DNA of 64,000 nt from NCBI GenBank assembly GCA_963934255.1, contig CAWVXU010000005.1, forward strand, positions 2,570 through 66,569, written 5' to 3'. Made by a program: the position numbers and the translations under genes. This document shows, piece by piece, positions 1 through 64,000 of the stretch. Each line of letters starts with the position of its first letter. Within the stretch, counting starts at the first letter, position 1. The notes under the pieces were generated by a model that saw only the letters and a program-made list of their open reading frames with translations, had not been told where the DNA came from and made no database searches. Source of the DNA: an uncultured Fibrobacterales bacterium. Its GTDB lineage: Bacteria > Fibrobacterota > Fibrobacteria > Fibrobacterales > CAWVXU01.

Positions 1-159
1 CTTTATCAAGAGCATCGCACGGGACAAGTCGCCCAATTTAACACTTCTGCAGAAGCTGTTGATGATTCTCAAGCAGCTGGCAGCGAATCTGGGGGCGGTG
101 AAGCGGGTCAAATCTTAGATCAATCTGAGATTGATAACCTCATTGATGCAATGGGTTAA
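1..159 (+). CDS. C-terminal end of a protein (partial) with a CheY-P-binding-type peptide (FliM-N/CheZ-C-like)
   Basis: Frame 1 is open from base 1: LYQEHRTGQVAQFNTSAEAVDDSQAAGSESGGGEAGQILDQSEIDNLIDAMG*. A flexible linker precedes ILDQSEIDNLI, resembling LSQxEIDALL. Confidence 0.6.
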   Translation, partial: LYQEHRTGQVAQFNTSAEAVDDSQAAGSESGGGEAGQILDQSEIDNLIDAMG

Positions 160-169
160 ATTAAAATAA

Positions 170-1222
170 TTAGCTAAGGTAACGAAGATAGACTTCCAAC
201 AAATCTTTGACCACATGATTCCATTTATAAATCTCAAATGCTTCTGGATTTCTTAGGGATATTTTGTTTTTTGGGAGAGCGGTAATTGTTCGATAGATCC
301 CACCAAAAGACAAATCCTCAAAGTAAGCTGCATTCTCTTGAAAGTATTCTCGTGTTCCTCCAAATGCAGTAATGACGACTTGAGTTTTCAAGGCACAAGC
401 CTCTAAAGCTGCAAGTCCTGGAGTTTCAAATAAAGAGGGCATGACAAAATAAGATGCTTTGGATATAAGCTGTTTGTAATCCACTGATTTGGAATCCATT
501 GATGGGAAGTGTTTAATATTATCTGATTGTGAAATGAGATTACGACACTGACGCGAGTATGAGCCTTGGCTAAACGAACCCACCAGAATAAGGTTGCGAG
601 CATTTTTCCCTTTACCATGAGTTTTGTTATAAGCCTTCAAAAGATTAAGAGTGTTCTTTCGAGGATTCCCAAACATACCAGTAGAAATATCGTATTCCTT
701 AAAAGGAGTCTCATCATCACTTTGGAAATCCTCAAAAAATTCAGGATGAATACCATTGTGTAAAATTTCAATTTGATTTGATGGAAGCTTCATAGAATCC
801 ACGAGAAGCTGGCCTTCAGCTTGAGTATTAGGTAATACTTTGGTGGCACCCAAAATCATTTCTTGAGCAGTTTGAAATTGGTTTTTCCAACCAGAAAAAA
901 CGTGTTCACTCATGCGCCCTAGTTGAATTTGAGTCTTAATAAGAGTTGGGCTCTTATCGGAATAAAAAATAGGTGTTATCCAGTAAGGAATATTCTGACC
1001 TTTTAAGTAGAGAGTCAGATTATGAAGGCTAGGGTCTGATCGAAAAAGATGAACTAAGTCATAGTCTTTAATATTCACACCTGGTCTGAGGAAATCGACA
1101 ATAATATTGATCTTATTATCTTTGGTCAATATTTGAAACTCTTTAAACATAGAGTTAACTTGATTCCAAGCTCCTCCACCTACAACTTCAAATTCGTGAG
1201 GTATGACCCAAAGTATTTTCAT
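170..1222 (-). CDS. Glycosyltransferase family 4 (GT-B)
   Basis: N-terminal MKILWV..GGG motif, RKN, and PSLFETPGLAALEA (ExFGxxxxE-like) motif; last gene of a polysaccharide operon. Confidence 0.85.
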   Translation of the reverse strand: MKILWVIPHEFEVVGGGAWNQVNSMFKEFQILTKDNKINIIVDFLRPGVNIKDYDLVHLFRSDPSLHNLTLYLKGQNIPYWITPIFYSDKSPTLIKTQIQLGRMSEHVFSGWKNQFQTAQEMILGATKVLPNTQAEGQLLVDSMKLPSNQIEILHNGIHPEFFEDFQSDDETPFKEYDISTGMFGNPRKNTLNLLKAYNKTHGKGKNARNLILVGSFSQGSYSRQCRNLISQSDNIKHFPSMDSKSVDYKQLISKASYFVMPSLFETPGLAALEACALKTQVVITAFGGTREYFQENAAYFEDLSFGGIYRTITALPKNKISLRNPEAFEIYKWNHVVKDLLEVYLRYLS

Positions 1223-1223
1223 A

Positions 1224-2753
1224 TTAATTTCTGTAAAAATGTTTACGAAGCAAAGATTGCTTCCATTGTCTGAGATTAAATTTACGACAATTTATGTGAT
1301 TTTGCTCGGATTTCATTTTTTGAGGTGTCGGGCATTCAATTTGAGTAGCATGATAACGTTCATTTTGTCTCCAATTGAGATATTCATGAGCCGTCATAAC
1401 ACAGAGTTTTTTAGAATGAGGAGCTAGGCCTTGAACCCATAATCCAAGAAATTTTATCCACACTTCTAGAGATTCAAGATCTTTGTGCATGGGATGGTCA
1501 TACCATGTCTGAGGAAGTGATAAATTAAATTGTTGAGTGCCAAGATCGGTAAAATATTTCATCCAAGAATATACATCCAATTGAGAATTCATCAAACTAT
1601 GCGGACATATTGGGTGCCAAGGAATCTGCCATCCTAGCTTTTGATATTTGTCATTATTTAAGTGAAGTGGAAATGAATCATATGCAAAAGAAAATTCTGA
1701 TCCATATTCAAAACCGAGTTGGTTTTGTAGCTCTCCTAATCCTTGAGGATGGAGTCCGTAAGGAGCAGCATGACCTTTGAGTTGTAATTCTGAAGATTCA
1801 AAATTTTGAATCCACTGCTCTGCTAATATTTTTCCTTGTTTAAAGTTTTTCTCGTTCATCTTCATATCAGCCAAGGTCCTATGTTGGTAGCAATGAACAC
1901 CCCATTCATGCTTTTCCCAGTGAAGTGGAAACTCAAATTGAGATGAATTTGAAGGTAATTCCAGTTGATTGATGGAATTTTCAATAGGGGCTGTATCCAA
2001 GAACAAAGTCGCCTTGACTTGGTTTTCATCAAGTAAATCAACATAGTGTTTTAATGAATTAAAATCTGCACCGTCAGTGTCAATGCGATACAAGAATACT
2101 CCTTCATAGCCCTGAGGATAATCAGGTAAATAGTGAAGTGGTATGCCTTTAGATGAAAGTAAATATCTCAGACTCTCACGAAACAAAATAAGAACTGACC
2201 CGCGATCAAGAGAGCTAACTTCTTCGTGGGGCCATCTACTTTGATTAGGTTGGCCACCCTCTTTATGTCCGTAACCAAAAGCTAAACTTTGGGTGGATTG
2301 AAGATCAAATATGGCTTGAAAGTTCAAACCCCAATATATGAAAGTTCTACTGCCAATGATTGTATCACCACATGATTTCCAATTAACATGCGAGGAATTC
2401 ATTTTTTCCGAGTTTAAATGATCTTGAGAAGAGCACCAGTTCAATTGAGGAAAACCGACTTCAAATGGAAGCTGAGAAAGATCCCAAGAGTGAGTCACTT
2501 TTTTTGAGCTAGATTTTAAACCCTCAGTAGTATTTTCAAAAACTCTAAAAATTAAACACTGATTATCTCTTTCTAAAAGAGTCTCTTCTTCATCGGAAGA
2601 AAAGCAAATAAAAACATTTATGGATAGTTTTACCACATCCAATTCAAGTATCTCATTGAGAGTGGATACACGATAAGGAAGCCCTAGGGTCCATAGAGAA
2701 AATTCAATTCTTTCATGAGAACTCGTTAAGATTATTTGTTGAGTTTTTTCCAT
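1224..2753 (-). CDS. Polysaccharide deacetylase-like (NodB/CE4 fold) protein
   Basis: RIDTD motif, KATLF, EWGVHCYQH (HxxxH), GHAAPYG, YGSEFSFAYDSFP; lies in an EPS cluster. Confidence 0.65.
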   Translation of the reverse strand: MEKTQQIILTSSHERIEFSLWTLGLPYRVSTLNEILELDVVKLSINVFICFSSDEEETLLERDNQCLIFRVFENTTEGLKSSSKKVTHSWDLSQLPFEVGFPQLNWCSSQDHLNSEKMNSSHVNWKSCGDTIIGSRTFIYWGLNFQAIFDLQSTQSLAFGYGHKEGGQPNQSRWPHEEVSSLDRGSVLILFRESLRYLLSSKGIPLHYLPDYPQGYEGVFLYRIDTDGADFNSLKHYVDLLDENQVKATLFLDTAPIENSINQLELPSNSSQFEFPLHWEKHEWGVHCYQHRTLADMKMNEKNFKQGKILAEQWIQNFESSELQLKGHAAPYGLHPQGLGELQNQLGFEYGSEFSFAYDSFPLHLNNDKYQKLGWQIPWHPICPHSLMNSQLDVYSWMKYFTDLGTQQFNLSLPQTWYDHPMHKDLESLEVWIKFLGLWVQGLAPHSKKLCVMTAHEYLNWRQNERYHATQIECPTPQKMKSEQNHINCRKFNLRQWKQSLLRKHFYRN

Positions 2754-4144
2754 CGTTTTAACAGTGGTTTCGTTTGAGGTAGAGTGGGTCTAAGTGGGTG
2801 GAATATTGAAATTAAACTGATAATAATAATTGGTAGCACAATTTTGGAACTCCAAGAATATTGATTAAATTGATTGACAAGATACAAGCTGATCGGCCCC
2901 AAGGTAAATAGCCAAACAGAAATTGCTTTAAATTGTTTGTCAAACGCAAAATAAGATAAAAATGTTACTAATAAAAACTCACTCAAGATCATCGCTTGAG
3001 GCATAGACTCAGGATCTTGTAAAGCAGTGGTAGTCATGATAACAAATGGTGCAATGGCAGAATAAAGGCTCACCTTAAATATTTTATATCCAGTGAATTG
3101 ATGGAAAATCCAGGTTTGGACAAAGCTATGAAAAATTGTCAGTGGTAAAAACAAAGAAAGAACTCTAAAGTCACTAGCTAAGTTTTTAAATTCTGGTGCA
3201 ATGAAGTGATAAATAAAATCAATTGGCAAAGCCACAACAAGAAGAGTCCCCAACCATGTGATATAAGAGAAGAAGGTAGCTAGCTGCAGATATGAATAAC
3301 TTTCTTTGAATTTTGATTGCAGTCCTGAGAGTAGAAATAAATGAATTATTTGATCAACTATCATAGCGGCGCCGAGAATTTTTAGTGCAAATCCAAAATT
3401 ACCTGTAAGGTTGTTTTCTGCGACAAGCCCTAGGATGAGTGCTCCATAATGAAGGCTGACTGAAAGAAAAACTTGACTCATGCCTATGTGAAATGATTGG
3501 TGAAACCACTTCTTAAAACGAGTATTAAACCCATGACTAAAAGATTGAAATAAATACTTAGGGTGATAACCGCCAAAACCAACACGACTAGCTGCCCAAA
3601 TCATCAACGGTAGCATGCCAACATGAGATATAAAATAGAAAAAAGAAACGAGATGGAAATCCTCGCCTGAGTGGACTTGAGTAAATATGAGAGCGACAAA
3701 AACAATTTGTGCACTTATTCTAACCTGATTGATATAGTGAAATTTTTGCTTGGCTTGGAAGTACCAATCTGGAAATAAAACATCAAAGAAACTTGACATG
3801 ACATACCAAAATGCGATCTGTCTCATCATACCTGCATCGGTAAATGCAAAAATTAAAGCACTGACTATGCCGATGACGGGGATTGACCAAACTAATTTAT
3901 AACTGTAAAGTTCTGCGGATTTGGACTTGGAGTTATCGCGAGTACTTTCGATCAGACTAGTGATATTCCATCCTAGATCGCTGACTAAAGTCGTGTATTT
4001 TAAAAGGGCAGCACCCAAAACAATCAAACCCAAAGTCGCTGCTCCACCGATGTCAGCTAAATACCAGAAGACCCAAAGATTAGATGCCTTCAAAAGAATT
4101 TGACCTGCACCAAGACTCCATATTTTTCTAATAAAATTAAGCAT
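2732..4144 (-). CDS. Oligosaccharide flippase (Wzx/MOP family)
   Basis: About 12 hydrophobic helices, DLG and WYFQA motifs; sits among glycosyltransferases. Confidence 0.75.
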   Translation of the reverse strand: MLNFIRKIWSLGAGQILLKASNLWVFWYLADIGGAATLGLIVLGAALLKYTTLVSDLGWNITSLIESTRDNSKSKSAELYSYKLVWSIPVIGIVSALIFAFTDAGMMRQIAFWYVMSSFFDVLFPDWYFQAKQKFHYINQVRISAQIVFVALIFTQVHSGEDFHLVSFFYFISHVGMLPLMIWAASRVGFGGYHPKYLFQSFSHGFNTRFKKWFHQSFHIGMSQVFLSVSLHYGALILGLVAENNLTGNFGFALKILGAAMIVDQIIHLFLLSGLQSKFKESYSYLQLATFFSYITWLGTLLVVALPIDFIYHFIAPEFKNLASDFRVLSLFLPLTIFHSFVQTWIFHQFTGYKIFKVSLYSAIAPFVIMTTTALQDPESMPQAMILSEFLLVTFLSYFAFDKQFKAISVWLFTLGPISLYLVNQFNQYSWSSKIVLPIIIISLISIFHPLRPTLPQTKPLLKRWKKLNK

Positions 4145-5129
4145 TTACTAAGTCTCTAATTTCTGAGAAGTTTTCATAATAATAAGTTTGTGATGTTGTA
4201 GAATGTACCTTCGAGTACAATTCTAGGCTAGGGTACTTCGGAAGAATTATTTTGGATTGAAGTCGGTTTTCAAATTGACTTTGATATTGATGAGCTAGAT
4301 GCACACCGCCACTATATAAAATTTTTTCAAAACCAAAGACAACGGCAAGTGAATTATGGTGTAACCACGCTTCTTCTTCTCGGCTAACAAAACGATTGAT
4401 CCACATATGTGAGTCATTTGAATCAACCCATTCGTTAACTTCTGCAGTGTAGTTTTTGTGCAGAAGGTCTGTATTTTTGGCAAGACCTGCAACGATAACT
4501 TTGTGGTCTTTAAGTGCCTGTAATATTTTCAAGGTATTTTTATAAGGAGCTACTTGGCCATAAATAAGGATAAATCTCTCAGGATATCTCTCATTAAAAG
4601 TAGCGACACATTCATCGGGAATGGAGCTTTGAAGGCTCAATTCGTAATCAGGATGTTGTAATACTTGAATCTTATCCAAATTGAGATGATAATATTTTTG
4701 CACCAAATAAATATGACTTAGATGATGCACCAAAACGACATGAGACAAGTTGGCCATGATAGTTCTTAATTTTTGTTGCAAACCAGGCATCGGAGCATCG
4801 TGTGGGAGGATATTGTGAATAGTCCAATAAATCGTACCACCACAGAGTCGGTAAAGTAGGAGTATGAAAAGTCTAAAGACTAAACGTGTGAACCCAAATC
4901 CAGAACGAAATTCAAACCAGTGGTGATGAACTAGTGATTTGGGACTCAAAAGAGCCATGATTGGGAGTATAATACTCCATTTAGGGAAGCTTAAAACTTG
5001 AAGCCCCTTGTAAAGCAATGTTAAATAGGGGTTTTTGCTTTCTACATGGTGTGGATTGGGGTAGACCCAAATATTAGTAAAATCGCTAAATATTGCTTTA
5101 TTCATGGAATCATTTGCTTTATTTTGCAT
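4137..5129 (-). CDS. Glycosyltransferase (GT4-like)
   Basis: NPYLTLLY, HHHW, WTIHNILPHD, GQVAPYKN and SG motifs typical of GT4 mannosyltransferase-like proteins. Confidence 0.7.
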   Translation of the reverse strand: MQNKANDSMNKAIFSDFTNIWVYPNPHHVESKNPYLTLLYKGLQVLSFPKWSIILPIMALLSPKSLVHHHWFEFRSGFGFTRLVFRLFILLLYRLCGGTIYWTIHNILPHDAPMPGLQQKLRTIMANLSHVVLVHHLSHIYLVQKYYHLNLDKIQVLQHPDYELSLQSSIPDECVATFNERYPERFILIYGQVAPYKNTLKILQALKDHKVIVAGLAKNTDLLHKNYTAEVNEWVDSNDSHMWINRFVSREEEAWLHHNSLAVVFGFEKILYSGGVHLAHQYQSQFENRLQSKIILPKYPSLELYSKVHSTTSQTYYYENFSEIRDLVNA

Positions 5130-5180
5130 GCATTCTCTTAATAATATTGTAATTTAATCTGCAAGTTATGCGGGGGTCTC

Positions 5181-6134
5181 TTGTTACAAGGTAGAAAATA
5201 CGATTGGTCAGATAAAAGATTCTTACTGATAGATGATGAATCATTTGCGCACTCTATAATGAAGCATATTTTTGAGGATACCCACGTACAGCTCATTGAG
5301 TACACTGATTCTTTTAAAGCGATTGATTTTTTACTTGAGCCTGACCAAAAGATTGATCTTGTTTTGGCTGATTTACGCATGCCAGGTATGGATGGTTTAG
5401 AAATTTTACGCAAATTTCGTCAAATGCAACCTGGAAAGAACACCCCCTTTATCATATTGAGTGCATCTGATGATGCTAATGAAAAGACTCGCCTCTTTTA
5501 TTATAAAGGCACCGATTTCATATTAAAACCATTTCATAAAGGTGAGTTATTGGCTCGCCTCAACATGCATCTAGATATTCATGAGCTTCAATTAGAGCTT
5601 CAAGACAAAGTTCTTGAGCTAGAAAAGCTTGCTTGGGTGGATCCACTGACTAATTTGGCTAATCGTCGAGCTTTTAAAACTCGTCTCAACCAAGAGATGT
5701 CATTAGTTAAACGTCATGATCGAAGTATGGGTTTTCTCATGATAGATGTTGATCATTTCAAGAAGTTCAATGATACTTACGGTCATAGCGTGGGTGATTT
5801 AGTTTTACAAAGTGTCGCTAGGCGTATTGAAGAGCCATTAAGAGATACTGACTTTTGTGCTAGGTACGGTGGAGAGGAATTTGTGGTAATTCTTCATGAA
5901 TCAAGCCTTCAAGGAGCCCTTATTGTGGCCGAAAAGATACGCCGTAACATAGAAGAACATAGTTTTACAATAGCAGATCATGCTAGTGAAGAGATTAAAG
6001 TCACTGTAAGTATTGGGGTTGCCTCAAAAATAAGTTCTGATGATACGGATACTAATACACTCATAGACATCGCCGATCGTAGACTTTATAAAGCAAAAGG
6101 TCAAGGCCGTAACCAGTCTTGTTCTGAAGATTGA
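5181..6134 (+). CDS. Response-regulator diguanylate cyclase (REC-GGDEF, WspR/PleD-like)
   Basis: REC with DD, DLRMP and KP; DPLT; intact GGEEF with RDTD I-site five residues upstream. Confidence 0.92.
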   Translation: MLQGRKYDWSDKRFLLIDDESFAHSIMKHIFEDTHVQLIEYTDSFKAIDFLLEPDQKIDLVLADLRMPGMDGLEILRKFRQMQPGKNTPFIILSASDDANEKTRLFYYKGTDFILKPFHKGELLARLNMHLDIHELQLELQDKVLELEKLAWVDPLTNLANRRAFKTRLNQEMSLVKRHDRSMGFLMIDVDHFKKFNDTYGHSVGDLVLQSVARRIEEPLRDTDFCARYGGEEFVVILHESSLQGALIVAEKIRRNIEEHSFTIADHASEEIKVTVSIGVASKISSDDTDTNTLIDIADRRLYKAKGQGRNQSCSED

Positions 6135-6171
6135 TTATATTTACAAGAAGAGAAAAATTTAGGAGAAAAAC

Positions 6172-6936
6172 ATGAAAAACTTAATAACTAAAGCAGCAAT
6201 CGTTTCCGCGATGATGGCGGCGCCATCATTTGCAATATTTGGTCTTGGTGCACATTATGCTCCAGCATTTCACACGATTGATGCAAAGAACTCCGCGTGG
6301 GAGCTAAGAAACGAAGTTGATAAAACAGGTCAAGTTAATTTGTTTCAAGGTGAAGTGACAAAGATGGAAGGATTCGGCTTTAAATTTTGGATCGACATCA
6401 TTCCTGTGATAGATATTGAAGCTTCAATGAATATCAACTTTGCTAATTACTCAACTGACCTTCAGTTCTCTGATGCAGATAATAAAAAATCTGAAAAAGT
6501 GGCACTGAGCCCTGATTTTGATTTCGCGGGCGTTGCAGTTCCGAACTATTTTCAAGCAGTGAGTGATTTAACGGTTAACTACCCTGTCTTTGATGTGATT
6601 CCTATGTTAACCCCTTATGTAGGCGCGGGTGTTTCTTATTTTGCTGGAACTCCAATTGCTGATAAAGCATTTGTAAAAGATTTTTTGACTAAAAACCCAA
6701 CACTTGAAGCTGACCTAGAAACTAGTCCAGAACAAGTGGCTGAGAAAATTGCTGAAAAATTAGCTTCCGATGGTTTCACTACAGCAGTGGGTGGACATGT
6801 TCAAGCGGGTATTCGTTTTAAACCAGTTATCATCCCATTTGCGATCTACGCAAACTCTAAATACTATTTTGGCGATCTTCATGAAGCAGTGAGCCAAGGA
6901 GCTTTGTTTGAGCTTGGTGGTGGCATCGCTTTCTAA
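6172..6936 (+). CDS. Secreted/outer-membrane beta-barrel-like hypothetical protein
   Basis: AGGAG RBS, signal peptide (..APSFA), PYVGAG motif, alternating beta pattern and terminal Phe. Confidence 0.6.
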   Translation: MKNLITKAAIVSAMMAAPSFAIFGLGAHYAPAFHTIDAKNSAWELRNEVDKTGQVNLFQGEVTKMEGFGFKFWIDIIPVIDIEASMNINFANYSTDLQFSDADNKKSEKVALSPDFDFAGVAVPNYFQAVSDLTVNYPVFDVIPMLTPYVGAGVSYFAGTPIADKAFVKDFLTKNPTLEADLETSPEQVAEKIAEKLASDGFTTAVGGHVQAGIRFKPVIIPFAIYANSKYYFGDLHEAVSQGALFELGGGIAF

Positions 6937-6964
6937 ATAAAGTAAAGCTTTTTTTACAAGCTAC

Positions 6965-6995
6965 GGCTTTCCTCTTTGGGGGAAGGCCATTTAGT
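6965..6995 (+). terminator. Probable intrinsic terminator
   Basis: ggctttcctc-tttg-ggggaaggcc hairpin (with G-U pairs) after the 6172-6936 gene, followed by T-rich sequence. Confidence 0.5.
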
Positions 6996-7031
6996 TTATT
7001 CAGTATCAAGATGTCAGATAAGGGGTATAAT

Positions 7032-7742
7032 ATGTCAAATAATAAGTATCAAGTGTTAATAGTAGAAGACGAACCGGCAATTGCTGAGGGTCTTGTTGAC
7101 ATCTGTATTTTTAAAGGCTATGAAGCTATACACTGTGCTGATGGTGAAAGTGGATTAGAGGCTGCTCTGAGTGGTCGTTTTGATCTAGTGATTCTGGATA
7201 TTATGCTCCCTAAGATGGATGGATTCACCGTTTGTAATAAAATCCGTGATGTCAATCGTGAGCTACCGATTATTATTCTATCGGCCAAAACATCCGAAGG
7301 TGATATCGTCGAAGGCCTCAAATTAGGTGCTGATGACTATGTTAATAAACCATTTTCAATAGCACAACTTTTTGCTCGTATGGAAGCGGTACTTCGCCGT
7401 TCTAAAAAAACAATTGATGCTGAAAATCACCTTAAGTTGGGTGAGTTAGTTATTCACTTCAGAGAATATTCAGGGACTCGAGGATTAGAACAATTTCCAT
7501 TTACTCGTAAAGAAATTGAAATTCTAGAATACCTCAACAAAAATCATGATGTGGTTGTTTCAAGACAGGACCTACTCCGTGAAGTGTGGGGTTATGAAAA
7601 TGCAGACACTGTAGACACTCGTACAGTAGACATTCACATTACTAAACTTCGTAAAAAAATTGAAGTCAACCCTGCGGTGCCGCGTTATTTAATCACGCTT
7701 CGCGGACAAGGGTATCAGCTGAGAACAGGATTAGAGGGCTAA
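7032..7742 (+). CDS. OmpR/PhoB-family response regulator
   Basis: EDE, LDIMLP, GADDYVNKPF, winged helix RTVDIHITKLRKK; start at 7011 or 7032. Confidence 0.93.
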   Translation: MSNNKYQVLIVEDEPAIAEGLVDICIFKGYEAIHCADGESGLEAALSGRFDLVILDIMLPKMDGFTVCNKIRDVNRELPIIILSAKTSEGDIVEGLKLGADDYVNKPFSIAQLFARMEAVLRRSKKTIDAENHLKLGELVIHFREYSGTRGLEQFPFTRKEIEILEYLNKNHDVVVSRQDLLREVWGYENADTVDTRTVDIHITKLRKKIEVNPAVPRYLITLRGQGYQLRTGLEG

Positions 7743-7748
7743 GACCTC

Positions 7749-9599
7749 ATGTTAAAGCTCAAAATATACCTGGCAATCTTCTTTATTGCTCTGGCAATCC
7801 CTATTACTGTTCTTTTAAACGGGTCCTATGATCAGCTCCAATCTGAGAGGATTTTAGCGACTCGCGACAAAGCAGGCATTATACTAAAGTCCATTAATAG
7901 AACAATCGCCCAAGATCTTAAACGAGAAAGTATTCGTTCCTACTCCGAATACCGATTTTTAATGGCCATAGAAGTACTTGGTGGCGAAGGGCTAGCTCTT
8001 TCCCCTTTAGCTGAGTTTCCAGCCAAAAGCTCATTTGTAGGGCTCTTAGGGCACTTTCAGATTGAACCAGATGGCGAAGTTCGCACTCCATTTGTCCCCG
8101 ATGGCCATCTAGCTCAATTAAAAATTGAAGCCAAGTCAGATCGACTCATTGCCAAAGATAAAGTTAGACGAATTATTCTTGCCCATAAGTTACAAGATCT
8201 TGATGTGGTTAAAAAGGTAACCACAAAGAAGTTAAATATCTCAGGTGTGGATATCGAAGGCGTTGAATTTAGTGGCTTACAAATCACCAAATTAAATGAT
8301 GACAATTCAGATGCTCGCTTCGAATCGTCTTCAGAAAAAGCAGATTTTGTTTTTGAGGTAGAATCAGAGGTGGATGATGCAGATATCTCTCAAGTGATTC
8401 AACCTCATACTAAAAGTAACGTCTTAATCAAAGAACTCACCAATCAGGTTCAAGCTAAGGCACAACCACAAATTGATGCTAAATTTTATGGTGTAGAAGT
8501 GCATCCATTTAAAGTTCTCGTGGGTGAGCATCATTTAATATTTCATCGAGATGTATTTAAAGGTGGTGAGCGTTATGTCCAAGGTTTTGTAGTCAATGTG
8601 GCTTTATACCTTAACTCAATAGTATCTCGACAACTCGAGCTTTCTATTAACAATGAGCTTGCTATGAGGTTCTCAAATATTCATCAAGTACTCATGACTT
8701 TTCAAGATAAAAAGTTAAAATATGAGGGTGTTTATCAATCACAACTCAAAGCACCTTTTGATAATCTTACACTTGATATTGGTCTGCCCCAGATCGGCTC
8801 ACCTCCTGGCGCTATTCTTATATATATCCTAGCTGTCTTGATTACTTTACTCCTTGGTATGGGATCAATGGCGATTTATAAATTGGCAAATACTCATGTG
8901 AGTATGTCAAGAAAACGCTCAGACTTTATTTCGGCTGTGAGCCACGAACTCAAAACCCCACTGACCGCAATTCGAATGTATTGTGAGATGTTAGAGATTG
9001 GCTTTGTAGCCAATGAAGAGAAACGCCAAAGTTATTATGCTAAAATTTCTTCAGAGTCAAATCGACTCAGCCGACTCATACAAAACGTTCTAGACCTTTC
9101 TAAGATAGAGAGAAACTCGTGGAGTGTGGAGCTTAAGCCTTATGTGCTAAGTGAATTGATTTATGGCTACAGAGACACCTGGAATAAGAATTTGGAACAA
9201 CGTGGTTTTGAGGTTGAATTTAATCTCAAAGAGGAAGTAACTGTTCATATGCTGGATAAGGATGCTTTTATCCAGATTTTGGTGAACATTGTAGAGAATT
9301 CTATTAAGTTCAGTGCTAATAGCCCGAAGAAAAAAATCGAAATACAAACGAAGCTGAAAGAAGATTATACTGAACTTCGAATTCGGGACTTTGGACCAGG
9401 TGTGCCTTCATCTGAAGTGAGTAAGATTTTTGAAGTTTTCTATAGGGTAGAAAATGAAATGATAAGGTCGACTTCAGGAACAGGTATTGGCTTGTCGCTT
9501 GTCAAGAAATTCTCTGATGAAATGAAGATGAAGATCGAAGCCAAGAATGTAAATCCAGGGCTTATGATTATTATTCATATTCCGATGGCCTCAATCTAA
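7749..9599 (+). CDS. Sensor histidine kinase (2 TM, large periplasmic domain, HisKA + HATPase)
   Basis: SHELKTPL H-box, NIVENSIKF N-box, DFGPGV G1, GTGIGL G2. Confidence 0.92.
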   Translation: MLKLKIYLAIFFIALAIPITVLLNGSYDQLQSERILATRDKAGIILKSINRTIAQDLKRESIRSYSEYRFLMAIEVLGGEGLALSPLAEFPAKSSFVGLLGHFQIEPDGEVRTPFVPDGHLAQLKIEAKSDRLIAKDKVRRIILAHKLQDLDVVKKVTTKKLNISGVDIEGVEFSGLQITKLNDDNSDARFESSSEKADFVFEVESEVDDADISQVIQPHTKSNVLIKELTNQVQAKAQPQIDAKFYGVEVHPFKVLVGEHHLIFHRDVFKGGERYVQGFVVNVALYLNSIVSRQLELSINNELAMRFSNIHQVLMTFQDKKLKYEGVYQSQLKAPFDNLTLDIGLPQIGSPPGAILIYILAVLITLLLGMGSMAIYKLANTHVSMSRKRSDFISAVSHELKTPLTAIRMYCEMLEIGFVANEEKRQSYYAKISSESNRLSRLIQNVLDLSKIERNSWSVELKPYVLSELIYGYRDTWNKNLEQRGFEVEFNLKEEVTVHMLDKDAFIQILVNIVENSIKFSANSPKKKIEIQTKLKEDYTELRIRDFGPGVPSSEVSKIFEVFYRVENEMIRSTSGTGIGLSLVKKFSDEMKMKIEAKNVNPGLMIIIHIPMASI

Positions 9600-9656
9600 G
9601 AAAGTGGGCTCATCTACGCATATGGAACTTGATACAATCTGATATAATAGTATCGC

Positions 9657-10541
9657 CTAAATATTCAAAAAATCAATTTCAGGTATGGCTGGAATCTGAC
9701 CACACTCAAAGGCATATTGATAAAAGAGTTTAAGGCCTTCTATTTCAGATGCCCCTAGGCGATAATTAATCTTATTGAAGTATTCTAGGGCTTGGGTCTG
9801 ACTGAGAGTCTGTGGATAAGATTTACTCCAACGAGTATATACGCCAATTGGGTCTGTTTCAAAGTCTTCAATAGCCTGATTCAGTTTTTGGTGCCAATAC
9901 TTGTGGTCGACTTGAATATCATGGCAAGGGTTCTCTAAAGTGCCTTCTATGTCTTTAGTCGCCTTTGACCAATCTTTCCTGAATATCCACAAACCAAATA
10001 CAAATGGGAGTCCGGTCCATTTGACCCAAAGGCTCGCCAAATCAAATTGGTACTTCCATTGGCCATTGAGGGATTCTTTAAGCGCAAGGTCACCTATGAG
10101 GAGTTTGGCATCCTGTAGCTGAGGAGCCTGGCCCTGAGGTCGAGGTTGAGAATCACGCTCAGCAACCAAGATGGCTTCTTGATTACGCCATTTTTTGAAA
10201 AGAATATCCAATAAGCAAATGGAAGTCTCAGAATCTTGAGTGAGTAGGACGCTTTGAATTTCTTCGAAGGGTTTTTGTGAAAATAAGATGACGGATCCAA
10301 TAGCATCTTTGGAAGCGGTGCAAAAATGAGGACTGATTTGGTAAAGTGTCGGGTTTTTAGCGTATTCGATCGAACTTGAAGGCGCCGATTGAACAAATCC
10401 ATCAAAAAGCAAGCGATTACACTGCGCTGGAGAACCACTTTTATAGGAAAAGTGTGACTCTTTGACCTCATTATGGAAAAATGGGGCACAAACTAGGTAG
10501 GGAATTCGCCCTAAAGTGTAGTATTTGCTCATTAATTTCAA
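9657..10541 (-). CDS. mqnA: Chorismate dehydratase, futalosine menaquinone pathway
   Basis: LGRIPYL..P, SSIEY, SETS, LLIGDLAL and DL..LW..WTGLPFVFGLW motifs. Confidence 0.85.
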   Translation of the reverse strand: MKLMSKYYTLGRIPYLVCAPFFHNEVKESHFSYKSGSPAQCNRLLFDGFVQSAPSSSIEYAKNPTLYQISPHFCTASKDAIGSVILFSQKPFEEIQSVLLTQDSETSICLLDILFKKWRNQEAILVAERDSQPRPQGQAPQLQDAKLLIGDLALKESLNGQWKYQFDLASLWVKWTGLPFVFGLWIFRKDWSKATKDIEGTLENPCHDIQVDHKYWHQKLNQAIEDFETDPIGVYTRWSKSYPQTLSQTQALEYFNKINYRLGASEIEGLKLFYQYAFECGQIPAIPEIDFLNI

Positions 10542-10659
10542 ATTTAGTTCATTTATTCAAAGGAAACCTTTTGAAATCCTGTGAATAAAATTAAATTATC
10601 CGAATCAAGTCACAAAGGCTTGGTTTTAAAATTATTCATTCTAACGATGAAGAGACGAA

Positions 10660-10944
10660 ATGGCAAGATTTCGCATTAAAAAGACCTCTATAATGGACGA
10701 TGACAAAAGTATCGTTTTTAAAGGCAAGGTCGAAGAAGGACCTATCAATAAAGGTATGGTCATAGATATACCAATTACAGACGCAGCGTCTATTCCTGTC
10801 AAGGTGTACGATATCGTACATTTTGAAAAACAAAAGGATGAAGACAAGAAAGTTGGCCTTGTAATTGATTTCGCTGATGAACCGGAAGCAATGGAAATTA
10901 TCCTTGGACTAAATATCCAAAACGAGACTCTCGAGCTCCGTTAA
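10660..10944 (+). CDS. Small hypothetical protein with an EF-Tu domain II-like beta-barrel pattern
   Basis: FRI....GKVEEGPINKGMVI pattern; followed by a strong terminator. Confidence 0.55.
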   Translation: MARFRIKKTSIMDDDKSIVFKGKVEEGPINKGMVIDIPITDAASIPVKVYDIVHFEKQKDEDKKVGLVIDFADEPEAMEIILGLNIQNETLELR

Positions 10945-10962
10945 TCTCCTGAAATTTGATAC

Positions 10963-10994
10963 AAGCCAATCTTATTGATTAAGATTGGCTTTTT
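10963..10994 (+). terminator. Intrinsic terminator
   Basis: aagccaatctta-ttgat-taagattggctt perfect stem followed by T-run. Confidence 0.8.
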
Positions 10995-11205
10995 GTTGTT
11001 ATTTAAACCCCTCTACTAATTGGTAAAGCATAGGCAAAATGTTGCTTATGTTTTTTTATTTACTTACAGTGTGTTGAGAATGCCTTTGCAAGGCTTGAAA
11101 TTTTATTTGAATCAAAATAAAGCTGCTTGATTGTAATATTTTAGAGCAATCAAGCAACTATTGAGCTTTAAATTCAACTTCTAGCATCAATTAACCGATA
11201 CAAAA

Positions 11206-14148
11206 ATGATGGTACGATTAAAACGGAAACATAAGACTCATTTTTTGGCATTTATGTGTTTGATACTAGGTCTTAGCCTGGGAGTCTCTCATGCAAATAA
11301 CCCTTGGGATGGACTCGGCTCTTTTGATGATTCAGAAGTGGGCACAACTATATTCCCTATCCTTAAGCGTAACCCTGATGCACGTGGTATCGCCTTAGGT
11401 GGTAATTTGGGTGCCATGGAAAATGGACCCATGACAATGTGGTGGAACCCTGCTGGTCTAGCTGAAATCAACGGCTATTGGACAAACTTTAATCATGCCT
11501 CGGTCTATGGTGAGTTTAATCAAGATGTGATAACTACGACAATCCCCTGGGGCAAAGGCCGCACCGTTGCTTTTTTGACAAATGGACTTTGGACAGGAGA
11601 TATTGAAAACGGCCGTGATATTAATGAAGATAGCTACGCCTATAGTTCAACTGAATTTATGGTTGGCGCCGCTTTAGGTTATGAGGTTGTGCCGAAAGTT
11701 TTTTCTCTAGGTGCGAGTTTATATTATTTAAACGCACTACTTGATGATGTTAATACGATGGGCTTCTCTGCAGATGTTGGATTAAAATGGAATTTAAGGT
11801 GGGAATTGGTCAATTCACTTTCTTTACATAATATATCAGCCGGAGCCAAAAGTAATCGCCCCGGTGCACGGTTACGTGAGAAGTTTCCTATGATGATTCG
11901 TTGGAGTGTAGGTAAGCCAATGGGCCCTAATATTGTGGATCTATATGGCTGGAACTTGGGTCTAACTAAATCTAATGATGGAATGTTTAGCGGACATGTA
12001 GGTTTCGAACAAAAAATCCAAAACATGCTATATGTTCGAGCCGGTAAAGAATATTCTTTCAATGATCAAGAAGCTGGATATTTTAGAGGACTTTCCGGAG
12101 GACTAGGCTTGCAAGTGAGTACACTTCGTTTTGATTACGGAACAAAGTACCATGGGTTTCTTGGCTTTGAGCATCTCTTAGGTGTAAAGTTTGCCTTATT
12201 TGAAAGACCTACGCGTGAGCGCTTGCCGCTCATTGATCAAGCTCGTGCTTGGTATGCTGAAGGAGATTGTGATAAAGCAGCGATGTTAGCTCAAGCCTTA
12301 ATTGAGAAAAACCCCAACTCCATAGAAGCGACTTCAATTCTTCAACACTGTCGCATACAAGCCAAGGTCGAAGATAAAGATTATATCGCAATTATTTATT
12401 CGGGTTTAATCAAGGGCCAACTATTTGATCATCAGCGAGGCGATGTTTTAATTGGTGGTTTCTCTCGTCGAATGAAAGCATTGAATAATCTCAAAAAAAG
12501 ATACCCGATAAACTTAAGTATAGATGTGGGGCGTTTTGCTGCCCCAGTGAGAAATTTTGAACGAGATTCACTTTTGATGGGTGGACTTAATATGTTAAAT
12601 TTTGATGCTATACTTTGGGATCCGAGTGTGTCTCAGCAAAAAAGTTATGTCAATGGGCAAGAAGTCACTAACCCATTTCATCCGATGAAATTAGCTTGGA
12701 TTGGAGAGGATAATAAAACCCCTTCAAGTAGAGTAATCAATGCCGATGGACGTTTAGTATTTGTGATGGGTGTGAATGACTCAACTTTCACAGCAACAAA
12801 GGCACAAGAGTTATTTGAAACTGAGCTCAAGGCAATGAAAAAGAAACATCATGTTGACGAGTTTGCTTTGACAGTCTTTGTGTGGAATGTAGACGCTAGA
12901 AAAGCCAGAAAACTTCTTGAGTCAGGTTTTGATGCAGATCTCGTAATATGTGCTCAAGGGATGGCTCAATCAGAGTCAGTAGGCAAAGGGGTTTTAGCTT
13001 CAGCATCGATTGGAGAGCTTGGATTGTTTAGATTCTATTTTGATGGAAGTGATCTTTTAAATTACGATCATCAAATGGTTCAACTAAATTCTGGTGTCAA
13101 GCCAGATTCTCAAATGAAACAATTCTTACAGGATTCAATTCGGGCCCCGGAAGATGTACTAAACAAGTGGACTCCTCGTGATGAATCTCATTTCTTATTC
13201 TTGCATAGTGATGAGCTCCAGCCAGAAGATAAGCCTCAGTTATTTGATCTTTATATTAAAGATCAAATAAAGAATTTTGATTATAGAGTAAATCATCATC
13301 CACAACAATATGTATCAGCGGAACTGTCAGTCTCTCGTGGACGAATTGCTTTTGTGGAGTCGGTAGAGAACACGAAAGTTCTTTCTATTCAAAATACGAT
13401 TGATAAGCGTTCACAATCTATTAGTCCTGATGATGTTATTGTTGAGCAAGTCCGCTTTGATCCTTTTGAAAATTGGATTTTTTATCGATTTACTAATTCT
13501 AAAGGTCTTCAAGGTTTAAATCGAGTTCGCCCAAGTGGATTAGAATCAACGCTTTTTTTACAAGAAGAATGGGGCAAGTTTAACGACTTCATATTTAGTT
13601 CGGATGCTAGATTTATGGCGACTCATTGGACATCTTCTGATGACTCATGGGTCGAACATTGGTCTTTACGATCTAAGGCTCATCTAAGAGTTAACCCTCA
13701 AGACCAATACGCTCACACGCCTGTTTATTCACCTAATGGTCTTTACTTGGCTTATCTAGGTGAGTCCAAGCAAGAAGACCCTATGCTTCGTGGCGCTGAT
13801 ATAATTTTGTTTGATGTGAATTTAGGCGATACTTTACAATTAACTGATGGTGCACGAGTGAAATCAATGACATGGTCTAAAGACGGTGCTTATTTACTTT
13901 ATAGTTCTGGTGATGAAATTCAAGATTTGAATTTGATTCACATCTCAACTCAGACATCTAAAAAACTTATTAAACAGACTGGATTTTCTAGTGAAGAAAA
14001 CCCTCAAGCATATAGTCTCAAAGATAAAGATGGGTTTCTTTATGAAAGAGTATTTGAAGGTGAACGACACATTTATTGGGTCTCAATTGATGGTCAAATC
14101 AACACTCCATTAGTCGAACTTAAAGGCCAAAATTATTTACCAAAATAG
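11206..14148 (+). CDS. Multidomain protein: PorV/PorQ-family barrel + TPR + degenerate 5'-nucleotidase/metallophosphatase-like domain + TolB/PD40 beta-propeller
   Basis: ARGIALGG...WWNPAGLA (PorV/PorQ signature); barrel ends near LGVKF; TPR-like ARAWYAEG..NPNSIEA; IAIIYSGLIKGQL..GGFSRR..SIDVG; PVYSPNG and WSKDG repeats. Confidence 0.7.
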   Translation: MMVRLKRKHKTHFLAFMCLILGLSLGVSHANNPWDGLGSFDDSEVGTTIFPILKRNPDARGIALGGNLGAMENGPMTMWWNPAGLAEINGYWTNFNHASVYGEFNQDVITTTIPWGKGRTVAFLTNGLWTGDIENGRDINEDSYAYSSTEFMVGAALGYEVVPKVFSLGASLYYLNALLDDVNTMGFSADVGLKWNLRWELVNSLSLHNISAGAKSNRPGARLREKFPMMIRWSVGKPMGPNIVDLYGWNLGLTKSNDGMFSGHVGFEQKIQNMLYVRAGKEYSFNDQEAGYFRGLSGGLGLQVSTLRFDYGTKYHGFLGFEHLLGVKFALFERPTRERLPLIDQARAWYAEGDCDKAAMLAQALIEKNPNSIEATSILQHCRIQAKVEDKDYIAIIYSGLIKGQLFDHQRGDVLIGGFSRRMKALNNLKKRYPINLSIDVGRFAAPVRNFERDSLLMGGLNMLNFDAILWDPSVSQQKSYVNGQEVTNPFHPMKLAWIGEDNKTPSSRVINADGRLVFVMGVNDSTFTATKAQELFETELKAMKKKHHVDEFALTVFVWNVDARKARKLLESGFDADLVICAQGMAQSESVGKGVLASASIGELGLFRFYFDGSDLLNYDHQMVQLNSGVKPDSQMKQFLQDSIRAPEDVLNKWTPRDESHFLFLHSDELQPEDKPQLFDLYIKDQIKNFDYRVNHHPQQYVSAELSVSRGRIAFVESVENTKVLSIQNTIDKRSQSISPDDVIVEQVRFDPFENWIFYRFTNSKGLQGLNRVRPSGLESTLFLQEEWGKFNDFIFSSDARFMATHWTSSDDSWVEHWSLRSKAHLRVNPQDQYAHTPVYSPNGLYLAYLGESKQEDPMLRGADIILFDVNLGDTLQLTDGARVKSMTWSKDGAYLLYSSGDEIQDLNLIHISTQTSKKLIKQTGFSSEENPQAYSLKDKDGFLYERVFEGERHIYWVSIDGQINTPLVELKGQNYLPK

Positions 14149-14295
14149 ATGAAATAACCTCACTGTAATAACCTCATCAAAATAAATTTACAGAGAGTTC
14201 AATTTTTTTCTTGACTTTGGCTTGTAAAAAATTCAATATATATAGAGAGACGTTTGTAAACCTCAACTTCGTGAACGGGAGGCATCGGCGCACAA

Positions 14296-14585
14296 TGGAT
14301 AATAATTTAATTTTGAATGGTGTATTAGCTATTATAGTTTTGGGCCTCATTCTTATACATTTATCCTTGCGCAAAAGCATTGCAAAAGACGCCCGTGAAG
14401 TTGTAGGGCATTTACATAATCTCTACATAGAGAGAGAGAGAGATGGCGAGTTAATTATTCAAGATTCCAGTGAGGCAGAGTCCACAGGAGCCACTGACCG
14501 TTATGGTCAAATAAATCAAACTCAACCAATCCTCCACCTCCAACTACATAGGGAGAAGGCTCAAAAGCGAAAGGCTTCCAAATAA
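14296..14585 (+). CDS. Small single-pass membrane hypothetical protein
   Basis: ATG at about 14296 inside the supplied ORF; N-terminal TM helix, basic C-terminus; followed by a terminator. Confidence 0.55.
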
Positions 14586-14623
14586 AGGACGGGTGCCATA
14601 GTTCAAGAATCTTTTTCCAAAAA

Positions 14624-14657
14624 AAAGAGAAGACGCTTCCAAAGCGTCTTTCTTTGT
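14624..14657 (+). terminator. Intrinsic terminator (possibly bidirectional)
   Basis: aagagaagacgctt-cca-aagcgtctttctt hairpin flanked by A- and T-runs. Confidence 0.75.
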
Positions 14658-14729
14658 ATTTATTGCGTTATAGAAGAAACCTTTATCGCAGAGTTTTATT
14701 CACTCGCGCATGCTTTTAGCTAAATTTGT

Positions 14730-16487
14730 TTGATGGAAATAAAATTACTTCAACATTATCAATTCAACCTTTCAAATGAAACTTTGATTGAAAATTTTAG
14801 CTATTCAAAGTTAGAGCAAATACGGGCTAACAGTTATAGTCAGCTGAAGTTAAAAACTGAGTATCTACTTCAAAGACAACTGATTCGAGGCGCATTATTT
14901 AAAGAATATCAAAGACGTAACATTTCAAATACGTCCTTTCTATCACAACCCTCAGACATTGTGATTGATTACAATTCTAAAGGAAAGCCATTTCTAAAAG
15001 ATCGTGCTTTTCATTTCTCGATATCTCATAGTCGTAAATTATTAATTATTGTTTGTAGTCATGAACCTATTGGTGTTGATATAGAGTTTCATCAAACTCG
15101 AGATGTAAACAGATTAGCAAGTCGTTTTTTCCATGAAGACGAATTTAACCTTTTATTGGCAATGGGAAAAGAAAGTTCTCAATCAAATACAACACAAATT
15201 GAAACCTTTTATCAGATGTGGACTTTTAAAGAAGCATGGCTTAAATGCCGAGGTTCAACCTTGTTGAATTTTTTGAGTCAATCAACTTTGAAACATTTAA
15301 ATCTTCAAGGAAATGTGAGGTCAGAAAGTACTTCATCAATAAATAATTTAAGTTTTGAAATGAGTGATACTTCCATAGATTCAATGGGGCATATCAATAG
15401 TGCTTATTCTGAACTATTAATTGATGAGGAGTCTTACCATATACACATTGTTGTAAACTCAACTCCGATTTACGAAAAATTTCCAAAACTACAAGCCAAT
15501 AGACCTAAAGTATCAATCATTGAATCTTTCACACCAGTGCGTGAACTTTTAAATGAACATTTAAGAATATCAAAATCACATACATCCCCACCAAAGTCAC
15601 TTTGGCTGAAAGATGATTCTAAAACTCACCCTGAATTTGGTGGTAACAAAATTCGAAAATTTGAATTTCTTATGGGTTGTGCCTTGCAAGAGGTTCAATT
15701 AGGAAAACGTGCAAAATTTGATCATATGGTGAGTATTGGCTTTGAAGGTTCAAACCATTGTGTAGCAACATCTCTTATTGCTAGAGAATTTGGTTTGAAT
15801 TGTTCTGTCTTTTTAAAAAGACAGATGGACGCTTCTTATGTTCAAGAAAACCTGAACTGGCACAAAAAATTAAAAACGAATATTTGGACTGATAAAGATA
15901 TACCACTTGAGAAGCCATTTCCCAGTTTAGAAGATTTATACCATTTGGTAGAGGATGATTCAAAAGTATTCTGGGTTTCGCCAGGAGGTACTCATCCTGT
16001 TTCTCATTGGGGATATACCAATGCTGCATTTGAACTCAAATCACAGATTGACCAACGTCTTGTTGTGGAACCAGACCTCTTATATATTGCCTGTGGCACA
16101 ACAGGTTCAGCAGTTGGTTTAATTGCAGGACTCAAACTTGCAGGACTCAAAACAAAAGTCATTGCAGTTCAAGTAGTTCCTGATTTTATCGTCAACCAAA
16201 AATCTTTGATGAAACAACTTCAAAAATTTAATGAGGAGTTAGAGCTTATAGGAGAGCGACCTCTAGTGTGGAGTGGCAATGAGTTTGTAATTCATAGAGG
16301 AGCTTTGGGTGAAGGCTATGCAATACCGACAATAAGGTCCGAATCTCTTGTGACTGAACTTTATTTAAGTGAAAAGCTTCATTTAGATTGGACTTATACT
16401 GCCAAAGTGTGGGATGCAATTTGGCAAGATTCAAATAAAGGGAAATTGAGCGGTTTAGATATAATGTATTGGAATACCTACCATTGA
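14730..16487 (+). CDS. Fusion: Sfp-type 4'-phosphopantetheinyl transferase + D-cysteine desulfhydrase/ACC deaminase-family PLP enzyme
   Basis: N-half: GKP, FSISHS, IGVDIE, WTFKEAWLK. C-half: TP..LWLKDD..GGNKIRKFE (PLP Lys), SNH, ACGTTGS, LDWTYTAK. Confidence 0.85.
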   Translation: MMEIKLLQHYQFNLSNETLIENFSYSKLEQIRANSYSQLKLKTEYLLQRQLIRGALFKEYQRRNISNTSFLSQPSDIVIDYNSKGKPFLKDRAFHFSISHSRKLLIIVCSHEPIGVDIEFHQTRDVNRLASRFFHEDEFNLLLAMGKESSQSNTTQIETFYQMWTFKEAWLKCRGSTLLNFLSQSTLKHLNLQGNVRSESTSSINNLSFEMSDTSIDSMGHINSAYSELLIDEESYHIHIVVNSTPIYEKFPKLQANRPKVSIIESFTPVRELLNEHLRISKSHTSPPKSLWLKDDSKTHPEFGGNKIRKFEFLMGCALQEVQLGKRAKFDHMVSIGFEGSNHCVATSLIAREFGLNCSVFLKRQMDASYVQENLNWHKKLKTNIWTDKDIPLEKPFPSLEDLYHLVEDDSKVFWVSPGGTHPVSHWGYTNAAFELKSQIDQRLVVEPDLLYIACGTTGSAVGLIAGLKLAGLKTKVIAVQVVPDFIVNQKSLMKQLQKFNEELELIGERPLVWSGNEFVIHRGALGEGYAIPTIRSESLVTELYLSEKLHLDWTYTAKVWDAIWQDSNKGKLSGLDIMYWNTYH

Positions 16488-16510
16488 TAGGTTAAAAATA
16501 TCAAAAAGTA

Positions 16511-16945
16511 TTAGGTTTCACCCGTGACAAAATTCTCAATGACCCGAAAACTTGGAATCACGTCGTAATTTTCTCCACCACGATAGTTTTCCACAAATTC
16601 CTTAGCAGCCTTGCGAAGTTCAATTTCAAGTTCTGCTATGTTAGTCTTAAATGAAGCTTCACCCATTTCGATTAAAACCATCGGACCTGCGAGGTGTATT
16701 TTGACAGAAGTACGGTCTTCAGCGAAATCTATCCAAGTTTCGCTATTTCCATCACCTAAAAGGCCTAAAGCCTTCTTTTTGCCTTGATTTAGTCCATCAA
16801 TGAGCTGCATAAGCCAATAATCGACCAAAAGATAGTCAGTTCTTGCTTCACTTTCGCCTTGGCGAACGACAATCATGCCACCTGCATCCTGAGGATTGAG
16901 GCGACAAGAGTCATCTATTAATATTTGAATTTGAATACGTGCCAT
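16511..16945 (-). CDS. Hypothetical protein
   Basis: 144-aa ORF filling the gap with a natural composition; no recognised motif. Confidence 0.6.
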   Translation of the reverse strand: MARIQIQILIDDSCRLNPQDAGGMIVVRQGESEARTDYLLVDYWLMQLIDGLNQGKKKALGLLGDGNSETWIDFAEDRTSVKIHLAGPMVLIEMGEASFKTNIAELEIELRKAAKEFVENYRGGENYDVIPSFRVIENFVTGET

Positions 16946-17004
16946 AAGAGAATAATAACAATTGATTTTTGCTATCTTGTGTAAAAAAGAAAAGGATTCA
17001 TAAA

Positions 17005-17307
17005 ATGGTAAAACATATCGTCTTTTGGCGCTTCAAAGATGAGGCTGAAGGTGCTGCTAAAAATGAAAACGTCCAAAAAGTAATTGCTAGTCTTAAAGCT
17101 CTTCCTGCTCAAATTCCTGAAATTTTAGAACTCGAGGTGGGTGAGAATTTCTCTGGCCGCGAAATTGCTTGTGATTTGGCTCTTTATACGACTTTTGAAT
17201 CAGAAAAAGCGCTCAATATATACGCAGCTCATCCAGAACATGTGAAAGTTGCACAATTTATTGGGTCCGTTGTGAGCGAAGGTCGCGTTGTCGATTATCA
17301 CGTTTAA
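17005..17307 (+). CDS. Dabb family (stress-responsive A/B barrel) protein
   Basis: MVKHIVFWRFK..IP.I..LEVG..D..L...F......Y..HPEH..V..VDY; AGGA RBS before ATG 17005. Confidence 0.88.
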   Translation: MVKHIVFWRFKDEAEGAAKNENVQKVIASLKALPAQIPEILELEVGENFSGREIACDLALYTTFESEKALNIYAAHPEHVKVAQFIGSVVSEGRVVDYHV

Positions 17308-17326
17308 ATGTTAAATTAAAAATATA

Positions 17327-18619
17327 TTGAAGGAGCCTTCCGTGGAACAACTCACACTAGACCCTATTACAAAAGTAGATGGTACAATCACCATTCCTGG
17401 ATCGAAGTCACTTTCCAATCGAATTCTATTACTGGCAGCATTAGCTGAAGGTAAGACTAAGATTTCTAATCTACTTGATTCTGATGATATCAGTCATATG
17501 CTCAATGCGTTAAAGCTATTGGGGGTAAAATGGGAAAGAACAGGTGAATCCGAAGTTGTTGTTGTTGGTTGTGCTGGCCCTTTACCTGCTCGAGATAAAG
17601 TTGAACTTTTCTTGGGTAATGCAGGAACCGCAATGAGACCTCTTACGGCAGCGCTTTGTGTGGGAGCCGGTCAAGTCATATTAACAGGTGAGCCTAGAAT
17701 GTATGAGCGTCCTATAGGTGATCTGATTGATGCACTTCGTCCACTTGGTGCAGACATTGAGTATCTTAAAGATGAAAACTATCCTCCACTCAAAATTAAT
17801 GCTGGGGCTTTAAAAGGTGGCAAAGTTTCTATTCGCGGAAATATCTCTTCGCAATTTTTAACTGCACTTCTAATGACTGCTCCACTTCTCTCATCACCTC
17901 TTGAGATTGTCGTTGAAGGCGAGCTTGTCTCCAAGCCATATATTGATATTACTCTTGATGTGATGTCTAAGTTTGGAGTAGAAGTTGAGAACGATAACTA
18001 TCAGAGTTTTAAAGTAAGTCCGGCAACTTATGTATCACCAGGTGTTGCTTTTGTAGAAGGCGATGCGTCAAGCGCGTCCTACTTTTTATCGGCTGCAGCA
18101 ATCTGTGGTGGAACTGTTCGAGTTTATGGTGTAGGCACTGATAGTGTTCAAGGTGATACACAGTATGCGCATGTACTTGAAAAAATGGGAGCCACCGTCA
18201 ATTGGGGACCCAATTTTATTGAAGTTACCAAGGGTGATCTTCAAGGTATAGATGTAGACTGTAATCATATTCCTGATGCGGCGATGACTATTGGGACCAC
18301 AGCTCTCTTTGCTAAAGGCCCTACTGCAATTCGAAATATCTATAACTGGCGTGTCAAAGAAACTGACCGTCTTAGTGCTATGGCTACTGAGCTTCGTAAA
18401 GTGGGGGCAACTGTTGTAGAGGGTGAAGACTTTATCGAGATTATCCCACCAGAGAAAATTTTACATGCAGAAATTGACACATATGACGACCACCGAATTG
18501 CTATGTGTTTTTCACTTGCAGCAATGGGGGCAACTCCAATGACAATTAATGATCCGAAATGTACATCTAAAACATTTCCTACTTATTTTGAAGTTTTAAA
18601 AACTTTAGTGAAAGATTAG
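17327..18619 (+). CDS. aroA: 3-phosphoshikimate 1-carboxyvinyltransferase (EPSP synthase)
   Basis: [38 protein letters not shown]. Confidence 0.97.
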
Positions 18620-18626
18620 GTTTCAT

Positions 18627-21332
18627 TTGAAAACCCAATTAAAATTTGTGCTTATTTTAACCATATTAGTTGGAATCTTTGGATTAACAAATGCTCTTGC
18701 TGAAGAAACGAACACATCTTTAGTTAAGTTGAAGACGCTAGATGCTGTAAAATCAAAAGTAAAATCACAAACTGATAAAACAATAATCCTTGAAAATATC
18801 GAGAAAGAACCACAAGACACTGTCATGTTGAATCACGCACTTGATTCTAGTTTATGGACTTACTTTGACACAAATAAGACTGGTGGAATTATAGGGCTCT
18901 CAGTCTATAGCCATCTTAAAGACTCTCAGTTGATTGATTTTAATGCTGACAGTTTATTTACTCCAGCTTCTACGTTGAAGGTTCTTACGACAGCAACAGC
19001 ACTTGAGGAAATGGATCTTGATTGGCGTCCTATTACAAGAATTCAATTAAGAGGTATACAGACCAAATCCAAACTCGAGGGTGAATTACAGATTATTGGG
19101 GGGGGCGATCCAAATTTCTCTGGACGGTATTTTAAATCAGCGTTTGAAAGTATTGAGCCAATGGTTAAAAAAATTGCTGATCTTGGATTAGATACAATTG
19201 TGGGTGAAATCCTAATAGACGCCTCTTATTTTAAAGATCCTGCTCGACCTACTTCATGGGAAAACAGATTTTATAACAAATGGTATGGAGCTGAAGTGTC
19301 AGGCTTAGCATTCAATGATAATTGTTTTTCAATTAAAGTTTTACCAGGAGAAAACGTGGGTGATAGTGTGGTGCTTGAAATCCTGCCAGATGTTGGCTTT
19401 GTTGATGTAAAGATTGATGTCAAAACAGTTAAGGGTCGGCGAAATCGAATGAAAATGCAACACGACCAAGATTCAAATATAGTCACACTTAGCGGCTCTA
19501 TGGGGGTCCGTGGACAAGCCAAATCCTATGTGCTTCCCATTAGAGATGCACCTGAATACTTTAAGCGTGCGTTTATGAAAGTAATGGCAGATTATAATAT
19601 TTATTTTGAAAAATCAAAACTTCAAAGAAATCAAAAAAAAGAACTCATGATGATTACTTCATTTAATGAAGTAATTGAACATGAAGGGGTCCCATTGCTG
19701 AGTTTGTTAGATGAAATAAATCAAAGATCCCAAAATTTTCACGCTGAAACTTTACTACGCCAAATTGGATACGTCAAGTATAAGGAGGCCTCTATTGCAA
19801 AGGGAGTCCAGGCAGAAAAAGAATTTCTCGCGCGTTTAGGTTTGGCTAAAGACACTGCAAGAATCAAAATAGAAGATGGTAGTGGACTGAGTTATGGAAA
19901 TAAAACCACCCCTAAATTAATGACTACTCTTTTAGATAAAATGTTGAAGCACCCAAGAAAAGAATATTTTATCAGATCTATGGCAGAACCGCGGATTGCT
20001 GTTTCTGGCCAAAGGCTCAAAGAACTCACATATCCTTGGAGTGTGAAGTATAAGTCTGGCTTTGTAAACCAATCTCAAGGTCTTAATGGTTATTTATTTA
20101 CCAGCCAAGGGGACACTCTTTCAATCTCTCTCTATTTTAATAAGTACAAAATATCAGATACAAAAATTGGAAAAATGACGGATAGTATTTGGATTAAGCT
20201 GGCTAATCATTATGACCGAGAAAGACCCTCGATGATTGATGCTAGAAGGCTACATCGTCAAGTAGACATTGTTGGGCTTGGCGGGACAGAGTGGTTAAAC
20301 AGCACCTATCATCAAAGGATTCTTAAGTTTTCAAATTACTTCTTGGATAGGCCATACGGCCATGGGGGGCCAACGGGTGAAGGTATGTATGCTAAGCTTG
20401 AAACAAAGCCCCTCATCAACACCTTAGAGGTAGATTGTGTTACTTACATTGAGAGTGTCATGGCACTTGCATTATCAAAAAAATCGGTGGATATTTTAGG
20501 TGAACTTCAAAAAGTAAGATACTTGAATGGACAGATTGATTACCATAGAAGAAGACATTTCTTTGTGGAAGATTGGGTCTATGGTAATCCAGAAATGATT
20601 AATCTAAAGTCATTTGAAAATGATACTATAGGTATCAGAATATCAAATCGAACTAAGTTTTACGGATATAAGAAAATCAAAATTGAGGTTGAAAACCCTA
20701 AAACCCCATTGAAATATTTACAGCTTGATAGCGCAGTGAAAAAGTTTAAGAAACCTTGGGATGGTAAACCTCAAATTCTTGGTTTTGGCTTAATAGGTAA
20801 GCTTGATTGGTTGTGGGTCACTCACACAGGTTTCTTGATTCTTGAGCCGGGTAAAATGCCAATAATGAGACATGCCAGCCTCCAAAAAAATAAAGTTGTA
20901 GATATGGATTTTTCATTATATCTTAAGTCACGACAAAAATCACTCGATGGTGTAATGTTTTTCGAGTTCATTTCCCCAGGAGATAGTAGTGCAAAAATGA
21001 CTTCGGAAAGAGTCATGGATGAAATTAATAATAAGATGATGATTAACGATTCTCAGATGTTGAAAAATTCTACTACAGCTGATATTGATTCTGTTGTCAA
21101 GAGTGATGTGACTCAATTTGATTCAAATATAAAGATGCAAGTCAAACCTGTATCAAAACTAATTAAAAAAAATAAATCGATGGCAAAAATCAAATCGGAT
21201 TCAATTAGAAAAATGCAATCTGTTAAGTCTACAAGAAGTTTAGAAGCTCAGTTGAAAAATTATTCTGTTAAAAAAGAAAAAGATAAATCTCAACATTTAC
21301 TTAAAATAAACTCAGGTTCAATTTCAAATTGA
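18627..21332 (+). CDS. dacB: PBP4-type D-Ala-D-Ala carboxy/endopeptidase (S13) fused to a DUF1460 (NlpC/P60-like amidase) domain
   Basis: PASTLK (SxxK), GGGDP, SQNFHAE (SxN), DGSGLS, KSG; then GEG..VDCVTYIE..RRHFF..W and VTHTG; Lys-rich tail. Confidence 0.82.
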   Translation: MKTQLKFVLILTILVGIFGLTNALAEETNTSLVKLKTLDAVKSKVKSQTDKTIILENIEKEPQDTVMLNHALDSSLWTYFDTNKTGGIIGLSVYSHLKDSQLIDFNADSLFTPASTLKVLTTATALEEMDLDWRPITRIQLRGIQTKSKLEGELQIIGGGDPNFSGRYFKSAFESIEPMVKKIADLGLDTIVGEILIDASYFKDPARPTSWENRFYNKWYGAEVSGLAFNDNCFSIKVLPGENVGDSVVLEILPDVGFVDVKIDVKTVKGRRNRMKMQHDQDSNIVTLSGSMGVRGQAKSYVLPIRDAPEYFKRAFMKVMADYNIYFEKSKLQRNQKKELMMITSFNEVIEHEGVPLLSLLDEINQRSQNFHAETLLRQIGYVKYKEASIAKGVQAEKEFLARLGLAKDTARIKIEDGSGLSYGNKTTPKLMTTLLDKMLKHPRKEYFIRSMAEPRIAVSGQRLKELTYPWSVKYKSGFVNQSQGLNGYLFTSQGDTLSISLYFNKYKISDTKIGKMTDSIWIKLANHYDRERPSMIDARRLHRQVDIVGLGGTEWLNSTYHQRILKFSNYFLDRPYGHGGPTGEGMYAKLETKPLINTLEVDCVTYIESVMALALSKKSVDILGELQKVRYLNGQIDYHRRRHFFVEDWVYGNPEMINLKSFENDTIGIRISNRTKFYGYKKIKIEVENPKTPLKYLQLDSAVKKFKKPWDGKPQILGFGLIGKLDWLWVTHTGFLILEPGKMPIMRHASLQKNKVVDMDFSLYLKSRQKSLDGVMFFEFISPGDSSAKMTSERVMDEINNKMMINDSQMLKNSTTADIDSVVKSDVTQFDSNIKMQVKPVSKLIKKNKSMAKIKSDSIRKMQSVKSTRSLEAQLKNYSVKKEKDKSQHLLKINSGSISN

Positions 21333-21387
21333 TAAATGAGAATAAAAGTTAACAACAGTTTAAAAAATTTAAAACAATAAAAAAAGG

Positions 21388-21837
21388 ATGAACCTGATGA
21401 ATTTAGAACTCACCACTGAACAATATAAAACATTACTATTGAGTGTCTGTTATGCGACCGAATGTTTAGATGATTCAGAAGCAAATTCTATGGGTGAAAA
21501 AATACTAGCATTATTTGATACTCTACAAGCAATGGCCCCAAGTGCTGGCCTTCAAATAGGCAAGGAATTATCTAAAGACGAAGATGGAAAAATTGAATTA
21601 CATCCCGATTTTGTAAAAAACACTGAAGATTTTGTCGAGCTATATGAAGATCACCGTGAAGATGTTTTTTGGAGTGAATTACTTGCACGCATGGCCGGTA
21701 AACAACTGCATCGTAAATTTGGGAAAAATTTTGATCCCAAAAAAGCATCTCAAAAAGAACAAGATAAAATTTGGGAAAAAATAGAAATTGAACTGGCTGA
21801 ACATGGGCTTGATAACCTTGTATTTAAAGGACAATAA
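21388..21837 (+). CDS. Hypothetical protein
   Basis: 149-aa ORF immediately upstream of pfkA. Confidence 0.65.
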   Translation: MNLMNLELTTEQYKTLLLSVCYATECLDDSEANSMGEKILALFDTLQAMAPSAGLQIGKELSKDEDGKIELHPDFVKNTEDFVELYEDHREDVFWSELLARMAGKQLHRKFGKNFDPKKASQKEQDKIWEKIEIELAEHGLDNLVFKGQ

Positions 21838-21839
21838 TT

Positions 21840-23177
21840 ATGGGACATACTCTCAGAGCCGAAGATCCACATAACCAAGAACTAGAGATTACTCAACTAG
21901 GTGAATCAAAAATCGATTCTCCGTTAATGTATAGACGCTTTACAAATGATGAAGATCGTATTGTGTATAGTTCAAAGACTAACGACATTAAAGCTCAGCT
22001 AGCCAAAGGTGACATCATCACTGTTGAAAAGGCGGGTGCAAGAGAGAAAATTCATTTCTCTCCCAAAGCGACCTCTGCAGCTATCGTGACTTGTGGTGGA
22101 TTATGTCCTGGGCTTAATAATGTCATTAAATCACTTGTACAACAACTAGATCATGAGTATAAAGTCAAACGTATCTATGGTGTACAATACGGTTATGAAG
22201 GTTTGGTCCCTAAATATGGGCATGCCTTACTTCCACTAACGCCCGATGATGTAAGACAAATACACCTGAGTGGTGGCACTATGTTAGGGTCAAGCCGTGG
22301 GCATCAAGACCCGTCTATCATGGTGGATACTTTGGTTCGCCACAGGATTGATATTTTGTTTTGTATAGGTGGTGATGGTACTCTGCGTGGTGCTTCAGCT
22401 ATAGTTCAAGAAATAGAATTCCGTCAGTTAAATATATCAGTCGTAGGTTTACCTAAGACAATAGATAACGACTTGAATTATGTTGGGAAAACCTTTGGTT
22501 TCGAAAGTGCAGTGTATGCCGCGGGACCGATAATTTCTCAAGCACAAGTTGAATCAGTTGGTGCCTATAACGGTGTAGGGCTTGTCAAACTCATGGGTCG
22601 TGATTCAGGGTTTATAGCCGCTAACGCCTCTATTGCCAATTCGTCAGTCAACATTTGTTTGATTCCTGAACAAAAATTTGAATTAGAAGGTCCTAGTGGT
22701 TTATACACAGCTATTGAACGGCGCTTTGAAAGTGGAATTCATAATGCTGTGGTAGTCGTGGCTGAAGGTGCTGGACAAGAATTTTTCAAAGATCTTCCTG
22801 TGGAAAAAGATGCCTCAGGTAATGCACTTAAAAGAGATATTGGTGAGTTCTTGTCTCAAGGGATTAAAGAATATTTTAAAGACAAAAAGCAACCAGTTGA
22901 GGTAAAATATTTTGACCCGTCTTATTCTATTAGGTCAATCGCAGCTCACGGTACAGATGCAATATTTTGTACTCACCTAGCGGAAAATGCAGTGCATGCA
23001 GGGATGTCTGGTAAAACGAATGTTGTAATTGGATATTGGAACCGACACTTTGTTCATATTCCTATTCCACTCGCTACAAGGGAGCGTCAGAAGATTGATA
23101 CGACCGGATCGCTGTGGAAATCAGTTCTTTTTACTACCCGACAAGATGATTATTTCTATGAAGGTCAAGGGGGTTAG
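21840..23177 (+). CDS. pfkA: ATP-dependent 6-phosphofructokinase (group X)
   Basis: TCGGLCPGLN, GGTMLGSSRG, IGGDGT, PKTIDND, MGRDSG, DPSYSIR. Confidence 0.93.
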   Translation: MGHTLRAEDPHNQELEITQLGESKIDSPLMYRRFTNDEDRIVYSSKTNDIKAQLAKGDIITVEKAGAREKIHFSPKATSAAIVTCGGLCPGLNNVIKSLVQQLDHEYKVKRIYGVQYGYEGLVPKYGHALLPLTPDDVRQIHLSGGTMLGSSRGHQDPSIMVDTLVRHRIDILFCIGGDGTLRGASAIVQEIEFRQLNISVVGLPKTIDNDLNYVGKTFGFESAVYAAGPIISQAQVESVGAYNGVGLVKLMGRDSGFIAANASIANSSVNICLIPEQKFELEGPSGLYTAIERRFESGIHNAVVVVAEGAGQEFFKDLPVEKDASGNALKRDIGEFLSQGIKEYFKDKKQPVEVKYFDPSYSIRSIAAHGTDAIFCTHLAENAVHAGMSGKTNVVIGYWNRHFVHIPIPLATRERQKIDTTGSLWKSVLFTTRQDDYFYEGQGG

Positions 23178-23184
23178 TAGTTCA

Positions 23185-23481
23185 ATGTCAGTTAATAGTA
23201 GAACAGGTGTGAGCCGAGTGCGAACTCAAGGAAAAGCAATATCTGCTTTTTTAGAGGATTCGGGACACCAAGAGTGGTCTCTTCGTATTTCTAAGTTGAT
23301 TGAAGATGTTGATTCTCCGATCTATAAAAACCGCGCTCTTGTGGAGCTCGCTCGCCTAACTCATATTCAATGGCTGGGCGATCTATCTGTAAATTATGGA
23401 AACTCTCGTAGTGAGTGGTGGAAGTATTTAGAGCAATTTGAAAGTGAGTGTCGTGCGCTTATTCCAGAAGGTTTTGAATAA
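23185..23481 (+). CDS. Hypothetical protein (98 aa)
   Basis: ATG at 23185 just after the pfkA stop; the longer supplied ORF start overlaps pfkA. Confidence 0.55.
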   Translation: MSVNSRTGVSRVRTQGKAISAFLEDSGHQEWSLRISKLIEDVDSPIYKNRALVELARLTHIQWLGDLSVNYGNSRSEWWKYLEQFESECRALIPEGFE

Positions 23482-23570
23482 AGTCAATTCATGGAAAATG
23501 GGTGTAATCTATAGGGGTCCTCCCAAAGTGATTCACATGTTCAAAAATTTAATTATTCAGCTCTTTTGAT

Positions 23571-23855
23571 GACTATGTTATTGAGAAAAAGGACCACCCT
23601 AATCACGCCAGCTCTTACTGGGGCCAAGACCATATCAACTATGAAGCTTCGCATTAAGGTATGATTGCTAATCTCAATGTTATTACCGAACAAGATCTAT
23701 TTTTTAGAATCCCTAAAAATCCAGCGTAAGTTGTCGAGGATCAAATTCCAACATTTGATAGTTGTCGAGGGCACCGGGCTCAAGGTGGCTGATATCATTA
23801 CCACAGGAGTGAATCCTTTCCTTATATTCATGAGTGTTTTCGCGGTTCTATCTAA
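23571..23855 (+). pseudogene. Decayed YHYH-domain protein
   Basis: One frame reads DYVIEKKDHPNHASSYWG..*..RIPKNPA*VVEDQIPTFDSCRGHRAQGG*YHYHRSESFPYIHECFRGSI*; three in-frame stops and much shorter than a full YHYH protein. Confidence 0.75.
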
Positions 23856-23880
23856 GTGCTTCAAGGCCCAAAACAAGAAG

Positions 23881-24034
23881 TAGGCAGGGCGGATTGCTTC
23901 TTAAGGCAGACCCATCTTTTACAGGTCTAGTCATTGATCGAAATACTCATGGAAAAATTCTAGGGGAGACCCAAGTTGTTAAGGGCCTAAAACATGGTAT
24001 CAAAAAAAGACTTTACCTTGATAGAGTCACCTGA
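23881..24034 (+). pseudogene. Fragment of YwqK/MORN-variant repeat protein
   Basis: ..PSFTGLVIDRNTHGKILGETQVVKGLKHGIKKRLY; lies between YHYH and SCO relics. Confidence 0.5.
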
Positions 24035-24083
24035 AATTGATCACCTAACGAGACTGTAAGAATATGCAGAAGACCGAATACAA

Positions 24084-24206
24084 ATGAAATTAGAAAATGT
24101 TCAGTTGATGGATTCGGATGGTTATATTCGAGGAGCTTACAATGAAACACTATCTCTTGAAATGATTAAACTAGAAGCGGATACAAAGAAATTACTGAAT
24201 CTATAA
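24084..24206 (+). pseudogene. C-terminal fragment of an SCO-family protein
   Basis: MKLENVQLMDSDGYIRGAYNETLSLEMIKLEADTKKLLNL* resembles the SCO C-terminus (EN..LVD..G.IRG.YNG...L..DI..LL); no CxxxC part. Confidence 0.65.
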
Positions 24207-24216
24207 TCAGCTTTCT

Positions 24217-25203
24217 TTATTCATCTTCGAGAATAAATTCACCTTCAATGAGTGTAAAAATATTTTGAATAATATCTTCTACGTAATTCATTGGGTTACG
24301 TCTTATCCGAACTTCTTCTTGCGCTACCAAGTTGAAAAGTCCATTGAGTGCATGCTTAGTGGTGTATTCTGTTAAGTCAGCCGGTAGTGTTTCAGGAAAT
24401 GACTCAGAAAATTTTAGGCTATTTTTGAATGAATCTGGAACTAAGGAATTAGAGTTTATACTCAGCTGGATATTTTTGTATGAGCTAAGATAGTTATTAT
24501 AAAGCGAAGAATATTCATTCCATAATTTGGCGGCGTTCACTTGGTCAAGTGAGTTCTTAACTATTGGCTCAAAGACATCAAATAAGTCTTGGTAGCTTGT
24601 TGTATTTAAATATTGGGTCGCTGAGGTTGAGTCATCAGAAAATAATATTTGACTTCCTTGATTCAGGGACATTTCAGTAATAGCATCAACAAAGATGGAT
24701 TTGCTTTTGGGTGCTGCGTGCTCAGCTGCCCTATTAAGGCTTTTCCAGAGTTCAGCTTCGATGGTTTCCATTTTAGAGAGGTCGTTAATAAAATCAATAT
24801 CTAATGAAAGAATAATAAGATCGGAGACGCCAAATGAATTGTCGGATAAGTCTTGTTTCCAACTATTAAAACTCGAAGACATCGCCTGGGTAGCTATCAG
24901 AGCTTTAAGCGCCTTGTTTGGTAACAGTATTTGAATTGCTTCTTCTTGGATAAGTCCATCATCCAAGCCACGTTTCCAATATCCATTGTTTAAGGCGGCA
25001 GAGTCAACCATGAGGTCGACGCCAAGGCTGAGTGCTTCTTTGAGTCCAGAAACAATTTCGCTTTGAGAAACTCTTTGTTCTGACGTTTGCTTTTTCGCTA
25101 TTTCAATAAGCTCACAGGAGCCCAAAAAAATAGATGTGGTAGTAATCAAAACCAGACACAATCTTGACATGAATTTTGTCTTAAGAAAAGATCGAAAAAC
25201 CAT
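24217..25203 (-). CDS. DUF4197-family lipoprotein
   Basis: Lipobox LGSC; SEIVSGLKEAL, LNRAAEHA, IFVDAI, SATQYL, GLF..A.EE..IRRNP; start probably about 25170. Confidence 0.85.
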   Translation of the reverse strand: MVFRSFLKTKFMSRLCLVLITTTSIFLGSCELIEIAKKQTSEQRVSQSEIVSGLKEALSLGVDLMVDSAALNNGYWKRGLDDGLIQEEAIQILLPNKALKALIATQAMSSSFNSWKQDLSDNSFGVSDLIILSLDIDFINDLSKMETIEAELWKSLNRAAEHAAPKSKSIFVDAITEMSLNQGSQILFSDDSTSATQYLNTTSYQDLFDVFEPIVKNSLDQVNAAKLWNEYSSLYNNYLSSYKNIQLSINSNSLVPDSFKNSLKFSESFPETLPADLTEYTTKHALNGLFNLVAQEEVRIRRNPMNYVEDIIQNIFTLIEGEFILEDE

Positions 25204-25208
25204 AAATT

Positions 25209-27110
25209 TTATCCTTGGAATTCACCATATTTCAATTCGGCAGATTCAACTTCTGCGACCGCTTTTTCATAACTCACAAATAGCTTCTCAAGTTGAGATT
25301 CGTTTCGACCAAGGTTCTCACTAGCTTCTTGAATTTTTTTGGCTTCACCTGATTCACTTGCAGAAATAAGTTGCTGGTGAAAGTCAGCGATTAATTTTTC
25401 AGTTTTTTCGATGTCAGTTTCAATTTGCTTTTGAATATTTTCAAGAGGAGCAATCACTTTACGCTTTGAAGTGTTGAATTCTGCTTTAGCTTTACGGGCA
25501 TCTTTGCCTTTAAGTTCCTCATCCTTGGATACTTCAGGCTCTTTAGCTTTGGGTTCTAATTTGACAGTAGTAGTAGGCTTATCTTTACCTTTTTTCTTAC
25601 CGCGTTTTTTGCCGAAGCCACCGTTGTCTTGAAAGTCTTTATAGTTTCCATCAAAAACAACTAAGTTTTGGGTCATGTCTTCATTCGTTTCAAATACTAA
25701 TAGACGATCACAAACTTGTTTTAATAAATCTTCAGAGTGAGAGACAATCACCACTGTACCTTCGAAAGCATCTAGCGCTTCAATAAGTGAATCAATGGAT
25801 TCCATATCTAGATGATTCGTAGGTTCATCAAGAACAAGGAGGTTGGTGGGAGTTGCAAGAAGTTGAGCCAGAAGAACTCGGCTTTTTTCACCACCTGATA
25901 ATACTTCAATTTTTTTAAGTGCGTCATCGCCTTCAAATAACATACAACCAGCTAAATTTCTAGCAGCTGTGATATTGTGTTGAGGTAAACACCTGAGGAC
26001 TTCTTGTTCAATCGTGTTGTCAGTTACAAGACGACTGATATGAGTTTGTCCAAAGTAACCGACTTTAACGTGGTCAGCTATTTCAATGGTACCTTCAACA
26101 GGCTTTAAGTCACCGATAAGTAACTGAAGTAGAGTAGATTTACCACGTCCGTTGGGTCCAATAACACCAATGCGCTCACCGCGGCCGAGTCTGAAATCAA
26201 CATCATTAAACAGAAGTTGATCCTTCTCATAACCAAAACTAAGGTCGGTAAATTGAGCGACACGTTTAGCTGTCATTGGTTTATATGGGAACTCAAAGTC
26301 AAGATCTTTATCAAAAGTTAAGGTTTTGACTGGTCCCATTTTATCAAGCATCTTAACGCGTGATTGGGCTGCTTTGGCCTTAGAGGCTTTGGCTTTAAAT
26401 CTTGCAACAAAGCGTTCAAGATCTGTGCGCTTTTTGGCTTCATTTTCCATCGTTTTAAGGTGAATTTCTTCTTCAAGTAAAATCTCGTCTTGCCATTTAC
26501 TGACAGGACCTTTTACTTTACGAAATTTCTGACGATGCAGACCCACTGTATGAGTACAAACTTTATTCATGAAATGACGATCATGAGTGATCAACATTAA
26601 TTCGCCCTGCCAATTCATAAGGAACTTCTCAAGCCAAGCGATAGAGGGTAAATCGAGATAATTCGTCGGTTCATCCATCAAAAGTAAATTAGGCTCAGTC
26701 AAGAGAAGTTTAGCCAAATTCAAACGAATCTGATATCCACCAGAAAATTCACTTGGAGCTCGATCAAAATCAGTCTCGGCAAAGCCAAGTCCAGATAGAT
26801 AAGCTTCTGCGCGATAGATTTCTTTCCAACCACCATCTTGTTCAGGCAAGACAGAGGAAACTTCTTCAAGAATGGTCGGATGATCAAACTGAAGATGTTG
26901 AGATAGATATCCCATATGATAATTTTTCGGTTTCTCTATAGTCCCACCGTCAGAGCTTTGCTCTTTCATAAGAATTTTGAAAAGAGTAGATTTGCCGGAT
27001 CCATTACGGCCGACAATACCGATACGTTCACCACTGCCAACAGTCAGGGTAACTTGATCAAAAAGGACACGTGTCCCAAATGATTTACTGAGATTTTGTA
27101 ATTGAAGCAT
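25209..27110 (-). CDS. ABC-F family ATP-binding protein (ribosome-associated)
   Basis: Two ABC cassettes (GRNGSGKST/FSGG/DEPTNYLD and GPNGRGKST/LSGGEK/DEPTNHLD), no TM segments, coiled-coil tail. Confidence 0.93.
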   Translation of the reverse strand: MLQLQNLSKSFGTRVLFDQVTLTVGSGERIGIVGRNGSGKSTLFKILMKEQSSDGGTIEKPKNYHMGYLSQHLQFDHPTILEEVSSVLPEQDGGWKEIYRAEAYLSGLGFAETDFDRAPSEFSGGYQIRLNLAKLLLTEPNLLLMDEPTNYLDLPSIAWLEKFLMNWQGELMLITHDRHFMNKVCTHTVGLHRQKFRKVKGPVSKWQDEILLEEEIHLKTMENEAKKRTDLERFVARFKAKASKAKAAQSRVKMLDKMGPVKTLTFDKDLDFEFPYKPMTAKRVAQFTDLSFGYEKDQLLFNDVDFRLGRGERIGVIGPNGRGKSTLLQLLIGDLKPVEGTIEIADHVKVGYFGQTHISRLVTDNTIEQEVLRCLPQHNITAARNLAGCMLFEGDDALKKIEVLSGGEKSRVLLAQLLATPTNLLVLDEPTNHLDMESIDSLIEALDAFEGTVVIVSHSEDLLKQVCDRLLVFETNEDMTQNLVVFDGNYKDFQDNGGFGKKRGKKKGKDKPTTTVKLEPKAKEPEVSKDEELKGKDARKAKAEFNTSKRKVIAPLENIQKQIETDIEKTEKLIADFHQQLISASESGEAKKIQEASENLGRNESQLEKLFVSYEKAVAEVESAELKYGEFQG

Positions 27111-27148
27111 GAGGGCAAAGGTAGAAATTTAGAAGGAAATCTTGACGA

Positions 27149-28939
27149 TCACAACAAACTAAATGTGAATGCTAAAGAGAAAAGGGCCCAAATTGTCACG
27201 TAGACTAATGGCAATGCCTGCAGCCAGCGCGAGTATAAGCTCATATGTCGTAAACCTGCAAGAGTCAAAGGTATCCAGGTGAGTATAAGGGGGTAGACAT
27301 ATCTAAAGTCAGTGGCACAAGAGAATGGAAGTTTAATACGAAATAAAATAGCTGCTATTACAAGCCCCAGACCACTGAGTAGGTATATTCCAGGACCAGA
27401 TGATTTTAGCGTGGATGGGTGGAACAAGCCAATTGACATAGCTAAAAGTGAAAACCCAAAGAGAAATTTAAGTGCCTTAGCCCAAGGTTCGCTTTGGCGA
27501 GCGTGTTTGAATTCACCAAATAATGAAGTCTTGAAGTGATAATTCCAAAAATATTGACGTCCGCCTGGATCATTCCAAGGGTCAGTAAATGTTACCTCGA
27601 TAAAATCTTTAGTATCAATAATGAGGAAGTTAGATATTTTATTTTCAACTTTGAGGCCTCTGTGTAATGATCCTGCATTGCCAACTAGTATTTGGTCCTT
27701 ATGACCATGATAAACTTGGTAAATCGAAGGGGCTAAGTTAATAAATAGCGCCATAAGTATTGCAAGTAATATTGCACTGGAACCAAGGAGTCCTTTTTTA
27801 ATTCCCGATTGATTAACATAGATGGTGCGAATGAAATAATAAGCGATAAGTGGAAAGGCCGCAACGATTCCGTTGGTTTTGACAAAGAGAGACAAACAAA
27901 CCATTAGGGTCGCCAAGATTATAGGCCATTTATCATTTGATTTCCATTTGGATAGAAAATAAAGAGTGGCCGCAAAAAGTAAATAGACGAGGTGATCATT
28001 ACCAATTCTTGCGCCATGTATAATACCACTAGGCCAAAAGACCAGAAGAAGTGAGGCGAGTAGGAGATAATTTGAGGAGAGTATATTTCTAAAAAACAAC
28101 AAAGAGAATATCAAAAATGCTGCATCTAATAATAAGGTGAAACTCTGATAAATAGAATCCTTATCAAAATTTGTTAGCGCTAAAAATGGTTTGGCATAAA
28201 GGCCGGTTAAACTATAGTAAGCTGCAGGGTGATAGCATTGCCAACAATCATCGTTGGCAGGTATTTTATTTTCTAAGGAGATAAAGTCAATATACTTGAT
28301 ATGACCGTCTACATCATAAGCCCGAGATGATGGTGGGGTATTTTGAAAATAGAAAACTCGAAGGAGAATTCCTGCTATCAAGACAAGTCGAATCGTAGGT
28401 GAGAGCTTAAGTTTTTTACAAATAGACCAAAGTAATAATAATAGTGGAATGACAATGAGGCCGTATGCGATTGGGGTGGTGGGCGAATCCAAAGGTTCTA
28501 TTCGGAGCCCAAATTTGCCCCCATTGTTTTTGATATGGATAGAAAATAAATTGGAACCAGCTTGAAGATAATCACCTAAATCTACTTGGATCCCTTGAGT
28601 GTAATCACATGGCCTTCCCTTAAATATATTAGATGGTATTGGGACATTGTTGACTTTAATTTGAGACAAACAGTCATCGGGTATTATCCTAATGTTAGTT
28701 GTGCCCTGCCAAGTATGATGCAGATTGAACTGATAGTGGATATTAGTCTTAGGTGCTGAAATCCCATGATGAGGCAAGTTCTCAAATTCTTGTAAAGGGA
28801 TTTGGGTTTGAGTTTGAGTGTATTGAGCGTATTGTAAGTTAGTCAAAACCAATTGATTTTGATTTAATAAATAGAGCCCTAATAGGATTAATATTAGGGA
28901 AACCCAAAGCCTCTTGGTTTGCAAAATAGATTTGATCAT
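27149..28939 (-). CDS. GT-C-fold (ArnT/PMT/DUF2142-like) membrane glycosyltransferase with N-terminal extracytoplasmic domain
   Basis: YDVDGHIKYI..P..WQCYHPAAYY, IGNDHL, K after TM, DFRYVYP; many TM helices. Confidence 0.65.
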   Translation of the reverse strand: MIKSILQTKRLWVSLILILLGLYLLNQNQLVLTNLQYAQYTQTQTQIPLQEFENLPHHGISAPKTNIHYQFNLHHTWQGTTNIRIIPDDCLSQIKVNNVPIPSNIFKGRPCDYTQGIQVDLGDYLQAGSNLFSIHIKNNGGKFGLRIEPLDSPTTPIAYGLIVIPLLLLLWSICKKLKLSPTIRLVLIAGILLRVFYFQNTPPSSRAYDVDGHIKYIDFISLENKIPANDDCWQCYHPAAYYSLTGLYAKPFLALTNFDKDSIYQSFTLLLDAAFLIFSLLFFRNILSSNYLLLASLLLVFWPSGIIHGARIGNDHLVYLLFAATLYFLSKWKSNDKWPIILATLMVCLSLFVKTNGIVAAFPLIAYYFIRTIYVNQSGIKKGLLGSSAILLAILMALFINLAPSIYQVYHGHKDQILVGNAGSLHRGLKVENKISNFLIIDTKDFIEVTFTDPWNDPGGRQYFWNYHFKTSLFGEFKHARQSEPWAKALKFLFGFSLLAMSIGLFHPSTLKSSGPGIYLLSGLGLVIAAILFRIKLPFSCATDFRYVYPLILTWIPLTLAGLRHMSLYSRWLQALPLVYVTIWALFSLAFTFSLL

Positions 28940-28959
28940 TCTCTAATATTAACAAAAAT

Positions 28960-29808
28960 TTATTCGTTAAGATTCCAATTATAATTGTAATTGACTGAAC
29001 CATCAAAACTAATAAGTTTGGCTTTTAATTCAGGTTCTGCATATCTTTGTAGATGTTTGATAATATTGATTTCAGATGTACCAAAATCTTCTTTAAACCA
29101 TTTCCAAATAGATGAAATTTCAATCTCATTAGAGTCTGTAAATTTGACCCCGCGGCTGTGGTTGATATAAATTTTGGCTCCGTTATTCAATTGTGATTCA
29201 ATATTAGAATGGGTGTAGGCTGTGTTTGATAAATTGGGACAAGAGTAAGATGCACAGTTGATAGCATAGTGGATACGGTTATCGTTAAATAAAGGCCGAA
29301 GGATGTTGTGCTCAATATTATTAAGAGTGAGACTTTGGCCTTCTACTGTAAAAGCTTCAGTATCCCAGGGACCTGAACTAAAGAATCCTGATTTGATGTC
29401 TCTAATACTTTTAATGGGATAATTTTTGAGAACTATTTCAACTGTCACGGCATTGTAAATATTAATCCAATAGGCTTTTGCTTCATTTTTGTTGAGGCTA
29501 GTTGGATTGATGGTGCTCATCTTGGAGAGATATTGTGTGAGTGCTTTTTTATCATCGCTACTCATTTTATTGTATGAAAAGTAAGTTACCTGCGAGCGAG
29601 TAGTAATGTGTTTTTTTAATATTTTGTCCCAAATGCTATGGTCAAGTTTAATTTTTGAAGAAGTAGTAAATTCGGACCATTTCTTGAGCTCTAACTTCGA
29701 AGGAGATGCAAGTGGTGCGACCATAAAGCCAATCGTCATCAAGATAACTAAGGCAGCACTCATGTTTTTAATAAGATTAATTTTATTTATAGGGGATGTG
29801 ATTTTCAC
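28960..29808 (-). CDS. DUF547 domain protein
   Basis: AYWINIYNA, LNNIEHNILR, RIHYAINCASYSCP, SSIWKWFKEDF, YNWNLN. Confidence 0.9.
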   Translation of the reverse strand: MKITSPINKINLIKNMSAALVILMTIGFMVAPLASPSKLELKKWSEFTTSSKIKLDHSIWDKILKKHITTRSQVTYFSYNKMSSDDKKALTQYLSKMSTINPTSLNKNEAKAYWINIYNAVTVEIVLKNYPIKSIRDIKSGFFSSGPWDTEAFTVEGQSLTLNNIEHNILRPLFNDNRIHYAINCASYSCPNLSNTAYTHSNIESQLNNGAKIYINHSRGVKFTDSNEIEISSIWKWFKEDFGTSEINIIKHLQRYAEPELKAKLISFDGSVNYNYNWNLNE

Positions 29809-29912
29809 CTGATGATTCCTTTTTTTCTACTCACTAAATTCTTTGATATAATTTAGTGTTTTTGTATGAGATTAGCTTACGATTTATTTTAAGTGAATAG
29901 AATAAAGAACTG

Positions 29913-29943
29913 AAAAGACCCACCCAAATAGGGATGAGTCTTT
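29913..29943 (-). terminator. Probable terminator
   Basis: aaagacccaccc/gggatgagtcttt imperfect inverted repeat downstream of the 29974-30513 gene. Confidence 0.45.
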
Positions 29944-29973
29944 GAATCAAAACAGTAGGTTGTTTCTCAACTC

Positions 29974-30513
29974 CTAGAGGTTAGTTGTTGTATCGGATTC
30001 TATAGATTCTATGATGTCAGATGGAATATCTGTATCGGTGGGTAAATACTCAGTAAGCTCCATGAATAATGAGAGATTAGCAAAAACAAAAGTTTGAACT
30101 GCCATCTCATCTGGTTCACCATTGACTGAGGCGTCTAAAACTAAAGCCACAAACTCTGGGTTTTCAACTATCTGGGCTATTAAAGTATCAGGTATAGCTA
30201 TATCTTGTGAAGCAAACCCTGATTGGATAGCCTCGGTTGTCACATTTGCTTCACTAATATCACTGTTGCCATCAGTTTGAAAAACTTCTGGACTAAAGAT
30301 TGTACTTAGTATATCTAATTGAGAAATAAGTGCTTGTGGATTAAAAATTAAGGCACTATCAGAAGGTGAAGAGCTATCATCAATTTCATCAACCTCGCCG
30401 ACATTTGTTTGATTGTCACTTGAGCTTGACGTGGGATTCGAATCGTCATTACAGGCATTAAAGATAAGTAGGGCTAAGGCTGCGAATAAACTGATTGTTT
30501 TAACATTTTTCAT
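29974..30513 (-). CDS. Acidic hypothetical lipoprotein
   Basis: AGGAG RBS, lipobox FNAC, Ser/Asp-rich linker. Confidence 0.75.
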   Translation of the reverse strand: MKNVKTISLFAALALLIFNACNDDSNPTSSSSDNQTNVGEVDEIDDSSSPSDSALIFNPQALISQLDILSTIFSPEVFQTDGNSDISEANVTTEAIQSGFASQDIAIPDTLIAQIVENPEFVALVLDASVNGEPDEMAVQTFVFANLSLFMELTEYLPTDTDIPSDIIESIESDTTTNL

Positions 30514-30608
30514 AAAGTTCTCCTAATTACTATAATCTAGATGTTTTTATATCAATAATCCACAATTAATCAAGTATGACACTCCTTCTTGAGGGACAAT
30601 TTAAGGTT

Positions 30609-32003
30609 TTAAGTCGAAGGGTTGTGAAATATGATGAGTTTTTCTTTACTCATCTCCTTCATTGTCTGTAAAATACCACCTGTCCCAAGCCCTGAGTGGT
30701 CATTTCCACCAAAAGGCATCCAGTCGACTCGAAACGCAGTTTGATCATTAATAAGGACGGTCTTTGCATTCAGCTTCTCAATGGCTAAATGAGCCGTTTT
30801 CAATTGATTAGTAAAGACGGCGGATTGAAAATGCATCGGAGTTTGGTTTGCCTGTTCAATAGCATCAAGAATATTCTCATAGCTATAGACGCATAAAATA
30901 GGGCCAAAAACCTCTGTTTGGCTGACTTGAGCCTGAGGTGAAGGATGAAGAATAATAGTCGGCTGAAAATAACCTGGATTGGTAGAGCTACCACCGCAAA
31001 TGATTTTGGTATGAGGGTCCTCAAGTGATTCATTGACTTGCCTGACTAATCGATCAGCAATATGCGCTTCAATCAAAGGACCGACTTGTGTTAGTTCATT
31101 AATTGCAGGACCTACGATGAGATCTTGAGTCAGATGAGTTAAACGAGATATTGTTTTTTCTAAAATATCTTGGTGTACAAAGAGTCTTTGTACGCTCACG
31201 CAAACTTGACCTGCATGGTAAAAAGCACCTTTGACAATAGCGGGTAATGCGAGATCTAGATCTGCATCAGGCTCTAATATAACAGGGGCGATTCCACCAT
31301 GTTCAAGAGCGACTCGAGTACCCGGAGCCACTTGTGATCTGAGATGCCAGCCGACCTGACTTGATCCAATAAAACTCAAAAAATGAACACGAGCATCAGT
31401 TGCTAATTTCTCAGCATTTTCATTGGTGATGATGAGACATTGCGCCCAAGCTAGAGGTAAGCCTGCTTGATGTAATAAGTCGATCATCTTGATACAACTA
31501 AGTGGTGTAGTCAGAGCGGGCTTAATAATAACAGGACACCCAGCAGCGACGGCGGTAATGACCTGGTGAACGATAAGGTTCATAGGATGATTGAAAGCAC
31601 TAATGGAAACCACCACACCAATAGGTTCAAGTTGAGTCAAAGCGATTCTTGACATGGAAGACTGGGTGAGTCCCATGGGAATTTCTTGACCTTTGAGTTG
31701 GGGAATTGATTCAATGGCAAGTTGTATACCCTGAAGTACTCGAGCAAATTCAACTCGAGTGTCCTTAATTGGTTTGCCGCCCTCTAAAGTGGAGAGTTCA
31801 ATGAGTTCAATTTGATGATCTTTCATTAAGTGAAGAAATTGATTTAAAATTTCAGAACGTTTAAATAGAGCAAGCCCGCGTGGTTTTTGTAAATGAACTT
31901 GAGTGGCAAGGTTTAAGGCTTGATCAATGTCCTTAGTATCATTATGGATTGCAATCTCTTCTATGAGTGTTTGATTAGAAGGATTAAAAACTTTTAATTT
32001 CAT
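30609..32003 (-). CDS. Aldehyde dehydrogenase family protein
   Basis: FNHP, FIGS, LEHGG, GQVCVS (catalytic Cys), EVFGP, MPFGG. Confidence 0.93.
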   Translation of the reverse strand: MKLKVFNPSNQTLIEEIAIHNDTKDIDQALNLATQVHLQKPRGLALFKRSEILNQFLHLMKDHQIELIELSTLEGGKPIKDTRVEFARVLQGIQLAIESIPQLKGQEIPMGLTQSSMSRIALTQLEPIGVVVSISAFNHPMNLIVHQVITAVAAGCPVIIKPALTTPLSCIKMIDLLHQAGLPLAWAQCLIITNENAEKLATDARVHFLSFIGSSQVGWHLRSQVAPGTRVALEHGGIAPVILEPDADLDLALPAIVKGAFYHAGQVCVSVQRLFVHQDILEKTISRLTHLTQDLIVGPAINELTQVGPLIEAHIADRLVRQVNESLEDPHTKIICGGSSTNPGYFQPTIILHPSPQAQVSQTEVFGPILCVYSYENILDAIEQANQTPMHFQSAVFTNQLKTAHLAIEKLNAKTVLINDQTAFRVDWMPFGGNDHSGLGTGGILQTMKEMSKEKLIIFHNPST

Positions 32004-33241
32004 GAAGATTTCCTTTGCAATAAACAGAGAGTTTCGTAGTGAGCAGTATGGGGGAAAAGGTCAAATATTTGAATTTTTTTAATTTCAAAAGACGGCATCA
32101 TGCATAAATCACTTGCCAAAGTCTTGGCTTCACAACTACTATATATTATTGAGAGTACTTGTGATGATTCAATAAACTCACATACGGATTGACTAATCCC
32201 TCGCCTAGGTGGGTTGACTATCATTATGTGAGGAGAGTTTGATTTTTCATATTTTTTAACAAAAGTTTTATTGGAAGTATAGTCCTGGCTATCCATAGCT
32301 TGAAATGAAATATTTTTCAGGTGGATTTTATTTGCTGTAGTGGTTGCTGCATGAATCGCTTCAGGTGAAATTTCTATTCCAGTGAGTATAGGGTTCAATA
32401 GTTGTTTTTTGAAGTATTGTGATATGCTAATGCCAAATCCACCAACGCCACAAAATAAATCCCATATATTTATTTCACCGTTATTTTTATCTAAATGACA
32501 TTGATTATTCATTTGTTCAACAGTGCTGTATGCCCAAAGAGAAGCTGTTTTATAAAGTGTTTCAGCGAGGTGGCTATTGGTTTGAAAAAAACCACCTGGA
32601 GTCATAGCAAGAGGTATGTCGTTTAAGCTCTCAACTAAGTAATTTTTGTCACTGAGAATAATCTCTTGATGGCCTTCAATGATTGCTTTGTGTTCACTTT
32701 GAATATTTATTGTGAGTACTTTTATTTTCGGAAATTTTTCTTGGAGTAAAGGTAGTCGTTCTTCAATACGTTTTTGAATATCAAGAGACCTCAATACCAA
32801 TCGAACCATAAATTCGTTTTGACGATTTTGGGTGACCAGCACGTATTTCAATTCACCCTTTTGTTTGTCTTTTCGATAGGGTGGAATCCCAGCAACTTGT
32901 ATCCATTCTTGAATACCTAGTAAAAGCTCTTGCATGTCAGGAGTGTAAAGTGGACAATCTACAAGTGAAACAATTTTGCCATGATGATTTTCTATACCTA
33001 AAGAAGGATTGTGTGCTCCGCCAAGAGCGACCATCTTGGCCTTGTTTCGAAACTCAGAAATCGGACCCGACTGAGTTTCTTGTAACAGGCTGGGGTAGTC
33101 GTTATCATAAAATGGAGTTGTTTTCAATAGTTGAATGAGATGGTTTTCTTTTTCAATAATTTGGTGAGCTAGATCTTTTTCAATCCATTGACAAGATCGA
33201 CAACGATCTGATTGATAATGATGGCATTCTAGTGTGTTCAT
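32000..33241 (-). CDS. rlmC: 23S rRNA (uracil-747-C5)-methyltransferase
   Basis: N-terminal CxxYxxxRCRSCQW, FRNKAKM, FFQTN, WDLFCGVGGFG, VNPPRRG, YSSC, FPHTAHYE. Confidence 0.85.
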   Translation of the reverse strand: MNTLECHHYQSDRCRSCQWIEKDLAHQIIEKENHLIQLLKTTPFYDNDYPSLLQETQSGPISEFRNKAKMVALGGAHNPSLGIENHHGKIVSLVDCPLYTPDMQELLLGIQEWIQVAGIPPYRKDKQKGELKYVLVTQNRQNEFMVRLVLRSLDIQKRIEERLPLLQEKFPKIKVLTINIQSEHKAIIEGHQEIILSDKNYLVESLNDIPLAMTPGGFFQTNSHLAETLYKTASLWAYSTVEQMNNQCHLDKNNGEINIWDLFCGVGGFGISISQYFKKQLLNPILTGIEISPEAIHAATTTANKIHLKNISFQAMDSQDYTSNKTFVKKYEKSNSPHIMIVNPPRRGISQSVCEFIESSQVLSIIYSSCEAKTLASDLCMMPSFEIKKIQIFDLFPHTAHYETLCLLQRKSS

Positions 33242-33924
33242 GTTGTTGACTTTATCATTAGGCTAAGGAGAGGGTGTTCTTGGATAGATGTAAAAGATTT
33301 GGGCCAGGGTGCATTGAGTGTGATTGACTCTTCTTGTTTGGGAGGCCTAAAGGTAAGACTACTTGCATGTAGAAACAAACAATCTTCATCTAGATTGTTT
33401 CTGAATAATTTATTTTGAAAACCATCTCCATGGGTGGTGTCTCCAACAATGGGGTGCCTTAGGTGGCTAAGGTGTCTTCTTATTTGGTGAAAGCGACCTG
33501 TTTTAGGTTTGGCCTCTACTAGAGAATATCTTGATTCAGTAAAACCTCTTTGGGGTATCTGAAAAGAAAATTTTTCTAAAAGTTTAAAATTTGTGATACA
33601 TTCTTTTTCATCAAGGTCGTAATCAAGTGTGCCTTCATCTTGAAGCCATCCTCTGACTATAGCATGGTAGGTTTTATGAACTTGATGCTCTTTAAATTGT
33701 GTTTGCAAAATTCGAGCGGCTTCAGGACTTAAAGCAAATAGAAGTACTCCACTTGTGGGTCGATCAAGTCGATGTACCGGAAAAACTAATTGGTTGATTT
33801 GATTGCGTAATTCTTGTAAGACAAAAACTCGATCAGTAGATATCTCAGTTTTATGAACAAGGATACCATTTGGCTTATTGATGACGATTAAATCATTATC
33901 CTGATAGAGTATATCAAAAATCAT
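33238..33924 (-). CDS. truC: RluA-family pseudouridine synthase, TruC-like
   Basis: NKPNGILVH, HRLDRPTSG, KTYHAIVRGW, RYSLVE..PKTGRFHQIRRH, GDTTHGD. Confidence 0.8.
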   Translation of the reverse strand: MIFDILYQDNDLIVINKPNGILVHKTEISTDRVFVLQELRNQINQLVFPVHRLDRPTSGVLLFALSPEAARILQTQFKEHQVHKTYHAIVRGWLQDEGTLDYDLDEKECITNFKLLEKFSFQIPQRGFTESRYSLVEAKPKTGRFHQIRRHLSHLRHPIVGDTTHGDGFQNKLFRNNLDEDCLFLHASSLTFRPPKQEESITLNAPWPKSFTSIQEHPLLSLMIKSTT

Positions 33925-35180
33925 TGGACGTCTTCAATATGAGTAGAAGTCACTCTAGTGAGGTGAACATATTTCAACCAGAGACCTAAACTAAAGACAA
34001 TTTCACCAGTCATGACAATGAGGGCAATATAATCTTTGAATCCAAGCTGCAACCCGATATAAGTCACCGTTATATTAATAAGTGCTGCGATAAGAAAAAT
34101 ATAAAGATAGTGTTGGGTCTTATCCATCCGGACGTACCAACTAATGTAATTGACCCTAAAGGCTTGTGCTGCAATGCTAATACAAAAGAACATTAAATTT
34201 TGTTTAGCCCAATTAACTTCATCTACTTGCCAATCTAGCCCGAAGTACAAAAACTGAAGACCCCATTCACCCAAAAATTGAACCGCCATAATTATCGGAA
34301 GAGTGAGTATGAGGGTGAATTGTAAAGACTCTTTTAAAGAAACTTTTTGGTTTGAACCAGATTGAGAGTGAACAATGCTAGAACTCAAAAAATGAACTAA
34401 AAAACCAGACAAAATAATAATAAGTCGATGAGATGTATTATAAATTCCAATGATCCTATCACCTGCATACATGAAGTCTAAAGCATAAAATCCAATGGGC
34501 ATGAGAAAGAAATTAAGAAACCCACCAACGGCAATATTTTTGCTTCGATTTAATTGATCTATAAAAAAGGTGAAGACGTTTTTCTGTAGACGTGTAAACA
34601 ACTTAGTTGGAAACAATCCCAAGGCGACAGCTGTAGCAATAATATGAGAGATATTAAGTGCAATAGAAAGATGAAGAATTGAATGCTCGCTTGGATTTTG
34701 TAAAACCCAAAGTGCAATGCCGGCATAGATTAAAAATTGTGTCATTTTAATAAGAAAAAGGCTTTTCCATTTTTTTTCAGAGATAAAAAACCAATCCAAG
34801 ATATTTGGACTAAAAAATATTCCAAAGACCAGAGGCCACATTGCATCAAAATTAGGATGTGAAGATCTTAAGCTGAGGGTGTAAATACAAAAAAGAATGG
34901 AGCTAATCAGACCAAGAAAAACCATGGCCCAAAAACTATTTCGTTTGGTGTCATCATCGGGCTTATTTTGATAAAGTGACATTAATATATGAGTCATTCC
35001 AAAATCACGCAGGAACAAGAACCACATAAAGTCATGTTGCAAAATACCAAATTGACCAAATTGAGCAGTACCGAGTTGTTGTGCTACAAAGTTGACGATG
35101 AAAAAATTAAAAACTTGAATCCCAAGTGAGATTCCACTAAGTATCATCCCGCTGCCTAGTGTTTTACGTAGTTGACTCAT
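33921..35180 (-). CDS. Polysaccharide flippase-like membrane protein
   Basis: LG..QFG, DFG, DWFF, GIYN motifs; about 12 TM helices. Confidence 0.65.
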   Translation of the reverse strand: MSQLRKTLGSGMILSGISLGIQVFNFFIVNFVAQQLGTAQFGQFGILQHDFMWFLFLRDFGMTHILMSLYQNKPDDDTKRNSFWAMVFLGLISSILFCIYTLSLRSSHPNFDAMWPLVFGIFFSPNILDWFFISEKKWKSLFLIKMTQFLIYAGIALWVLQNPSEHSILHLSIALNISHIIATAVALGLFPTKLFTRLQKNVFTFFIDQLNRSKNIAVGGFLNFFLMPIGFYALDFMYAGDRIIGIYNTSHRLIIILSGFLVHFLSSSIVHSQSGSNQKVSLKESLQFTLILTLPIIMAVQFLGEWGLQFLYFGLDWQVDEVNWAKQNLMFFCISIAAQAFRVNYISWYVRMDKTQHYLYIFLIAALINITVTYIGLQLGFKDYIALIVMTGEIVFSLGLWLKYVHLTRVTSTHIEDVQ

Positions 35181-35392
35181 TTAATGAAAGCTCGCATGCT
35201 GTTGAGCTGATGAATTGTCAAATTAAGAGATTGAATAATTAATTCAAGGTCAGGACTTTTTACTTCAATTAGGTAAGGTGTGTTAAACTCAGAAGTCCCG
35301 TATCGAGGATTGATTTGGTAAAAATCCTCAATCTCCACTTCCCAGTCAGAAGTGAGTTGAAGGTCAACTTTAGGGAATTGAATTTGGCTCAT
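35177..35392 (-). CDS. Small hypothetical protein
   Basis: ATG about 35392; stop overlaps the next start (ATGA coupling). Confidence 0.45.
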   Translation of the reverse strand: MSQIQFPKVDLQLTSDWEVEIEDFYQINPRYGTSEFNTPYLIEVKSPDLELIIQSLNLTIHQLNSMRAFIK

Positions 35393-35415
35393 ATTGTAAA
35401 TATACAAACCATAAA

Positions 35416-35436
35416 GGCCTCTTGGTATGAGAGGCC
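35416..35436 (-). terminator. Hairpin/terminator
   Basis: ggcctct-N7-agaggcc downstream of the 35472-36824 gene. Confidence 0.5.
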
Positions 35437-35471
35437 CTTATTTGATGCTGTGTTTGTCTTTGAGGGCGGGG

Positions 35472-36824
35472 TTAAATACTGTCAGAGATCTGTTCTGTTT
35501 CTTCTATTTTCGTTCTGAGTTTGAGTAATTTTCTAGAATCTTGCACGACTCGGTTCATCATCACTTGTAATTTACTCATGTCAGAATCAAGCGAAAACAT
35601 TGAATTCTCTACACTTGTAAAGTCATCACTTACTGATTTGTTGTCCATCATTAGATGTTGGTGCATTGTAAGTAAGCTTTGTTCAAGTTCTTGCATGTTT
35701 TCAATTGTTAATTTACCAGATGTTGTCAAACTCTTAAGCTGAGTAATTTTATTCATGATTGAGCTAAATTGATCTTCTTCATGTGCATTTCGGGTTCTGA
35801 TGTCAAGGTTGAGCTGATGAATATTGCGTTTGACATCTTCATTGACAATTGCGGTGGAATTAAGGACACTACTCTCTTTTTTAGAATTGGCCCAATTTTG
35901 ATCGACAACCCCAAGTAATTCTTCTACTTGATGAACAAATTCGCTGTTTTCAATGAGTCTGGCCTCCTGAGGAGAACCTGCAAGCATGACTGAGAAGTGT
36001 TTAGTGTTAAATAATTTCCAGAAGAGTAATGCGCTTAAGCCTATTCCTAGGAAACAGGCAATCCAGAGTGTCATGAGGTTATTTTTGGCGTCTGCTGCCC
36101 ATTGACTGGTGGCCTGTAAAGCCGCCACTTTAAGACCCAAGATTGATGAGATAGACTTATCGTATTGTACCTGATAGTTTGATCGATTATCTAAAAACAT
36201 TTGAGTAGAACCCATAAAGGTGGCCAATTCTAGTCCCATACTTTGAGAGAAAGCGGCACTCTTTAAATTCTCACCTTGCATGTCTTGAGTCAAAATATTG
36301 AGCCTTTCAATTGAGGCTGCGTCCAAATTGCCTATGTATATTGCTGTTTTCAGATGTGTGAGCCAGGCGGTTGCTGCTGCTAGATAGGAAACCTCAGATC
36401 GAGAAATAGCTATTTCAGAATTTTGCTTGAAGTTTAAAATTGCGGCTTCCATTTCAGTAATACCTGAGAGAAGAGCAATCTTTTCGGTTTGTATTGCCTG
36501 TGAACTTTCAATCAGAGAGTTGATTCTCGTTTGATTTTTAGTGAAGCCTTCTCTCATAGAGGCAAGAGGACCAAGATATGTTTCACCTAAATTTTCTGCA
36601 TACCAAGTAGAAGCAATTTGAGTCGAGGGTTCAGCCAACATTGAAAGTTGTGCTTCAGCTTGTTCTACATGATGAACAGCTGCATCTGCTTGCCGAAGTT
36701 TATCCATCGTCGTTTGGTTCTTATTCATGGCTGTAATGAAAAATGCTGCTGTTAGTAGTAGACTAAGTCCTGCTAAAAATTCGAGAAAAAACTTCCAACT
36801 TCTTAGTGTTTGCCAAGTGTTCAT
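35472..36824 (-). CDS. Two-TM helical protein with chemoreceptor-like topology lacking the MCP hairpin motif
   Basis: TM at about aa 12-32 and 250-270, helical periplasmic region, heptad-rich cytoplasmic tail; no LLALNAAIEAARAG. Confidence 0.55.
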   Translation of the reverse strand: MNTWQTLRSWKFFLEFLAGLSLLLTAAFFITAMNKNQTTMDKLRQADAAVHHVEQAEAQLSMLAEPSTQIASTWYAENLGETYLGPLASMREGFTKNQTRINSLIESSQAIQTEKIALLSGITEMEAAILNFKQNSEIAISRSEVSYLAAATAWLTHLKTAIYIGNLDAASIERLNILTQDMQGENLKSAAFSQSMGLELATFMGSTQMFLDNRSNYQVQYDKSISSILGLKVAALQATSQWAADAKNNLMTLWIACFLGIGLSALLFWKLFNTKHFSVMLAGSPQEARLIENSEFVHQVEELLGVVDQNWANSKKESSVLNSTAIVNEDVKRNIHQLNLDIRTRNAHEEDQFSSIMNKITQLKSLTTSGKLTIENMQELEQSLLTMHQHLMMDNKSVSDDFTSVENSMFSLDSDMSKLQVMMNRVVQDSRKLLKLRTKIEETEQISDSI

Positions 36825-37062
36825 AATTGCACCCTACCTTCCCAAGTTTTTGATGTGCCGTTTTTATTATGCCGACAAATCAAAAGAAATACAATAGAAA
36901 GTGTAATTAAAACAACGGACTAGCCTTAAGGCCACTCAATTAAATATAAAAACTCAAATTTAGAGCATTAAAAACTCAAATAGCCTAAATAATTGTTTAA
37001 TTATTAAAAACTTTCACCATAAAAGTCGGACGGATTCAAATTCAAAAGAGGGTATTTTTATT

Positions 37063-37796
37063 TTATTTTGTGAGAAGAATATCAATGTGAGGGTACTGTG
37101 TCTTTTCTTCCAAAACAGCTTTAATTCCCGGTATGGCATTTAGCTTTTTTAAATAAGCTTGAATAATTTTTCTACCAGCAGAAATTTTACGATGGCGAAT
37201 TCGTACACCGGGAATGTCTTTGACTCGTATGTCAATTTTGTATCCTGTATAGTGTGAGTAGGTTCCTTTTTTATGAAACTTACTTTCCGTACCACTAGTA
37301 ATCGTGGGTATAAATTTTCCAAAAGCAGTCCTTAGTTTTGGAATTAATGAATACCACTTGGGATTCATTCTTGAAAATTTAACATCATACTTGACATTAA
37401 ATCCGGCCTGACGAACTCTGGCTTTGAAGACCTTATGACGAACTGGATATTTCCAAATAATATTTGAATTGTAATTAATTGTGGGAGCAGATTTGTTATT
37501 CTTTGGTCTTGCCGCAATGAGTTGTTGAAGTTTTTCTTGCTTGAGTTGTCTACGTGTTTTTACAATGGGTTGTTGATATTTATTAGTATAGTTTTTTTTG
37601 ACTTGAGTGTAACGATCTTGGTTGATATTCATCTTTAGTTTTTGTGCAAAATAGGGGTCGGATCTAAGTGCCGAATCTAGTTCACTAGCATAAAGAGATG
37701 ATGCGCAGATTAGCCAAAGTAAACACACAAAAACTATAGAAAGCGACTTGGCTTTCCATGGTTTATTTTTTGTGATCATCAATACTTCTATTCTCA
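37063..37796 (-). CDS. Secreted basic protein with C-terminal M15/Hedgehog-DD-peptidase-like zinc motif
   Basis: Signal peptide; ITSGTE..H....SHYTGYKIDIR (H-x6-D) and terminal PHIDI; true start lies downstream of the supplied one. Confidence 0.55.
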
Positions 37797-37822
37797 TATA
37801 ACAGATTAATTCTTTATCCAAA

Positions 37823-39076
37823 TTATTTATTCGACAAAGCAATTGGGGCCAAATCTTCGCCTTCACTCTTAGCAATTAAGACTGCGGCACAACTATCGCT
37901 AAAGACATTTACGGAAGTTCGGCACATATCTAGAATTCGATCAACTGCCAAAATCAAGCCAACACCCTCAAGCGGAAGTCCGATGCTCGATAAGATCAGT
38001 ACAATAGCGACAAGTGATGCAGAAGGAATACCTGCCACACCGATAGAAGTCATTAGTGCGATAATGACCACCGTTAGTTGAATTCCAAAAGTCATTTCTA
38101 GGCCGTAAGCTTGGGCGATAAATAATGCAGCGACACATTCATAGAGTGCGGTACCATCCATATTGACAGTGGCTCCTAAAGGTAAAGTAAAGCTAGATAC
38201 CTTCTGAGAAGCACCGGATCTATTTTGAACACACTCCATCGTCTTAGGGAGGGTTGCTGCCGAGCTTGATGTAGAAAATGCAGTTAAAAGAGCCGGAGAC
38301 ATTGCGGTGAAATGTTTGAAAGGTGAAAGTCTTCCGACGGTGACTAATAGGATAGGAAGAGCGACGAATGTATGAAGACCTAATGCGACAATCACTGACA
38401 AGAAAAACCAAGCTAGGGGAGCGATAGCATCAAGACCTGTTTGGGCGGTCGTCTTGGCGATTAATCCGAAAACACCAATAGGTGCAAAGCGCATGACGAG
38501 GTTGGTCATTTTCATCATGATCTCATTGAGGCCTTGCCAGAAATTATTCATCGTATCTTTGAGGGGTGATTTTAAAGTAGACAACATAAAACCAAAGATC
38601 AGAGAGAAGGTAATAAGACCTAACATCTGACCTTGAGCGGCTGCGTTCACAATATTCGAAGGAACCATGCGAAGGAAGATACCTGTAATGTCGCTGGTGC
38701 CTTTACCACTAATTGCAGCTCGTTTGGATTCAGGAATTTCACTTAAACCAATGATGTCTTTGGCTGCTTGTCCATCAATGATCCCCGGTTGAATAAGATT
38801 GACGATCGCTAGTCCAATGAGGATGGCAATAAGCGATGAGAACATATAATAGCTGAGAGTTTTAACTGAAAGTCTAGCAAAACCACTTTCACTACCCATG
38901 GTGCTCATCCCTGTAATAATAGAAGATGCAATGAGTGGGACGATCAACATTTTAAGTCCCTGAAGAAAAAGTGTTCCTAAAAAACTATAGGTATCGATGA
39001 GCCCTGGTGTATCAAAATAGGATCCGGCGAGCACAGCTAGGATGATTGCAATGAGAATTTGAAAGTGAAGTTTCAT
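37823..39076 (-). CDS. Dicarboxylate/amino acid:cation symporter (DAACS, GltP-like)
   Basis: LKMLIVPL, AFSTSSSAATLP, LPLGATVNMDGT, GVAGIP, VDRILDMCRTSVNV. Confidence 0.94.
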   Translation of the reverse strand: MKLHFQILIAIILAVLAGSYFDTPGLIDTYSFLGTLFLQGLKMLIVPLIASSIITGMSTMGSESGFARLSVKTLSYYMFSSLIAILIGLAIVNLIQPGIIDGQAAKDIIGLSEIPESKRAAISGKGTSDITGIFLRMVPSNIVNAAAQGQMLGLITFSLIFGFMLSTLKSPLKDTMNNFWQGLNEIMMKMTNLVMRFAPIGVFGLIAKTTAQTGLDAIAPLAWFFLSVIVALGLHTFVALPILLVTVGRLSPFKHFTAMSPALLTAFSTSSSAATLPKTMECVQNRSGASQKVSSFTLPLGATVNMDGTALYECVAALFIAQAYGLEMTFGIQLTVVIIALMTSIGVAGIPSASLVAIVLILSSIGLPLEGVGLILAVDRILDMCRTSVNVFSDSCAAVLIAKSEGEDLAPIALSNK

Positions 39077-39106
39077 AAATTATTCTTTTGATTGAGGTTA
39101 TAAAAG

Positions 39107-39598
39107 TTAAGTTCTAGGTGGTGATGAATAACATGCGGCTTTAATCTGATCCCAGGTCATCTCACCCGGCTTCATCCTAGATGTAAGTTTTTTCAAAGGG
39201 TCGAGGATTTTATTTTTCCTCATTGCCATGAGTGCATCTTGAAATTCGTTATTATCAAGTAGCCTTAATTGACCGATTAAATCATCCCCGATTTTCTTTT
39301 TCAAAGTAAAACAAAAAGGTAAATAATTAAGTCTTGCCCATGATTCAACTACCCAAGGTTTATATTGATCCCAAGGAAAATAATCATTAAGAAAAAAGTG
39401 ACGTGGGTAGACATCGGGATGATCGCTTGCAATAACCCAATAGACACCATTTTGATAAAGTTCACCGATATGACCTTGACGCTCCACAATTTGACCGTCT
39501 TCAATATATTGAAATTCAATACACGGCCCTGTTAAGAAGGCAGTCTTAGGCTGGGTGCGCTGGTGCTTCTTGGGAACATTATATCCGTATAGTGCCAT
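39107..39598 (-). CDS. Hypothetical protein
   Basis: ATG at 39598 (MALYGY..) just after the rhomboid stop. Confidence 0.55.
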   Translation of the reverse strand: MALYGYNVPKKHQRTQPKTAFLTGPCIEFQYIEDGQIVERQGHIGELYQNGVYWVIASDHPDVYPRHFFLNDYFPWDQYKPWVVESWARLNYLPFCFTLKKKIGDDLIGQLRLLDNNEFQDALMAMRKNKILDPLKKLTSRMKPGEMTWDQIKAACYSSPPRT

Positions 39599-39609
39599 CG
39601 TTAAACCAC

Positions 39610-40164
39610 CTACCTTTTGATGAACCCAAAGACTGCACCGAGGATACCACCACAAAGGTGAGCAAACTCAGAAATTTGATTGTTTTGAGTCGCATGCAAT
39701 ACTTCTTTACCGAGGAAGAAACAAGCAACGATGAGAAAGCTTAAAGGAATTCCGCCGGATCTCATATTGGCAAATGAACTCAGAAGTATAAAGGTAAATG
39801 CAACCCCAGAAGCTCCTAAAAGCCCCGTTGGAAAAAGCATCATGTTGAGAAGTCCTGTGGTGAGGGCTGTAATGAGCATCATTATAAGAAGGGACTGAGA
39901 ACCGTATTTCTCCTCAAGCATCGGCCCGAGTAGTAGGATTAAAGTCAAATTAGCTATGAGGTGATCCCAATTGGCGTGCCCCATTGAGTGTGATACGAGT
40001 CGAAAATAAGCGATGGGGTTGTAGAAGTCAAAAGCCAAGACATTGCCTGGAACAGTGAAGAATGTATTGGTGTAGTAGCTCATGCCAAAGTGTTGTAAAA
40101 GCACAAGCAAAAAGCTGATAGCTGAGAAGGTAAGCACCACTGGAGAATTGAAATAGATCTTCAT
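39610..40164 (-). CDS. Rhomboid-family intramembrane serine protease
   Basis: H..GHANWDHL..N, LEEKYG, GASG (catalytic Ser), AHLCG (catalytic His). Confidence 0.88.
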   Translation of the reverse strand: MKIYFNSPVVLTFSAISFLLVLLQHFGMSYYTNTFFTVPGNVLAFDFYNPIAYFRLVSHSMGHANWDHLIANLTLILLLGPMLEEKYGSQSLLIMMLITALTTGLLNMMLFPTGLLGASGVAFTFILLSSFANMRSGGIPLSFLIVACFFLGKEVLHATQNNQISEFAHLCGGILGAVFGFIKR

Positions 40165-40244
40165 AGAGTTAATATAGTAATAGGTCCTAGTGGTAAAAAG
40201 TCTATTAAAGAGTCTAATATATATAAGGTATACACAGTGTATGG

Positions 40245-40394
40245 CTAGGCGGCTAGCTCTAACTGAAGTTGACGGGCTAGACTTTTGGCTTGATAAAGTG
40301 GAGTCTGAGTCGCCTTGCTTGACATCTGTGGACTTACCCCTGCACGAAGCATCGCACAGAGTAATTCATGGCGTTTGGTATTTAAATGATTCAC
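40245..40394 (-). CDS. Unlisted 49-aa small protein, HTH-like, C-terminal LAA
   Basis: AAGGAGG five nt before GTG; MNHLNTKRHELLCAMLRAGVSPQMSSKATQTPLYQAKSLARQLQLELAA*. Confidence 0.6.
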   Translation of the reverse strand: MNHLNTKRHELLCAMLRAGVSPQMSSKATQTPLYQAKSLARQLQLELAA

Positions 40395-40624
40395 AATATC
40401 CTCCTTGATTCAAGTTTAATAAAATACTGCACAAGTGTGTAGTAACTTTAGAAATTTAAACTCTATGGTATCATGTAAGGCTTTATTAGACCATATATTG
40501 AGGTCAATGTGATTGAAGGTTGATTTTTGTAACGAGTTTCAAGGCTTTTTTTAGAAATTTGAGCAATATTTTTTTTAATTCAGTAAATTATTATTTTGAT
40601 TTTAATTGAAACAAAGGATGGTTT

Positions 40625-41494
40625 ATGGCAAAGTACCAATTTAAGAGTTCTGTATTTGAATTCTGTCATTTTTCAGAATACCTTCAGGCCTATTTTTTGG
40701 ATCGTAAAAAGTCAAATTCTTACACCATAGATAAGTTTTCAGCTGATACCGGTCTAGCGCGTGCTAACCTTTGGAGGATCATTGAGGATAAGGCGCCTCT
40801 TAATGAGCGAGCCAAAAGTTTTGCTATTGCCAAGGCAATTGGGATGACTGCAGATGAGCGACAATATTTTGAAGCTCTAATTGATTTCAACCAAAGTGAA
40901 AGTTCGCATGAGGCACTTGATCGTCTCGATACGCTCATAGAGTTACTTCCCAAAAAGTATATGGAAACATTTGTCGCTAGGTTTGGGATCTTCCCACATT
41001 GGTTGACTCAGGCAATCAAAGAGATCGTTCAGATGCCGAGCTTTGACGGTTCTTACCTCAACCTCTCTAGGAAGTTTCGATTTGAAGTTCACTCACATGA
41101 AATCAAAAGAGCTTTGGAAGTACTATTGCAAAATAATATTATAAAAAAGGTGGAGAAGAATACCTATGAGTCTACAAATAATTTTGACTCCATCAGGATG
41201 AACGTAGGGACAAATGAATTTGAAAAAAAGTTTGCTAAAAAAGCAGTGTACGCACTCCAATCTAAACAACTTGATTTAGCTTATGCAGCGTCTAATCATT
41301 TTGATTTAGAACACTGCTATATGGTCAATCACACCATCTCTTTGCCATCAGATAAAATCGGTGAATTTGAAAAACTAATATTAATTTTCAAATCTGAAAT
41401 TGAAACCTTGATGAAAAAATATCCGAGTAATCAAGCCAATCAGGTGATTCAAATCAATACATCAATGTTGCCACTGACCGATGTATTGGATTAG
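40625..41494 (+). CDS. TIGR02147-family protein (HTH + DUF4423-like)
   Basis: FSEYLQAYF..RK..YT..FS..TGL..A.L..I, ERQYFEALIDFNQ, W...AIKEIV, EI..AL..L...II, VIQIN..MLPLT. Confidence 0.75.
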   Translation: MAKYQFKSSVFEFCHFSEYLQAYFLDRKKSNSYTIDKFSADTGLARANLWRIIEDKAPLNERAKSFAIAKAIGMTADERQYFEALIDFNQSESSHEALDRLDTLIELLPKKYMETFVARFGIFPHWLTQAIKEIVQMPSFDGSYLNLSRKFRFEVHSHEIKRALEVLLQNNIIKKVEKNTYESTNNFDSIRMNVGTNEFEKKFAKKAVYALQSKQLDLAYAASNHFDLEHCYMVNHTISLPSDKIGEFEKLILIFKSEIETLMKKYPSNQANQVIQINTSMLPLTDVLD

Positions 41495-41496
41495 TC

Positions 41497-42030
41497 TTAT
41501 TTGCTTTTCTCATTTGAATTGTGATTAACAAATATGAGTTCATCGGTATTAAAACCAATTTCTTTTGCTTTGGAAATAAATTGGTTTATAAGCTCTTGGG
41601 GTGGATTGGGTGTTCTAGAAAGTAGCCATAGATAGGTCAGGTCAGGTCCTGAAACAAATGCATATTGATAGTTGACTTGATCTAATTCAAATAGGATATA
41701 AGAACCATAAAATGGGCCAAAGAATGAAACCTTTAAATGTCCAGTAGTCGGCTTGTCTACAAAGTAAGCTTTACCTTCTGCCTCACTCCACTTAAGGTCT
41801 TCAGTTGAGTATCCTCGATTTATCACTTTGACACCCCCGTCTTCCATCATTGAGTATTCTGCGGTGATTTGTTCAAGTCCCCGCTCAAAACGGTGGTCTA
41901 GTCTCGCTATTTCATACCATTTCCCTAGGTACCGTTTTAATTCAAAACTTTGAATAGGTGTCACTTTGTCAGGTATACCGGTGCATCCACTTAGAAGTAT
42001 GGTTGAAAATATGAGTATAAGTAGTTTCAT
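41497..42030 (-). CDS. blc: Outer-membrane lipoprotein lipocalin
   Basis: Lipobox LSGC; RYLGKWYEIARLDHRFE, LKVSFFGPFYG, YLWLLSRTP. Confidence 0.92.
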   Translation of the reverse strand: MKLLILIFSTILLSGCTGIPDKVTPIQSFELKRYLGKWYEIARLDHRFERGLEQITAEYSMMEDGGVKVINRGYSTEDLKWSEAEGKAYFVDKPTTGHLKVSFFGPFYGSYILFELDQVNYQYAFVSGPDLTYLWLLSRTPNPPQELINQFISKAKEIGFNTDELIFVNHNSNEKSK

Positions 42031-42132
42031 TATTGTGACTCCATGATTATATCATTAAATATATAAAGAATGATCATGGAGTCTTTGTAACTATTACCAT
42101 AAGTCAGAGTATTTATTTGTAATCTACTTAAA

Positions 42133-42426
42133 TTACAGGCGACATTGGCTCACCTTTAAATTATCAAAAGGTTGAGAAACATGACACATGCTTTTTTGAG
42201 ATTCACAATCTTGGTAATGAATCCATTCATCGTATTTGCATATTGTGACATCATCAGAACCCAAACAGGTGGTTTCACCTTCCCTGGGACAAGGCCAATT
42301 ATATCCCTTGAAATCTGCTTTAAAAGCGAGGCTTTCCATAAAAAATAATGAGTTGAGATTTTTGAGCACACCTAAGTTGCTAACTAGTTTCTCGTTAATT
42401 GAACAAAACACCAAAAGGCAAAACAA
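42133..42426 (-). CDS. Small Cys-rich hypothetical protein (possibly a remnant)
   Basis: C-terminal CPREGETTC..ICK...W....DC....MC......QC, six Cys; start uncertain. Confidence 0.35.
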   Translation of the reverse strand: MFCLLVFCSINEKLVSNLGVLKNLNSLFFMESLAFKADFKGYNWPCPREGETTCLGSDDVTICKYDEWIHYQDCESQKSMCHVSQPFDNLKVSQCRL

Positions 42427-42512
42427 TCAAAACGATCAAATTGAGAAGTAGTAGATCATTTTATTCTATTTTAAAACATCAAACACCTCGACAAATAAAC
42501 CAAGGAATCATT

Positions 42513-42881
42513 ATGGCTCACTCACCACAATTTCTAGCGATAGTACTAGACGCCAAATCTCGTGTTAAAGAATGTAATATTCATGATGTCAAGTCGATGT
42601 TAGAAATGCCAAAAAATTTTGTACTTGTAGATACTCGTGAAGACAAAGAATGGGATACACTTCATATTGATGGTGCTATTCACATTGGCAAAGGTGTAAT
42701 TGAACGTGATGTGGAAGGTAAAATCCCAGATACTAATACCAAAATTGTCTTATACTGTGGTGGTGGATTTCGCTCTGCATTAGCAGCTGATAATATGCAG
42801 AAGATGGGCTACACCAATGTCATTTCAATGGATGGTGGCTTTAGTGCATGGAATAAGGAAGGCTACCCAACTCAATCTTAA
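42513..42881 (+). CDS. Single-domain rhodanese/sulfurtransferase
   Basis: AAGGA RBS; DTREDKEW, HIDGA.HIGKG, YCGGGFRS, MDGG..AW. Confidence 0.9.
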   Translation: MAHSPQFLAIVLDAKSRVKECNIHDVKSMLEMPKNFVLVDTREDKEWDTLHIDGAIHIGKGVIERDVEGKIPDTNTKIVLYCGGGFRSALAADNMQKMGYTNVISMDGGFSAWNKEGYPTQS

Positions 42882-42894
42882 CACTATTTGAGGT

Positions 42895-43150
42895 TTAATT
42901 TGATTTTGATAGTTTATATGACTTACCCCAAACCACCCATGCGATAGCTCCTAAAATCAATATGGTAGAAAAGATAAATCGCAAGGTAAGCATCTCACCC
43001 AAAAAGAGAACACCCACTAAGGTTGCCAAAATAGGAACGGATAATTCCCTCAAAGCTAGCTTCAATATTTTTTAAAGAAAAAAGCAGTAAAAGAATCAAC
43101 AAGGGTAATGTCCGAAAAAATTATATGTAGCATCAGCGAGTGGAGATACC
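42895..43150 (-). pseudogene. Relic of a DMT/EamA-family transporter
   Basis: Frameshifted fragments ..RTLPLLILLLLFSL.. and LSVPILATLVGVLFLGEMLTLRFIFSTILILGAIAWVVWG. Confidence 0.6.
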
Positions 43151-43166
43151 CGTTTTCATTGATTTT

Positions 43167-43376
43167 TTATACAAAGACATGTTTGACGCGTCCAACTTGT
43201 CCGGATTCTAATTGAACCTTGATCCCATGAGGGTGATTGGCTGATTTCGTGAGGATACGTTGGACGATTCCCTCAGTGAGATTTCCTGTGCGTTGATCTT
43301 GTTTTTGAACAACTTCAACTTGCGAGCCAACGATGATATTTTTGCGTAGGCCTCCATCTAATTTTGATTTATTCAT
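43167..43376 (-). CDS. YwbE/DUF2196 family protein
   Basis: VQKQDQRTGNLTEG.V..ILTKS..HPHGIKV.LE.GQVGRV. Confidence 0.9.
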   Translation of the reverse strand: MNKSKLDGGLRKNIIVGSQVEVVQKQDQRTGNLTEGIVQRILTKSANHPHGIKVQLESGQVGRVKHVFV

Positions 43377-43532
43377 TAGGGCCTCTTTGGCGTAATGTCA
43401 ATTATCGAAGTATAGATTTAATTTGTAAAATCAAAGAGAGATATTATATAAAACGAGTGATACTTAGATAATTTATTTCTTTCTATCTTAAGATATGAAA
43501 AGATATTGTTGAATAGTGGAGCTAAAAGAATA

Positions 43533-44606
43533 ATGAATTCTCAAACAATTAAATGGATATTTATTGCCTTGGCTCTTCTAGCGAATCAGCTATATGCTCA
43601 TGGTGTAACTGATGCAGAAAAACAAATGATTGCTGAAGGTGGTAACCTAAGGTTCATGTGGATTGGCTTGACCCATATGCTGTCTGGGTATGACCATTTA
43701 GCTTTTATCTTTGGTGTTATATTCGTCCTCGATCGTTTTAAAGATGTTGTCAAGTTTATGACTGTATTTACACTAGGACATAGTATCACCCTTATTCTTG
43801 CGACCTATACCTCATTTTCGGTTAATTATTATTTAATCGATGCAGTTATTGCCTTAAGTGTCAGTTATAAAGCACTTCATAATTTGGATGGCTTTAAAAA
43901 ATATCTAGGATTTAATCCACCAAGTATGTTGAAGATGGTTTTCGCATTTGGACTCATTCACGGACTCGGTCTGTCCACTAGACTTCAAGAATTACCTTTA
44001 GATAGAGGTTCACTTTTAGAGAATATTGTTTCTTTTAATATTGGTGTTGAAGTCGGGCAAGTATCTGCGCTAGCACTCATGATTATTTTGATGAGTCTAG
44101 TGAGAAAATCTCATCATTTCAATTCTTTTAGTAAAACATCAAATGTGTTGTTATTTGCCTTTGGTGGTTTATTGTTTTTATTCCAACTTCATGGCTATCA
44201 GCATCAACCAGAAGTGACTACCAAGACCGAACTATCAGTTCCTTTAGATTCGGCTGGCTATATCCTAGAGTTTAAGGAAATAAGTGATTGGAAAGATACT
44301 ATCATAATAAAAATACCCACTGGAGGTGAGTTAGAATATAAAGTATTAGGTGTGAAAGAAAAAAACATTTCCTACCTCTGGACTTCGGGGTCTAGCGAAG
44401 TATATTTTGATTTCCATGGCGAACCTGCTAATGACACCACCATATCATTTATATCTTACTTGAAAGATACTGATTACAAACAAATCGGGACACTCCTCCC
44501 ACCCTTTAATGGAAATCATGGTTGGTACTGGCACAATGAAAATGAAGAAGAAGTGACCATCCAATTATACCTGACAGGTCATTATGAAAGAATGGATTTA
44601 AAATAG
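43533..44606 (+). CDS. HupE/UreJ-family (Ni/Co transporter-like) protein with fused His/Trp-containing soluble C-terminal domain
   Basis: Signal then HGV; GYDHL, FTLGHSITL, FGLIHGLG, FNIGVE; C-terminal EYK..FDFHGEP..PFNGNHGWYWHN. Confidence 0.82.
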   Translation: MNSQTIKWIFIALALLANQLYAHGVTDAEKQMIAEGGNLRFMWIGLTHMLSGYDHLAFIFGVIFVLDRFKDVVKFMTVFTLGHSITLILATYTSFSVNYYLIDAVIALSVSYKALHNLDGFKKYLGFNPPSMLKMVFAFGLIHGLGLSTRLQELPLDRGSLLENIVSFNIGVEVGQVSALALMIILMSLVRKSHHFNSFSKTSNVLLFAFGGLLFLFQLHGYQHQPEVTTKTELSVPLDSAGYILEFKEISDWKDTIIIKIPTGGELEYKVLGVKEKNISYLWTSGSSEVYFDFHGEPANDTTISFISYLKDTDYKQIGTLLPPFNGNHGWYWHNENEEEVTIQLYLTGHYERMDLK

Positions 44607-44724
44607 AAGATGAAATTAAAGCTCGAAGACATGAGGAAACCTTAATAGTTTTGATTGTCTTTGGTGCTTAGTGAAATAAATTAAGATAAGTTCGTTTCCC
44701 TCTACCTAAATAACGCGGTTAATC

Positions 44725-45486
44725 ATGGATATCAATGGAACCCTTATTTCATCAACAACTGACGAACATGGTCCTATCTATGTTTATGAAACACGGACTG
44801 CTCGTATCCTTAGTTTTGATGGTAAAATTTACCAAAGTTCTATGAAATTAAAAAAAATCAATGGATTAGCTCTTGGCTATACACAAGCAATGATGTCAGG
44901 CCTACTTTTTCTCCCTAAACTTGAAACAGCAACAGTCCTAGGGTTGGGTGCAGGTTCCATGGTAAAGAGCTTGTTGAATGGCTTTCCAACCGTTCAAGTA
45001 ATCGCGGTGGAATATCGTGAAGCAGTGGTGAATGCGGCCAAGCAGTATTTTTATTTACCCGAGTCGGCTCGTTTAAATATTCATATTGATGATGCTGCAA
45101 ATTACATCAAGACGACGAAAACAAAAAGTGATATTATTTTTTCGGACTTATATAATTCTGAAGGTATGGAGCCTAAGCAAGTACAGTCATCCTATTTGAG
45201 GGATTGTAAAAGTGCCCTTAATGAACAAGGGGTCCTGGTTCTTAATCTCTGGCATACTGCTAATCATCTGCGTCAAGAATTAAATGAGTTACTTAAGAAG
45301 GAATTTAAGAGCCAATTACTTAGCTTTGAAGTAGATAGTGGTAACACTATAGTACTGGCATTTAAAACCGACATACCTGTGATGTCCGAGAGAGCCTTAA
45401 TGGAGAAGATGAAACACCTAGAAGTGAATATGAATATTTCAATGGAAATTCATGCGGAAAAAATTTGGAAAAGATTACATAAGTAA
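44725..45486 (+). CDS. Spermidine synthase-like SAM-dependent methyltransferase
   Basis: QS..., YTQAMM, LGLGAGS, VE, DDA, D.IFSDLY, GVLVLNLW. Confidence 0.8.
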   Translation: MDINGTLISSTTDEHGPIYVYETRTARILSFDGKIYQSSMKLKKINGLALGYTQAMMSGLLFLPKLETATVLGLGAGSMVKSLLNGFPTVQVIAVEYREAVVNAAKQYFYLPESARLNIHIDDAANYIKTTKTKSDIIFSDLYNSEGMEPKQVQSSYLRDCKSALNEQGVLVLNLWHTANHLRQELNELLKKEFKSQLLSFEVDSGNTIVLAFKTDIPVMSERALMEKMKHLEVNMNISMEIHAEKIWKRLHK

Positions 45487-45508
45487 TTCTTTATAGCATA
45501 TCTGATGA

Positions 45509-46165
45509 TTATTCCTGGTAGTTGGCGTGTATCTCAGACTCAACTAGCTTCTTCAATTGTGCATGGCCAAAATTAACTAGAGGCTTTTGATTGACAAAGA
45601 AACTAGGTGTTTTCTTAATCTTTAGCATAGAAGCATCAAATAAATCTTGACGAAGAATTGCTTCAATTTTAGGGCTGCCCATATCTGCCTTTAGCTGAGC
45701 AAGATTAAGTGGAGTATCTTTTAATACTTCCCAAGCTAAGTTTGGTTGGGCTTGATGATGGACCGTCCAGATATGTTGAGTCTGGTAAAGAGTCTCAAGA
45801 GTTTTCCAATACATATTTTGATTTCGGGATGCTTCTAAGATTCGTACAAAATAATCGGCACCTTGATGAAAGGGAGCGTATCGTAGTATGAGTTGGATCT
45901 TGCCGGGGTATTTGGCAATGATATCTTTGACATGAGGATAAAAGACTCTGCATGTCTCACAGGCTGGATCAAAAAACTCAACTAAGGTTACCTTAGCGTC
46001 GGGACTCCCAATAGTAACAGAATAATCTCGTACAAATGAGTCATAGTTTGACTGAGCGTTTGTGAGGGTTTTAGTCTCTTTATTTTGTTTGACAAAAAAG
46101 CTCCCGATGACAAATCCAGCAATCAAAACAAGTAGAGAAATGAATATGATTAGTTTTTGTTTCAT
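45509..46165 (-). CDS. DsbA/BdbD-like thiol-disulfide oxidoreductase
   Basis: N-terminal TM; EFFDPACETC (CxxC), cis-Pro TPSFFVN. Confidence 0.88.
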   Translation of the reverse strand: MKQKLIIFISLLVLIAGFVIGSFFVKQNKETKTLTNAQSNYDSFVRDYSVTIGSPDAKVTLVEFFDPACETCRVFYPHVKDIIAKYPGKIQLILRYAPFHQGADYFVRILEASRNQNMYWKTLETLYQTQHIWTVHHQAQPNLAWEVLKDTPLNLAQLKADMGSPKIEAILRQDLFDASMLKIKKTPSFFVNQKPLVNFGHAQLKKLVESEIHANYQE

Positions 46166-46602
46166 TGAGTTTTCCTATGTAATACAATTAAAATTGTTGC
46201 GATTATGGAGAATGATAAAAAAGACAAGAGAGGTATGGTGATAAAACCAAATAATCCTAAATGAACATCAGTACAGGATAAGGCTTTGTCACAAGGCTGA
46301 ATCGATTCAGGAATAATACCAGTATAAAGTAGGTTGTGGTAAATAGAAATGAGCCAACCTATAATGGTTAGAGGCAGAGAAAACCTGATGACAGATCTAT
46401 TGAACGGAAAGAGACCACCTAGGAGTATAACAGCTAATGGAAATAGACACATCCTTTGATACCAGCATAAAATACAAGGCGGAAATTCAAGAATTTCACT
46501 AAAGAACAGAGAACCAGCTACAGAAACACTTGCAGTCAACCAACAAATAAAGAGTAGGGTCCAATTTAAGTCGGTCTCACCTTCTCTGACTTTGTCACTC
46601 AT
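46162..46602 (-). CDS. Disulfide bond formation protein B (BdbC-like)
   Basis: GSLFFSE..PCILCWYQR, second Cys pair PC....C, FITIP; overlaps the DsbA partner. Confidence 0.9.
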   Translation of the reverse strand: MSDKVREGETDLNWTLLFICWLTASVSVAGSLFFSEILEFPPCILCWYQRMCLFPLAVILLGGLFPFNRSVIRFSLPLTIIGWLISIYHNLLYTGIIPESIQPCDKALSCTDVHLGLFGFITIPLLSFLSFSIIATILIVLHRKTQ

Positions 46603-46676
46603 TGAATCCCCTTGCTTGAATTATACTTAAAGATAATAATAGTGATGCTATTGGGGGTGACATCACTTAAAACCTT

Positions 46677-47489
46677 CTAATTATAAGCTGCCATTTCCTG
46701 AGAGATTTCATCAAAAATGATGTCCCTAATTGCATCCCATAGCTGGATTCTTTTTTCTAATGATTCTTTGGCAACAATCAGTGTTTCTGCCCATTTCAAT
46801 TCATCATCTTTACACAACTCAGCAATCATTTCAAGTGAAAGCGGGCCGTGTTCATCGCCATCTAATTCAATGTGACGATTGAGATAGTAGGATAGTTTTT
46901 TAGTAGACTCTTTTTCACTGTCAAAGTTTTTAACTATCTCAATAAACATATCTGGTATAACATCTTCTCGACCAAAGGTAAAGGCAGATGCAATGAGATG
47001 TGGTTTATTTGTTTCAATGACTGAAAAGGAAAATTTGACAAAGTCAGCTATGCGTTTGTCAAGATTAATTTCATTTAAGGAATAGTCAACTGAATTACCT
47101 GATTCAATAAGCTTCACAAATTTTTTAATATTGACTGTACTGGCATTTGTCTCAGACATTGCATCTAAATACATCTCAAAGTGACTTGTAGGTTGACCAC
47201 TTTCGTCGATATCACTCTCTTCAGCTTGTACAATTTCATTGATAAATCTTGAAAGTTTAGGGTTTTTGGGAGGTGTCCAAGGAACCTCGACAGTGGTCAG
47301 GATTCTTTGAAGTGACTTAAGAAGTGACATGAAATCCCACACAGCAAACACATGGTTTTCCATAAATTTTTTAACGTCGTTAATATCAGTCAAGCTATTG
47401 TAAAGCTCATGGGATTGTAGTTGTTTTCTCAGACTAGAGAGTTCACTTTCAATGTGTTCTATTTTAGTCATTATATTAATTTTAGTCAT
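46677..47489 (-). CDS. DUF3050-family heme-oxygenase-like protein
   Basis: [54 protein letters not shown]. Confidence 0.9.
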
Positions 47490-47496
47490 TATATTA
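47461..47496. repeat. Perfect 18-bp tandem duplication spanning the DUF3050 start codon
   Basis: attttagtcattatatta x2, giving two in-frame ATGs ([11 protein letters not shown]). Confidence 0.85.
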
Positions 47497-47712
47497 CATA
47501 TCCTGTTGCAGAATTAATATTGAGGGGAATATTTGTAAAAGCCATTAACTCTTATTGAAATAAACCTTAAGTATAAACTAACAAGATGAACCAATATTTG
47601 CCAATATTTAGGAAAATGAAAAAGATAAGCGAAATAAAGTTTGTTATATTTTAGTTACATGAAAAAAGTGCTTATTCAATGCTTTTTAACCATCAATAAA
47701 TAATTGAAAAGA

Positions 47713-48666
47713 CTAATTCCAATTCATTTGTTTTCTTTGATTCCAATAATGGTTTGTTGGAATGGCGTGGCTTTTTAAGGATTCAATCTCATATGAGGAA
47801 AGTTTTAAATTGTTGGTCTTTAAATTTTCAACTAAATCAGAAGTATGGGATGCACCACTTAATACCATAAATGGCTTGAGGGCTTGGTGACAAAACTGCA
47901 AAGCGATGGCATCAATTCCCGTGTTGTATTTTAGAGCAAGCGATTCGAGTAATTGATACAAATCTGAAAAGTCAACACAAGCATAGTGTGGAAATAATCG
48001 CCCATTGGCAAGAGCTTCTTTAATTACAATACGATTATTATCTTGCTTAAGTATATCTAAGACCTCGAGTATGCTTTGATCTAATATATTAAAGGTGACT
48101 TGAAAGACATTAAAAAGCTGTTTTCCATTAATTTGAATATCAAGGGCTTTTTTTAATACGTCTACCTGGTTCTCACCAGTGGTAGACAACCCTATATTAA
48201 TACCATAATTTGATTTAAATTCAGCCAACTTGGCTAGTACTTCATCATCATCCAAAACTCCGGTTTCAAAAGTGGCTGAATGAATTTGTAAAGTGGATAA
48301 GAAAGGCAGTAATTCCTTTGAGACTTCCCATTGTTTGATGAGCTGATCAATGCTATGGTCTTTTATTTCATGAACTTTGGCATCAGGATTAAAATTGGCA
48401 ACATATTCATAGCCCCATTTTGTAGCGACTTCTATGGACGGGTCATTTTTTGATTGTAGCCAGTCCGAAATCAACTGTTCTGCCATGCCGTAGCCTGGTG
48501 CAGTATCAAAATAGCGCACTCCTTGTTGGTATGCAGATTCTAGAACCTGAAGACCGCTTTGTCTAAATTTCTCTAGGTCAAAACTTTCAGGTTTTTGATT
48601 TCTCACATTAATGTATTGTGGTCGGCCAATCGCTGCTGTGCCCAAACCAATTTTTTTAGATTTCAT
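47713..48666 (-). CDS. Aldo/keto reductase
   Basis: IGLGTAAIG, YFDTAPGYG, ATKWG, QIHS, IGLS, Q.TFN. Confidence 0.88.
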   Translation of the reverse strand: MKSKKIGLGTAAIGRPQYINVRNQKPESFDLEKFRQSGLQVLESAYQQGVRYFDTAPGYGMAEQLISDWLQSKNDPSIEVATKWGYEYVANFNPDAKVHEIKDHSIDQLIKQWEVSKELLPFLSTLQIHSATFETGVLDDDEVLAKLAEFKSNYGINIGLSTTGENQVDVLKKALDIQINGKQLFNVFQVTFNILDQSILEVLDILKQDNNRIVIKEALANGRLFPHYACVDFSDLYQLLESLALKYNTGIDAIALQFCHQALKPFMVLSGASHTSDLVENLKTNNLKLSSYEIESLKSHAIPTNHYWNQRKQMNWN

Positions 48667-48842
48667 ATTGAGTAGCCTTTAAGGAGATAGTCAAACAATT
48701 TATGTGAGAATGAAACTTTTTTAATTCATCTTTTAAAAAGTATAAATAAACGACTAAGATTAATTGGTTTTGATACCAACACTTGAGGTATAAATTGTTA
48801 TGCTTATTATATATGGTTTTGGTTGTCTGAGAAGGGCATGAT

Positions 48843-50150
48843 ATGAAAAATCTATTTTTATACTTTTTTATTTTGACAGTAAGTGCGATGGCTTCCATTA
48901 AAGTCGTCGGATACTCCTACAGTACTCTCCCAAATTCAACAGACATTAATTACTCCATGTATACTCATGTCGTGGGATCCTTTGTGACCTCTGATATACA
49001 AGGCAACCTTCTCTTTGATAGTTGGACCTCTTCTGAAGATATCGTCGCAGTCCTCAATCAAGCCAAATTGCAAGGGGCTGTTCCAATGATTGCATTTGGA
49101 ACCACTGTAGATGGTTGGAATATGACCAAAGACCCAGTAGCACGTCGGAATTTTATTTCTAATTTACTGAGTTTCTGTGATAGTAATGGAATTAAGGGGA
49201 TTGACCTTGATCTTGAAGGGACTGCCGAAGAGTTCAACTGGGGTAGTCCGGGAACCTTTTTCCCTTTACCTTATGAGTCACTTGCAGTGGAACTCCGTGA
49301 AGCCATGCCCGACTCAATGATCTTAACAGCTGCCGTGGGGTCGACTGCACGAAATGGAGCTCAGTGGACTGATCGGTTCCTTGGGGCCATGGACTGGATA
49401 AATGTGATGATATATGACCGTGCACTTTCTTGGGAAGAGTCACCTATAGAAAATCACTCCACCTGGGAGGCCCATGCGAGTTCGGCTGAGTATTGGCATC
49501 TTGACCGTGGATTGAGTAAAGATAGAATTTGTTTAGGATTGCCATTTTACGCTCGAGGGTGGGATCGTACCAACAACCGGATGTATAGAGAAAACCCAGG
49601 ATGGAATGTTTTGACCTGGGATTACAAATATTTTGCAAATCGTTATAATATTAAACGAGATCAAGATACGCTTGATTTCCCTGCGACAGATAGTATTCAA
49701 TTCAAACGTGCCGAAGGAGTTACCGGAAGTGGAACTCTCTTCTTCAATAGTCCTGAGCTAATAGCGCGTAAGACTGCCTGGACGATTGATAACTCCTATG
49801 GTGGAGTGATGGTGTGGCATATTGATGGTGATCTACCTACGACTGAAAGTCTTTCTCTTCTAGCGGCACTAAATAATCAAGTGAATAAAACTACCGGCAT
49901 AATTACGGAGGCGAAGAAGACTCTCAAGGGCTTAGATGTCATAGTACAAAACAACAGTATTCAGTTTGAAAATAATTCTGAGTTTCATTCGGTTGAACTT
50001 TATTCAGTTTTGGGGTACCAACTTTTATCTCAAAATATCAGTGGTAAACAAGGGCTTGTTGAGATTAGTAGGAGTCATTTGTCAACCGGAAACTATATCT
50101 TGAAGCTTCGCGGTGAAGTAGATTTTTTGAAAGAAATCATTCTTAGGTAG
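48843..50150 (+). CDS. GH18 (chitinase-like) glycoside hydrolase with T9SS C-terminal sorting domain
   Basis: GIDLDLE catalytic motif, NVMIYD, LGLPFYAR, GGVMVW; C-terminal LYSVLG..L..GNYILKL. Confidence 0.88.
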   Translation: MKNLFLYFFILTVSAMASIKVVGYSYSTLPNSTDINYSMYTHVVGSFVTSDIQGNLLFDSWTSSEDIVAVLNQAKLQGAVPMIAFGTTVDGWNMTKDPVARRNFISNLLSFCDSNGIKGIDLDLEGTAEEFNWGSPGTFFPLPYESLAVELREAMPDSMILTAAVGSTARNGAQWTDRFLGAMDWINVMIYDRALSWEESPIENHSTWEAHASSAEYWHLDRGLSKDRICLGLPFYARGWDRTNNRMYRENPGWNVLTWDYKYFANRYNIKRDQDTLDFPATDSIQFKRAEGVTGSGTLFFNSPELIARKTAWTIDNSYGGVMVWHIDGDLPTTESLSLLAALNNQVNKTTGIITEAKKTLKGLDVIVQNNSIQFENNSEFHSVELYSVLGYQLLSQNISGKQGLVEISRSHLSTGNYILKLRGEVDFLKEIILR

Positions 50151-50288
50151 CTTAAAGGTTTATGAGTACAGGCTAAATCCCGATTGAAGGGAGTCTTACT
50201 TAATATTTATGTATTTTAAAATCTATTGGCCATAGTAACTTCTATGAGCTAGATTTGTTGAAGATTAAAGCAACTTGAAAGAAGGTAA

Positions 50289-50507
50289 ATGATGATTGAA
50301 GAGTTAATGTATTCCAGAACGATCCCAGGAGCTCAAAATCCATTAGATTTTGTTGGTACTGTTGAATTCAATGAAGATGAGAAAATGTTTCATGGTAAAG
50401 TGTCTAGCCTCAATGAAGTGGTAACTTTTGAAGGTTTGAATATTCAAGAATTGCGTCAAGAATTTATTAAAGCAGTAGATAAATATATTGAGTCAAAGCT
50501 GAAATAG
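50289..50507 (+). CDS. HicB-like antitoxin (short, no DNA-binding tail, no adjacent hicA)
   Basis: GTVEFNEDEKMFHGKV....VVTFEG....L..EF..AVD.Y. Confidence 0.65.
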   Translation: MMIEELMYSRTIPGAQNPLDFVGTVEFNEDEKMFHGKVSSLNEVVTFEGLNIQELRQEFIKAVDKYIESKLK

Positions 50508-50537
50508 AACTCAACTCCGAAGGTGTTTTTGGGACAT

Positions 50538-51110
50538 ATGGAAAATTTATTTAAAGCAATTCGAAACAGTATTACTCTAAACCCTGATGCCGAAAAATAT
50601 TTAAGGTCGATATCCAAAACTATAAAGATCTCTAAGGACTCAATCTTGATCAAAGAAGGTCAAGTTGTGAACAAAACATACTTTGTCATCGAAGGATGTT
50701 TGAGATCTTATTGTGTAGACAAAAATGCCAAAAATCACACTTTACAATTTGCAATTAAAAATTGGTGGATGAGCGATTACATTGCCATTCATACTGATCA
50801 AGTAGCAGTCTTAACTATTGAGAGTATTTCTGATGCTACACTGATAGAGTTTGACGTCAATAAACTCAATGAAACACTAGTTCTTTTCCCTGAATTTGAA
50901 GTGTTTCAAAGAAAAAATTTGGAACGACACACCGTGAGTCTACAGAAGAGAATTTTAAATCAACTACAACTCACTGCAGCTGAACGATATGATTTATTCA
51001 TTAAGGACTATCAGGAAATTGAACAGCATGCTCCAAATTATCATATCGCATCGTATTTAGGGGTGACTCAAGAAAGTTTGAGCAGAATTCGAGCAAAACA
51101 AAATAAATAG
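50538..51110 (+). CDS. Crp/Fnr-family transcriptional regulator (Bacteroidota type)
   Basis: YFV.EGCLRSY, QFA..NWW.SD, AERY..F, IASYLGVTQESLSRIR. Confidence 0.9.
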   Translation: MENLFKAIRNSITLNPDAEKYLRSISKTIKISKDSILIKEGQVVNKTYFVIEGCLRSYCVDKNAKNHTLQFAIKNWWMSDYIAIHTDQVAVLTIESISDATLIEFDVNKLNETLVLFPEFEVFQRKNLERHTVSLQKRILNQLQLTAAERYDLFIKDYQEIEQHAPNYHIASYLGVTQESLSRIRAKQNK

Positions 51111-51192
51111 ACGATTTCTTATCCTAGGTCAATTTTAATTTTTGTCTTCTAATTTAAATTAGTGATAGAAAATAATTGAAGGGTAAAAGAAA

Positions 51193-52176
51193 GTGAAAGC
51201 ATTACAACTCACACAGTATGGCTCTATTAAAGACAGCTTGTCTTTTGATGAAGTAAACAAGCCAATAGTTTTATCTACTGATGTACTTATACAAACTAAA
51301 GCTGCAGCTATTAATCCGATTGATAAGAGTATCGTACTTGGTAACTTGCAAGCCTTACTTCCTATTGCTCTGCCAAGTTCAATTGCCTATGATGTGAGTG
51401 GTGTCATCGTAGAAGTTGGATCCGAAGTTAAAGATTTTAAGGCAGGAGATTCAGTATATTCTCGCGTACCGCAAGAGCAGATGGGTACCATAGCCGAGTA
51501 TGTCGCTGTTACAAGCAGCGCTGTAGCAATTAAACCAGAGAACATTTCATTTGAAGAAGCGGCAAGTATCCCTCTTGCTGGACTGACTGCATTTCAATCC
51601 TTTGAAGCTGCAGGACTCAAAGCAAATGATAAAGTTCTTATCCATGCGGGCTCTGGTGGGGTGGGAAGCTTTGCGATTCAATATGCCAAGTCAAAAGGTG
51701 CCTATGTCTATACCACTACAAGTACAACTAATGTTGAATGGGTTAAAGAGCTAGGTGCAGATCGAGTAATTGATTATAAGATTGAAGACTATAGAGATAT
51801 AGTGAAGGACGCTGACATTGTACTTGACACTCTAGGCCAGGACTATTCGCTTGATGCCTTTAAGCTGATTAAAAAAGGCGGCAAAGTCGTTAGTGTTGTA
51901 GGGCCATTAGATGAAGCGACAGCGCACATGTTGGGAATGCCTGATTATAAATTGCCAGAAGAAATGACTCATCAGATAAATGCAACTTCTGGGTCTTATC
52001 AATTTGTTTTTATGCATCCAAATGGAAGTCACTTGGCACTCATCAAAACTTTGATTGAAGAGAATGTTATCAAACCTATTATTGATACAGTTTATCCTTT
52101 TATAGAAAGTTTAGAGGCCCTTGATAAACTTGCTTCTGGAAGAGCAAAAGGCAAAATTGTCATTAAAATAAATTAG
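51193..52176 (+). CDS. NADP-dependent oxidoreductase (MDR/quinone reductase-like)
   Basis: AAAINPID, EAASIPLAGLTA, HAGSGGVGSFAIQ, LGAD.VIDY, GRAKGKIV. Confidence 0.9.
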   Translation: MKALQLTQYGSIKDSLSFDEVNKPIVLSTDVLIQTKAAAINPIDKSIVLGNLQALLPIALPSSIAYDVSGVIVEVGSEVKDFKAGDSVYSRVPQEQMGTIAEYVAVTSSAVAIKPENISFEEAASIPLAGLTAFQSFEAAGLKANDKVLIHAGSGGVGSFAIQYAKSKGAYVYTTTSTTNVEWVKELGADRVIDYKIEDYRDIVKDADIVLDTLGQDYSLDAFKLIKKGGKVVSVVGPLDEATAHMLGMPDYKLPEEMTHQINATSGSYQFVFMHPNGSHLALIKTLIEENVIKPIIDTVYPFIESLEALDKLASGRAKGKIVIKIN

Positions 52177-52196
52177 AATCAGCGTCAAATCCAACG

Positions 52197-52225
52197 AGTC
52201 ACTCTTGTATAGAGTGATTGTTTTT
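52197..52225 (+). terminator. Hairpin/terminator-like element between oxidoreductase and hchA
   Basis: agtcactct-tgtat-agagtgatt followed by gttttt. Confidence 0.45.
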
Positions 52226-52243
52226 ATATGAACAGGAAATCAA

Positions 52244-53098
52244 ATGTTTAAAAGACTACTTGGGCTTACTCCCAAATTAGAAGAAGATGGGTCCTATAGT
52301 CCGTCAAGACTCGCTCTCAAATTAGGGACAGTTAAAAAATCTGATTATGAGAATATATCTTACCCTAAGTATCAAGGGAAAAGATCAAAAATTTTAGTGA
52401 TATTCACTGAACAAAAAAATATGAAAATGAAAAATGCAAAGATGTTTTCTACAGGAAACCATCCGATAGAGGCGTTATTGCCTATGTTACATTTACAAAA
52501 TGCAGGTTTTGAATTTGAGATTGCAACACCTAATGGAAGACCCGTGGTCTTTGAAATGTGGGCATTCCCTGACCAAGATGAACATGTGAAAAGCATCTAC
52601 AATGAGTATAAGTCTAGCTTTGAATATCCTCTAAATCTAGAAGAATTTATCCAAACGAGGTTTTCTCAATCTGATTCATATGCTGCTGTTTTTGTACCCG
52701 GAGGACATGGATCAATGTTAGGTATTCCTGAAGACAAAAATGTTGGAACAATCTTGAACTGGGCGCACCAACAAGAATTGTTTACAATTAGCCTCTGTCA
52801 TGGACCTGGGTCTTTCTTAGCAACTTCTATAGATACCGGTAAGTTTCTTTATCATGGTTATAAAATGACAGTATTCCCAGACTCAGTAGATGAAATGACA
52901 CCAAAAATAGGATATCTACCAGGGCTCATGCCCTGGAAACTCAGTGATACCTTAGTAGATAAAGGTGCTCAGGTTGTGAACACTAAGGCAGATAAAAGTG
53001 TTTGTTTAGATCGCAGGCTAATTACAGGAGCTAGCCCTTTAGCTTCGAATGAATTGGGTAAACTTGCTGCTACGACTCTTTTAAATCAATTGGAATAG
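52244..53098 (+). CDS. hchA: Glyoxalase III / Hsp31 (DJ-1/PfpI family)
   Basis: FSTGNHPIE, EMWAFP, PGGHG, LCHGP (Cys-His), FPD..D...P.IGY.PG, LITGASP.A.N. Confidence 0.85.
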   Translation: MFKRLLGLTPKLEEDGSYSPSRLALKLGTVKKSDYENISYPKYQGKRSKILVIFTEQKNMKMKNAKMFSTGNHPIEALLPMLHLQNAGFEFEIATPNGRPVVFEMWAFPDQDEHVKSIYNEYKSSFEYPLNLEEFIQTRFSQSDSYAAVFVPGGHGSMLGIPEDKNVGTILNWAHQQELFTISLCHGPGSFLATSIDTGKFLYHGYKMTVFPDSVDEMTPKIGYLPGLMPWKLSDTLVDKGAQVVNTKADKSVCLDRRLITGASPLASNELGKLAATTLLNQLE

Positions 53099-53424
53099 GC
53101 TCTTTGAGGGGAGAGTTGAAAATTTAAAATATCCAAAAACCTTTCTTCTGATAAGGCATCAAAGGGTTCTTTGAAACTAGAATATTCATCTCCTTCTTTG
53201 TTTCCAACTAATCCTTCAATAGAATGATTTATATCATCAGGTACTAAAATCAAAATTTTGATATTTCGCTTAACAATCTCTATTGAAATCGCATCCGCTT
53301 GAAGACCTTGCTCTCTTAATTGTTTATCAATAAGGCCCATAAGTATTGAATCTGAATTTTGTGCCATAAATGCGTCGGCGGCCTTAGCTACCCACTCAGA
53401 TATTTGCTTAAACCGATCGGTCAT
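53086..53424 (-). CDS. Hypothetical protein
   Basis: 112-aa ORF with AGGA RBS, convergent on hchA. Confidence 0.6.
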   Translation of the reverse strand: MTDRFKQISEWVAKAADAFMAQNSDSILMGLIDKQLREQGLQADAISIEIVKRNIKILILVPDDINHSIEGLVGNKEGDEYSSFKEPFDALSEERFLDILNFQLSPQRAYSN

Positions 53425-53575
53425 GTAATTTCCTGAAAATTTGAGACTAGACCTGTAAAGTAGAAATATTATGGATAATCTGATTTGCCAATGTGATTAA
53501 TGGTAAGGAGAAATATGTAAATGGTTTGATGTATATTTCAACAATTGTAACTAGGCGGTATATAATTTTAAACGC

Positions 53576-53690
53576 TTATCTCATAGGCACTACATCACCC
53601 CTGTCAATCTCGGCTTGATCATGCGCCAGCAATTTTAGGATTTTAATTGCATCTAGTTCAACTTTATACCTTCTTAAGTATTAAGAATAA
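53576..53690 (-). pseudogene. Possible C-terminal relic of a Phd/YefM antitoxin
   Basis: ..RYKVELDAIKILKLLAHDQAEIDRGDVVPMR* resembles ..LLKILALG..I..G.V.P; no start codon. Confidence 0.35.
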
Positions 53691-53837
53691 ATTTTGCTTC
53701 AATTAAGGTTGTTTATTCATCTCCGGAATTCGGTTGACAAAATCTCTCAGTTCTAAAATTGTGGAACAACAAATACAACTCCCACTCATTGCTTTGATAC
53801 AATTGGGGCCCATATCGGTACTGAGTTGCTGAGCATA

Positions 53838-54224
53838 CTAAATCTTTATATTACAAGTTTCACAAATTCCAAAAATCAAAAAGTGCGCTCCCTCAATAAT
53901 GCGTTTAGGGACCTTGGGGAGGGCAATATTGAAGTCTAAACAATCTACCTGACTACATACCCTGCATTGAAAGTGTGGATGAACATCGTTATGTTTGTGA
54001 CTAGAACAACCCTGACACTTTGCGTACCAATTTAGTCCATCATTTCCTAGAATAGAGTGTACTACACCCTCGCTCTCTAATCGATAAAGTAATCGATAGA
54101 CAGTTGATTTATTCATTTCTGACTTCAGAGAGTCAAACAACTCTAATGCAGACATTGCTCGATCGGACTTCTCAAATACTCGAAGTACCATTTCTAAAGA
54201 TTTTGTTTTTCTTATTATCGCCAT
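53838..54224 (-). CDS. Fur-family metalloregulator (Zur-like by context)
   Basis: Likely start MAIIRKT at 54224; NKSTVYRLL, CQGC..H.H.D.HPHFQCRVC, C-terminal CETC. Confidence 0.88.
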   Translation of the reverse strand: MAIIRKTKSLEMVLRVFEKSDRAMSALELFDSLKSEMNKSTVYRLLYRLESEGVVHSILGNDGLNWYAKCQGCSSHKHNDVHPHFQCRVCSQVDCLDFNIALPKVPKRIIEGAHFLIFGICETCNIKI

Positions 54225-54261
54225 GGATAAAAATTTACTATAATTTCGACAAAATTGCAAT

Positions 54262-54288
54262 TGCAGATGCGACTTACTTGCATTAAGG
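54262..54288. promoter_or_regulatory. Palindromic Fur/Zur-type operator, copy 1
   Basis: atgcgacttacttgcattaagg between divergent fur and merC-like genes; matches copies at 57928 and 63124. Confidence 0.7.
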
Positions 54289-54295
54289 GGGCGAA

Positions 54296-54703
54296 ATGAC
54301 CAATCAAATATACTCAGATCAGATCGGGGCCTTAGCTGGAGGACTTTGTATCTTACATTGTGTTGCAACGCCAATTCTGTTTGTTCTTGGGACATGTAGC
54401 GAACCATGCCATACAAATATACCCTACTGGTGGTCAGGTTTAGATTTATTAATTCTGATAATTTCATTTATTTCAGTATTCTATTCCACAAAAAACACTA
54501 CTAACTCTCTATTAAAGCCGATGTTTTGGTTAACATGGTCAGCAATAGCATTTTGTGTTTTAAACGAAAAGTTTACATGGTTAGAACTACCAGAATATTT
54601 TATTTATATACCGACCATGTTGATTATCGCCATACACATTTATAATCTAAAGTTTTGCCAATGCCAAGATGAAAAAAAGCAGTGCTGTGTAGAGGGTAAA
54701 TAA
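54296..54703 (+). CDS. MerC-domain membrane protein
   Basis: SD.IGALA..LCILHCVATP, WW..LD, terminal HIYN.K.CQC...CC. Confidence 0.85.
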   Translation: MTNQIYSDQIGALAGGLCILHCVATPILFVLGTCSEPCHTNIPYWWSGLDLLILIISFISVFYSTKNTTNSLLKPMFWLTWSAIAFCVLNEKFTWLELPEYFIYIPTMLIIAIHIYNLKFCQCQDEKKQCCVEGK

Positions 54704-54954
54704 AGATTTTTATTAATAACCATGAGGGAAGAGGCATTTTTTTTGACAAATTAGATGTCTACAAAATAATCAGTTCATGCACAGTCATATTGGGTTTAAT
54801 CTGTTTTTCCTTAAATGAATTTGATCCCGTTTTTTTAAAATAGTGATAATTATCAATCTGGAATTCACTTAAATCAAATAATAGACCTGGTTGATTTATC
54901 AGACAAGCCCACTATTCAATTACCATTGAGAAATGACAAGATTTTCAATGTTGC

Positions 54955-55140
54955 TTTTTACTTCAGTCTCTCCTTTAAACACGGTTTCTGGTGTTAACAG
55001 AGCGATACTACGGTGCTTATGAACCTGATTATACCAAAGCACCCAATAGGTCACAAAATGTTAAGCTTGCTCTTGAGTGTTAAACCCATCCAGGGGATTT
55101 TAGTTCATACTTGAGAGACTTAAATATGGACTCACTTATT
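54955..55140 (-). mobile_element. IS3-family transposase remnant
   Basis: SESIFKSLKY then (frameshift) PLDGFNTQEQA*HFVTYWVLWYNQVHKHRSIALLTPETVFKG, matching the IS3 OrfB C-terminus (SES.F.TLKY..GF..WYN..H.H..I...TP). Confidence 0.72.
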
Positions 55141-55202
55141 CAAGTAATCAAAACCGACTGTGAGATGAGACTTTTTAGTTTTGAGTTGGCCTAGTAACTG
55201 AG

Positions 55203-57170
55203 TTAGAAAGACCAATCAACTCGAGTCTCTAGGTGTCTGCCGGGTTGGGGAAGAATGAACTTAGTCCTCGATAGGGCGCTGTTTACCTTTTCATGAAACA
55301 CATTATTCAAAGCAAGCTTGGCTCTAATTAGTCCAAAAGTACCCGCATAAGTTTGACTCCAACCAATATCCACTGACTGACCAGCTGGAGTTGAACTCTC
55401 AAACTCAGCAACCCGGTCTTGTGCAAAATAATACTGAGAACTAAGAAAGTAATCTCCAAAATCAGAACTGTATTCGATTGCTTGTTGAATTGTCAGCGGA
55501 GGCATCCTCACCAAGGGTGCGTTAACCGTTAAGTTTTGACCATAAATGTATTCGTTAATTAAGTTATATCGCCACTGAGAGCTCATCTGATAAACAAACT
55601 GAATTTCATAGCCCACTGAATAAGCCTCGGTCCCTGTCACTTCGTACTTGGGTAATTCTGTTCGGAAGTCTTGGATGCCCATGGGCAGAGTTTGGAGATA
55701 GTTTGAATAATAATTGCCATAGCCCTTTAATCTCCACTCGAACATCTTATTACTACCATCTAGGCTGAAATCCAGGCCATAGGACTCCTCAGGAGAGATT
55801 TCGGCGTTGCCTATATCAAAAGAATTTGCTGCAAGATGGGGACCATCAGAATAGTATTCTTCAACTAAGGGTATTCTTGAACTTTTGTGAACACCAATCT
55901 CGTAGTGTAGGTAGTTCCAGACAAAATGCGAGATTTCAACACGACTTGCCCAGATTTGCCCTTGAGCTGGCTCGATGATTTTCGGTCTCGAATTGATTGA
56001 CCCACCCTCGAAGCTGAGTGCGTCTTCAAATCGTTCGCCTCGGGCTCCCCATCGTAACTTGTAATCATTTGCTTCATATTCAATATGAAACCAAGAGGCA
56101 TAAGTGTTCCGGACATTCTTGGGGGTAGATACACCCGCATAATCATTTTCTACCTTCACCCATTGCGCACCAGAGTTTATCTCAAAAGGATGAAAGTGGA
56201 CCTCCCATTGATTCCTAACATGAAGCACATTTCTCGCGAACTCAGTTCCGAATAAATCATCGCTTCCGCTGATGCCTGTCTCTGTTTCTAGTTGATAAAT
56301 GGACGATTGAAGAAAGGTAAGATGAGAGTGGACGTTCTGATGAGTCCAATCATAACCCATTTGCGTATTATATTTCTTGAATTCAATAAATGCTCCATCA
56401 CCATGTATCCCACCTGGTAGGTAGTAATTTCGTGATGAAACTTCATAAGAACTCCCCAATCGATGCTCCCTAAGATCATATTGAAGCGATGCACCCATCT
56501 GGCTGCGATTAGATGAGGAATTAGGAACCAATGAATCCGGGATCCAAAGTGCCTCTTGAGAGCGTCCACTCAGCTGCAATCTTGGAGTGAATTTACCCAG
56601 AGACACCTCCGAAGAAATATCTCCGGTGATTCCATTTTGTGGAACACTCAAAGCGCCCCCTAGAGTATTGTAAGTGGACAGCATCTCGCCATCATGGTAT
56701 GGGTCGGACAAAAAGAAACCTCTATCCAAATCAATTCTAGCTCCCTGAAGAGTCGAGGTGTAGGGCAGCAAGTAACTACCTTTATGAATCTTGATACTCC
56801 GGGTGAATGCACCCGTGCTTGCAACCGCATGGTCAGGGCTTGTCGCGCTCAGATCCAAAGCTAGATTACCATCTTCAGCAATTTGAACATGAGTTCTATC
56901 TAATCCGCGAAAGATGGGACGGTTAGTCTCCCCTCCCATTCCTCCAATTGAGAAACCAGGTGCAGCATCCAATGACTTAGCCAAGTCGGTTGACTTGGCT
57001 TCAGCCCATTGATTCGCGTTCAAACCCGGTAGCTTATGTGAATGACTTGATACTTTAGTCGTATTCAAATGTGATACACCCTCTTCAGCCCAGACCAAAG
57101 AGGACAAGAGCATCGAGGATTTAAGTATAGCGTTTGTATAAAAGGATAGTTTATTCAACAATGACGACAA
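55203..57170 (-). CDS. TonB-dependent receptor (ZnuD-like by context)
   Basis: Plug RPIFRGL..DLSATSPDHAV, E.YSDGPHLA..F.IGN, PLVRMPP, NNVF, PGR...WSF terminus. Confidence 0.88.
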   Translation of the reverse strand: MSSLLNKLSFYTNAILKSSMLLSSLVWAEEGVSHLNTTKVSSHSHKLPGLNANQWAEAKSTDLAKSLDAAPGFSIGGMGGETNRPIFRGLDRTHVQIAEDGNLALDLSATSPDHAVASTGAFTRSIKIHKGSYLLPYTSTLQGARIDLDRGFFLSDPYHDGEMLSTYNTLGGALSVPQNGITGDISSEVSLGKFTPRLQLSGRSQEALWIPDSLVPNSSSNRSQMGASLQYDLREHRLGSSYEVSSRNYYLPGGIHGDGAFIEFKKYNTQMGYDWTHQNVHSHLTFLQSSIYQLETETGISGSDDLFGTEFARNVLHVRNQWEVHFHPFEINSGAQWVKVENDYAGVSTPKNVRNTYASWFHIEYEANDYKLRWGARGERFEDALSFEGGSINSRPKIIEPAQGQIWASRVEISHFVWNYLHYEIGVHKSSRIPLVEEYYSDGPHLAANSFDIGNAEISPEESYGLDFSLDGSNKMFEWRLKGYGNYYSNYLQTLPMGIQDFRTELPKYEVTGTEAYSVGYEIQFVYQMSSQWRYNLINEYIYGQNLTVNAPLVRMPPLTIQQAIEYSSDFGDYFLSSQYYFAQDRVAEFESSTPAGQSVDIGWSQTYAGTFGLIRAKLALNNVFHEKVNSALSRTKFILPQPGRHLETRVDWSF

Positions 57171-57786
57171 ACTCTTTAGCTTCTATGTCAATGTGTGAGC
57201 CATGCCAGAATTCAACACTTAAAACGGATTTACCCACTTTGAGGCCTTCTAGTCCAATGTGATAGAGCTCAGAGTCAGACTCAGTAATTCCTACAGTGGT
57301 GGAGTCTGAAAGTGAAATCTTCATAGTAAGAGCTTCACCGCCGTGGTCATCATGATCGTCCTGATCTGCATCATGGTCATCGTGATCGTCATGGTCATCA
57401 TGATCGTCCTGATCTGCATCATGGTCATCGTGATCGTCATGGTCATCATGGTCATCTTCAGCGGCAATAAGCTTTGCAAGATTATGACTCGCGTGATCAT
57501 CATGATCATCATGATCATCAGCGCTACAAAGCTTAAGCTCTCCATTAGAGAGACAAAGCAGTTTTGCTTCGAGGTTGATTGTGTCTCCCTTAGCAAGAAG
57601 GATGGTGTCATTTGCAGATGCAGTGTAGCCCGCAGCCACAACTTCTGCTACTACCGCTCCACCTTCTTCATTGACAAGTTGGAGGCCATCGGCTTCATAG
57701 TGTTCTTCATCGTTTGTAATTTCTGAGTCAGTAAAACACGCAGTCAGTGTCAAAGCCACAGTTATTGGAAATAGTATTTTTTTCAT
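57151..57786 (-). CDS. His/Asp-rich lipoprotein (putative surface metal scavenger)
   Basis: GGAG RBS, lipobox LTAC, EEHYEADG, 13 DDH triplets, C-terminal WHGSHID; overlaps the TonB receptor start. Confidence 0.85.
   Translation of the reverse strand: MKKILFPITVALTLTACFTDSEITNDEEHYEADGLQLVNEEGGAVVAEVVAAGYTASANDTILLAKGDTINLEAKLLCLSNGELKLCSADDHDDHDDHASHNLAKLIAAEDDHDDHDDHDDHDADQDDHDDHDDHDDHDADQDDHDDHGGEALTMKISLSDSTTVGITESDSELYHIGLEGLKVGKSVLSVEFWHGSHIDIEAKEFVVIVE
57344..57450. repeat. 48-bp coding tandem repeat (about 2.2 copies) encoding (DDH)4-DADQ
   Basis: tggtcatcatgatcgtcctgatctgcatcatggtcatcgtgatcgtca at 57344 and 57392, partial copy at 57440. Confidence 0.85.
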
Positions 57787-57927
57787 TCTTTTCTCCGAAG
57801 TATACCCCTGAGGGTGTTTTTAAATCATGACCCGGCAAAGGGTGTGTTGAAATGATAATTTTAAGAGGTTCTATGATAATTCATGAACAGAAATTGGGAC
57901 TTCTTATCATTTATACCTGAAATATAA

Positions 57928-57953
57928 CCTTATTGCGACTTATTCTCAATAAG
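57928..57953. promoter_or_regulatory. Palindromic Fur/Zur-type operator, copy 2
   Basis: ccttattgcgacttattctcaataag upstream of the His-rich lipoprotein/TonB receptor operon. Confidence 0.7.
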
Positions 57954-58380
57954 AACTCCTTATAAATACTCCCAAATTAAAAAACATCGCTATTTAGTCG
58001 GATAAATCGTCTCAGGCGTATTATACGCATCTATGTGATCCGTTTTGAGAGACAGTGACTTCCTCGATAGACTTATCGGGTGGCGTAGTGAGTGAAATAA
58101 TCCTCTCTTAAAGTGACCTTAGGTCTCAGATTTTTGAAAAATTCGTATACTTTTATTACATCATGCTGGCAGATATTGGAGCTATGCTCGACCTTGGTCA
58201 ATAAATTAAAAGCAAGACCTGTCTCGCACAGAGACTATAGCTTCTCCAAATACTTTGAAAAATCCTTAGTCTTTCCCGAGGGAGAGGTAGTAAAAAGGTA
58301 TACCTCCAACACAACCCCATCTGAGATCTAACAAGAATTATCCAACCTAATTCCTTGATCAGGGAATGGGTCAGCCTCCA

Positions 58381-58497
58381 ATGAACAAGCTGGAGATCCT
58401 TCTCACTTTTCTTTCAATTGCCTGCGATAATTCAGTCGCATCCCCGGATGATGGAACAACTGAGAACGAATCAGACTCCAGTTCAAAGAATGGTTAA
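58381..58497 (+). pseudogene. 38-aa lipoprotein stub (signal + lipobox + acidic linker only)
   Basis: MNKLEILLTFLSIACDNSVASPDDGTTENESDSSSKNG*. Confidence 0.35.
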
Positions 58498-58592
58498 ATC
58501 TGATTTACCCTCTTGTTGAGTCCTCAGTGTTAAGCAAATAAGCATACAACACCGAGAGCCCTCATGACAATCCACTTTGACATGTCAATTAC

Positions 58593-58835
58593 TCAATATG
58601 GGCAATTTAAGCAGTCATTTCCACAACAACTTCCACGCCTTAAGTGATAGACCGCTGAGAAAACTAAGTCTCCATTTGCGTTGATCTGGTAGTCTATGCC
58701 CTCTACTGGAGCCAAGGCACCCCCCATGCGGCAAATCATTTCTTTTTCATCAACTGACAATGTCTTGTGATCTTTTAGTGCCTTCTCAAAAACCCCTGTT
58801 AAAATGCCCTTCCCTTGTCCTGCCAATGGGTTCAT
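58593..58835 (-). CDS. DUF5522-like small Cys-rich protein
   Basis: DY..N..G.LVF...[18 protein letters not shown]. Confidence 0.8.
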
Positions 58836-59575
58836 TTCTTACCACAGCATTTCTTATATTTCTTGCCAGATCCACATGTGCATGGATCATTACGACCGAT
58901 TTTGGGGGCATCATGAACAACTGGAGTTTTATGAGTAATAGGATGCCATATTTGTGAGAGTTTCTCGAGATGATTGATCATCATGAGATGAAGATCTGAG
59001 ATCTGATCAAGGTAAAAATTATCCCAATCATTTCTCTGTTCATCCGTCAACTCGCCCAAAATCTCCTCATAAGATTCTGGAGTAGAAATAAGTGCCGGCA
59101 TGACCAATTCATGAAAATGTAGCTTAGCTTTTGCCTCCATGTCATCAAAATCCATCCATAAATAGGAGCCCCGAAGGAAGCCATGGGACCATGGTGCAAC
59201 TAAGATGAAAGGCTGAGACTGGTGTGTGTGCTCAGTGAACATAGGATTGTATTCATCCTGGCCCTGTCTCGCCGCAAAGATCTCGTAGAACCAATTCATC
59301 ACTAGCTTAATGAATCGCTCTTCCTCCTCCTCACTCTCCCACTTAGCACCACTTTGATCATTAAAAATAAAGGGTAACCATATATGCGGAGGGATATCTT
59401 GGGGAGATATAACGATAGCAGAGAGGAACCCATCTAAGGAAAATGCTGATTGAATGGAACCTTCTTCTTGATATTTATCCAAGGTCTGTTCGATCCAACC
59501 ATAATCACTCTCTGATAGAGGCTCTACCTTGATATTCATCTTTTCCATCTTGTGGCCTTTGTCATTCATGATCAC
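58832..59575 (-). CDS. UPF0149/YecA-family protein with SEC-C zinc motif
   Basis: [43 protein letters not shown]. Confidence 0.9.
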
Positions 59576-59851
59576 CTCTTAAAGTTATAAAGATTTTATG
59601 ATCACTTGCAATTTGTTGAAACTCATCAAACGGTTTTGTAAAAACAAGGGGGGCAAACCTTTTTAAGGGAAATGAGATAATAATTAGTTCTAATTAAAGA
59701 ACCGATATTGAAGTCTTCTAGATACTTTTGAAATCGCTTTGCTAAATGTAGAAGTGTGTTTTTTCATTTAGTACTTTGTAACCCATCTCCGTCGAAATGA
59801 CAGATAGGGATCGGACATTATAATAATAAACGCATAATAAGGCAGACCAAT

Positions 59852-60223
59852 ATGACTCGAGAGCCAGAAACACGACCAAGCATCAAGACAATCTCTCAGG
59901 AAAAACAACCCTTAAGCTTGGAGTTATTTCAAAATGAGACTCTGCGGCCAATTTTAAAAATGAAAAATGATGTCATAGTAAATTTTTTTAAACAATATCT
60001 TCTTGATAAGAAAATCATCTGGGCCGACAAAAAAAATGACAAAAAGGAGGAATTCATCTATGAAAATTTAACCCGAGACAGCCTTTTTAAAAATGCCATG
60101 ATACACCTCATTGTAGGTAACTTCTCTCTAAAAGAATTTTTAGAATACATCCCCACCCACAAAGAGTATAATAAGAGAATTTGGAAGATGATCCAACAAA
60201 GGCTTTGCAGTCAGTTGTTTTAA
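59852..60223 (+). CDS. Conserved hypothetical protein (Bacteroidota-like)
   Basis: FQNETLRPILK..N...F..Y ... IVGNFS..E..EY...NKRI..M...RL.SQ. Confidence 0.65.
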   Translation: MTREPETRPSIKTISQEKQPLSLELFQNETLRPILKMKNDVIVNFFKQYLLDKKIIWADKKNDKKEEFIYENLTRDSLFKNAMIHLIVGNFSLKEFLEYIPTHKEYNKRIWKMIQQRLCSQLF

Positions 60224-60440
60224 AAGCCATTGAATTTATTCAGCCTGCCATCTTATTCTTTCTATCAGGTACTTTTTCCTGAGGTGTTTTGTCGCCTGAC
60301 TCGCTATGAAAGCACCCGACGAAGGACAACATGAGAGTGAGTGATATTAAATAAGACTTCTTAATTCAATGGATAACAAAAAAGACCTGCTGTAAGACGG
60401 CTCTTCAGTCTTTGTGAGATAAATTGATACCTCTAATAAA

Positions 60441-60461
60441 TGGAGATGGCGGGAATTGAAC
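60441..60461 (-). mobile_element. Displaced tmRNA (ssrA) 3'-end fragment, att-like site
   Basis: Minus strand GTTCAATTCCCGCCATCTCCA = T-loop + 3' T-stem + acceptor strand (U70, discriminator A); the 5' T-stem and rest of the gene are absent. Confidence 0.7.
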
Positions 60462-60880
60462 TAGCCTATTTACAATAGTGTTTCAATAGATTTTATAAAT
60501 AACTCTAAATCTAACACTCACAAAAACACCTCTTTTTTAGCAAGTAAATATCTTATTCTTGACTAACTTAAAACAAGACAACATAAGCTACGCCTCTTTT
60601 ATCGTGTCGGATTCTGCATGCTATATGAGGAAAACCTTTAATAAATTTCAATATTTGTTAGCATTCAAAAGCATAGGAAATCTTAGTATTTGTAAGTAAT
60701 TCAGATATTAAAAGTTGGACAAAAGTTAACATTAACTCGCATCTAACTATTTATCTATGGTACTCCCTAGATGAGGTTAATTTATCGTATTGCCACGAGT
60801 TTAAAGTTCTCGAACTTGTGCTAAAATCCACAAAAGGCTTGTTACCATTTCAAAGGCAATAAGATACACTTGGACAAAAC

Positions 60881-60908
60881 AAAAAAGGCACCACTAAGGC
60901 ACCTTTAA
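60881..60908 (-). terminator. Intrinsic terminator
   Basis: Minus strand aaaggtgcc-ttagt-ggtgccttt-ttt after the 60929-61321 gene. Confidence 0.6.
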
Positions 60909-60928
60909 TTCAACTATCTAATGGGAAG

Positions 60929-61321
60929 CTAAGTCTTAACGCAAGTTGCTTGATTGATTGCATCTGGAGCACCCTTGTCTTCTTGGTGTACAAAAGAGCC
61001 GCTTTGAAAAATTGTAACTCTTTTGAGCTTCTTATTGAAGAACAATGTGCCTTGGTATGAAAAACCTGCTTGGGTTTGACAAGTTTTTACGCTTGTCTCA
61101 TGATGGACGTTTTTTCTGCAATTTTCATAAAATACCGAGAGGTCTTTTCCAAATCTTTTGATTGTGATTGTTGAATCTGTTTCAGTCAGTACAAAATCTG
61201 TTAAAATATACTTTTCAGGTTCTCCATTGGATTCAATCCCTATTGCTTCGCGGGCTTTACACATCCAAGACTCTGCTAGAATACTTCCAACTAACAATAA
61301 TACCAGTAATAATACTCTCAC
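60929..61321 (-). CDS. Secreted hypothetical protein
   Basis: AAGGGG RBS, signal peptide (..SILA), four Cys. Confidence 0.7.
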   Translation of the reverse strand: MRVLLLVLLLVGSILAESWMCKAREAIGIESNGEPEKYILTDFVLTETDSTITIKRFGKDLSVFYENCRKNVHHETSVKTCQTQAGFSYQGTLFFNKKLKRVTIFQSGSFVHQEDKGAPDAINQATCVKT

Positions 61322-61418
61322 ATTTACCCCTTATTGGCTTACATAAATATACTTATATGAAGCTAGGTTCTCATCTTGGCAATTCTGAATCTTTAATTTC
61401 TCAAAGATATAACCTAAT

Positions 61419-63056
61419 TTATCTGTATGATATTTTATGGCTCCATTGAGTGTTGTGTTGAGATTGGAACTTAACCCAATAGACACCTTGCGGGAGGCTT
61501 TTTAGGTCTAATATACCATGGGAAACCCCTAAGGTTTGACTAAATACACGAGACCCATTTAAATTAAATATACTTACTTGCTCTAAGGTTTCAGAACTAG
61601 AGAAGATAAGCTGATCATTGAAATGCTCAGACTGAAACAGAGCTTGATGTGCTCTTTGTGAGAGGCTAGAGGTTATATAATCATCAGGATGAACCGATTT
61701 AAATGAAGCAAGTGTCCAGGCAGTTTGATGACCAATAGAGGTTGCCTTCCAGGATATCCATTCTGCCGAATTCGAATCAGCAGGTTCGTCATATTGAGGG
61801 AAGTCACCTGTTAACAAAGTATAAATAAAGGCACCACTAGCTCTATCAAGATCCTTGTTCATATGCCAATTATCTGAATATGCTGATTGATCTGGCATAG
61901 CCGCTTTGATGAGAGCATATAAAGTCCTAATAGGTACAGCTCTGGCTAAGGGTAATTCGTTGTCCCTGAGCATCTTACGCGCAACACCTAAATCTGTGCC
62001 ATTTTCAGTACTGCTCTGTCTCCAATCGAGGCCATAGAGCATGGATGTGTCACCATTGTTAGAATGATCCTGCATAGGAAAGCCAAAGGAATAACTAAAC
62101 TGATTGGAGTCTAATTCGTACCTTTTATTCTCTTCAAAATAAGTGTTGGCTCTGCCAAAATTAAAGGAATACGGAGTTAAATCCGTGCCTTGAGAGAGGG
62201 AATAGGCATGAGATTGATTGAAAGAAGAATTTAATCCTCGCAAAATCCCTCTTTCAGAGCTGCTACCCGTGTGATTGTAAGTGAATTGAGAAGTGTTGAG
62301 ATCGCAGAAATCAAAGGGAGAACCTAAACTTTCCTTTACACTTAAATCTCCCAGTTCTGATAAGGGTCTTGGCTTGTCATAGATGTGATTATAAAAGGTG
62401 GACGCTATTAACTCTGATCCACTTGACTGATCAATCAAAATATCCTCAGGTGATACTTGTTCATTTCTTGCTACTGCTCCTAATATGAGGTGAACGGGTG
62501 TTTCTAGATGATTGATAACTTCTTTGAGATGGTGATTAAAAGTTGCTTGATCTATACCAAGATGAGTGTCTACCCAAGGTTGGAGAACATAAATCTCTGC
62601 GCCTCCCAGAGAGATCTCTTTGGCAATTTGCTGAAGACCTAGAGCAAAGTAGCCAGGGAATTGAGTCATGATATAAGGGTCAGCTAGAATAAGGACTTTG
62701 TCCCATTGTTTTTCCTCAATTCCACGAAGAAAGTTTAATCTCTTATCGCGTTCATCAGGCCAAGTCCAATACTGAAGAATAGAATGACGCCTAAATTCCC
62801 AAGTATATTCAGCCCCTCCTCCTCCTAATCCAAAGGTGATATCTTGACTAGCATAAATATCTTCGAAGCTCACTTGAACCGGGCGTGAGTCCTGATCCAT
62901 GAGATCTTGTAACTCAGACGAGAGACTTTCTAGATCATAAGAGTTCACACCACTCTCAATGGAGCGACTCGTCCCTAGAAGAAGAATATGTTCCTTGGCT
63001 GAGAGGTTGGCTATCAAAAAAAGTAGAATGAAAAGTGATTTGAAAGTGATAGACAA
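61419..63056 (-). CDS. Secreted protein with T9SS C-terminal sorting domain (SGNH-like N-terminus possible)
   Basis: GGAGG then TTG at 63056; signal peptide; ILLLGTSRS, D.WH; C-terminal IFNLNG..V..LDL..LPQGVYWVK. Confidence 0.72.
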   Translation of the reverse strand: MSITFKSLFILLFLIANLSAKEHILLLGTSRSIESGVNSYDLESLSSELQDLMDQDSRPVQVSFEDIYASQDITFGLGGGGAEYTWEFRRHSILQYWTWPDERDKRLNFLRGIEEKQWDKVLILADPYIMTQFPGYFALGLQQIAKEISLGGAEIYVLQPWVDTHLGIDQATFNHHLKEVINHLETPVHLILGAVARNEQVSPEDILIDQSSGSELIASTFYNHIYDKPRPLSELGDLSVKESLGSPFDFCDLNTSQFTYNHTGSSSERGILRGLNSSFNQSHAYSLSQGTDLTPYSFNFGRANTYFEENKRYELDSNQFSYSFGFPMQDHSNNGDTSMLYGLDWRQSSTENGTDLGVARKMLRDNELPLARAVPIRTLYALIKAAMPDQSAYSDNWHMNKDLDRASGAFIYTLLTGDFPQYDEPADSNSAEWISWKATSIGHQTAWTLASFKSVHPDDYITSSLSQRAHQALFQSEHFNDQLIFSSSETLEQVSIFNLNGSRVFSQTLGVSHGILDLKSLPQGVYWVKFQSQHNTQWSHKISYR

Positions 63057-63123
63057 AATGGGACCTCCAAGAAAGAACAGGCTTCCAATATAATTAAATA
63101 GGCCTTCAGCTAAAACTTTCAAC

Positions 63124-63150
63124 CCTTATTGCGAATTAGTTGCATTAAGG
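63124..63150. promoter_or_regulatory. Palindromic Fur/Zur-type operator, copy 3
   Basis: ccttattgcgaattagttgcattaagg upstream of the DUF1826/COG0523 operon. Confidence 0.72.
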
Positions 63151-63188
63151 AGAATAATGTTTATATTTATAAAAAAAGATGGACAAAG

Positions 63189-63617
63189 ATGACTGACCAA
63201 CTCACTAGAATTTATGAAGATATCAGTGTTTTATTGAGCGCTTACAGCGAATTATCAGATGTGAAAGAGTATGATTTCCTACTTACCACCATAGACGATA
63301 ACATGTGTACTCAGTTTCATTATGATATGAATAAGCTGCGTTTGTTGTGCACCTATGCCGGTCAAGGTACACTTTGGCTGTCAAATTCTAATGTGAATTG
63401 GCCAGCTTTTCAGGATCGCATGACTCAGGATGAGATTGTCATTGACAAAGATGAAGTTCACCAAGCAAAAACAGGGTCCATTGTCATCTTAAAAGGCGCA
63501 CATTACAATCAGGGAAAGACCCCGCCTGTTGTGCATAGAAGCCCACCCATCCAACAATTAAATGAAACCCGTCTTTTGTTACGGATTGATTCTAAGAGAG
63601 AGGCCCTGATCCAATGA
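63189..63617 (+). CDS. DUF1826-domain protein
   Basis: MC.QFHYD...RLLCTYAG.GT.W, LKG, VHRSPP...RLLLRID; start about 63189, N-terminus appears short. Confidence 0.8.
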   Translation: MTDQLTRIYEDISVLLSAYSELSDVKEYDFLLTTIDDNMCTQFHYDMNKLRLLCTYAGQGTLWLSNSNVNWPAFQDRMTQDEIVIDKDEVHQAKTGSIVILKGAHYNQGKTPPVVHRSPPIQQLNETRLLLRIDSKREALIQ

Positions 63618-63805
63618 TCCCTGAAAATTTTGAAAACTGGAAAAAATGTCTAGAAGTCAACTGTAAAATATCGCTTACGAAAGACTTTGCAGCGAGTAGA
63701 CTTCAAATATATACAGATGATACAAATCGAGAAACTAAAAAGTTCGTTGAATTGTATGGTTCAAATCACCTTCACAATGTCATAAAATGGTACAAACAAA
63801 TATGA
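63614..63805 (+). CDS. Small conserved hypothetical protein of COG0523 operons
   Basis: [12 protein letters not shown]...C.I.LT..F...RL......ET..F..LYG..HL; ATGA overlap with the DUF1826 gene. Confidence 0.7.
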
Positions 63806-63827
63806 GAATGGTACAAAAAAATATGAG
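63786..63827. repeat. 21-bp near-perfect tandem duplication at a stop/start junction
   Basis: aatggtacaaacaaatatgag followed by aatggtacaaaaaaatatgag. Confidence 0.75.
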
Positions 63828-64000
63828 TCAAGACACGAGATTACCCGTCACAGTTTTAAGTGGATTTTTAGGAGCTGGCAAGACCACGCTATTAAATCAT
63901 ATACTGAACAATAGAGAAGGCCTGAAAGTGGCAGTGATCGTCAATGATATGAGCGAAGTAAACATTGATGCGAGCTTGATTAAAAAGGGAAGCTCCGAGC
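63823..64000 (+). CDS. COG0523/CobW-family GTPase, zinc metallochaperone ZigA-like (partial)
   Basis: [50 protein letters not shown]; runs off the window. Confidence 0.93.

Follow-up and report, generated by a model that had tools for sequence, protein, structure and literature searches.

The closest described systems to the PPTase half of the protein presented here are Sfp of Bacillus subtilis (1QR0/4MRT), with its group II two-lobed fold, PcpS of Pseudomonas aeruginosa (7BCZ)—the sole phosphopantetheinyl transferase (PPTase) of that organism—and SPPT of Synechocystis. The first two have the same fold as this PPTase half, and all three share with it an Asp-Glu-Glu Mg triad, a His, and a Lys. 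However, the identity amounts to only about 20 to 22%, and none of the three has a C-terminal PLP enzyme, whereas our protein bears one of 341 residues. SPPT is similar in a further respect: attempts at its deletion are reported to have failed (PMC5605751), and, like SPPT, the PPTase half appears to be indispensable for the fatty-acid ACP. A covalent link between a PPTase and a second enzyme likewise occurs in megasynthases such as the yeast/fungal type I FAS with its C-terminal PPT domain (3HMJ/2WAT). There, the partner carries the ACP that is primed by its AcpS-like PPTase, whereas here the PPTase is Sfp-type and its partner is a PLP enzyme without a carrier domain.

For the PLP half, the best fold match is D-cysteine desulfhydrase DcyD (EC 4.4.1.15) of Salmonella (4D8T, TMt 0.85) and Pectobacterium (7YSK, TMt 0.81–0.83), with which it has the GGNKxRK lysine, the SNH, and the Tyr-Thr motifs in common. 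DcyD, which turns D-Cys into pyruvate, H2S, and NH3, is told apart from ACC deaminase by the residue that follows the active-site Tyr: Thr in the former and Glu in the latter. Still, DcyD is just 21 to 23% identical to the PLP half, which belongs to a separate subfamily. The best sequence match among solved structures is PH0054 of Pyrococcus horikoshii (1J0A; E 8.7e-17), covering residues 8 to 329 of the PLP half with a fold TMt of 0.80. It differs as a stand-alone archaeal protein of 24% identity and, to our knowledge, has no ACC deaminase activity.

The gene described here lies in a 64,000-nt stretch of contig CAWVXU010000005.1 of an uncultured Fibrobacterales bacterium (assembly GCA_963934255.1), which was analyzed as a whole and is called the window in the following. 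Counted from a TTG codon, it encodes 585 aa without an internal stop and with both domains, which bears out the original prediction made from the sequence (Table 1). Database entries for the protein begin one codon on at ATG 14733—the probable start of the gene—and hence comprise 584 aa. Pfam ACPS matches at residues 113 to 193 (52.5 bits versus a cut-off of 25) and Pfam PALP at residues 283 to 576 (87.6 bits versus 35). Together with the six motifs quoted in that prediction, all of which were located at the residues listed in Table 1, these scores put the two-domain assignment far beyond chance.

Table 1 Features of the fused gene and its surroundings in window coordinates
Feature	Positions	Strand	Basis or remark
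Terminator-like hairpin	14629..14651	both	80 nt upstream of the fusion gene
Whole fused ORF	14730..16487	+	585 codons from TTG 14730; stop TGA 16485-16487
Sfp-type (group II) PPTase domain, residues 1-243	14730..15458	+	Pfam ACPS, Sfp match, AF2, Foldseek
FSISHS motif, residues 96-101 (H100)	15015..15032	+	Aligns to FNISHS of Sfp
IGVDIE motif, residues 114-119 (putative Mg-binding D117, E119)	15069..15086	+	Aligns to IGIDIE of Sfp
WTFKEAWLK motif, residues 164-172 (E168, K172)	15219..15245	+	Aligns to WSMKESFIK of Sfp
Variable internal loop of PPTase domain, residues 193-219	15306..15386	+	pLDDT below 50
Fold-type-II PLP enzyme domain, residues 245-585	15462..16484	+	Pfam PALP, AF2, Foldseek
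GGNKIRK, residues 304-310 (putative PLP Schiff-base lysine K307)	15639..15659	+	Family alignment
SNH motif (S341, N342, H343)	15750..15758	+	N342 invariant; conservation of S341 and H343 at least 90%
FPSLEDL block	15918..15938	+	Fused clade and stand-alone P0122
CGTTGS glycine-rich loop (C455-S460)	16092..16109	+	Aligns to AAGSGGT of PH0054
LDWTYTAK, residues 552-559 (Y556-T557, K559)	16383..16406	+	Family alignment

According to AlphaFold2 with a deeper PPTase alignment, the PPTase domain joins the PLP domain, which starts at about residue 245, directly and without a free linker: strands and helices cover residues 8 to 243, with β-strands at 220 to 231 and 234 to 243. What had been supposed to be a linker at ~15300 to 15500 is a loop inside the PPTase domain (residues 193 to 219)—rich in insertions and deletions across the fused homologues. 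The hairpin upstream sets the fusion gene apart from the preceding unit, and the downstream neighbor gene (16511–16945) is convergent to it; hence, the fusion gene looks monocistronic. A sigma-70 promoter scan found 0 sites where shuffled sequence would give 9.7 and is uninformative for Fibrobacterota. RNA-library contigs (X14) cover 14879 to 15196 and 16098 to 16245, which shows presence in a metatranscriptome library and proves neither transcription nor a single transcript.

The fusion is a genuine single gene. Two contigs of different studies, X1 (36.5 kb) and X5 (1551 bp), run across its junction (15461/15462) without indels, and 16 contigs (NCBI, ENA, Logan, and Tara) carry seven distinct full-length 584-aa variants. 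Strain-level substitutions within the ORF number 14, of which ten are synonymous and four are nonsynonymous—two per half. The same architecture is present in five further clusters (P0003–P0007), which are 37 to 43% identical at 96 to 99% coverage and match both Pfam domains. Across the six fused proteins, the catalytic motifs of both halves are all invariant, with an overall identity of 30 to 35% for the PPTase half versus 46 to 52% for the PLP half. An assembly or sequencing error that joined two adjacent genes could be read from a 1-base insertion at 15124 in one RNA-library contig and from a 149-aa fragment (P0124) that departs from the fusion after about residue 110. However, the insertion is distant from the junction and confined to this single contig of depth 3.4, and the break of P0124 falls on a 19-nt word (15036–15054) common to another abundant contig, which suggests that P0124 is a chimeric small contig. 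With contigs of two studies crossing the junction without indel, the full protein on 16 contigs, and five divergent homologues, such an error—against which the original prediction had cautioned—is effectively refuted. The architecture itself is rare: of 1.84 billion representative clusters, three others have it. Our literature search found no paper describing a pairing of PPTase and PLP enzyme, in agreement with the view that it had not been described.

The PPTase half is modeled as a complete two-lobed fold (AF2 pLDDT 81, pTM 0.81). It matches Sfp 1QR0 by sequence with an E of 9.5e-13 and Sfp 4MRT by Foldseek with a TMt of 0.73 over 248 columns; AASDHPPT (2CG5) and PcpS (TMt 0.60) matched as well, and the fungal FAS structures 3HMJ/2WAT are among the weaker matches. 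AcpS structures align over just ~140 columns, which makes this half Sfp-type and not of the 120-aa AcpS type. The Mg triad D117, E119, and E168 as well as H100 and K172 all align to Sfp motifs and are invariant in 6/6 fused proteins. Among 32 PPTases, W164, K167, E168, K172, and D117 are invariant, while H100 and E119 are conserved to at least 90%. An Asp-Glu-Glu triad is one of the triad classes of PPTases, as given in PMC4103896. On the basis of these residues, the PPTase half is predicted to be catalytically intact. It stays below every named NCBIfam equivalog cut-off: HetI (66.8 versus 370), AcpT (47.9 versus 174), AusB (42.2 versus 225), and EntD (12.6 versus 169). A search for a stand-alone close relative yielded at best 38% identity over 45% of the query. 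The sole nearer match is the truncated fragment P0124, which is 93% identical.

What this half does in the cell can be approached by counting PPTases and carrier proteins, for which a single genome of the fused clade is at hand—92% complete and in 138 contigs. Its one match to PF01648 is the fusion ORF. A second PPTase was sought in this genome with the AcpS protein of an order-mate (best E 0.039) and with TIGR00516 (best E 0.3), neither of which gave a significant match. PF00550 has one match among 13 scored candidates—the AcpP gene, located after fabD and fabG—and no further PP-binding domain was found in this 92%-complete genome; the claim that no PKS or NRPS is adjacent was confirmed. With a sole detectable PPTase and AcpP as the single carrier, the PPTase half is most likely the housekeeping holo-ACP synthase, its transfer activity being predicted. 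A second PPTase could sit in the missing part of the genome. If this were the housekeeping AcpS, the PPTase half would be left to serve a specialized carrier of secondary-metabolite or lipid synthesis, and AcpS-sized PPTases of 126 to 132 aa are indeed present in three order-mates (G002, G004, and G007). We regard this as highly improbable: AcpS was not found by three different queries, there is no second PP-binding protein among the scored candidates, and in the largest sister family (f3) all 35 genomes match PF01648—33 of them once, in a frame of ~180 to 310 aa. The picture is the same in the 40 other genomes of the relatives search, of which 39 match PF01648, mostly once and in a frame of that size. 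On the side of sulfur metabolism, the genome also encodes four PALP enzymes beyond the fusion as well as two genes of the PAPS-reductase family. Hence, there is no sign that it needs the lyase of the fusion for sulfide, and a sulfur-scavenging role of the latter was rejected.

The PLP half is a complete domain of the ACC-deaminase/DcyD superfamily with a pLDDT mostly above 90, whose Foldseek matches to ACCD reach a TMt of 0.78 to 0.81. Across 62 family members, N306, K307, R309, and K310 are invariant, as are Y556 and K559; T557 is conserved to at least 90% and stands where ACC deaminase has Glu. G456 and G459 of the glycine-rich loop, which by homology and from family knowledge we take to be the phosphate-binding loop, are conserved throughout the family. 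This half, too, is predicted to be catalytically intact. An inactive domain, which would have spoken against the original prediction, is thus not apparent in either half, as judged from catalytic motifs that are invariant in the six fused proteins.

The assignment as D-cysteine-desulfhydrase type holds in part: the Tyr-Thr motif and the fold nearest to Salmonella DcyD agree with it, but the cut-off of every curated DcyD model is missed. The PLP half scores 114.3 versus 289.4 bits for TIGR01275 and 58.1 versus 610, 57.7 versus 469, and 51.8 versus 429 for the DcyD equivalogs NF003029, NF003032, and NF003030. Likewise, it stays below the cut-offs for ACC deaminase (TIGR01274, 45 versus 392; PRK14045, 74.8 versus 550), whose Tyr-Glu pair is absent, and for cysteate sulfo-lyase CuyA (98.8 versus 450) and the CoM enzyme XcbE (86.7 versus 450)—which are, together with the DcyD family, its best NCBIfam matches. 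As it fails all curated family cut-offs, naming a substrate is guesswork. Within a widespread and uncharacterized subfamily of stand-alone proteins of ~360 aa that end in FWNTY and are related to DcyD and PH0054, the PLP half falls into a divergent subclade. The subfamily extends over many phyla, and a cut-off of E ≤ 1e-30 gave 174 relatives among the representative clusters. The nearest relative of the PLP half (P0122) is a stand-alone protein of 335 aa and 51% identity that starts exactly at the domain boundary of the fusion and forms the sister lineage of the fused clade. Of the separate-gene form in relatives that had been anticipated, only this PLP side was seen. The fused clade and P0122 sit on a long stem of 0.81 changes per column and bear their own blocks FPSLEDL, GGTHPxSHW, and GSNHC; of the first 30 rows of the alignment, the six fused proteins, in which FPSLEDL is invariant, and P0122 contain this block, while the other 23 lack it. 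Hence, their specificity may differ from that of the remaining subfamily. Another subfamily member (P0171) carries a fused thiol peroxidase domain.

The full-length AF2 model was calculated from an alignment of fused proteins and PLP relatives (A5) and the PPTase half from an alignment of PPTases (A3); a full-length alignment with stand-alone PPTases (A2) was dropped from folding, as MAFFT placed the PPTases onto the PLP half. The full-length model reaches a pTM of 0.65, with low confidence in the PPTase half because A5 is just six rows deep there, and the relative placement of the domains or their interface is therefore not readable from it. A complex prediction with the halves as separate chains (A4 and A3) scored 0.00 in both runs and weighs neither way. 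The ESM Atlas gave one PALP cluster by structure and no usable feature match. Enzymes of the DcyD family form dimers and PPTases of the Sfp type are monomeric; a dimeric PPTase would thus result from the fusion. The PLP domain might then be a dimerization scaffold or an amino-acid/PLP-sensing regulator of holo-ACP formation and not primarily a lyase—a notion that the lower conservation of the essential PPTase half would suit. However, K307, S341-N342-H343, the glycine-rich loop, and Y556-T557 are all invariant, which indicates retained catalysis; P0122 exists as a stand-alone enzyme of the same subclade, and the order-mates searched have stand-alone PPTase-sized frames without such a PLP domain. 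We therefore consider a scaffold or regulator quite unlikely.

In a comparison of 205 loci, a PLP relative is present in 151 and a PPTase relative in 38, with both together just in the window's own three; near the PLP relatives of the other 148 loci, no PPTase relative was found. Around 80 stand-alone PLP genes, no conserved neighborhood was found: the top neighbor cluster, a response-regulator/histidine-kinase protein, appears at 14 of the 80 loci. None of the sampled relatives has PPTase and PLP genes side by side, so that a chance fusion of neighbors, also considered in the original prediction, could not be traced; the fused form was found in none of 296 genomes of the phylum besides G000. 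The 20 loci matched on genome contigs are PPTase-only, every one, and on metagenome contigs no match spans both halves among the best 80 of at least 521 relatives, beyond which fused forms may lie. A 639-aa open frame at a weak PPTase match in G005 is a high-GC read-through frame beside a membrane-protein gene and not a PLP fusion. In three relatives (L002, L005, and L011), the stand-alone PPTase gene lies tail-to-tail with a DUF6941 gene; the convergent 144-aa ORF of the window was examined as a candidate and is not DUF6941. A Fibrobacterales MAG whose AroA is 71% identical likewise lacks a fused gene in this neighborhood. The fused lineage is small, marine, and poorly sampled, with its one placeable member in Fibrobacterota.

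These distributions bear on a functional coupling of the halves, in which the substrate of the PLP half would be linked to a thiol or a carrier and connected with the PPTase reaction. Candidates are an aminoacyl-S-ACP and conjugates with cysteine or mixed disulfides that involve CoA or the Ppant arm. Alternatively, the PLP half would clear a sulfur amino acid that disturbs CoA or ACP priming. The linker-free retention of the fusion in six clusters speaks for it, as do the conserved blocks and long stem of the PLP subclade, the C-S chemistry among family relatives (DcyD family, CuyA, and XcbE), and the joining of P0171 to a thiol peroxidase domain. However, AcpP is the single carrier protein found in the genome, PPTase relatives are near 0/148 PLP-relative loci beyond the window's own three, and the sister P0122 is stand-alone despite the same clade-specific blocks; we also know of no member of this PLP family that acts on a carrier-bound substrate. 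Such coupling is hence unlikely, and for the same reasons the earlier suggestion of a carrier-bound Cys/Ser substrate or of Ppant-arm repair found no support. More specifically, ACP priming and sulfur-amino-acid chemistry might be linked by a PLP half that is specialized in this subclade as a C-S lyase. It would act on mixed disulfides or cysteine conjugates formed with CoA, pantetheine, or the Ppant arm of AcpP and would serve beside the PPTase as a quality-control or repair module for the sole carrier protein of the cell; this is a long shot.

The best explanation, to which we give a probability of roughly 0.6, is a bifunctional protein whose halves act independently and which was fused once in a small and poorly sampled marine lineage. 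Its PPTase half would move 4'-phosphopantetheine from CoA to AcpP for fatty-acid synthesis. The PLP half would most likely perform a β-elimination or deamination on a small free amino acid, with D-Cys, D-Ser, or a β-substituted alanine as candidate substrates, and the two activities would be chemically independent of each other. The fusion may persist as a co-expression of two constitutively needed enzymes that is hard to undo. Its retention through roughly 55 to 65% divergence without a spacer would also fit a functional link.

Both domains come from well-known families; it is their combination that is very rare and for which no description was found. The essential ACP-priming enzyme of this organism would exist just as a part of the fusion. 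One automatic annotation names the protein by its PLP half alone—"ACC deaminase/D-cysteine desulfhydrase-like"—which makes such genomes seem PPTase-less and fatty-acid synthesis look incomplete in metabolic reconstructions. A fusion retained over such divergence is the classic "Rosetta-stone" pointer to a functional connection, although a neutral fusion is more likely and would be a tidy case of unrelated housekeeping enzymes that stay fused. Should the link be real, carrier-protein priming would be tied to amino-acid or sulfur metabolism, and the fusion would offer a first handle on a large uncharacterized PLP subfamily—or, should the specialized C-S lyase prove true, an enzyme function new to the DcyD superfamily.

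The fusion of an Sfp-type PPTase with a PLP enzyme appears to be a new domain architecture built from two families that were both already known. The original prediction knew of no described architecture with this pairing, and no paper describing a PPTase joined to a D-cysteine desulfhydrase (DcyD)/ACC deaminase was found in full-text searches of a largely non-subscription literature. The automatic annotation of one fused homologue reads "ACC deaminase/D-cysteine desulfhydrase-like" and ignores the PPTase.

The predicted uninterrupted reading frame was confirmed: it comprises 585 codons without a stop, database copies start at ATG 14733—one codon after 14730—with a length of 584 aa, and both Pfam domains lie above their cut-offs (ACPS, residues 113-193, 52.5 bits vs 25; PALP, residues 283-576, 87.6 bits vs 35). 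All six motifs of the original prediction are present, at residues 96-101, 114-119, 164-172, 304-310, 341-343, and 552-559. Logan contigs from four runs were aligned onto 14600-16600. A 36.5-kb contig of run X1, possibly the source sample, spans the entire interval with 4 substitutions, and a 1551-bp contig of run X5, from a different study, covers 14600-15813 with 3 substitutions and no indel, hence bridging the domain junction at 15461/15462. Run X6 from a third study covers the interval piecewise, again without indels; one RNA-library contig of depth 3.4 bears a 1-base insertion at 15124. The fusion is not an assembly error—the artifact considered at the outset—as contigs from two studies cross the junction without an indel. 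Within the ORF, 10 of 14 strain-level substitutions are synonymous, and the 4 non-synonymous ones, two in each half, all fall on unconserved positions. By exact-sequence look-up, 16 contigs from NCBI, ENA, Logan, and Tara encode the full 584-aa protein, in seven different variants, and five more 90%-identity clusters, P0003-P0007, carry both Pfam domains (542-647 aa, 37-43% identity, 96-99% coverage). A 149-aa database fragment, P0124, matches at 93% identity as far as about residue 110 and is unrelated beyond; its break coincides with a 19-nt word (15036-15054) also found in a different, more abundant contig of the X1 run, so that it probably represents a chimeric small contig rather than a split gene.

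In an alignment of all six fused proteins, both halves have invariant catalytic residues. In the PPTase half, these are H100, S101, D117, E119, E168, and K172, and FNISHS, IGIDIE, and WSMKESFIK of Bacillus subtilis Sfp align with FSISHS, IGVDIE, and WTFKEAWLK of the fusion. Invariant in the PLP half are K307, S341-N342-H343, G419-G420-T421, C455-G456-T457, G459, Y556-T557, and K559. The PPTase half is predicted with a pLDDT of 81 and a pTM of 0.81 (32-row PPTase alignment) and matches Sfp (4MRT) with a Foldseek TMt of 0.73 over 248 columns, human AASDHPPT and PcpS being matched as well. In this model, a floppy loop (193-219) is followed by β-strands 220-231 and 234-243, which close the domain. 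The PLP domain, modeled mostly above pLDDT 90, sets in around residue 245, directly behind the final strand. The proposed linker is mostly PPTase, with no free linker between the domains.

The architecture is rare. When 1.84 billion representatives were searched exhaustively with HMMER, P0003, P0005, and P0007 were the only other full-length fused ones among the best 150 matches listed; searches of 185,579 species genomes, of metagenomes (best 80 loci listed), and of 296 genomes of the phylum Fibrobacterota gave no fused form. Elsewhere in the Fibrobacterota, 38 genomes (33/46 in one family) carry the PLP subfamily as a stand-alone protein, none of them among the 156 other genomes of the order. 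In a 27-row LG+C20 tree, with which a quick 95-row tree agrees, the PLP halves of the six fusions group as a single, weakly supported clade (80/46). The stand-alone protein P0122 is its sister (99/99), with P0008 branching next (100/99); the fused clade plus P0122 sits on a long stem (0.81), and starred branches separate this group from the Fibrobacterota stand-alone clade. P0122 (335 aa, 51% identical) begins exactly at the PLP-domain start of the fusion and shares the blocks FPSLEDL, GG(T/S)HPxSHW, and GSNHC with the fused clade. The simplest history is a single fusion event that postdates the divergence from the P0122 lineage, and the PLP gene involved does not correspond vertically to the usual copy of the phylum. 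For the PPTase half, a word-indexed search gave no close stand-alone relative, the best covering 45% of the query at 38% identity.

The original assignment of the PLP half as DcyD-type stands in part. Its closest folds are DcyD of Salmonella (TMt 0.85) and Pectobacterium (0.81-0.83), followed by the Pyrococcus horikoshii ACC-deaminase homologue PH0054 (0.80) and ACC deaminases (0.78-0.81); by sequence, PH0054 is the best solved structure (E 8.7e-17), before DcyD (~3e-13) and ACC deaminase (2e-6). The half bears T557, and we take Thr after the active-site Tyr to be the DcyD-like state and Glu that of ACC deaminase; this Thr is found in at least 90% of family sequences, and among the residues invariant throughout the family are the Schiff-base Lys, N342, Y530, Y556, and K559. 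However, no curated NCBIfam cut-off is reached: TIGR01275 gives 114 bits (cut-off 289), the DcyD equivalogs 52-58 (429-610), CuyA 99 (450), XcbE 87 (450), and the ACC deaminase models 75 (550) and 45 (392). The half would most reasonably be read as a β-eliminating lyase or a deaminase with a small amino acid as its substrate. Its relatives stand alone, are ~330-430 aa long, and come from many phyla (174 representative clusters at E<=1e-30), with named loci including Nostoc, Dehalococcoidia, Desulfobacterales, Gammaproteobacteria, Kiritimatiellota, and Chitinispirillaceae. Across 80 stand-alone loci no neighborhood is conserved; the commonest neighbor is a response-regulator/histidine-kinase protein (14/80), besides GMC oxidoreductase (8/80) and amino-acid permease (6/80). 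Further fused members of the subfamily are radical SAM + PALP (P0145, 745 aa), PALP + AhpC/TSA peroxiredoxin (P0171, 570 aa), double PALP (P0123, 761 aa), and periplasmic-binding domain + PALP (P0191, 508 aa). With its peroxiredoxin partner, P0171 gives a hint of thiol or sulfide chemistry.

The neighbors of the gene are the 980-aa ORF, Dabb, AroA, a PBP4-AmiA fusion, and PFK, and include no PKS or NRPS, as had been stated. With a terminator-like hairpin upstream and a convergent next gene, the fusion gene looks monocistronic.

Features around the fusion gene (window coordinates)
Feature	Coordinates	Strand	Remarks
980-aa ORF	11206-14148	+	signal-like N-terminus; sub-threshold β-propeller match 808-904, otherwise no Pfam family
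124-aa ORF	14211-14585	+	unmatched in Pfam even at E<=10; possibly not a gene
Hairpin	14629-14651		10 pairs, A- and T-run flanks; terminator-like on both strands; after the upstream unit, 80 nt upstream of the fusion gene
PPTase-PLP fusion	14730-16487	+	
Convergent neighbor	16511-16945		not DUF6941; likewise unmatched in Pfam at E<=10
AroA	17327-18619	+	63-71% identical to AroA in 80 loci listed
901-aa ORF, PBP4-type D-Ala-D-Ala carboxypeptidase + AmiA-like amidase	18627-21332	+	Peptidase_S13 86-508; PF07313 568-770

Three genes downstream, the 901-aa ORF likewise joins two enzymes. The AroA-bearing loci listed stem mostly from marine Gammaproteobacteria (Marinobacterium, Neptunomonas, Pseudohongiella), and the AroA of L253, a Fibrobacterales MAG, is equally similar (71%); aroA may have been transferred into or out of this lineage. 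In three genomes of the same order (L002:783-1208, L005:988-1410, L011:1930-2352), a DUF6941 gene lies tail-to-tail with the stand-alone PPTase gene.

Within the genome, which is 92% complete with 2.67 Mb in 138 contigs, the fusion ORF is the sole PF01648 match, and no AcpS was detected with an order-mate AcpS query (E 0.039) or TIGR00516 (E 0.3), neither being significant. PF01648 is matched in 39 of the 40 other genomes of the relatives search, mostly once and in frames of ~180-310 aa, three being AcpS-sized. PP-binding (PF00550) has one match, a 78-aa AcpP after fabD and fabG. PMC5605751 describes Sfp-type enzymes that prime fatty-acid ACPs too, and reports unsuccessful attempts at deleting the Sfp-type PPTase of Synechocystis. 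We infer that the N-terminal half would be the housekeeping holo-ACP synthase of this organism.

A real biochemical coupling of both halves might be favored by the fusion having stayed spacer-free through deep divergence (PPTase halves 30-35%, PLP halves 46-52% identical), the distinctive conserved blocks of the PLP subclade, and the C-S-lyase flavor of the PLP family. However, PLP relatives occur in 151 and PPTase relatives in 38 of the 205 loci compared, and the only three with both were cut from the window itself. Together with the single carrier protein and the stand-alone sister P0122, this lends no support to reactions of carrier-bound substrates such as the proposed β-elimination. Coupling in general is rated improbable. 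A role of the PLP half as scaffold or regulator is rated lower still, and the remaining readings carry small weights. At a probability of roughly 60%, the fused protein would combine two independent activities.
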